From an uncultured Gemmatimonadales bacterium (lineage in GTDB: Bacteria; Gemmatimonadota; Gemmatimonadetes; Gemmatimonadales; GWC2-71-9), in the NCBI GenBank assembly GCA_963695555.1, contig CAVOGR010000010.1, positions 1-36,966 on the forward strand: 36,966 nucleotides of DNA. The letters run 5' to 3'. The first letter of the stretch is position 1. Each line of letters begins with the position of its first letter. Shown here piece after piece: positions 1 to 36,966 of this stretch. The notes beneath the pieces were generated by a model. It was not told the origin of the DNA. It saw nothing but the letters and a program-made list of their open reading frames with translations, and ran no database searches. The translations under genes were made by a program, and so were the position numbers.

Positions 1-942
1 CACCATTGCTATGGCAATCGGGGTCTCGCATACTATGTTGCCGCTGCAGCCTACCTTGGTTGCTGACTTTTTCCCAAATATCCATCCATTTCCCCTCTTC
101 AAGTAGCTCGCACATTCCCCCCGATTATAGAGGTGCCCGGAGTAATACCGCCGGGCGCTTTTATTTATGTGTCGGAATGCTGGTTCTTCGGTTCGAAAAG
201 GTCGGGATAAAGGCGTTGTGAACACTCCGGGCAGATGCTGTGCGAAAAATCAACCGGTATTGCTTCGGATATAATACGTTCGAGTCGTTCCAGTAGCCTT
301 CGCGGTCACGGACGCGTTTGCATGAAGCGGGATTGGACGACATTCTGATGGTCGGTGATATGCGAGAGTGCCGCAGCAAAGACATTGCTCGCACAGTTCG
401 CGGCTGGCATGTCATGATGCGATGCTGCGGCCGCAAGGATACCGGTCATCCCTGTCGTTGTATCACCGCTCTGTCGCGGCATCATGGAAACGGTGTATGA
501 AAAGAACGTATTCGAGTGTCTTATTGATGTTTCGAACGAGTCGGTCGAGGCAGGACACGGCATCGCGGTATCCTTTCAGGCGGATGACGGTTCCAGTCTG
601 TTGATGACGTCGATGAATGGTTTGCCCGTAACGTCTGCCGGATTAATGAATTGATGCAATGTAAGCCAGGAATTGTTTGGCGTCAAGCAGCAATCCGCGG
701 GTATCAAGCGCGAATATCGGTATGCCGGCAGAATCGATGAGATGTATGAGAAACCGTCTTTTTGGTGAAACTCGTCTTGATTGAGACGTGGATTACCATT
801 GTCGCCATGATCGTGCGCAAAAGCTGCTTAGTGTGACCGTAACTGATATTGTTTTTTTTATTGCCGTACTGATTTATCGTAAGTTTGTCTCTTGCTTCGG
901 CATGACATGAGTATCCTGCAGCACTATATGTATTGTGAGCGA

Positions 943-983
943 ATAACAAAAAAGGCAATCCATCGGGTTGCCTTTTTTGTTAT
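943..983. terminator. Bidirectional intrinsic terminator-like hairpin
   Basis: Perfect 16-bp inverted repeat ATAACAAAAAAGGCAA (943-958) / TTGCCTTTTTTGTTAT (968-983), with A and T tracts on both sides. It lies just past the stop of the minus-strand remnant at 1003. Confidence 0.8.
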
Positions 984-1002
984 AAAGTTTATTAATACAT
1001 AG

Positions 1003-1576
1003 TTATCGCACCGGCAGTATGTAATCTTCATCACGTATTGCGTCTTTGCCGGTTATTATTTCGGCTTTTGAAATGTGGTCGGCCACCTTAGACCATCGTC
1101 ACGTTGATTTCTACCGACCATCGCACCCGAGTCGGATGCGTATACCCAGAACTGGTCTCCTGGTTCTTTCATCCCGTCTGTTGAGCCGGCGTTGATGTTG
1201 ACGTTGCCCGTCGTGATTGAGAATGGTGAAACGCTTGTCAGCGAACCACTGCTGTCAGGGAGTGTGAAAATGCCGGTCAACTCCTTGCGGGCGTTATTGA
1301 GAGCTTCAACGGTGGTCTGTCCGAGCATTGTGCCGAGATACCGTTTCGATCCGAATTCCAGACTGTCGAGGCTGTAGAACTCATTGTCAAGCTGCCGGGG
1401 CTTGCCGAACAGCTCGATACCGAGGCCCCCGTGATGTCAGTTTTTTCTCTCCGGATACCGTTCCCAGTATTTTCCCGGAATCGACACTCATGACCCTTAT
1501 CTGCTTTACGCGCACTTCGGCGGCATACGACTTGTATCCGCCTATCATCGGTTCGCCGCCGCCCCATCGGCCGAAC
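1003..1576 (-). pseudogene. Frameshifted, 5'-truncated CsgG/HfaB- or FlgT-like protein fragment
   Basis: Stitching minus-strand frames gives ...GGGEPMIGGYKSYAAEVRVKQIRVMSVDSGKILGTV... / ...LEFGSKRYLGTMLGQTTVEALNNA...VNINAGSTDGMKEPGDQFWVY... / ...ADHISKAEIITGKDAIRDEDYILPVR*. This needs shifts near 1428 and near 1090-1110. Family assigned by motif resemblance only. Confidence 0.4.
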
Positions 1577-1780
1577 GGCCGCGATGTTGCCGTAGAGGAA
1601 GTCGAACGGGAACGCCCGGAGCAACTCTGCGACGGCGGGAGCGAGCTTATGCAGCTCCGCCAACACCGACTTGCCCAGGAAGATGTGTGTCGCCGGCGTC
1701 CAGGCGTAGAGGTGCTCCGGCACGAGTAGCACCACGACCCCGACTACCGCCAGGGCGACAACGAACTGTTTGGCGCTCAC
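1577..1780 (-). pseudogene. N-terminal fragment of a zinc-dependent phospholipase C family protein, truncated at the composition junction
   Basis: Signal peptide followed by AWTPATHIFLG...FDFLYGNIAA, the W...H start and G...D region typical of the family. The reading becomes unrelated where the conserved Asp is expected. Confidence 0.7.
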
Positions 1781-2271
1781 CGCCGTCTGCGGCGTCGACG
1801 TCGGCGAAACAGTCGCGCTACCGGAGCGAGCAATGCCTTGCCGTGTCTCGCGGTCCGCAGTCCGGCCGCCAGGCTCAAGGCCGACTCCTCCACCTCGTCG
1901 TACACCACCTCATACAGCGCGTCCATGTCTTCCAGCCGTTCCTGGATGCTGTCCGCGCCGGTCACCAATTTCTTCCGCAGCTGCCGGCTCACGTCTACCA
2001 GTTCGTCCGTCTCGCTCCGGAGCCGTTGTGCCATGGCGCCGCCATCCTCGGCCACGCGCTGCACCGATTTGAGGGCGGGATCGAGATCACGACGCAAGTC
2101 GGTGAGGGTCTCCTGCATGGCCGCAACCCGCTTCGAGGTGGCCCGGGCCGCGATGAACACCACGATGCCGATCAGCAGGTACACCAGGGCTATGAGGAGG
2201 AGAGAGATCGCCACGATTGGGCCGACCCACGACGCGGCGTCGGCGGTCGCTGCCGGTGCTAAGGCGAGCAT
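1777..2271 (-). CDS. DUF948/YoxC-like membrane-anchored coiled-coil protein
   Basis: AGGAG RBS, N-terminal TM helix, amphipathic coiled coil and poly-Arg tail. Stop overlaps the next start. Confidence 0.7.
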   Translation of the reverse strand: MLALAPAATADAASWVGPIVAISLLLIALVYLLIGIVVFIAARATSKRVAAMQETLTDLRRDLDPALKSVQRVAEDGGAMAQRLRSETDELVDVSRQLRKKLVTGADSIQERLEDMDALYEVVYDEVEESALSLAAGLRTARHGKALLAPVARLFRRRRRRRRR

Positions 2272-2425
2272 GAGGCTCCTTTCTGCGCCCAGCGGCGCGC
2301 GGCCGCCGGGCAGATCGCACTGCCTGAAGTGTAGCCCGGAATCGGTTGAGTGGAATCCCTGGGCCGCCTATCGGCTTTCGCCGGAGCGGCTTGACGCATT
2401 CCACTGCCGCGGGCAAGCTTAGGCC

Positions 2426-3712
2426 ATGCCCTCCCACTTCGTGGTGCATGGCGGCGTGCCCGTCTCCGGCACCATCCGCCCAGCTGGCAACAAGAATGCC
2501 GCGCTGCCCATCCTCACGGCGACATTCCTGTGCGAACAGCCGGTCACGCTCGACAACGTGCCGCGCATCGGCGATGTCGAGACCATGCTTGCCCTGATGT
2601 CCGACCTGGGGGCGAAGGTGGAGTGGACCGGACCGAATCGCGTCGAGGTCGACACGCGCGGGGCCACGTTCAAGGCCCTCGACCCGGTGCTCTGCGCCCG
2701 GATCCGGGCATCGATTCTCCTAGCCGGACCGCTGTTGGCCCGATTCGGCAAGGTCGTCCTGCCGCCGCCCGGCGGCGACGTGATCGGCCGCCGCAGGATC
2801 GACACCCACCTCCTCGCGCTCGAGTACATGGGCGCCCAAGTGGACGTGGGGGACCGCTACGAACTCGTCGCCAAGAAGCTCAGGGGCGCGGATATTTTCC
2901 TTGACGAACCCAGCGTCACCGGCACCGAGAACGCCCTGATGGCGGCCGTGGCCGCCAACGGGCGAACGGTCTTGCGCAATGCCGCGTCGGAGCCGCACGT
3001 GCAAGACCTGGCCCGGATGCTGGTGGCGATGGGGGCCAGGATCGAGGGGATCGGCACCAACACTTACGTGGTGGAAGGTGAGGGCCTACTCAAGGGCGGG
3101 TCGTACACCGTAGGACCTGATCATATCGAGGTGGCTAGCTTCATCGGCCTCGCCGCCGTCACCAACGGCGCCATTACCATCGATCCCGTTCGCCCACAGG
3201 ACCTGCGCAGCACGCTGATGGGGTTCGACCGGCTGGGCATCCGGCCGCGCATCGATGGTCACCGCCTGATCGTGGACGCCGACCAGGAACGGCGGATCCG
3301 GCCGGATTTCGGCGGCCACGTGCCGAAGCTCGAGGATGGTCCGTGGCCCGCGTTTCCGGCGGACTGCATGTCGATTGCCATCGTCACCGCCACGCAATGC
3401 TCGGGACTCGTCTTGGTGTTCGAAAAGATGTTCGAGTCGCGGCTCTTCTTCGTGGACAAGCTCATCTCGCTTGGCGCGCGGATCGTGCTCTGCGACCCCC
3501 ACCGGGCAGTGATCGCCGGCCCGTCGCGCCTCCAAGGCGGCACGGTCGAATCGCCCGACATCAGGGCCGGCATGGCCATGTTGCTCGCCGCGCTCGCAGC
3601 GGAGGGCAAGAGCTCGATTTACAATATTGGGCAGATCGAGCGAGGCTACGAGGCGATTGACACCAGACTCCGCGCCCTGGGAGCCAACATTGAGCGCGTT
3701 GACGACGACTAG
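2426..3712 (+). CDS. murA: UDP-N-acetylglucosamine 1-carboxyvinyltransferase
   Basis: [49 protein letters not shown] and ERGYE motifs; 428 aa. Confidence 0.97.
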
Positions 3713-4481
3713 CCCGGTCCTGGTCCGGGAACGTCCCGTTCCCGGTGACATGCCCCAATTCGAGGTGCCGAATTGGCGGCAACGCTACGGCGTCATCGCC
3801 GGCATCACGGGGCGGGGAACGGGTGGCGGGCGGGGGTTCGACCTTTCCCTGTCCGGCGACGCGCCGATTAGCCAGGTCATGGGCCGGTGGCAGGCGCTCC
3901 GGGAGAGCGTGCCCGGGTTCCATGCCCTGATCCTTGGACGCCAGGTGCACGAGACCAACGTGCGCTGGTGCGAGAGCGACGAGGGATGGGTCCAGCTCGA
4001 CCGCACCGACGGGCTCGCGACGATGACCGCCGGAATCCTGCTCAGCGTGACCGTGGCCGACTGCATCCCGGTCTACCTGGTGGCCCCAGCAAGGCGAGGC
4101 GTGGCCTTGCTCCATGCCGGATGGCGCGGCGCCAGCGCGGGGATTCTCGATCAGGGCGTGGAGCGGCTGATCGAGTATGTAGGGGTCCGACCGTCAGACA
4201 TCGTAATGCACTGTGGCGTAGGTATTTGTAGTAATTGTTATGAAGTAGGTTCTGAGGTCCTTCAGGCCTTCGGCCTGCGGGGCGACGGGCCCGGGCCGTG
4301 GCAGATCGACCTGCGGGAGCGGCTGGCACACCGGGCGCTGAGCCTGGGCCTCGGCGAAGTGTCGCTGTCGGAGTGGTGCTCCGCCCATGACCGCCCCGGG
4401 TTCTACAGCCACCGCGCCTCCCGTGGCCGGGATGGTCGGATGGTGGCGTACCTCGGTTTCCCAGTTACCAGCGGTGGGTAG
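3699..4481 (+). CDS. pgeF: Peptidoglycan editing factor / YfiH laccase-domain purine nucleoside phosphorylase
   Basis: [22 protein letters not shown] and FYSHR...GRM motifs. The TTG start overlapping the murA end is a best guess. Confidence 0.9.
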
Positions 4482-4625
4482 CCGGATCGCCCGAACGGAG
4501 CGGTTGGACGCCGGGGCGGGATAAAGAACCTTTCATCTCCACTTTTGGGATTTGTTACCCGCCCGGCTCCAAGTTCCGGCATGGTGGCCGGTCTGGCCAT
4601 CAGGTCTCAACTCGCGGGAGGCGCC

Positions 4626-4829
4626 GTGGCTGACAGGGCCGACGTGTTTGCTGAGGTACTCCGCTTCTGGCAGGAGAAGGGCGTCCCTCCCTGTGCCGAG
4701 GCGCAAGCGGACGGTGTCCCATGCACCGTGCTGGGACGCCAGTGTGAGAGCTGTTCCCTCGCCATCAAGGCGCTGAACGACGCCCGAGACGCCGATGCCC
4801 AGCTGGGCGGCAATGGCATGGATTGGTAG
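4626..4829 (+). CDS. Small 67-aa four-cysteine hypothetical protein
   Basis: GGGAGG RBS at 4616-4621 before GTG; C-x9-C-x6-C-x2-C pattern (CAEAQADGVPCTVLGRQCESC). Confidence 0.6.
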   Translation: MADRADVFAEVLRFWQEKGVPPCAEAQADGVPCTVLGRQCESCSLAIKALNDARDADAQLGGNGMDW

Positions 4830-5014
4830 GCATGACGATGTGAGGGGCTCGGTCGCCTGATTCGAGGCCAGCGCCACGTGTCGGCTCGGCAGCGGCCGGC
4901 GCGGCTGCATCGATCGCAATGCCCAAGCGGCGGCTGCTGGCTCGTTGACTCCGTGGGGATGGCGCGCTAGCTTTGTGCCGATCGCACGGGGATGCGGGGC
5001 AGGTGCTGGATCGG

Positions 5015-5043
5015 ATGTGGGGGAATTCCCCCACATTTTTTTT
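5015..5043 (+). promoter_or_regulatory. rimP-leader-like terminator/attenuator hairpin
   Basis: ATGTGGGGG-AATT-CCCCCACAT followed by T7, about 20 nt upstream of the rimP start. This is the position of the widespread rimP leader. Confidence 0.75.
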
Positions 5044-5064
5044 CATCCGTGGCCACCAGCCGGT

Positions 5065-5544
5065 ATGCAGCAACACACGCTACTCGAACCGATTCGTCTC
5101 CAGGTCGCGCAGTTGGGGTACGAGCTCGTGGATCTGGAGCACCGCGGCACGACCGAGCGGCCGGTATTGCGGCTCCGGGTCGACCGCGTCGGCAGTAGCC
5201 CCGGTCACGGGATCACGGTCGCAGAGTGCGGCACGATCAGTCGAGCCCTCGAAGCCTGGCTCGATGGTGAACAGCCGATCGGGCCGCGGTATGTCCTGGA
5301 GGTGTCGTCGCCGGGCATCGAGCGGCCGGTCCGCTGGCCCGAGCACTGGCGCCGGTTCCGCGGGCGGCAGGTTCGGCTCAAGGCTGACGGCCTCACGGGC
5401 CGCCCGACGGCGACGATCGTCGACCTGCCGGACGAGGAGCACGTGGTCCTCAGGCTGGCTGATGCGACCGAAGTGACGGTGGCCTTCGCGGATATTAGCG
5501 AGGCGACCCTGGTGGTGGATTGGGATTCGATTACGAAACGGTAG
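5065..5544 (+). CDS. rimP: Ribosome maturation factor RimP
   Basis: LGYELVDLE, LRLRVDR, ITVAEC..ISR and YVLEVSSPGIERP motifs; directly upstream of nusA. Confidence 0.95.
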   Translation: MQQHTLLEPIRLQVAQLGYELVDLEHRGTTERPVLRLRVDRVGSSPGHGITVAECGTISRALEAWLDGEQPIGPRYVLEVSSPGIERPVRWPEHWRRFRGRQVRLKADGLTGRPTATIVDLPDEEHVVLRLADATEVTVAFADISEATLVVDWDSITKR

Positions 5545-5557
5545 TAGGAGCAATGAC

Positions 5558-7081
5558 ATGACAGGCTCGGCGGAAATGCTGGCAGCTTTTCGGGAACTCA
5601 CCACGACCAAGCGATTGGAGCGGGGCGAGCTGTTGGATCTTCTCAGGGATGGAATTCAGGCCGCGCTGGTGCGGGCCTACGGTCCCACGGTCAAGTTCGA
5701 GCTCAACGTCGACGAACTTCAAGGCACGATCCAGGTCCTCCGCCTGCGCCAGGTCGTGGAGGTGGTCGAGGACCCGGCCTGGCAGGTGCCGCTGGACGAA
5801 GCGCGCTATACCGACCCGGAATTCGAGCCGGGCGATGTGCTCGAGGAGGAGGTCCCGTTCCAGACCTTCGGCCGCCTCGCGGTGCAAGCCGCCAAGCAAC
5901 GCATCATCCAGCGGGTCCGCGAGGGTGAGCGGGCGCGAATCCGGGAGGAATTCGGCGATAAGGTCGGTCGGCTCCTCTCGGGCGAAATCCAGCAGATCGA
6001 GCGCGGCAAGCTGGTCATCATGCTCAACCAGTTCCGCGAAGCCGAGGCCATCATCCCATATCGCGAGCAGAACCACCGCGAGCGGTTTCATCAGGGTGAC
6101 ACGATTCGGGCGGTCTTGAAGAAGCTGGAAGAGACGCCCAAAGGCCCGCGGCTCATCCTGTCGCGGGGCGATCCGTTGTTCGTCACGGCGCTGTTCGAGT
6201 TGGAAGTGCCGGAGATCCAGCAGGGCATCGTCGACATCAAGGCCATCGCGCGCGAAGTGGGAAGCCGGACCAAGGTCGCCGTCATCTCCCGTGATGATGC
6301 GATCGACCCGGTCGGCGCCTGCGTGGGCCTCAAGGGGTCGCGGGTACAGGCGGTGGTCAACGAGCTTAGTGGCGAACGCATCGACATCGTGCCCTGGTCG
6401 CCCGATCCCGAGCGGTTTGCGCGCTTGGCGCTGGCGCCCGCGCGGGTGGCGAAGGTCTTCGCCGACTCCATGAGCAAGACCATCCAGGCGGTGGTCGATG
6501 AAGACCAGCTCTCGCTGGCCATTGGCCGGAACGGACAGAACGTCCGACTTGCGTCGGAGCTGATCGGCTGGAAGATCGATCTCTACTCGAGCCGCGAGTG
6601 GCTCGAGCGGGGCGGCGAGGGCCCACTGTTCGCTCCGCTGCCGCCGGAGGAGGAAATGGCCACCCAGGTGCCGCTGAGCGAGTTGGAAGGGCTGGCACCG
6701 GAGTTGGTGGCCACGCTGGGCCAGGCGGGCTACCCCATGCTGAACGACATCCTCGACCTCGAGCGCGAAGACATTGGCGCCATTCCGGGGATGAGCCCCG
6801 AAGCGGCCGATCAGCTCCTGGCCTTCCTGACCGAGCTCACCGAGGAAGGCGCGGAGGAAGCGGCCGCCGCGGCCCCGGCCGCCACTGTGGCGGCGGAGAG
6901 CGCAGCGGAGCCAGCAGTGGAGGAAGAGCCTGCGTCGGCGGAGGTAACCCAGCCGGCGGAGAGTGCGGCGGAGCCTGCAGTGGAGGAGGAGCCTGCGTCG
7001 GCGGAGGTGACCCAGCCGGTGGAGCCGGGTGAGACGGGAGTGGACCCGGCGGCCGGCGAAGCGGAGCGCACGCCCGAGTGA
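5558..7081 (+). CDS. nusA: Transcription termination/antitermination factor NusA
   Basis: FGRLAVQAAKQ, S1 domain, KH motifs IDPVGACVG and LSLAIGRNGQNVRLAS, acidic tail; AGGAG RBS. Confidence 0.97.
   Translation: MTGSAEMLAAFRELTTTKRLERGELLDLLRDGIQAALVRAYGPTVKFELNVDELQGTIQVLRLRQVVEVVEDPAWQVPLDEARYTDPEFEPGDVLEEEVPFQTFGRLAVQAAKQRIIQRVREGERARIREEFGDKVGRLLSGEIQQIERGKLVIMLNQFREAEAIIPYREQNHRERFHQGDTIRAVLKKLEETPKGPRLILSRGDPLFVTALFELEVPEIQQGIVDIKAIAREVGSRTKVAVISRDDAIDPVGACVGLKGSRVQAVVNELSGERIDIVPWSPDPERFARLALAPARVAKVFADSMSKTIQAVVDEDQLSLAIGRNGQNVRLASELIGWKIDLYSSREWLERGGEGPLFAPLPPEEEMATQVPLSELEGLAPELVATLGQAGYPMLNDILDLEREDIGAIPGMSPEAADQLLAFLTELTEEGAEEAAAAAPAATVAAESAAEPAVEEEPASAEVTQPAESAAEPAVEEEPASAEVTQPVEPGETGVDPAAGEAERTPE
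6893..7018 (+). repeat. 63-bp tandem duplication in the nusA 3' end (AESAAEPAVEEEPASAEVTQP x2)
   Basis: 6893-6955 and 6956-7018 differ at 5 positions. Confidence 0.95.
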
Positions 7082-7389
7082 CGAAGCTCTTGAACTTGAT
7101 TGGTATGGGGCACCGAGCGCGACGGGTGACGATCGGCGTCGACCGAGTCCGAGAGGATATCCGGGCGGGCCGCACCACGTGCGTCGTCGTAGCGGAAGAC
7201 GCGAGCGCGCGCGCCTTCGAGAAGGTGGTTCGGTTGGCTGTCGCCCGGGATATCCCCGTGGTGCGTGGGCCGGCCGCCGATCGGCTGGGAGCCCAGCTGG
7301 GGAAGCCACCGGTGATGGTCGTCGGTCTCAAGGATCGAAGCCTCACCGACGGGATTCTCCAGCTCGAGCTCGAAGCGGTACGTCGGTAA
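7078..7389 (+). CDS. L7Ae/L30e/YlxQ-like RNA-binding protein
   Basis: LIGMGHRA...G...VVVAEDAS...LGAQLGK pattern; located between nusA and infB. Confidence 0.85.
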   Translation: MTKLLNLIGMGHRARRVTIGVDRVREDIRAGRTTCVVVAEDASARAFEKVVRLAVARDIPVVRGPAADRLGAQLGKPPVMVVGLKDRSLTDGILQLELEAVRR

Positions 7390-7396
7390 GGGAGGA

Positions 7397-10090
7397 ATGA
7401 GCGTGGCCAAGACCAGAGTACACGATCTCGCCGCAGAATTCGGGATCACCTCGGAGGAGCTGCTGAGTCTGCTCCGGGAGATGAACGTGTTCGTGCGCAG
7501 CCATTTGTCGGCGCTGGAAGCCGATCAGGTTGCGCAAGTCCGGGTCCGGTGGGAGCGCGACAAGCGGAAGGCAACCGGCGAAACCAAGGTGAAGAAGGGC
7601 CGGCGCAAGGCCACGAAGAAGAAGAAGGCCGCGGAGCCCGTGCAAGAGAAGGTCACGCCGCGCCGCCGCCGCCGGACCGCGGCGGACGTGGCGGAGGCCG
7701 AGGCCAAAGCGGCGGAGCAAGAAGCCAAACGCGCCGCCGCGGAATTGGCCGCGCTGGAGCGGATTCCGCTCGAGGAGCCCGTCGTGGCTGAACAGCCGCG
7801 CTCCATCGAGGAGCGGGCTCGCGAGCTCTTCAAGGACTTGCCGCCGCTCGAGGAAGAAGTGCATGCCGAGGCCCCGGAGGCCGAAGGCGCGGCCGCAACC
7901 GCCGCACCCGCCGCACCCGCCGCACCAACCGCGCCGGCCGAACCAGCAGCGCCACCGGCCCCGCCCGCGCGCAGGCCGGAGCCGGTGACGCGGCGTCGGG
8001 TGGCGCGACCCACCCCGGTCCGGGGACCGAAGCCGGTCTTCAGCTCGAGCGGGCCGCCGGCGGCGCCGCCACAACGACCCAGCACGGAAGCGGGAGCCCC
8101 ATCCAGTGGCCGTCCCCCGGCAGGCCGGCGCAAGGGCCGCAAGGGGCGCCGCTCGGCGGTGGATCAAGACGCGGTGCAGGCCAACATTCTCAAGACCCTG
8201 CAAGGCATGCGCGGGGGCCGTGGCAAGGGGCGTGGGTCGAAGTCGGGCGAGCCGTCCTTCCGCGAGCTGGAAGAGGGCCGGCTTGCCGTGGAGCGGGAAA
8301 AAGAGAAGACCCGGATCCGGGTCAACGAGTTCATTTCCGTGGCCGAGCTGGCCGACATCATGAAGATCCCGGCGACCCAAATCGTCCAGTTCGCGTTCAA
8401 GGAACTCGGGCTCATGGTCACGGTGAACCAACGGCTCGATTTCGACCAGATCGACCTCATGGCCTCCGAGTTCGGCTTTGAGGCGATACGCGAAGACGAG
8501 TACGCGGCCCAGACCGAGACCGAGACTCCCGACGAGGAGAAGGATCTCCTGCCGCGGTCACCGGTCGTCACCATCATGGGCCACGTGGACCACGGCAAGA
8601 CGTCATTGCTCGACTTCATCCGCAAGGCCAATATCGTGGCCGGCGAGGCGGGCGGCATTACCCAGCACATCGGGGCCTATCACGTCGACCTCCCCGGCGG
8701 CAAGGATCTCACCTTTGTGGACACGCCGGGCCACGAAGCGTTCACCGCGATGCGGGCACGCGGGGCCCAGGTGACCGACATCGTCGTCTTGGTCGTCGCG
8801 GCCGACGACCAGGTCATGCCCCAAACGGTCGAAGCGATCAGTCACGCGAAGAATGCCGGCGTGCCGATCGTGGTGGCGGTCAATAAGATCGACCTGCCGA
8901 ACGCCAATCCGGGGAAGACCACGCAAGACCTGCTGCAGCACAGCGTCGTGCTCGAGGAGTACGGCGGTGACGTGCTGAGTGCCATGATCTCCGCCAAGAC
9001 CGGCAAGGGTGTCGACCAGCTGCTGGAGAAGATCCTGCTGCAGGCGGAGCTGCTCGAACTCAAGGCCAATCCCAACCGGCCGGCATCGGGCACGGTGCTC
9101 GAGGCCACGCTCGACCCCGGGAAGGGTCCGGTTGCCACGATTCTGGTCCAGCGCGGCACCCTCAAGGTGGGAGACGATTTCATTTGCGGCAGCTTCTCCG
9201 GCCGGGTGCGGGCCCTGCTGGACGAGCGTGGCAACCCGGTGACGGAGGCCGGTCCGTCGATTCCGGTCCAGATCCTGGGCTTCGACGGGGTGCCGGCGGC
9301 CGGCGACGCGTTCCTGAACATGGCGGATGCGGGCGAAGCGCGCGACATCGCCCAGAAGCGGCAGCGCCTGGAACGTGAAGCCCAGAACCGTCGTACCGGA
9401 CGCGGGGGAACGTTGGAGGACATCAGCCGGGCGCTGCAGGAGGGCGCGGTCTCACAGCTCCGCATCATCATCAAAGCGGACCAGGGCGGTCCGGCGGAGG
9501 CGCTGGCGGATTCGGTGGCTCAGCTCTCCACACCCGAGGTGAAGGTCGATGTCGTGCATCGCGGTGTGGGCGCTATCAACGAGAGCGACATCATCCTCGC
9601 CAAGGCCTCTGGAGCGGTGGTGATTGGATTCCACGTCCGCCCGGATTCGAATGCCCGCGCCGCCGCCGAACGGGAGCATGTGGACGTCCGGACCTACCGG
9701 GTCATCTACGAAGCCGTCGAAGATGTGCGGAACGCGCTCGAGGGTCTCCTCAAGCCGGAAGAGAAGGAGATCGTGCTGGGCGAGGCCGAGGTGGTCCAGC
9801 TCTTCAAGGTGAGCAAGGTGGGTACGGTGGCGGGCTGCACTGTCCGGAGCGGCATCATCGACCGGACCGCCAAAGTGCGGGTGGTGCGCGATGGCGTCTC
9901 GGTGTACGAAGGCGTCATCGGGAGCCTCAAGCGCTTCAAGGACGACGTCAAGGAAGTGCGCGAAGGACTGGAGTGCGGGATCAGCGTCGAGAACTTCAAT
10001 GACGTCAAAGTGGGCGACGCCATCGAATCCTACCATCTCGAGGAGATCCGGCGTACGCTCGAATCGTCGGCGTCCGCTGGCGTCGTGTAG
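7397..10090 (+). CDS. infB: Translation initiation factor IF-2
   Basis: [31 protein letters not shown] and [12 protein letters not shown] motifs; GGGAGG RBS. Confidence 0.98.
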
Positions 10091-10092
10091 CC

Positions 10093-10374
10093 GTGGTGGT
10101 TGGGATTAGCACATGGGAGCTGCATCTCCCCGGATGCCACTCGTTGAAGGAAAAGCGGGGTACGCTCAAGCCTCTGACGGCGGAGCTCAGGCGCAGCCTG
10201 AACGTCTCGGTGTCGGAGACTGCGCACCAGGATCTCTGGCAGCGGACCGAGATCGCCTGCGCCGCGATCGGCACCAGCCGGAAGGTGGTGGAGGAGACGT
10301 TGCGTTCGGTTGACCGGCTGATCGAAGCCCGCGACGGGATCCGGGTGATCGACACGGCGACGGTGTATCGATGA
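10093..10374 (+). CDS. DUF503 / YlxP family protein
   Basis: MVVG...ELHLPGCHSLKEKR...NVSVSE...QDLWQR; located between infB and rbfA. Confidence 0.9.
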   Translation: MVVGISTWELHLPGCHSLKEKRGTLKPLTAELRRSLNVSVSETAHQDLWQRTEIACAAIGTSRKVVEETLRSVDRLIEARDGIRVIDTATVYR

Positions 10375-10730
10375 AGCGATCCTCGCGTCGTCCGCAGCAA
10401 ACGGCCGAGGCGATCCGCCAGATCGTCGCCGAGGCGCTGGCGAAAGACGTCCGTGACCCTCGGGTTCGAAGCGCGACGGTGACCGCCGTTCGGGTGTCGA
10501 ATGACGTGTCGCACGCGACGATCCTCGTGAGCGTCCCGGGTGATGAGGACGACAAGGCTCGCGCCCTGGCCGGCTTGGCGAGCGCGTCCGGCTTTCTGCG
10601 CTCGACCTTGGCGCGAACGCTGACCCGGCGCACGGTGCCGGAACTCCACTTCGACATCGATCGAGGGTTGGAGCACGCGGCGCGGATCGACCAGCTCCTG
10701 GGCGGGCTCCACACGGAGGATTCAGGCTGA
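10371..10730 (+). CDS. rbfA: Ribosome-binding factor A
   Basis: VRDPRV, VTAVRVSNDVSHA, ASGFLR and RTVPELHF motifs. Confidence 0.95.
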   Translation: MKRSSRRPQQTAEAIRQIVAEALAKDVRDPRVRSATVTAVRVSNDVSHATILVSVPGDEDDKARALAGLASASGFLRSTLARTLTRRTVPELHFDIDRGLEHAARIDQLLGGLHTEDSG

Positions 10731-10738
10731 TCGGAGCC

Positions 10739-11575
10739 TTGCTCCTCGACAAGCCCCGGGGCCTGACATCACACGATGTCGTCGCCCGCGTCAGACGGGT
10801 CTACCACACCCGGGCGGTGGGCCACACCGGCACGCTCGATCCGTTTGCCACCGGATTGCTCGTGGTCCTGCTGGGGCGGGCGACACGACTGGCCAGGTAT
10901 CTGTCGGGATTGCCCAAGACGTATCTCGCGACCGCGCGACTGGGCCAGGCCACCACGACCGACGACCTGACGGGGACGCCGATCGAACCACCGAAGGACC
11001 CGAGCGGAGTGACGGACCAGCAGGTGCGGACCGTCCTGGCCGGCCTGGCCGGTCAGCGACTGCAGCGTCCGCCGCCGTTCTCCGCCAAGCGGATCGCCGG
11101 TGAGCGGAGCTACCAGCGGGCGCGCCGCGGCGAAGCAGTCGAGCTCGAGCCGGTTGCGGTGACGATCCACGCGATCGCGCTGGTGGAGTACCGGAACCCC
11201 GACCTCACCTTCCGGACGACGGTGAGCGCGGGGACCTACGTCCGGGCGCTGGGCCGGGACGTGGGCGCCTTGCTGGGCACGGGGGCGCACCTGACCGCGC
11301 TCCGGCGCGAATCGATCGGGCCGCTCCGCCTCGCGGACGCCGTCGCGCTCGATCGGCTGACGCCGGAGACGCCGCTCCTGAGTCCGCTCGACGTGCTGCG
11401 GCACCTTCCTGCGGCCGAGCTCGATGCGACGGCCCGCGCGCGCGTGGCTCACGGGAACGCGGTCCGGCACCCCGGGCTGCCGGAGGGCGCGGTGGCCTTG
11501 GTGTCCGGGCAGACGCTCGTGGCCGTGGCGCAAACGAGTGGGGAGTGGGTCAAACCCGAGGTGGTGCTCGAGTGA
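10739..11575 (+). CDS. truB: tRNA pseudouridine(55) synthase
   Basis: DKPRGLTSHDVV, GHTGTLDPFATGLL and SAGTYVRALGRD motifs. Start approximate. Confidence 0.95.
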   Translation: MLLDKPRGLTSHDVVARVRRVYHTRAVGHTGTLDPFATGLLVVLLGRATRLARYLSGLPKTYLATARLGQATTTDDLTGTPIEPPKDPSGVTDQQVRTVLAGLAGQRLQRPPPFSAKRIAGERSYQRARRGEAVELEPVAVTIHAIALVEYRNPDLTFRTTVSAGTYVRALGRDVGALLGTGAHLTALRRESIGPLRLADAVALDRLTPETPLLSPLDVLRHLPAAELDATARARVAHGNAVRHPGLPEGAVALVSGQTLVAVAQTSGEWVKPEVVLE

Positions 11576-11577
11576 GG

Positions 11578-12525
11578 ATGCGTTCGATTCTCCCGCCGTT
11601 GCCGAATGGAAGCATCGTGACCGTCGGGTCGTTCGACGGTGTTCACTTGGGGCACCAAGCCGTGTTGCGGGAAATCGAGCGGCGGGCGGCAGCAGCGGCG
11701 CGGCCGAGCGTCTTGGTGACGTTCGAACCACATCCGCTCGAGGTCGTGAATCCGCGGGCGGCGCCGCAGGTGTTGACCACCGGCCCCGAGCGGCGGGAGA
11801 TTCTGGCGCAGACCGGGCTCGATTACGCCGTGTTCCTGCGGTTCGACCACCGGCTCGCCGAGCTCAGCCCGACGGAGTTCGTCCAGGAAATCCTGGTCGA
11901 GCGGTGTCAGATGAAGGAGTTGGTCATCGGGCACGATCACGGGTTCGGACGTGGGCGGACCGGCGACGTCGAGACGCTGCGCCGGCTCGGGGCGGCCGGC
12001 GGGTTCGTGGTGGACGTGATCGGGCCGGTCGAGAACGGGGGCCATCCGATCTCGAGTACCCAAATCCGGCGCGCGGTGGCTGGTGGCGACTTACGGACCG
12101 CGGCGCATTTGCTGGGACGGCCGTATCATGTGAGCGGTCGCATCGTGCGAGGAGTCGGCCGCGGCCGGACGATGAGCACCCCGACCGCCAACATCGGCGC
12201 CGTGCCCGCGCGCAAGCTCCTGCCCCCGGACGGTGTGTATGCAGTATGGGTGGAATGGCGGGGCGGGCGGTACGGCGCGATGATGAACCAGGGCACGCGC
12301 CCGACGTTCGCCGAGCACCTACGCCTCATGGAAGTGCATCTGTTCGACTTCGAGGGCGACCTGTACGACGAATGGATCAAGGTCGAATGGATCGAACGGC
12401 TGCGTGACATCAAACGGTTCGTGTCCGCGGCCGAACTGAAAGAGCAGTTGAATCTGGATCGCGAGCAGGCCCATGCCGTGCTCGCCGCGTCGAACCTTGG
12501 CGCGCGTCGCGTCCCACACGTGTGA
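11578..12525 (+). CDS. ribF: Bifunctional riboflavin kinase / FAD synthetase
   Basis: GSFDGVHLGHQ, TFEPHP, ISSTQIR, PTANI and EVHLFDF motifs. Confidence 0.95.
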   Translation: MRSILPPLPNGSIVTVGSFDGVHLGHQAVLREIERRAAAAARPSVLVTFEPHPLEVVNPRAAPQVLTTGPERREILAQTGLDYAVFLRFDHRLAELSPTEFVQEILVERCQMKELVIGHDHGFGRGRTGDVETLRRLGAAGGFVVDVIGPVENGGHPISSTQIRRAVAGGDLRTAAHLLGRPYHVSGRIVRGVGRGRTMSTPTANIGAVPARKLLPPDGVYAVWVEWRGGRYGAMMNQGTRPTFAEHLRLMEVHLFDFEGDLYDEWIKVEWIERLRDIKRFVSAAELKEQLNLDREQAHAVLAASNLGARRVPHV

Positions 12526-12534
12526 GTTAACTCG

Positions 12535-14181
12535 ATGGTTACTAGCCTCCGGAATCGGCTCATTGTGATCGGCATTATGGTTGCCATCAGCGCCTACAAC
12601 CTCCTTCCCCAGACGAAGGTCATTCGGGTACGCACCGAGTCGGGCGCCGTGGTCGACGACACGGTCAAGCGAATCCCGCCGAAGAAGGGACTCGACCTCC
12701 AGGGCGGCATGCACCTCGGCCTGGAGCTGGACCAGTCTACCCGCGTGTCGACCGACCCGGCGCGAGACCTCGACCTTGCGTTGACGGTCCTCCGCAAGCG
12801 GATCGATGAGTTCGGCGTGGAAGAGCCGGTCATCCAGAAAGTGGGCAACGACCGCATCGTGGTCGAGCTCGCCGGCATCGATAACCCGGCGCGCGCCAAG
12901 GCGATTGTGCAGAAGGCCGCGTTTCTGGAGTTCAAGATTACCGATGAGACCAACGCCCTGGAAAAGGCGCTCCCCGCGATGGACCGGGCGCTTCACGCGC
13001 TCGGCGTGACCGGGGCGGCCGGTGCCGCAGTCGCCCAGCCGTCGGCGGTCGAGCAGCTGCTCGGCGCCGATTCGGCGGCGGCCGGCGCGCAGGACTCCAC
13101 CCCGGTTACCGGCGGCGTGCTGAGTTCGCTCGTCTTGCCGACCGGCGGTGCGGGCGTCTCGGCGACGCCGGGCGAGTACATGGTCTCGGAGACGGCCTAT
13201 CCCAGAGTCGATAGCCTGTTCCGATTGCCCGAGGTGAGCCGGCTCTTTCCTCGGGGCCTGGAATACCGCTGGGGCGCCGAGCCGACCAGCGTCGGGGTGC
13301 AATCGTATCGTTTCCTGTATGTGGTCGATAAGGACCCGATCATCACCGGTGAGCGCCTGGTGGATGCCCAGGCCGGGGTCGATCAGCTGACGCAAGGCGC
13401 CATCGTCACCTTCCAGCTGGACCGGCGCGGCGGGCGACTGTTCGGCCGCCAGACCCAGGCACACATCGGCGACTTCATGGCGATCATCCTGGATGGCCGG
13501 GTGCAAGGCCGCCCGCCCGTCATTCAGGGCCGGATCGACCGGCAGGGACAGATCACCCTCGGCAACAAGACCATCCAGGAGGCCCGGGACCTCGCCCTGA
13601 CACTCAAGGCCGGCGCGCTGCCGGTGCCGCTCAAGATCGTCGAGGAGCGGCAGGTCGGCGCCAGCCTGGGCCAGGACGCCATCAGGGCCGGCATCGTTGC
13701 CGGCCTCGTGGGCACGACATTCGTCATTCTGATCATGATTAGCTATTACCGCTGGGCCGGTGTCCTGGCCATCTTCGCGCTTGGCTTCTACATCCTGTTC
13801 ACCATGGGCGGGCTGTCCATGTTCGATGCGACCTTGACGCTCCCTGGCCTTGCGGGACTGGTGCTGTCCATCGGCATTGCCGTGGATGCAAACGTGCTCA
13901 TCTTCGAGCGCATTCGAGAGGAACTGGCGGTGGGCAAGACTGTGAGCCTCGCCGTCGATGAGGGCTTCGGTAACGCGATGAGCGCCATCATCGATTCCAA
14001 TGTCAGCACCGTGCTGACAGCCCTCTTCCTCTTCCAGTTCGGTACCGGGCCGGTTCGGGGCTTCGCCGTGACGCTGACGGTCGGTGTTATCGCGTCGATG
14101 ATCACGGCCATCTTCGTCACGCGCACCTTCTTCATGGTCTGGCTCCATCGGAAGCCGGCCATGACCACGTTGAGCATCTGA
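12535..14181 (+). CDS. secD: Protein translocase subunit SecD
   Basis: GLDLQGG, RIDEFGVEEP, LKAGALP and GIAVDANVLIFERIREE motifs. Confidence 0.97.
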   Translation: MVTSLRNRLIVIGIMVAISAYNLLPQTKVIRVRTESGAVVDDTVKRIPPKKGLDLQGGMHLGLELDQSTRVSTDPARDLDLALTVLRKRIDEFGVEEPVIQKVGNDRIVVELAGIDNPARAKAIVQKAAFLEFKITDETNALEKALPAMDRALHALGVTGAAGAAVAQPSAVEQLLGADSAAAGAQDSTPVTGGVLSSLVLPTGGAGVSATPGEYMVSETAYPRVDSLFRLPEVSRLFPRGLEYRWGAEPTSVGVQSYRFLYVVDKDPIITGERLVDAQAGVDQLTQGAIVTFQLDRRGGRLFGRQTQAHIGDFMAIILDGRVQGRPPVIQGRIDRQGQITLGNKTIQEARDLALTLKAGALPVPLKIVEERQVGASLGQDAIRAGIVAGLVGTTFVILIMISYYRWAGVLAIFALGFYILFTMGGLSMFDATLTLPGLAGLVLSIGIAVDANVLIFERIREELAVGKTVSLAVDEGFGNAMSAIIDSNVSTVLTALFLFQFGTGPVRGFAVTLTVGVIASMITAIFVTRTFFMVWLHRKPAMTTLSI

Positions 14182-14183
14182 CT

Positions 14184-15155
14184 ATGAGATTCTTCGCCGA
14201 CGCGAAATACGATTTCCTGAGCAAGCGCCGCTTTGCGTTTGTGCTGCTGGGCGCGTTCATCATTCCAGGCCTGATCATCTCCGTGTTCCGCGGCGTGAAT
14301 TACAGTGTCGAGTTTACCGGCGGAACCCTGGTCCAAATCAAGACGGTTGCCCCGGTCGAAGTAGGGGTTCTGCGCCAGCGGCTCGACGAGTTCGGCGTCA
14401 CGGGAGCGGAAATTCAATCCTTCGGCTCGAACCGGGAATTCAACATCCGGGCGCGGGTTGCGGTGGCTGGGACGGACGCGGATGACACGGAGGCTACGGG
14501 CGCCGCGGTGGCCCGGGCCCTGGATGCCGCGATCGGAGCCGGGCAATACATCATCGAACGCACCGAAGCGGTCGGCCCGAAGGTGGGCGGCGAGCTGCGC
14601 CAGAAGGCCGTCATGGCCATCCTGTTGTCGTTCGTCGCCGTACTGCTGTACCTCTGGTACCGATTCGAGTGGCGGTTCGGAGCGGCCGCCGTCCTGGCGA
14701 CGGCCCACGACATCCTGGCCATCATTGCATTCATCGGCGCGTTTCGCATCGAGGTGAGCCTCTTCGTCGTGGCCGCCTTGCTCAGCACGGTCGGGTACTC
14801 GTTGAACGACACCATCGTCATCTTCGACCGCGTGCGAGAGAACCTGCGGAAGTCGAAGCGGGAAGATTTCATCCGGATCCTGAACCGATCGATCAACGAG
14901 ACCCTGCCGCGTACCATCTTGACTGGAGGTACCTCGCTCGGCGCGCTGATCGCCTTGGCCGTCTTTGGCGGGGCGGTGGTGCGGCCGTTCGCTGTGATCA
15001 TGACCTTCGGGGTCATCGTTGGGACCTATTCGTCCATCTTCATTGCCTCGCCCCTCTTGCTCTGGATCGAGCGGCGCTGGCCCGGCGCCGACATCCGAGG
15101 GGTGAAGGGGACAGCCAAGAAGCAGCTCGCCGGGAAGCCCCAACCCGTCGCCTGA
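14184..15155 (+). CDS. secF: Protein translocase subunit SecF
   Basis: EFTGG, VGPKVGGEL, GYSLNDTIVIFDRVREN and GTYSSIFIA motifs. Confidence 0.97.
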   Translation: MRFFADAKYDFLSKRRFAFVLLGAFIIPGLIISVFRGVNYSVEFTGGTLVQIKTVAPVEVGVLRQRLDEFGVTGAEIQSFGSNREFNIRARVAVAGTDADDTEATGAAVARALDAAIGAGQYIIERTEAVGPKVGGELRQKAVMAILLSFVAVLLYLWYRFEWRFGAAAVLATAHDILAIIAFIGAFRIEVSLFVVAALLSTVGYSLNDTIVIFDRVRENLRKSKREDFIRILNRSINETLPRTILTGGTSLGALIALAVFGGAVVRPFAVIMTFGVIVGTYSSIFIASPLLLWIERRWPGADIRGVKGTAKKQLAGKPQPVA

Positions 15156-15158
15156 TCC

Positions 15159-15980
15159 GTGCTGGTCGATTCGCACTGCCACGTGGCCGATGAGGCCTTC
15201 GCGCCCGACCGCGCCGCCGTGCTCGACCGGGCCTGGCAGGCCGAGGTGGCTCACCTCATCGTCATCGGCGATACGCGCGACGCTGTCGCCCTCGGCTGCG
15301 CCCTCGCGGACGCGGACCCCCGAGTGTCGGTCACCGCCGGCGTGCATCCGCACAACGCCTCGGGCTGGAACAGGGACGCCGACGCTTGGCTCCGCGATCA
15401 ACTGCGGGACCCTCGCGTGGTGGCGGCCGGAGAGATCGGACTGGATTATCATTACGATCACTCACCCCGCGATGTGCAGCGTCGGGCGTTCGATGCACAA
15501 CTCGCCATCGCCGGCGAACTCGGGCTGCCCGTGGTGGTGCATGCGCGCGAGGCCGATGACGACGTCGCCGCCATCCTCGGGAATCATCCCCGGGTGGTCG
15601 CGATTCTCCATTCCTTTAGCAGCGGCATGACGCTCCTCGAGGCCGGGCTCGAACTTCGGCACTATGTCTCATTTAGCGGTATGGTCACCTTTGCCAATTG
15701 GCGGCTCGATGACGCCGTGCGCGAGACACCGCTGGATCGGCTCCTGGTCGAAACCGACGCGCCGTATCTGGCGCCGGTTCCGCATCGGGGCAAACGAAAC
15801 GAGCCGGCCTTCGTCCGTCAGGTTGCCGACCGCGTTGCGCACGTGCGCGGCCTGACTCCGCCCGAGTTGATTGCGGCTACCGGCGACAACGCGCGGCGCG
15901 TGTTCGGTACCAGGCTTGCGCGACCAACTGAAGCCAACTCCATTCCCTCGACCACCCATCACCTGCCTAGGAGCACCTGA
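15159..15980 (+). CDS. tatD: TatD family DNase
   Basis: DSHCH, GVHPH, GEIGLDY, HAREA and ETDAPYLAP motifs. Confidence 0.93.
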   Translation: MLVDSHCHVADEAFAPDRAAVLDRAWQAEVAHLIVIGDTRDAVALGCALADADPRVSVTAGVHPHNASGWNRDADAWLRDQLRDPRVVAAGEIGLDYHYDHSPRDVQRRAFDAQLAIAGELGLPVVVHAREADDDVAAILGNHPRVVAILHSFSSGMTLLEAGLELRHYVSFSGMVTFANWRLDDAVRETPLDRLLVETDAPYLAPVPHRGKRNEPAFVRQVADRVAHVRGLTPPELIAATGDNARRVFGTRLARPTEANSIPSTTHHLPRST

Positions 15981-15983
15981 CCG

Positions 15984-17657
15984 GTGACGAAAGTACCCAC
16001 TGACATCGCGATCGCCCAAGCCGCCACCCTGCGTCCCATCGCGGAGGTGGCCGCCGAAGTCGGCCTTGGGCCGGACGACATCCTGCCCTATGGGCGCCAC
16101 AAGGCGAAGATCAGTCCGGAGGCCATCGCGGAGCGGACGCCGTCCGGTCGGCTGGTGCTCGTCACCGGCATCAGTCCGACGCCGGCCGGAGAAGGGAAGT
16201 CCACCGTGACGGTGGGGGTCGCGCAGGCGCTCCGCCGGCTCGGCACCAAGGTCATGGTGTGCTTGCGGGAGCCGTCGCTCGGCCCGGTGTTCGGCATCAA
16301 GGGCGGGGCCGCGGGCGGAGGCTACGCGCAAGTCGTCCCGATGGACGAAATCAACCTCCACTTTACCGGCGACTTCCACGCCATCGCATCCGCCAACAAT
16401 CTTCTCTCGGCGATGCTCGATAACCACGTCCACCAGGGCAACGCGTTGGGTATCGATCCACGACGCATCACCTGGCCCCGCACCATGGACATGAACGACC
16501 GGGCGCTCCGGCACATCGTCGTGGGCCTGGGCGGCTTGAACGGCGGCATCGCGCGCGAAGAACATTTCGTTATCGTCCCGGCGAGCGAGGTCATGGCGAT
16601 TCTCTGCCTGGCCACCGACCTGGCCGATCTCGAAGCCCGGCTAGGTCGGATCATCGTCGGATTCACCCGCGACCGCATGCCCGTGACCGCGAGCGATCTC
16701 AAGGCGTCCGGCGCGATGACCCTGCTCTTGAAGGATGCCATCCTGCCGAACTTGGTCCAGACGCTCGAGGGTGGACCGGCCTTGGTGCACGGCGGGCCGT
16801 TCGCCAACATCGCCCACGGCTGCAACTCGATCGCGGCCACGCGACTCGGGTTGTCCCTGGCCGACGTGGTGCTGACCGAGGCAGGCTTCGGCGCTGATCT
16901 GGGAGCCGAGAAGTTCTTCGACATCAAGTGCCGGGCCGGGGGGTTGAACCCGGAAGCCGCCGTGATCGTGGCGACCGTGCGCGCCCTCAAGATGCATGGT
17001 GGTGTGGCCAAGGACGCCCTGACGACGCCCGACGTGGCCGCCGTTCGGCGGGGCCTGGCCAACCTCCAGGCTCACATCGCAAACGTCAAACAGTTCGGAG
17101 TCCCGGTCATCGTGGCACTGAACCGTTTTCTCTCGGACTCGAAAGACGAGTTGGATACCGTGCTCAATGCTGCCCGCGCGACGGGTGCCCGCGCGGCCTT
17201 GAGCGATGTCTGGGCCCAGGGCGGGGAAGGCGGCGAGGCCGTGGCGCAGGAAATCCTCGCCACCCTCGAGGAGGGCGAGGCCCAATTCCGCCCCATCTAC
17301 GACACCGAGCTTCCCATCACCCGGAAGATCGAGACGATCGCGACCCGGATCTACGGCGCGGACGGGGTCGACTTCACGAGTAAAGCCAGCAGCGCCATTC
17401 GCCAGTTGGAGGCCATCGGGATGGGCGGAACCCCGGTCTGCATGGCGAAGACCCAGTATTCCTTTACCGACGACCCGACCGTTCTCGGCCGCCCCACTGG
17501 ATTCCGCATCACCATCCGCGATGTCTACGCGTCGGCCGGTGCCGGCTTCGTGGTGGCCCTCGCCGGCGACATCATGACCATGCCGGGACTCAGCAAGGTG
17601 CCGTCGGCCGAAGCCATCCGCATCCATCAGGACGGGCGCATCGAGGGGCTCTTCTAG
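15984..17657 (+). CDS. fhs: Formate--tetrahydrofolate ligase
   Basis: PTPAGEGKST, GGAAGGGYAQV, HGGPFANIAHG and IMTMPGL motifs; 557 aa. Confidence 0.97.
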   Translation: MTKVPTDIAIAQAATLRPIAEVAAEVGLGPDDILPYGRHKAKISPEAIAERTPSGRLVLVTGISPTPAGEGKSTVTVGVAQALRRLGTKVMVCLREPSLGPVFGIKGGAAGGGYAQVVPMDEINLHFTGDFHAIASANNLLSAMLDNHVHQGNALGIDPRRITWPRTMDMNDRALRHIVVGLGGLNGGIAREEHFVIVPASEVMAILCLATDLADLEARLGRIIVGFTRDRMPVTASDLKASGAMTLLLKDAILPNLVQTLEGGPALVHGGPFANIAHGCNSIAATRLGLSLADVVLTEAGFGADLGAEKFFDIKCRAGGLNPEAAVIVATVRALKMHGGVAKDALTTPDVAAVRRGLANLQAHIANVKQFGVPVIVALNRFLSDSKDELDTVLNAARATGARAALSDVWAQGGEGGEAVAQEILATLEEGEAQFRPIYDTELPITRKIETIATRIYGADGVDFTSKASSAIRQLEAIGMGGTPVCMAKTQYSFTDDPTVLGRPTGFRITIRDVYASAGAGFVVALAGDIMTMPGLSKVPSAEAIRIHQDGRIEGLF

Positions 17658-17666
17658 GAGGCGTAC

Positions 17667-18059
17667 ATGCCGATCGAGTTCGTGCGGACCCCCGACGCGC
17701 CCGGCGCGATCGGGCCCTACAGCCAGGGGACCATGGCGGACGGCCACGTATACACCGCCGGACAGATTGCGCTCGATCCGGCGAGCGGTCAGGTGGTGGA
17801 GGGAGGGGTGCAGGCCGAAACCGAACAGGTACTGCGGAACCTCGCGGCGATCTTGCGAGCCGCAGGATCCGATCTCTCGCAGGTGGTGAAGACCACCGTG
17901 TATCTTGTGGACATGAGCGATTTCCCGGCCATGAACGAGGTGTACGCCAAGGCCTTCGGCGAGCACCGGCCGGCCCGCTCCACCGTGGCCGTGTCCGCGC
18001 TGCCCAAAGGGGTTCGGGTCGAGATCGACGCCATTGCCCGAACCAGGGCAAGCCGGTAG
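17667..18059 (+). CDS. ridA: RidA/YjgF reactive-intermediate deaminase
   Basis: APGAIGPYSQ, GQIALDP, MNEVY and PARSTV...LPKGVRVEID motifs; AGGAGG RBS. Confidence 0.93.
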   Translation: MPIEFVRTPDAPGAIGPYSQGTMADGHVYTAGQIALDPASGQVVEGGVQAETEQVLRNLAAILRAAGSDLSQVVKTTVYLVDMSDFPAMNEVYAKAFGEHRPARSTVAVSALPKGVRVEIDAIARTRASR

Positions 18060-18081
18060 CTGGGCGGTTCCGCGCATGCCC

Positions 18082-18179
18082 GGGGGCGGATCGGGCCTGG
18101 TGGCTCGGCCGGTCTTCAAAACCGTGTAGGAGACGCCCTCGGCGGCTCCGGTGGGTTCGATTCCCACACGCTCCCGCCA
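18082..18179 (+). tRNA. selC: tRNA-Sec (anticodon UCA)
   Basis: 98 nt long. 6-bp D stem CGGGCC/GGCTCG with TGGT loop, loop CTTCAAA (TCA at 18116-18118), long variable arm, T arm GTGGG-TTCGATT-CCCAC, 3' GCCA. Confidence 0.93.
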
Positions 18180-18199
18180 CCCCTCTACCGACTGAGCGG

Positions 18200-18709
18200 A
18201 TGCCTCAACGCGCGACGTCTTTCCTCTTGATAGCGGGACTCCTGGCGGGGTTCGGCGCATCGTCCGGACTCGCCGCACAGGACGTCCCACCGGCCGTGCC
18301 GTCCGCAGACAGCGTAGCCCCGGCGAACGCGGTCGCGGACACCACGGGCAGGCGCCAGGTGTCACCCATGGGTGCGTTCCTCCGTTCGCTCGCTCTTCCG
18401 GGCTGGGGTCAGGCCAAGCTGGACCGGAAGCTGACCGGTGGGGTCTTCATCGCGTGGGAGGGTGTCACCCTGGCCATGAGCATCAAGGCCAATCACGAAC
18501 TGGGCTACTTGCGGCGCATCAACTCGAGCCGAGTCGAGGCGAAGAAACAGGAGCGTGAGGACTGGCTGATCCTGCTCGCCTTCAACCACCTGTTCGCGGG
18601 GCTCGAGGCCTACGTGTCGGCCCACCTATGGGATTTCCCCGGGGACATCAAGGTTCGGGCGTTGCCCGACGGCTCGGTGTCGGCCGGGTTCTCGATTCCG
18701 CTCAGGTGA
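18200..18709 (+). CDS. Exported/membrane hypothetical protein (DUF5683-like)
   Basis: Signal peptide, SPMGAFLRSLALPGWGQ and EAYVSAHLWDF motifs. Confidence 0.7.
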   Translation: MPQRATSFLLIAGLLAGFGASSGLAAQDVPPAVPSADSVAPANAVADTTGRRQVSPMGAFLRSLALPGWGQAKLDRKLTGGVFIAWEGVTLAMSIKANHELGYLRRINSSRVEAKKQEREDWLILLAFNHLFAGLEAYVSAHLWDFPGDIKVRALPDGSVSAGFSIPLR

Positions 18710-18713
18710 CGCC

Positions 18714-19514
18714 GTGAACGACACCCCCATCGGAATCTTCGACTCAGGTATCGGCGGACTGACCGTAGCGCACGCCCTGTTCGAGTGCGTTCCCGACGAG
18801 TCGACCATTTACTTCGGCGACACGGCCCGGGTGCCGTACGGACCGAAATCGCCGGCCACGGTGCGGCGCTACAGTCTCGAAATTCTGGACTGGCTGCTGG
18901 GCCAGAAGGTGAAGGCCGTCGTCGTGGCCTGTAACACCAGTTCCGCCCACGCCCTCGAGGCACTGCAACACCTGAGCCGGGTGCCGGTCATCGGCGTCAT
19001 CGAGCCCGGCGCACGGGCAGCCCTCGAGGCCACCCGGGGTGGGCCGATCGGTGTCATCGGGACGGCCGGCACCGTTGCCAGCGGAGCCTACCCGCGCGCC
19101 ATCCGGAACATCGACCCCGCGGCCAAGGTTACCCAGGTGGCCTGCCCGCTCTTTGTGCCGCTGGTGGAGGAGGGGTGGTTCAACCATCCGGCGGCGGAGT
19201 TGATCGCCACAGAGTATCTCCGGCCGTTGATGACAGCGGGCATCGATACCCTGGTATTGGGCTGCACCCACTATCCGCTCCTCAAGCCGCTCCTCTCCCG
19301 GGTGCTTGGCGACGAGGTGGTCTTGATCGACAGCGCCGACGAGACGGCCCGTACTGTCAGGACCATGCTGGCGGACCTCGGTCTCGAGGCGAGCCCGAAG
19401 AGCCGCGCGGATCACCGGTTTGTGGTCAGTGATGATGAACAGCGATTTCTCGACGTGGGGTCCCGCTTCGTGGGTGAGCGGCTCACCCATGTGGAGGTGG
19501 TAACGCTGGGCTGA
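18714..19514 (+). CDS. murI: Glutamate racemase
   Basis: FDSGIGGLTV, PYGPKS, ACNTSS and LGCTHYP motifs. Confidence 0.97.
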   Translation: MNDTPIGIFDSGIGGLTVAHALFECVPDESTIYFGDTARVPYGPKSPATVRRYSLEILDWLLGQKVKAVVVACNTSSAHALEALQHLSRVPVIGVIEPGARAALEATRGGPIGVIGTAGTVASGAYPRAIRNIDPAAKVTQVACPLFVPLVEEGWFNHPAAELIATEYLRPLMTAGIDTLVLGCTHYPLLKPLLSRVLGDEVVLIDSADETARTVRTMLADLGLEASPKSRADHRFVVSDDEQRFLDVGSRFVGERLTHVEVVTLG

Positions 19515-19530
19515 TGTCGGGGCTCGGCTT

Positions 19531-20262
19531 CTACGGGGCGAAGTGGCTCAGGGTCGCTCCGGTTTCGGTTGCAACCGCATACCGGAACCCCTCCATCCAG
19601 GCACCCGGATTGAGGTACTGCCTGCCGGCGCCCACGTCGATCAGGGCGGGCCGGTGGGTGTGCCCCATCACGACCAGCCCGAGCGTCGGTTCCTCCGCCA
19701 GCTTCCCTTCGGCCCAGGCTTGCTGCTTGGCCGCCGCGGCCTCGAGCACGCTTGGCTCGCGGGTGGAGTATCCCAGGCCCCGGCTCATCTTATCGACCAG
19801 CCAGAAGCCCCAGTCGGGGTGCATCGCCTTCCACAGGGCAATGGTCAGACGATTGCGGGTGAGATGATGCATCCACTCGGCCGACCAATACTGCTCGGTC
19901 AGCCCGTCGCCGTGCACGGCCAGGACCGCTCGGCCTCCGATCGCGAAGCGCGTTTCGACGGGATGGAACGCGATACCTAAGTCCTTCTGCCAGAAGTCCC
20001 CGCCCCAGCGGTCGTGGTTTCCGCCGATCATGACCACGGGGATGCGCCGCCGGACCTGGCCGAGTGCTGCGGCCACATGGAAGCCCCGGCGGGGGATGAC
20101 CCGCCGGTAGCTGAACCAGAAATCGAATAGGTCGCCATTGACCAGCAGGCAGTCTCCGAGCGTCGGCACCGTCTCGAGGAACGCCAGGAGCGCCTCCTCG
20201 ACTTCGGGCCCGACTGCCCCCAGATGGGCATCGGCGAGCACCACGAGCTGTTGACCGAGCAC
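19531..20262 (-). CDS. lpxH: UDP-2,3-diacylglucosamine diphosphatase (LpxH-like metallophosphoesterase)
   Basis: DAHLG, GDLFDFWF, GNHD, HGDG, GHTH and NPGAW motifs. GTG start chosen just before the first motif. Confidence 0.8.
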   Translation of the reverse strand: MLGQQLVVLADAHLGAVGPEVEEALLAFLETVPTLGDCLLVNGDLFDFWFSYRRVIPRRGFHVAAALGQVRRRIPVVMIGGNHDRWGGDFWQKDLGIAFHPVETRFAIGGRAVLAVHGDGLTEQYWSAEWMHHLTRNRLTIALWKAMHPDWGFWLVDKMSRGLGYSTREPSVLEAAAAKQQAWAEGKLAEEPTLGLVVMGHTHRPALIDVGAGRQYLNPGAWMEGFRYAVATETGATLSHFAP

Positions 20263-20483
20263 GGGGCGAAGATACCGGACTCGAGGGATAGGGTGCAAGC
20301 GCTTGCCTTGTTTGACTTTCCGCCGTTGGCTGGCCAGACTTCGACCGATTCCGCTCGCGGCCTGTCCGAGGCCACGAACCCCCGGGCCCGGCCTGTCATC
20401 CGACCCAAACCCGTCTACCCAGGAGCAGGTGTGGCTCCAACCCTCCCCCGGCACGTCACCATGCTGGTCCAGGGTCCACGCGC

Positions 20484-20906
20484 ATGACCGACCCGACCGA
20501 CATCACCTTCCGGGTGAACTACTCGGAGACGGATCGCATGGGGGTGGCCTACCACGCGCGCCACCTGGTCTGGCTGGATATGGCGCGCACGGAGTTTCTG
20601 CGCGCGCGTGGGATGACCTACCGTGAGTTCGAGGACATGGGCTTCCGGTTGGCGGTGGCCGAAGTCACCGTGCGTTACCTCAAACCAGCGGAGTACGACG
20701 ATCTCATTCGGGTCCGCTGCTGGATCCGGGATCTTGGCTCGAGACGGATCGTGTTTGCCTATTCGATTGAAAACGCCACAACCGGTCAGGTCCTGGCCAA
20801 CGCCGAGACCAACATGGTGTGCCTGAATACCGAGTTTACTCCCACCCGGCTCCCGCAGGAGATCATGACCATCCTTACCCGGCCTCCGACCCATGGGGAG
20901 CAGTAG
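20484..20906 (+). CDS. Acyl-CoA thioesterase (YbgC/4HBT family)
   Basis: RVNYSETDRMGVAYHA...ARTEFL and YLKPAEYDD motifs. Confidence 0.9.
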   Translation: MTDPTDITFRVNYSETDRMGVAYHARHLVWLDMARTEFLRARGMTYREFEDMGFRLAVAEVTVRYLKPAEYDDLIRVRCWIRDLGSRRIVFAYSIENATTGQVLANAETNMVCLNTEFTPTRLPQEIMTILTRPPTHGEQ

Positions 20907-22965
20907 CACCATGACTTCCTCGACACACCGCTGGACGGCGTGCCGATCGCCCGTCCTCGTCCTCACCGTGGCCGCCGTGTGCTCCACCTCTCCCTCCGCG
21001 GCGCAGGACAACGCACTGGTGGAAGCCGTGGCACCGCTCCTGGCCGTGGAAGACGCGAGGGAATGGGCCCCTGCCACCCTCGAGAGCGGTATTCAACATC
21101 CCGACCCGCTGGTGCGGCGCGTTGCGGCCATGGCCATCGGCCGCGTGGGCCACCCTGCCGGGCTCGAGCTGCTGATCCCGGCGTTGGTGGATCAGGACAG
21201 CACCGTGCAGACGGCCGTCCTCTTTGCACTGGGGTTGTTGGGGGACTCGGCTGCGGTGCCGTTCATCCTCGACCGCTTCTCGACGCAGCCGCCGCTGTCG
21301 TCAATCGCAGCCGCCGAAGCGGTCACGGCGCTGGCCAAGATCGGCGGCCGACAGGCGGCCGACTTCATGTCGAATCTCCTCCGCGGCACAGCGACCCTCA
21401 CCACCGAGCGTGAACCGGCGTTGCGCCAGGCGGCGCTCGAAGCCTGGCGACTTGGCGATCTCGCCCCGGCCAACGACCTGGTCGCGTTCTTTGGTGAAGA
21501 CGACGACCTACGCTGGCGCGGCATGTACAGCCTGGGGCGCCTGAGGTCGACCGCAGCGGCGCAGCGCTTTGTCGACGGACTCCGCGACGTCTATGTGCCG
21601 GTCCGGAATGTGGCTGCCCGTGCCCTGTCGGCGCCGTATGTCGAGCAGGCGGGTCTCGACCCGGACGCGACCATCGAGCTGCTCCGTCGAGCTGCCGAAG
21701 ACCAAAACGCGGGCGTCCGGATCCAGGCCATTCGCTCCCTGGGAACGTACCAACGGGCAGATCTGTCCCCCTTCCTCCGCCTGTTCGTCGAGGACTCACA
21801 CGGCGGCGTTCGGGTGCAGGCCCTGATGTCATTGGCACGTTGTGGCGGACCGGAAGCTGTCGCGGAGTTCACGCGGGTGCTCGAGAACGGCAACCAATTC
21901 GCCATGGAGCGTGAAGCCCTGATGGGACTGGCGCGAACGGACTCGGCCGAGTTCATCCGCATCGCGAGAGCCTGGGCCGGCAACGCCGATTGGCGCCGCC
22001 GAGCCGCCGCGGCGCGCGCCTGGGTAGCGGTCGTGCCGGGGCCTGGAGAAGAGAAGCCCGATTTCCTCGACGATCGTGACGGCCGGGTCGTGGCGGCCGC
22101 GCTCGAGGCCTGGAACGACGCGGCAGACGAACCCGGCCACGCCCTCGTCGCAGAGGCTCGGCGGCTCGTCACGCATGACGACGCCGTGGTACGCACCGTG
22201 GCCGCAACGGTGCTGGCCCGCGCTCCAGACCCTTCGGATGTTGCGCAGCTGGCTGCGATGTTCGACCGCGCACAGCGCGATTCGATCCCGGACGCGGCAC
22301 GGGCCGCCCTGGAGGCGCTGCTGGCCATCGCCGGCGTTTCGGATGAGGGCCAGAGTGCCGTCGCATCGCGGTTCCTGGTGCTCACGGCAACCCCGGACAA
22401 CTACCTGTTGCGCGGGTGGGCCGACCAGCACTGGCCGGCGCTCGCGAGCCGGTGGGGGCCGCGCTCGCCGATTGAGACCGGCCGCACATTGGAGGATTAC
22501 CGTGTATTTGCGCGCCGGTTCGTCGTCAACCAAACAGCGGACGCGTATCCCCACGTGTTCATCGAGACCTGGGAGGGCCGGACCATCGAACTCGAGCTGT
22601 TTGGGCCCGATGCGCCAATGACGGTGGCGAATTTCCTCAATTTGGTCGATCGCCAGTTCTTCGACAGGAATCGTTGGCACCGCGTCGTGCCTGATTTCGT
22701 GGTTCAGGACGGCGATCCGCGGGGTGATGGGTGGGGCGGCCCGCCGTCGATCATCCGCGATGAAATCAACATGCAGCGCTATCAGGCCAATGTGCTGGGC
22801 ATGGCCTTGTCCGGCCCGGACACCGGATCCAGCCAGTGGTTCATTACCCTGAGCCCCCAGCCCCACCTCGACGGGACCTACACGGTGTTCGGCAAGGTGG
22901 TGGGGAATGCGGCGGGCATCCAGCGCATCATGCAAGGCGATCAGATCAGGGCCATCCATCGATGA
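20893..22965 (+). CDS. Exported HEAT-repeat protein with C-terminal cyclophilin-type PPIase
   Basis: Signal peptide and many VR..A..ALG repeats. C-terminus has APMTVANF, HRVVPDFVVQDGDP and SQWFIT...HLDGTYTVFGKV. Confidence 0.9.
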   Translation: MGSSSTMTSSTHRWTACRSPVLVLTVAAVCSTSPSAAQDNALVEAVAPLLAVEDAREWAPATLESGIQHPDPLVRRVAAMAIGRVGHPAGLELLIPALVDQDSTVQTAVLFALGLLGDSAAVPFILDRFSTQPPLSSIAAAEAVTALAKIGGRQAADFMSNLLRGTATLTTEREPALRQAALEAWRLGDLAPANDLVAFFGEDDDLRWRGMYSLGRLRSTAAAQRFVDGLRDVYVPVRNVAARALSAPYVEQAGLDPDATIELLRRAAEDQNAGVRIQAIRSLGTYQRADLSPFLRLFVEDSHGGVRVQALMSLARCGGPEAVAEFTRVLENGNQFAMEREALMGLARTDSAEFIRIARAWAGNADWRRRAAAARAWVAVVPGPGEEKPDFLDDRDGRVVAAALEAWNDAADEPGHALVAEARRLVTHDDAVVRTVAATVLARAPDPSDVAQLAAMFDRAQRDSIPDAARAALEALLAIAGVSDEGQSAVASRFLVLTATPDNYLLRGWADQHWPALASRWGPRSPIETGRTLEDYRVFARRFVVNQTADAYPHVFIETWEGRTIELELFGPDAPMTVANFLNLVDRQFFDRNRWHRVVPDFVVQDGDPRGDGWGGPPSIIRDEINMQRYQANVLGMALSGPDTGSSQWFITLSPQPHLDGTYTVFGKVVGNAAGIQRIMQGDQIRAIHR

Positions 22966-25787
22966 CGCGACGGTTGGTTTGGGTGTGGCTCGCCCTGCTC
23001 GTGCTGGCCCCGACGCCGGCTCCGGCCCAGTTCTTCGCGTTCGGCAAGAACAAAATCCAATACCGGAAGTTCGATTGGCGGGTGCTCCGGGGCCCGCACG
23101 TGGACCTGCACTACTATCCCGAAGAGGCGGAGCTCGCGACCATCGCGCTCGAATATGCCGAGGTCAGCTACGATAGCCTCCGGCTCAAGTTCGGGCACGA
23201 GGTGCCGCATCGGGTTCCGCTGATTCTCTACGCCTCGCACGTCGATTTCGAGCAGACCAATATCCTCCCCTTCACACCACCCGAGGGTATTCTCGGCGCG
23301 ACCGACTTCGCCAAGCGGCGGGTGATCATGCCGTTTCGGGGGAGCATGGCGGAATTCCGTGCGACACTGCGGCACGAAATGGTGCACGTATTCGAGCTGA
23401 GCCAGGTCACCGAGAGCTACCTGCGCGCGCCGCGTGCCACCCGTCCCAGGTTGCCGTTGTGGTGGACGGAGGGATTGGCCGAGTGGTGGTCTGCCGGCGA
23501 AGATGCCCGCGACGAGATGGTCCTGCGCGACCTCGTACTCACCGGCCGGCTGCCGCGCCTCCAAGATTTGACCAACGCCTCCGGCGGGCTGGTCTATCCC
23601 ATTGGCGGACGCATCCATCGCTGGCTGGCGGAAACGTATGGTGATTGGCGTCCGGCCCTGCTGTATCAAGAGCTGTATCGCTATGCCACCTTCGACGAGG
23701 CCATCGAGGGCGTGTATGGCCGGTCGCTCGAGCAGCTGAACGAGGAGTTCCAGTTCAGCATGCGGCGCGACTACTACCCGACCGCCGCCGAGCGCGTGCC
23801 GCTGACGGTAGCCGCACGCGAGGTGGCACAACAAGCCGTGAAGGCCGCGTACACGCCGGGGCCCGCCAATGAAGGGGAGGCCGTGTACCTGTCTCCCCGG
23901 AACGGCTACATCAGCATCTTCCGCAAGAACCTCGAGACCGGTGAGCGGCACACCATCGTGACCGGTGGGCGCTCGGAGGACTTCGAGTCGTTCCATCCGT
24001 TCTCGTCCCGGATCGACGTCAGCCGGCCCGGCTACCTCCTGTTCTCGACCCAGCGCGGCGACCGGGACGCCCTGATCATCTGGGACCTGGCCGAAGGTAA
24101 GCCCGCCGGCCGATACCAGTTTGCCGACCTCGTGTCGGTACTCTCCCCGGTCTGGGCCAAAGACGGGCAGAGCATTTTCTTCAGCGGGCTTTCCCTGGGC
24201 GGCATCTCCGACCTGTACCGGGTGTGGCTGCCTGATGGCCGCCTCGAGAAACTCACGGACGACCGGTATCAGGATCTCGATCCGTCGGTCGGGCCGGAGG
24301 GCCGGCGGGTGGTATTCGCGTCCGACCGGACCGCGGACGGCCTGGTCGGCGCGGTCAGCCTGTTCGTCCTCGACCTCGAGTCGCGCGATATTCGTCAGCT
24401 GACCAGCGGGCCCTGGGTCGATGAGACACCAACCTGGGCTGCCAACGGCCGGATTTACTTCACCTCCGGTCGGGACGGCAACCTCAATGTCTTCTCGGTG
24501 GACTCACTGGGGGCGGGACGGCGTGAAACGTCGGCATGGACCGGTGCCTTCGACGCCGCCCTGGTCCCGGAAAAGGACGCGCTCCTGGTGAGCGGCTACA
24601 ATGGCCTCTCGCTCAACCTCTACAACTATCCGGCAGACTCAGCGGCGCGGGCCGACAGCTTCCCGGCCCCCGCTCGTGTCGAGGCTCACAGCGCCTGGCA
24701 GTGGCCCGGCCCGGCGGACGCGGATCAGGACCAGGCAAACGGCCAGCCCTACGCCCAGCGCCTGACCATCGATATTGCGGCGGGAGAGATCGTCGCCATC
24801 CCCGGCTTTGGCGGAGCGCAGGGTGCGGCGGTCTTGATGAGCGACATGCTGAACGACCATCTCCTCTTCGCCAGCGTGTCCTCGTACCAGGGGTCCGAGT
24901 TCGGCAGCATCTTTTCGAACATCAACGCCGACGTCATTTACATCAATCAGAGTCACCGGCTCAACTGGGGCGTCGGAGCGTTCCGTCACCAGGGTGCGAA
25001 TTTCGAGGGCGACCGGACCGTGGCCTACAACGAGGAGACGGCCGGCGGCATGGCCGTCGTCCGGTATCCGTTGAGCCGGTACAATCGGGTGGAGGCCTCG
25101 ATGGTGGTCGAGTACTCCGACCGGCTCGACTTCACCCTGCCGGTCGACGAGTTCCGCCGCAAGGGACTCATCACGTCCCACTTCGTGAGCTTCGTGCGCG
25201 ACAATTCACTCTGGACGCTTACCGGACCGATCGATGGCGGACGATTGAGCCTGACGGCCGGGATCTCGAGCGATTTCTCCAACGCCCGGTTCGACAGTTT
25301 CCTCCTGACCGGCGACTGGCGGAAGTATCTCCGCCTCGGCTCGAAGAGCGCCTACGCGGTGAGGCTCATCGGGTTCTATAGCGGGGGCGACCGGCCGCGC
25401 CGGATCTACATGGGCGGTACCAGCGGCATGCGCGGCTACCCGCTGTACGGCCGAATCGTCGGCTCCCGCGCCTTCATGCTGAACCAGGAGATCAGGTTTC
25501 CTCTGCTCGATTACCTGACATTCGGCACGCCGCTCGGCGCTCTCCGGTTCCCGGAAGTGCAGGGCGCCTTGTTCTTCGATGTCGGCAAGGCCTGGTTTCC
25601 CCAGGGCTCCGAGCGCGCAACACTGGGCAGCGTCGGCCTGAGCCTTCGATGGGCATTGTGGCCGTTCGCGGTAGTCCGGCTCGACGCGGGCCGCCGGTTC
25701 AGCTCCAACGACTTCGTGGGCTACAGTCTGACCGAGGATGAGAAGACCTCCGGCTTCGTGAGCGTGTGGTTTGGGTTCAACTACTAG
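22962..25787 (+). CDS. Omp85/BamA-TamA family outer-membrane protein with N-terminal HExxH peptidase-like and TolB/PD40 propeller domains
   Basis: Signal peptide, FGKNKIQY, HEMVH...WWTEGLAE and PD40-type repeats (SPVWAKDG, DPSVGPEGRRVVFAS). C-terminal barrel with MRGY, ALFFDVGKAW and terminal GFNY. Confidence 0.85.
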   Translation: MTRRLVWVWLALLVLAPTPAPAQFFAFGKNKIQYRKFDWRVLRGPHVDLHYYPEEAELATIALEYAEVSYDSLRLKFGHEVPHRVPLILYASHVDFEQTNILPFTPPEGILGATDFAKRRVIMPFRGSMAEFRATLRHEMVHVFELSQVTESYLRAPRATRPRLPLWWTEGLAEWWSAGEDARDEMVLRDLVLTGRLPRLQDLTNASGGLVYPIGGRIHRWLAETYGDWRPALLYQELYRYATFDEAIEGVYGRSLEQLNEEFQFSMRRDYYPTAAERVPLTVAAREVAQQAVKAAYTPGPANEGEAVYLSPRNGYISIFRKNLETGERHTIVTGGRSEDFESFHPFSSRIDVSRPGYLLFSTQRGDRDALIIWDLAEGKPAGRYQFADLVSVLSPVWAKDGQSIFFSGLSLGGISDLYRVWLPDGRLEKLTDDRYQDLDPSVGPEGRRVVFASDRTADGLVGAVSLFVLDLESRDIRQLTSGPWVDETPTWAANGRIYFTSGRDGNLNVFSVDSLGAGRRETSAWTGAFDAALVPEKDALLVSGYNGLSLNLYNYPADSAARADSFPAPARVEAHSAWQWPGPADADQDQANGQPYAQRLTIDIAAGEIVAIPGFGGAQGAAVLMSDMLNDHLLFASVSSYQGSEFGSIFSNINADVIYINQSHRLNWGVGAFRHQGANFEGDRTVAYNEETAGGMAVVRYPLSRYNRVEASMVVEYSDRLDFTLPVDEFRRKGLITSHFVSFVRDNSLWTLTGPIDGGRLSLTAGISSDFSNARFDSFLLTGDWRKYLRLGSKSAYAVRLIGFYSGGDRPRRIYMGGTSGMRGYPLYGRIVGSRAFMLNQEIRFPLLDYLTFGTPLGALRFPEVQGALFFDVGKAWFPQGSERATLGSVGLSLRWALWPFAVVRLDAGRRFSSNDFVGYSLTEDEKTSGFVSVWFGFNY

Positions 25788-25809
25788 CCCAGGCGGCCCC
25801 TAACCCCAA

Positions 25810-26517
25810 ATGCCACAATACCTTTTGCTTGACCCCCGTCGGGTGCCCGTCTACATTGGCTTGGCTCTCGGGGCGTGCCGGCCCATGCCCGTGTCGCTGA
25901 TACCAGAGCCCGCCACTCCGTTGCCGGCCGAGCAGGTCACCGCCTGGGCCGATGCAACGGTCCCTCAGGGGCATCGGCTGCACCGGTTCAAGTGGCTGTT
26001 TCAGGACGACCGGGCCAGCACGGGAGGGCAGGGCAGCGCGCGCATCGCGCCGCCGGATTCGCTTCGGTTCGATGTGATGGGACCGTTCGGCTCGAACCCC
26101 ACTGCGGCGGTGGTTGTGGGAGACAGTGCCAGATGGGTCAGGCCCGCCGACGCGGTCGAGAAGATGATCCCGAACTACCCCTTGATGTGGGCGATGTTCG
26201 GCGTGGCGCAGCATCCGGATCGGGGCGCGGTGGTGCGTGGGTTCCGCGGCCAGCGGGCGACGGTATGGCAATATGCCAGCGGGGTGGATACCGTTGAGTA
26301 TGCCAGGCTCGATCGAGGCGATCCGACTCTCGTCGCAATCGTCCGCCGCGCCGGCGAAGTGATCGGCCGGGTCGAGACCCGGCTTGCTCCTGACGGAACA
26401 CCGCTCAAAGCGAGGTTGATTGTTCCCAGCATTCCGGCTCGGCTCGACATCACGTTTCTCTCGACCGAGCCCTCGGCGGGGTATCCGCCGGATACTTGGT
26501 ATCCTGACGATCGGTAG
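25810..26517 (+). CDS. Hypothetical lipoprotein
   Basis: LALGAC lipobox; beta-rich body; co-oriented with its neighbours. Confidence 0.65.
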   Translation: MPQYLLLDPRRVPVYIGLALGACRPMPVSLIPEPATPLPAEQVTAWADATVPQGHRLHRFKWLFQDDRASTGGQGSARIAPPDSLRFDVMGPFGSNPTAAVVVGDSARWVRPADAVEKMIPNYPLMWAMFGVAQHPDRGAVVRGFRGQRATVWQYASGVDTVEYARLDRGDPTLVAIVRRAGEVIGRVETRLAPDGTPLKARLIVPSIPARLDITFLSTEPSAGYPPDTWYPDDR

Positions 26518-26977
26518 CGTTGCGATCGGAGGGTGCTACGGCTTTGCCGGCGGCGGGCTGCCGTCCGAGATCCGAACGGTTGCAGTCCTTCCGTTCGACA
26601 ACCTGACGTCCGAACCCACCCTGGGCCAGGAGATCCTGACTGCGGTGCGGGAGGCGGTCGAGAGCCGATTAGGCCTCCGACCCGCCGGCGAGAATCAGGC
26701 GGATGCCATAGTCCAAGGTAGGATTACCCGGTATCAGCCCGACCTGCCGGTGGCGTTCCAGGGCGGCCCTGGCAATCGGGTCGATGTAACGCGGCGACTG
26801 GTGCAGATCACCGTTTCGGTCGAGATTACGGATCAGCGAGCGAACAAGCCCCTGTGGCAGCGTAGCAATCTCACGGTCGAAGGCGATTACGAGACCGGCC
26901 GTGAGCTCGAGGGACGCGCGAAGGCACTGGAGAAACTCATCACCGATATCGTCGACGGAGCCCAGTCCCAATGGTGA
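26420..26977 (+). CDS. lptE: LPS assembly lipoprotein LptE-like
   Basis: GGC-YGF...LPSEIRTVAVLPFDN, ADAIVQGRIT and C-terminal A...L..DIV...W pattern. Start uncertain. Confidence 0.75.
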   Translation: MFPAFRLGSTSRFSRPSPRRGIRRILGILTIGSVAIGGCYGFAGGGLPSEIRTVAVLPFDNLTSEPTLGQEILTAVREAVESRLGLRPAGENQADAIVQGRITRYQPDLPVAFQGGPGNRVDVTRRLVQITVSVEITDQRANKPLWQRSNLTVEGDYETGRELEGRAKALEKLITDIVDGAQSQW

Positions 26978-27339
26978 CACGCTCGCCCAGACGACATGGC
27001 GGCAGCAATGTCGGCTGCCTCATTTCGCTCTTGATACTCGCCGGGGCCCTGTATTACGGGATCAACATCGGCGAGGTCTATTGGCGCTACTATCAGTTGC
27101 TCGACGAGATGAAATCACAGGCCCGGCTGGCACCGAGCCTAACCGACGCCACCATCCGCCGCCGGCTCATCATCCAAGTCGAAGAGCTCGGCCTGCCGCC
27201 GGACGCGAGCAAGTTCACCATCCGCCGCTCCGGCCGGACCCGATTGATCACCATCGAGACCGAGTACAACGAAAGTGTCGATCTTCCCTTCTTCAATCAC
27301 ACCTTCCGATTTACTCCCAAGGCGGAGGCCGGGCTTTAG
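26971..27339 (+). CDS. Small membrane-anchored pilin-like hypothetical protein (DUF4845-like)
   Basis: Basic leader RRHGG then a hydrophobic helix (GCLISLLILAGALYYG), with a short beta-rich C-terminus. Confidence 0.65.
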   Translation: MVTRSPRRHGGSNVGCLISLLILAGALYYGINIGEVYWRYYQLLDEMKSQARLAPSLTDATIRRRLIIQVEELGLPPDASKFTIRRSGRTRLITIETEYNESVDLPFFNHTFRFTPKAEAGL

Positions 27340-28672
27340 CCGCCGGTACCTCTGGCTCGTGGTCCCGGGCGCGGTCCTCCTCGCGCCACCGCCCCTGTGG
27401 GCGGCGGAAGGGGCCTTACCCATTCCGAATCTGTTGCTGGTCCTGGCCGCGATGCTCATCGCAGCCAAGCTGCTCGGTGAGGCCGCCGAGCGTATAGGCC
27501 AGCCGGCCGTGCTCGGCGAGCTGGTGGCCGGGGTCCTGTTAGGCTCGAGCGCACTCGGCATCATACCGAGCGCCGGACCATCCGGCGAGTTCATCCACGT
27601 CCTGGCCGAATTGGGCGTCATTCTCCTCCTGTTCGAGATCGGACTCGAGACCGACCTGAAGGAGATGTTCCGGGTCGGGACCAGCTCGCTCGCCGTGGCG
27701 CTCGTCGGTGTCGCGCTGCCGTTCGCATTCGGTTTGGTGTATTGGTTTTTCGCCCCGCATCCGGGCGCGAACACGGCAAGTGGCGAGTTGGTCACGGCCG
27801 CGATCTTCGTCGGCGCTACCCTCACGGCCACGTCCGTCGGCATCACCGCCCGGGTCCTGTCGGATCTGGGCCAGATGCACACCGAGGAGGCGAAGATCAT
27901 CATCGGTGCCGCGGTCATCGACGACGTGCTCGGCCTGGTGATCCTGACCGTGGTGTCCGGCATCGCGGCCGGCACGGCCGTGTCGGTCGCGGGAGTCTCG
28001 ACCGCCTTGGCACTCGCCTTTGGGTTTTTGGTGGTCGCGGTCGGGCTCGGCAGCTTTGTCGCGCCCAAACTGTTCGACTTCATCGACCAGCTCAGGGTGC
28101 GGCACGTGCTGGTGGTCTTTGCCTTCGCCTTCGCACTCACCCTCGCGGCATTGGCGACGCTTGCAGGCTCGGCGCTCATCATCGGCGCGTTCGCCGCCGG
28201 CATCATTCTCTCGGGCACCAACCAATTCGACAGCATCGAGAGCCGGATCCGGCCGGTGGCCGGTATCTTCGCCCCGATCTTCTTCGTCTCGGTGGGATCG
28301 TCAGTCAACTTGAACTTGTTGAATCCCGCCACGCCCGAGGCGAGGGCCACCCTGGTTATCGCAACCGTGCTCACGGTGCTCGCGATCGTCGGCAAGGTGG
28401 CCGCCGGGTGGGCGGCGCCCTGGGCCAAGTTCCGCCGGGGCCTGGTTGGGGTGGGCATGGTGCCGCGGGGTGAAGTCGGCCTTATCTTCGCCGATATCGG
28501 CCGCCGGACCGGTGTGCTGTCGCAGGAATCGTTCGGCGCCGTGCTGCTGATGGTGATGGCCACCACCTTCGTGGCGCCGCCTGCGCTCAAGGCCCTCTTC
28601 AAGCGCACGTCGGACACAGCCGAATCCAAGCCCGCCAAACCGCCGATCCACGAGCACAAGGACCTCGAGTGA
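27275..28672 (+). CDS. Cation:proton antiporter (CPA2 family)
   Basis: [35 protein letters not shown] and [11 protein letters not shown] motifs. True start is probably downstream of 27275. Confidence 0.92.
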
Positions 28673-29148
28673 GCGGATCCGCGGACAAGGTCCGGACCCG
28701 CGCGGCCGCAGTCGATTGGCGGCAGCAGCAATCGGGGCCGGTGGTGTTTACCAACGGTGTGTTCGACCTGTTACATCCCGGCCACGTGGAGCTGCTCGAA
28801 GCGGCCCGCGCGCATGGCACCCACCTCATCGTCGGGCTCAATTCCGATACCTCCGTGCGGCGCCTCGCCAAGGGCCCGTCGCGGCCCATCATGGGCCAAG
28901 CCGACCGGGCTCGGCTGCTCGCGGCGCTCGTGGCCGTCGACTGTGTTGTCATGTTCGATGAACCGACGCCGCTCGAGCTGGTCCGGGAGCTCCGACCCGA
29001 CGTCCTGGTCAAGGGCGGCGACTACGCGCCCGAGGACGTGGTTGGCGGCGATGTGGTACGTTCCAGTGGCGGGCGGGTCGTGATCGTCCCGCTGGTCCCA
29101 GGGTATTCAACGACTTCGATCGTGGAGCGTCTCCGTGCCTCGTCCTGA
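28669..29148 (+). CDS. rfaE2: D-glycero-beta-D-manno-heptose 1-phosphate adenylyltransferase (RfaE/HldE domain II)
   Basis: [30 protein letters not shown] and STTSIV motifs. Confidence 0.93.
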
Positions 29149-29845
29149 CGGAAGGGCCAACAACGAACTCCGAGCGGTGGTTCTCGAACGCCGTGCCAAT
29201 CCATATGCGGAAGGGTCGTGCCTCATACGCGCGGGAGGTACTCTCGTGTACTGCACGGCCAGCGTTGAGGCGGGCGTGCCCGGATGGCGCAAGGGCTCGG
29301 GCCTTGGGTGGGTAACAGCCGAGTATGCCATGCTGCCACGCGCCACCACCGAGCGAACCCGGCGCGAACGGAGCGGGCCGGGCGGGCGCACCCAGGAAAT
29401 CCAGCGCCTGATCGGCCGCTCGCTCCGCGCGGCCATGCGCACGATGGAGTTCGGCGAGTACACCATCCGGATCGACTGCGACGTGCTCCAGGCCGACGGC
29501 GGCACCCGCACCGCCGGCATTACCGGCGGCGCGGTGGCCCTGGCGGACGCGTGTGAGTGGTTGGCCAAGGAGACTGGGATCGAGAACCCATTCGGCCGCC
29601 TGGTGGCCGGCGTGTCGGTCGGGATTGCGGGCGGCGAGCCGCGGGTCGACTTGGCATACGCCGAGGACAAGGACGCCGAAGTGGACGCCAACGTCGTCAT
29701 GCTTCACCCCGACCAATTTGTGGAGGTGCAGGGCACCGGTGAGAGCGGCACCTTCTCCCGCCGCCAGCTGAACGAGCTGGTCGACTTGGCGGAGCAGGGC
29801 ATTCATCAGCTGTTCGCCATCCAGCGTGACGCCTTGACCCAGTGA
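29135..29845 (+). CDS. rph: Ribonuclease PH
   Basis: [38 protein letters not shown] and EVQGTGE motifs. Confidence 0.97.
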
Positions 29846-30459
29846 AGATCCTGGTTGCGACGAGGAGCGAAGGGAAGCAGCGCGAGTTGAGGCGGCTCTT
29901 CGCGGAGGCCGGGCACGAGGCCGTCTTTCCGAGCGAGGCCGGTGTCCCGTGGTCTGGGGCGGAGGAACTCCTCGAAGTCGCCGACAGCTTCCAGACCAAT
30001 GCGCGGGTGAAGGCGGAGTACTTCGCCCGAAAAACAGGACTTCCCACCGTGGCGGACGACTCGGGGCTCGAGGTGATCGCGCTGGGCGGCAAGCCGGGTA
30101 CGCGCTCCAAGCGCTTCGCGGGCGCAACCGGAGCCCCGCTCGAGGTCGACCAAGCCAACAACAAGGAGCTGCTGCGCCGGCTGTCCGGGCTCGCGGACGC
30201 GAAGCGGCGAGCGCGCTACCGCTGCGTGTTGGCGTATCTCCCGGCGCCGGGTGCCGTGCCCCGGATATTCGAGGGGACCTGCAACGGCCGGATACTCGCC
30301 GAACCACGGGGAGAGGGCGGATTCGGGTACGACCCCTTGTTCTTGAGCGATGACTTGGATCAGACCTTCGGCGAGGCGGACCCTGCGGCAAAGGACACCG
30401 TGAGCCACCGTGGCCAGGCCTTCCGGGCATTCCTGGCGGCGCTCCAGCCTTCCAGTTGA
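29842..30459 (+). CDS. rdgB: Non-canonical purine NTP pyrophosphatase (RdgB/HAM1)
   Basis: ADDSGL, GFGYDPLF and K...SHRG motifs; follows rph. Confidence 0.95.
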   Translation: MKILVATRSEGKQRELRRLFAEAGHEAVFPSEAGVPWSGAEELLEVADSFQTNARVKAEYFARKTGLPTVADDSGLEVIALGGKPGTRSKRFAGATGAPLEVDQANNKELLRRLSGLADAKRRARYRCVLAYLPAPGAVPRIFEGTCNGRILAEPRGEGGFGYDPLFLSDDLDQTFGEADPAAKDTVSHRGQAFRAFLAALQPSS

Positions 30460-31616
30460 TCCGGGGCGGACGGGCAGTGACACCAGGACACGCCAACACC
30501 AACGACCTGGCACTCGTGCTCTCGGGCGGTGGCGCGCGGGCGGCCTATCAGGCCGGCGTGGTGTCGGCCATTGCCGAGCGGGTTCCCAAACTCACCGTGC
30601 CAATCCTGACCGGCGTGTCCGCCGGCGCCATCAACACCATCTCGCTCGCCACTCATCCCGGCGGCTTCGCCGAATCGGCCGCGGCACTTCGGACCGAGTG
30701 GTCGCAGCTCACCATCGATCAGGTCTACCGGGTGCGGGTCGAGAACATCTGGGGGTCCGCCTTCCGTTGGCTCGGCCGCCGGCTCCGCGGGCGGGTCCGC
30801 GAGACGGTTGTCCGCGGCCTGTTCGACATGTCTCCCCTCAGTGACTTCCTCAGCGTCCGGCGCGACCTGGCCAACATCGATGCCAAGATCGGGCGTGGAG
30901 ACCTGAGGGCGGTCGCGCTCAGTGCGACGAGTTACGGCACCGGCGAGACCATCACCTTCGTCCAGGGGACCGCTGGTCTTTCCATGTGGAGCCGCTCGCA
31001 GCGCCGGGCGGTACGCCAGCCACTCGGCTGGGAGCACGTGCTGGCATCGGCCGCGATTCCGCTCTTGTTTCCCGCCATCGAGATTGGGGACACCTTCTAT
31101 GGTGACGGGAGCGTGCGCCAGGCGGCGCCGCTCGCGCCCGCCATTCACTTGGGTGCGGCACGGATTCTCGCGATCGGCATGCGTCCGGTCTGGGCCCGGC
31201 GCCACGTGTCCGCGGACGCGGGCGAGTATCCCTCCACCGCCCAGATTCTGGGAATCCTGTTCCACGCCATCTTCCTCGACGCGCTGGATGGCGATGCCGA
31301 ACGGATGGAGCGGGTGAACCGCACCTTGGCGCGGCTCCCGGCCGGCACCGCGGTGCCCGATGGTCTCCGGCCGGTCGAGCTGCTGGTGCTCCGCCCGTCA
31401 CAGGATCTGGGAGTGATGGCGCGGCCTCATTGGAACCGCTTGCCGCCGGTCATGCAACGGCTGGTGCGTTCGATCGGCGGCAAGCGTGAGGGATCGGCCG
31501 ACTTCCTGAGCTATCTCTTGTTCGACCCGGCCTATACGGTGCCGCTCATGGAGCTGGGCTACGAGGATGCCATGGCGGAGTGGGACGCGATCGAGCGGTT
31601 CCTGGCGGGCGGGTAG
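30456..31616 (+). CDS. Patatin-like phospholipase
   Basis: SGGGARAAYQ, GVSAG nucleophile, ASAAIP and DGS motifs. Confidence 0.92.
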   Translation: MIRGGRAVTPGHANTNDLALVLSGGGARAAYQAGVVSAIAERVPKLTVPILTGVSAGAINTISLATHPGGFAESAAALRTEWSQLTIDQVYRVRVENIWGSAFRWLGRRLRGRVRETVVRGLFDMSPLSDFLSVRRDLANIDAKIGRGDLRAVALSATSYGTGETITFVQGTAGLSMWSRSQRRAVRQPLGWEHVLASAAIPLLFPAIEIGDTFYGDGSVRQAAPLAPAIHLGAARILAIGMRPVWARRHVSADAGEYPSTAQILGILFHAIFLDALDGDAERMERVNRTLARLPAGTAVPDGLRPVELLVLRPSQDLGVMARPHWNRLPPVMQRLVRSIGGKREGSADFLSYLLFDPAYTVPLMELGYEDAMAEWDAIERFLAGG

Positions 31617-31670
31617 CGGTGGTTGGTGGGAGGGCGGCCGCGGTGCTACTTTGCACGGGCCAAACATCGG

Positions 31671-31744
31671 CGGGGCGTGGCGCAGCCCGGTAGCGCGCCT
31701 GCTTTGGGAGCAGGAGGTCCCGGGTTCGAATCCCGGCGCCCCGA
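31671..31744 (+). tRNA. tRNA-Pro (anticodon UGG); CCA not encoded
   Basis: CGGGGCG/CGCCCCG acceptor, GCGCAGCCCGGTAGCGC D arm, loop TTTGGGA (TGG at 31705-31707), GGTTCGAATCC T loop. Confidence 0.96.
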
Positions 31745-31750
31745 TGAGGC

Positions 31751-31778
31751 TGGGAGTCGGGAGTGGGGAGTAGGGAGT
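31751..31778 (+). repeat. Heptamer tandem repeat (NGGGAGT)x4
   Basis: tgggagt cgggagt ggggagt agggagt, directly after tRNA-Pro. Confidence 0.8.
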
Positions 31779-31974
31779 AGAGAGGGGGAGCAGTCGAGGG
31801 GTATGCTGCCGGGGTGTTATGCATGAGTGGGGGTTGGGTTGCTTTCGGCGCTTTGGAAGGTCCAACCGTCTATCCCTCCAGCCAGCGCCAACAACTGGCG
31901 CCTTGGTGATTTGGGCTCTGGAGGTCGCCGGGCCGGGGTAGCGAAGCTCGCAGGATTGGGGCATACTTTTTTGC

Positions 31975-31993
31975 AGTCCATATCTCGTTAGGC
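31975..31993 (+). other. Candidate attI-like site (left boundary of the cassette array)
   Basis: GTTAGGC core at 31987-31993, preceded by AGTCCAT-ATCTC rather than an attC arm. The sequence after it is the start of the repeated cassette. Confidence 0.4.
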
Positions 31994-32213
31994 AGGCCAG
32001 GCCTCTCCAACGCTCAGCGACTCCGGTTCAGTGCGAACGATCCTTGGAGGGGTTCTGCGGTCGTTCGCCATCGCCGGCCGGCTCCTTGGGCGTGCCAAAC
32101 CGATGGTGCACCGCTCGGGGTACGCCATGGACGGGTGGCGAGCGGTACGTTCACGGCTTCCTGCTCCGATTCAGCCCGGCTCGTGTCTATGCGGGCCGAG
32201 AGGGCGGCCCGGC

Positions 32214-32365
32214 TTCCCTAGCCGCCGTGCGGACTCGTGGAAAGTGCTTGAGGACCGCTGAGTCGGGCTGTCGGGAGGGCGCTGGTCTCTTCACGGAGTC
32301 GACCCGCTGAATTGAGGAACTGGGCAAGCGGGCGTAGACCCCGCAGACTGAGGCGGGGGACGGAG
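32214..32365 (+). repeat. Degenerate attC (subtype B-like)
   Basis: CCCTAGCCGCCGTG...GCGGGCGTAGACCCCGCAGACTGA matches the subtype B ends. AAC has become AGC and no GTTAG is retained. Right boundary approximate. Confidence 0.55.
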
Positions 32366-32550
32366 ACGTCGAGGGTTCTAGCGGTCAGGACCTGGTGGAT
32401 CTGGACGAAGTGGCTGAGTAGCTTGCCGGGGTCCTGTCGCTGCCACCTAGGCAGTGAGGGCTGGAGCCCAGAGCAACGATTCAGTTTCGCATGCAGGTGG
32501 GCCGGATCCTAGCATTCTAAAGGACACTAGGCGGTGATACCTAAGCGCGG

Positions 32551-32657
32551 TCCTAACCACCGCGTGCAGTGGCCGGGCCTTGCCGGTTCTGAAGGAAGTC
32601 GTTGATTAGTGCACAGGCGGGCGAGACGGCCCGCCACTGACGCGGGATTCGTTAGGC
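32551..32657 (+). repeat. attC site 1 (subtype A)
   Basis: TCCTAAC...CCGCGT-G-CAGTGG-C-CGGGCC / GGCCCG CCACTG ACGCGG...GTTAGGC; imperfect palindrome with two unpaired bases. Confidence 0.9.
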
Positions 32658-32920
32658 GGCGCAATCCGATAGCTCTGCGTGTGGAGCGATGCTCTGCCGG
32701 AGCGTCCTTCACATCTCTAGCGCACGCGCACTCAGCTGGCGCATGCTAACGCTGCACGACGTGGTCCGCTTCGTGGCACCGAGCAGCCTCCTGATAGGTT
32801 CTCGAGGGAACCAGCGGCCCTGCTGCGCAGTGCTGGACGACCTCGGGGTGCGACTGACAGCATCCGGGCCGGCATGTCGCCAAGCACAGGCAGTGAGCAA
32901 GAACCCGGCAGAATGCGGCC

Positions 32921-33027
32921 ACCTAACCACCGCGTGCAGTGGCCGGGCCTTGCTGGTTTCGAAGGAAGTCGTTGATTAGTGAGAGGCGGGCTGAGATGGC
33001 CCGCCACTGACGCGGGATTCGTTAGGC
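32921..33027 (+). repeat. attC site 2 (subtype A)
   Basis: ACCTAAC...GTTAGGC, same arms as site 1. Confidence 0.9.
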
Positions 33028-33037
33028 CGATGCCCCA

Positions 33038-33538
33038 ATGACCATGCGCTGCCTCTACCTCGACACGTGCATACCGAGCGCCGCTATGCGCGGGCATTCT
33101 CAAGCTCGGACAGTGACGGGTTCGCCAGGATTGCTGCCGCTGCGAGGGCGGGCAACGTGGCGTTGTGCGCCTCAACAGTCATGGAAGAGGAATTCGAGCA
33201 AGATCCCCAGCGAATACAGAGGACCGTACGTGGAGGCGCATAGTGCTCTGAGTCAGATCCGAGGCTCTTCAGATCAGCTGGATCGACGACGAGCCCGAGT
33301 CTACAGGGTACGGGTCGGTGACCACTGACCCACTGTACTCTGGGCTTAAGACCCTTCTCAAGGACGAGGCCGATGCACTGGCACCTCTTCCATGCCAAGA
33401 AGGCTGGCATCGACGATGTGGTCACTATCGACCAGCAGACAATCCTAAGCAAAGCGTCCCAACTTGAGGCTCAGTTCGGCATTAGGGTATGGCGACCTTC
33501 GGAATTCTCAAGCAGTTTGTCCAGCGAGGGCCGCCTAA
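33038..33538 (+). pseudogene. Cassette-borne PIN-domain (VapC-like) nuclease, frameshifted in this sequence
   Basis: Joined frames give CLYLDTCIPS / ALCASTVMEEE / LLKDEADAL / HLFHAKKAGIDDVVTID...FGIRVWRPSEF, which is the PIN acidic-residue pattern. Several indels are needed. Confidence 0.7.
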
Positions 33539-33640
33539 CCACCGCGTGCAGTGGCCGGGCCTTGCTGGTGACTAAAGGAAGTCGTTGATTTGTATGAGGG
33601 CGGGCAAGATGGCCCGCCACTGACGCGGGATTCGTTAGGC
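33533..33640 (+). repeat. attC site 3 (subtype A)
   Basis: GCCTAAC...GTTAGGC, same arms. Confidence 0.9.
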
Positions 33641-33974
33641 GGGCGAACTAGCCGATCGGCACGGTATCGCTGCGATCGCGGCTACCGGATGCGCTTCGCC
33701 TGGTTGGCACTCGAGACAGCGTGGCGCGCAGCACCGCAGCTCGGTCGCCGGCTGCTCGAGTCTTGCGCAGGCGTGCCGAGCAGTGCCTCGGAGCATGAGC
33801 TGGCTCGGATTGCGAGCCTGCGTTGCATCGGCGATGACGACGAGCCGGTGCTGGCGATCGCTGTCGGCGGGATCGCTCGGCTACGCGGTTCTCAGGCAGC
33901 TACGTTCGCTCAGGCGCCAGTCTCGGGTCGGCCTTCGCGGACAGCGCGGACCGCAGCGGACGTCTGGACCGGCT

Positions 33975-34082
33975 GCCTAACCACCGCGTGCAGTGGCCGG
34001 GCCTTGCTGGTTTCAAAGGAAGTCGTTGATTTGTGAGCAGGGCGGGCTAGATGGCCCGCCACTGACGCGGGATTCGTTAGGC
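33975..34082 (+). repeat. attC site 4 (subtype A)
   Basis: GCCTAAC...GTTAGGC, same arms. Confidence 0.9.
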
Positions 34083-34272
34083 AGACCAGGCCTCTACTCT
34101 CCGCACCTCCGGTTCAGTTCCAGCTCCTCAACGAATTATGTGGTTGTTCGTCTCTGCCGGTCGGCTCCTCGCACCCAGGGGTCCGCTCCGGGTACGTCCG
34201 CGGTGGGACTAGGGTTTTCCCTAGCGCTCCGAGCAGTCCCGGGTCTGTCCGGGCCGAGGTGTGCGGCCGGCT

Positions 34273-34380
34273 CCCTAACCGCCGTGTGCAGCTGACGGGC
34301 GGGCGCTTGTGTTTTGAAGGAAGTCGTTGAATTGTGTGAGGGCGGGCATAGAGCCCGCAGCTGACACGGATTCGTTAGGC
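34273..34380 (+). repeat. attC site 5 (subtype B)
   Basis: CCCTAAC...GTGT-G-CAGCTG-A-CGGGC / GCCCG CAGCTG ACAC...GTTAGGC. Confidence 0.9.
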
Positions 34381-34569
34381 AGACCAGGCCCTTCACTCTC
34401 CGCAACTCCGGTTCAGTTCCAACTCCTCAACGAATTATGTGGTTGTTCGTCTCTCCGGTCGGCTCCTCGCACCCAGGGGTCCGCTCCGGGTACGCGCGCG
34501 GTGAGCTAGGGTTTTCCCTAGCGCTCCGAGCAGTCCCGGGTCTGTCCGGGCCGAGGTGTGCGGCCGGCT

Positions 34570-34677
34570 CCCTAACCGCCGTGTGCAGCTGACGGGCGGG
34601 CGCTTGTGTTTTGAAGGAAGCCGTTGAATTGTGTGAGGGCGGGCATAGAGCCCGCAGCTGACACGGATTCGTTAGGC
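34570..34677 (+). repeat. attC site 6 (subtype B)
   Basis: CCCTAAC...GTTAGGC, same arms as site 5. Confidence 0.9.
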
Positions 34678-34866
34678 AGACCAGGCCTTCACGTCTCCGC
34701 AACTCCGGTTCAGTTCCAATTCCTCAACGAATTATGTGGTTGTTCGTCTCGCCGGTCGGCTCCTCGAACCCAGGGGTCCGCTCCGGGTACGCCCACGGTG
34801 AGCTAGGGTTTTCCCTAGCGCTCCGAGCAGTCCCGGGTCTGTCCGGGCCGAGGTGTGCGGCCGGCT

Positions 34867-34975
34867 CCCTAACCGCCGTGTGCAGCTGACGGGCGGGCGC
34901 TTGTGTTTTGAAGGAAGCCGTTGAATTGTGTGAGCAGCGGGCATAGAGCCCGCAGCTGACACAGATTCGTTAGCG
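34867..34975 (+). repeat. attC site 7 (subtype B)
   Basis: CCCTAAC...GTTAGCG, same arms as site 5. Confidence 0.88.
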
Positions 34976-35531
34976 ACCGCAGTCGCTCATGCGATGTGCC
35001 GATCTACTTCAGCTGTCTGGCATGCCTGTCATCGCGGCTCTTGTCGCGCAGCCCGGCGACTCTGCGACAGGCCAGTGCCCGAGTGCCGCTGTGCGACAGG
35101 CAGCCAGTCAGCCACGGCCACGTGATCGGTACTTCTACGACTGGGATCGCGCCGAGCACTTGCCTGCCGGTCCCAGCTGAGTTCGCGCACCTCAGTGCGA
35201 CTGGCCGGGTTGACGATCGCGGCAGTCATCGCTCTGGACAGCTCGGTCGGCGATCACGCGAGTATGCGGCGGGCAACGTCAGCAGCTGTGCTGCGACTGT
35301 CGTAGATCCTATGTCTGGATCGTGGAGGACTCCAGATCGTGAGCACGGCCGCTCGGATGGCGCTGGCCTCATCGCGAGTACGCATTCGGACATGCCACGC
35401 TGGCTGCAGAGTCACGACGCCCCGACACCTGCGTGCGCGATCTGTCCGCGAGGCGACCTCGCGACTGAGCAGTGGCGCATCAGTCTAAGTCAATGCGGCC
35501 GCTGGCTCGCAGTCACCGTCGGAACGATGCT

Positions 35532-35639
35532 GTCTAACCAGCCGCGTGCAGTGGCCGGGCCTTGCCGGGTCTCAAGGAAGTCGTTGATTTGTGAACAGGC
35601 GGGCGAGATGGCCCGCCACTGACGCGGGATTCGTTAGGT
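35532..35639 (+). repeat. attC site 8 (subtype A)
   Basis: GTCTAAC...GTTAGGT, subtype A arms. Confidence 0.9.
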
Positions 35640-35648
35640 GGCAACGCC

Positions 35649-36212
35649 ATGAAGGCACGAGGCAAGATCCCATTGTGGATTGGCCTTGCGGGGTTGGCTC
35701 AAGGCTGTGCTCCGATGCCGCCGCAAGTAACGCCCAAGGCGCTGTGCGAAATGCCAGCGCCTGATACGGGCTCATGGCAACGACTTCAGATCGGCAGCAA
35801 CTTCACGGTGTCGGCCCCACCAGACCTTGTTCCTGACACATCCGTCGTAGCCGGATTGACATTTTACCACGGCGGTCAACAGTGGCTTGAACAGGATCTG
35901 ATCGTGTACTGGGACCTCTCGAACCCGGCAACGGGCGGGCTCCTACACGATTCGCTTGAAGCCCGGCTCGCGCGAGCTGACGAGTGGAATGCACCAACGG
36001 AGTGCGCCCCTCCCACACCGCCGGATTGGGTGGTTCGATCTTCCATCAGTCGCCAGGGGCGCCAATACACGACGGCTGTGTGGATGATGCGGGAGCAAGG
36101 CACTCGCAATGACATCTACCACTTGAACCTCACCGCCCAAACGGAGTCGGCGTTTGTCGATGCGATATGGATTGTCCGGTCGCTTCGGCCCGTGAGAGAT
36201 GGTGGTGGATAG
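35649..36212 (+). CDS. Cassette-encoded hypothetical lipoprotein
   Basis: ATG 10 nt after attC8 and stop 10 nt before attC9; MKARGKIPLWIGLAGLAQGC lipoprotein-type signal. Confidence 0.8.
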   Translation: MKARGKIPLWIGLAGLAQGCAPMPPQVTPKALCEMPAPDTGSWQRLQIGSNFTVSAPPDLVPDTSVVAGLTFYHGGQQWLEQDLIVYWDLSNPATGGLLHDSLEARLARADEWNAPTECAPPTPPDWVVRSSISRQGRQYTTAVWMMREQGTRNDIYHLNLTAQTESAFVDAIWIVRSLRPVRDGGG

Positions 36213-36221
36213 GGTGTCGCC

Positions 36222-36328
36222 ACCTAACCACCGCGTGCAGTGGCCGGGCCTTGCTGCTTTTGAAGGAAGTCGTTGATTTGTGGGCAGGCGGGCGAGATGG
36301 CCCGCCACTGACGCGGGATTCGTTAGGC
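36222..36328 (+). repeat. attC site 9 (subtype A)
   Basis: ACCTAAC...GTTAGGC, subtype A arms. Confidence 0.9.
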
Positions 36329-36346
36329 AGCGCAGGGAGACGACCG

Positions 36347-36589
36347 ATGGGTATCGATCCCGCCTTCGCTGGCGTCCTGGTTGTCTACGTCGTTATCGTG
36401 ATCGCCGATGTCTATTTTGACGTCCTCCATCAACGTCTCGGCCGGCGGGTTCTTCTCAGCCTTTCTTCGGGTCGCTTCCCGCCCGCCGACCCAAGTCCCG
36501 TCCAGCGCCGGCTCACGTCCCTCGCAGGGCTCGCGGTTACCCTGGCGTTCCTCCTTATCGTCCTGGTCTTTACTAGGCGTATGCCGTGA
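36347..36589 (+). CDS. Cassette-encoded 80-aa two-TM membrane protein
   Basis: GGGAGA RBS and two hydrophobic helices; fills the interval between attC9 and attC10. Confidence 0.7.
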   Translation: MGIDPAFAGVLVVYVVIVIADVYFDVLHQRLGRRVLLSLSSGRFPPADPSPVQRRLTSLAGLAVTLAFLLIVLVFTRRMP

Positions 36590-36614
36590 GCGCAGAGTGC
36601 GGACGGGGTGCGCT

Positions 36615-36722
36615 CCCTAACAGCCGCGTGCAGTGGCCGGGCCTTGCTGATTTTCAAGGAAGTCGTTGATTTGTGAGAGGGCGGGCAATGATTGCCCGCC
36701 ACTGACGCGGGATTCGTTAGGC
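36615..36722 (+). repeat. attC site 10 (subtype A)
   Basis: CCCTAAC...GTTAGGC, subtype A arms. Confidence 0.9.
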
Positions 36723-36937
36723 AGACCAGGCCCTTCACGCTCCGCAACTCCGGTCCAGTTCCAACTCCTCAACGGATGATGTGGTTGTTCGTCTCGGTGG
36801 TCGGCTCCTCGCACCAAGGGGTCCGCACCGGGTACGCCCACGGTGGGCTAGGGTTTTCCCTAGCGTTCCGAGCAGTCCCGGGTCTGTCCGGGCAGAGGCG
36901 TGCGGCCGGCTCCCTAACCGCCGTGTGCAGCTGACGG
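36717..36937 (+). repeat. Further copy of the gene-less cassette with a truncated subtype B attC (starts 36912)
   Basis: Aligns with the 34077-34969 units, including CTAGGGTTTTCCCTAG (36848-36863) and CCCTAACCGCCGTGTGCAGCTGACGG. Confidence 0.88.
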
Positions 36938-36966
36938 AGCAATACGATGGTTGAACCAGTAACAGG
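36938..36966. other. Probable Oxford Nanopore ligation-adapter remnant (technical)
   Basis: AGCAATACG-ATGGT-TGAAC-C-AGTA-ACAGG resembles the adapter reverse complement AGCAATACGTAACTGAACGAAGTACAGG (recalled from memory). It starts exactly where attC homology stops. Confidence 0.7.

Follow-up and report, generated by a model that had tools for sequence, protein, structure and literature searches.

A repeated gene-less integron cassette of a Gemmatimonadales genus and the intergenic palindrome that it carries

The DNA analysed here (the window, 36,966 nucleotides in all) is one contig, C10, of the genome of an uncultured Gemmatimonadales bacterium (G000; 14 contigs, 3.57 Mb), and its right end is filled by an integron-type array. 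In this array, in other arrays of the same genome and in related species we find a cassette of 297-298 bp that is a real, multi-copy, non-protein-coding unit, moving between arrays and species. The short hairpin in its body is the same sequence as a palindrome that occurs between genes throughout the genus and also between the integrase gene and attI, an identity that is new. Because the palindrome is kept at conserved intergenic sites and at the integron platform, we read the cassette as a cis-regulatory signal: a mobile non-coding family, amplified by the integrase, whose body would be retained for the signal that it carries. We favor this reading and hold it at slightly less than even confidence; its strongest competitor is the view that the cassette is purely selfish.

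The array and the cassette unit

The array runs on the + strand from 31988 to 36966 and comprises 11 cassette slots, divided by attC sites of about 100-110 nt in which an RYYYAAC-type box comes first and GTTAGGC last. It is headed by an attI-like site (31960..31987, + strand, with the crossover G|TT at 31987/31988), whose core aligns locally over 32 nt with the attI core 3' of intI on contig C7 of the same genome; the same core precedes the first cassette in a related genome, G002. Upstream of this site lie a patatin gene and a tRNA-Pro gene (31671-31744), right after which the array begins. Elsewhere in the window (18082-18179) there is a tRNA-Sec gene, from which it is likely that the organism uses selenocysteine.

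No integron integrase gene is present in the window. The genome's intI lies on contig C7 (C7:852589-853714) with an attI and an array of its own, and either G000 possesses two attI-headed arrays or the window array has been displaced from its platform. Matches to the integrase model TIGR02249 are split over three frames in G000 (G000:C7:852589-853532) and over two in G002 (G002:C5:469363-470189); the frame breaks denote either pseudogenes or indel errors of long-read assemblies. In a second relative, G004, the gene is intact and scores 437.6 bits (cut-off 265). Integrase and attI are both found, therefore, in the genome and its lineage.

The gene-less cassette is made of a body of about 200 nt and an attC of 104-108 nt, with a G+C content of 63%. 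Each unit begins at a G|TTAGGC crossover (GTTAGGC at 34076, 34374, 34671 and 36716; GTTAGCG at 34969), with the R'' box CCCTAAC about 100 nt 5' of each R'; a G|TTRRRY crossover is found at both ends and an attC at the 3' end. Three copies, all on the + strand, lie head to tail with 96-97% identity: copy 1 (34077..34374, 298 bp; body 34077-34278, attC-B from R'' at 34273 to R' at 34374-34380), copy 2 (34375..34671, 297 bp), which serves as reference, and copy 3 (34672..34969, 298 bp), whose R' is GTTAGCG. When copy 2 was compared with the whole genome by BLAST, it matched copy 3 at 96.7% and copy 1 at 96.3%, as well as a fourth copy on the + strand (36717..36937; 93.2% over 221 nt) in which the body is whole and the attC-B is cut after about 27 nt. 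What interrupts this attC is the last 29 nt of the contig (36938-36966), a sequence unique in the genome; it resembles a sequencing adapter and, if it is one, would be an assembly-end artefact. The first slot of the array is occupied by a decayed + strand copy (31988..32300), comprising a body and a degenerate B-type attC and fused to the following DNA; it is matched at 31988-32086 (74.7% over 99 nt, E 7e-8) and again over 36 nt at 32182-32217. BLAST thus bears out the four bodies and the diverged fifth that a first-pass annotation of this DNA had named. Its estimate that they make up five of 12 slots holds for the numerator, with four good copies and a decayed one; the denominator is 11.

The same annotation had tied a particular attC subtype, B, exclusively to this body. 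Within the window this is correct for all four B-type attCs; elsewhere the link is not strict, since a metagenome copy (L076 593-912) has an A-type attC and two other attCs of G000 are intermediate (81-82% identical to B, as against 71-78% for A-types). The loop signature of attC-B occurs at 14 genome loci, five of them in the two Gemmatimonadales MAGs that carry the cassette; at none of the nine loci from other phyla was the body found, and three of these gave short loop matches only. On its bottom strand the attC-B of copy 2 (34570..34677, - strand) is predicted to form an imperfect hairpin with paired R'/R'' and two single-base bulges, with a folding energy of -22.2 kcal/mol (z -2.52) compared with -29.4 (z -4.76) for an A-type attC. 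Such a fold, with paired R and L boxes and unpaired bases, is the one expected of an attC.

A partial complementarity of the body ends, also proposed earlier, survives in reduced form. Between the two segments named, no more than 5-6 bp can form; what is seen consistently at the ends is pairing of TTAGG with CCTAA of the cassette's own R'' box, together with GGCC/GGCC. The R-box half of this pairing follows from the way in which a cassette is built. Past the R boxes, the ends of other cassettes match their own partners at 5.5 of 14 positions and unrelated partners at 4.3. An extension of a few bases is therefore common in these arrays, and end pairing is not special to the 297-bp cassette.

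The body had further been described as having no self-contained ORF. Strictly, a 51-codon ORF (34437..34592, + strand) begins in the body and ends inside the attC; its 153 nt (156 with the stop) compare with a criterion of no ORF above 150 bp in Boucher et al. 2006. The possibility that the cassette encodes a small protein through this frame could draw on the fact that a + strand frame of 41-73 codons, beginning with ATG, GTG or TTG, is open in most copies, but open frames of such length are expected in DNA of 63% G+C. Moreover, indels relative to the reference body break the frame in 18 of 20 copies (the other two have no indel), and the N-terminal half of the 51-codon frame is read in different frames in different copies. 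pN/pS values range from 0.68 to 1.54 over three segments and six frames, near 1 and with no frame consistently low, and neither the 51-aa nor the 91-aa frame has a match in Pfam. Similarity among the homologues extends from end to end and shows no periodicity by codon position. We judge the ORF not to be coding and a small protein product to be very improbable; a conserved small ORF, the outcome that the first-pass annotation had set against its own proposal, was not seen by indel phase, pN/pS or Pfam.

Spread between arrays and species

Five more copies reside in G000 outside contig C10. Three are on contig C8 (85-93% identity) and one is in the C7 array behind intI (89%); a 120-nt truncated copy (G000:C7:384294-384413) ends a mini-array of two attCs. 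Besides the reference, the genome holds nine further full, partial or decayed copies on three contigs. The mini-array itself (G000:C7:384294-384915) sits beside a duplicated tRNA 3' end and is composed of two attCs of different types, one small-ORF cassette and the shortened copy, which breaks off after about 150 nt. Among 40 relatives searched, two carry the cassette, both of the same genus (G002 with five copies and G004 with four), and none of the 36 from other genera has it. When a single genome of every species was scanned with a pattern, the same two MAGs were the only ones to match. In metagenomes a loose pattern returned at least 119 loci, to which a profile search was then applied. 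The pattern had been too loose: 113 of the 119 loci were rejected as chance matches, and among the matches listed at least six contigs carry the cassette, in at least seven copies. Within the range of these searches, and among the matches listed for metagenomes, the family occurs in a single Gemmatimonadales genus and in metagenomes from sediment and estuary, and nowhere else.

Two metagenome loci have an unusual build. At one (L041:2-832), a whole body and a degenerate B-type attC come directly after the stop codon of an ORF, while at the other (L112:150-447) only the 3' 140 nt of the body and attC-B follow unrelated DNA. Both look like cassette fusions, and they show the body to be capable of standing as a gene's 3' trailer.

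Several observations show that the same unit has entered different arrays. Its upstream neighbors differ between contigs C10, C8 and C7 of G000, G002, G004 and the metagenome loci. Two arrays of G002 hold copies with exactly the same sequence. In a tree of the copies, from which three partial ones were left out, the three genomes are interleaved, with seven label changes against a minimum of three. Copy 3 of the window differs at five positions from a copy of G002, as against 10 and 14 from its own neighbors; hence the tandem triplet is not a recent local duplication. In G002, intI and attI are followed at once by four tandem copies, occupying the positions at which incoming cassettes are inserted. 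The earlier suggestion of a proliferating cassette agrees with these four copies at attI and with the presence of others in several arrays and species.

It might be objected that the triplet is an artefact, a repeat collapsed or expanded in assembly, as three contigs of the assembly end inside cassette arrays. However, any two of the three copies differ at 10-14 positions, and each has a closer match in another genome; tandem arrangements are also seen in assemblies made independently (G002 with four copies, G004 and metagenome contig L076 with two each). An artefact of this kind seems to us barely conceivable.

Parts of the window are present in 20 of the 22 sequencing runs listed, all at small shares. 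Three estuary RNA libraries and one sediment DNA run yield short contigs, 85-99% alike, that cover an A-type attC and the 297-bp cassette only. In these four runs the unique neighbors (33640-33954 and 35026-35520) are not covered; the runs therefore do not demonstrate the presence of the source organism.

Folding, promoter signals and the palindrome of the body

The body keeps its length, 200-208 nt in 19 of 21 aligned bodies, down to identities of 66-72%, and of its 201 positions 59 are invariant and 60 nearly so. Besides the palindrome, the cassette has a GTGGTTGTTCGTCTC block. That the body is under constraint is argued from this pattern of length and blocks, and not against a neutral rate, in 20 distinct related sequences; recent spread together with gene conversion, an explanation put forward for Vibrio, could account for some of its conservation.

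One way to account for such a body would be a structured RNA borne by the cassette, non-coding and made from the + strand (a small RNA or a cis-acting RNA element), and the first-pass annotation had in fact called the cassette structured. The alignment examined comprised 21 bodies (20 distinct, all related; mean column identity 72%), from which three partial copies were excluded, as were the decayed and the truncated ones. The consensus fold given by RNAalifold is better on the + strand (38 pairs, -26.2 kcal/mol, six pairs with double changes) than on the - strand (31 pairs, -20.5, two such pairs), but the covariation terms, +0.28 and +0.45, respectively, are close to zero. None of 500 shuffles reaches the six double-changed pairs of the + strand, yet sliding the partners by one column (-1) also gives six. 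Scored on a sequence-only alignment, the local structure of the reference fold reaches 0.094, compared with 0.096 for shuffles, 318 of 500 of which attain that score. The z-scores of the fold are modest: -1.5 for the + strand RNA of the body, -2.9 for the - strand RNA and -1.0 for the bottom-strand DNA with attC. In favor of an RNA one could cite a similar nested hairpin in the middle segment of most subfamilies, with z between +1.5 and -2.6 and energies that are not significant, and a 22-nt insertion that folds on itself in two copies. Among the predicted pairs there are 55 G-T cells as against eight A-C cells, a ratio biased by prediction on the + strand. Contigs of the three estuary RNA libraries cover the body, but these libraries may hold DNA and the contigs show no ends. 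Rfam gave no family at the gathering threshold and, with E up to 5, only two chance-level matches; no target complementary to the conserved blocks was found elsewhere in the genome. With neither a curated match nor covariation better than the controls (RNAalifold, slid partners, shuffles), the term structured is not established apart from short hairpins, with power limited by the 20 distinct related sequences. We consider an RNA of this kind improbable.

Scans for sigma-70-like promoters and for intrinsic terminators found none in the 297-bp cassette. A weak candidate resembles promoters of ECF sigma factors (TCAAC, 16 nt, CGTCTC; 34427..34453, + strand), the consensus used for comparison being the one that we take to be typical. 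The motif coincides with two conserved blocks and is kept in 14 of 25 copies; it is missing from the other 11, near-identical copies included. It is not in genome-wide excess at a spacing of 16 (scan for AAC, 15-17 nt, CGT). Its occurrence in the searched upstream region of six of the 18 ECF-type sigma genes of G000 tells little.

The palindrome, CTAGGG-TTTT-CCCTAG, is the most informative part of the body. Its conservation in the four good copies was correctly reported: CTAGGGTTTTCCCTAG is exact at 34209, 34506 (34506..34521 in the reference copy, + strand), 34803 and 36848. With at most one mismatch it is matched 25 times in G000 (seven of these inside cassette copies), 15 times in G002, 11 in G004, seven in G001 and not at all in G003, and once each in two of 36 genomes of other genera; a reversed control pattern gave one match in all. 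These numbers are to be seen in a genome, G000, that strongly avoids CTAG (observed/expected 0.16). All 21 non-cassette sites examined lie outside called ORFs and have no similarity in their flanks. They include four CCCTAA-ended variants, with a different and common upstream context, that form a separate group. At these four loci (G000:C1:18039, C1:394834, C2:7272 and C6:248) a small hairpin is followed by CTAGGG-N4-CCCTAA, constituting a separate repeat family, and two of them are near contig starts. By our reading, nine of the approximately 16 remaining loci follow a same-strand ORF at a distance of no more than 300 nt, and two are in divergent promoter regions.

Outside cassettes there are some 18 intergenic places (for example G000 C1:716227, C1:716259, C1:968596, C2:289183, C7:243976 and C7:853594) with the consensus CTAGGG-(A/T-rich 4 nt)-CCCTAG, and several have counterparts at equivalent positions in G002. 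Both genomes also have the palindrome between intI and attI, 56 nt past the intI stop; these 16 nt are the only homology between the body and the intI-attI spacer. The palindrome could be an operator or other protein-binding DNA site, an RNA hairpin, or a neutral repeat captured when the cassette was formed.

We also considered, and rejected, a REP element mobilized by a RAYT transposase. The repeat on either side of the genome's sole Y1_Tnp gene (G000:C3:49194-49541) is another and longer one, and so the palindrome is not the REP of this gene; contig C3 has no palindrome with at most one mismatch. The region around this gene (G000:C3:48900-49700) presents a Y1 transposase of RAYT/IS200-like type with inverted repeats of its own, of about 50 nt.

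How the cassette came to be so frequent can be envisioned in simple terms. Its copies would multiply through excision by the integrase and re-insertion at attI, a cycle that its short length would favor. On the reading that we prefer, the body would be retained for cis-acting signals, of which the palindrome is the best clue, and with each insertion the cassettes downstream would acquire, ahead of them, a site for a binding protein or an RNA hairpin, possibly also a promoter, in the manner of the promoter cassettes of Vibrio. One could also imagine, without any of this, a cassette that is purely selfish or neutral: short, equipped with a good attC and often re-inserted, with a functionless body and a palindrome inherited as a passenger from the DNA that gave rise to the cassette. 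This view agrees with how many copies there are, with their first-slot and tandem placement at attI, and with their dispersal across arrays and species, and neither the promoter and terminator scans nor the ECF-like motif nor covariation proves a functional signal. In the part of Loot et al. (PMC5371416) concerned with excision, shorter cassettes are excised more under some conditions, and identical flanking sites allow slippage; selfishness is also one of two options considered for the Vibrio families in the relevant section of Boucher et al. (PMC1382264). However, a useless body should shrink or drift, and this one retains its length and blocks between copies only 66-72% identical; in addition, the palindrome is among the best-kept parts of the body and is conserved elsewhere in the genus. 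We regard the selfish cassette as possible but rather unlikely, and favor the signal cassette.

It is tempting to go one step further with the signal cassette and to speculate that the palindrome is the target of a genus-specific factor, binding DNA or an RNA hairpin, that also acts between intI and attI. Copies of the cassette would then bring the array under the control of the platform, as operator, insulator or transcript-end cassettes. This specific scheme is a doubtful one in our estimation; if true, mobile carriers of a control site would represent a functional class of cassettes beyond promoter cassettes.

Relation to known gene-less cassettes

Gene-less repeated cassettes are already known, and by analogy the 297-bp family appears to fit among the paralogous non-coding cassettes of Vibrio and the promoter cassettes. 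According to Boucher et al. (PMC1382264), gene-less cassettes make up 6-49% of Vibrio chromosomal arrays and are often paralogs of one another, a single array having as many as 45 copies; their close homologues are given there as confined to other vibrios, and the authors view them as either selfish or useful to the integron. As far as that text describes them, the Gemmatimonadales cassette is similar in having no ORF with a coding signature, in being multi-copy, in having homologues only in related species and in being alike over its full length. It differs in its phylum, Gemmatimonadota, in an attC subtype that is mostly its own, and in a palindrome common to the intergenic DNA of the host and to the platform.

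To our knowledge, promoter activity is the only activity so far shown for gene-less cassettes. According to Blanco et al. 2024 (PMC11014356), most of the gene-less Vibrio cassettes tested have promoter activity in the sense orientation, and a section title states that such promoters cannot be identified in silico. The present cassette resembles these in being gene-less and in lying in the sense orientation in its array, from which it could feed transcription downstream. Unlike them, it has no sigma-70-like match, and its sole promoter-like motif, a candidate at the level of sequence, is kept in 14 of 25 copies. The Vibrio promoter cassettes studied in that paper are also longer (491-666 bp) and AT-rich, compared with 297 bp and 63% G+C here. 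Treponema integrons, as cited in the same paper, have intI on the strand of the cassettes, as is the case here.

Our literature searches, which did not extend to supplementary files, found no paper on Gemmatimonadota integron arrays or on this cassette family. The phenomenon of gene-less cassettes is extended by this family to Gemmatimonadota, a common phylum of soils and sediments. The family also offers a compact test case, in which a length-conserved body of 200 nt, an attC subtype of its own, repeated insertion at attI and a palindrome shared with the platform and with conserved intergenic sites of the host come together. Should the palindrome be a control site, regulation by the host would be linked to cassette arrays; otherwise, the cassette would be an ordinary selfish or neutral one.

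The VCRs of Vibrio are a homogeneous family of chromosomal attC sites. The attCs of the present host are like them in being nearly identical even in the loop, with R'' and R' boxes, bulges and a bottom-strand fold, features that follow the attC structure outlined in the pertinent part of PMC5371416. Unlike the VCRs, they comprise two subtypes in one array, one of which is found almost only with a single cassette body.
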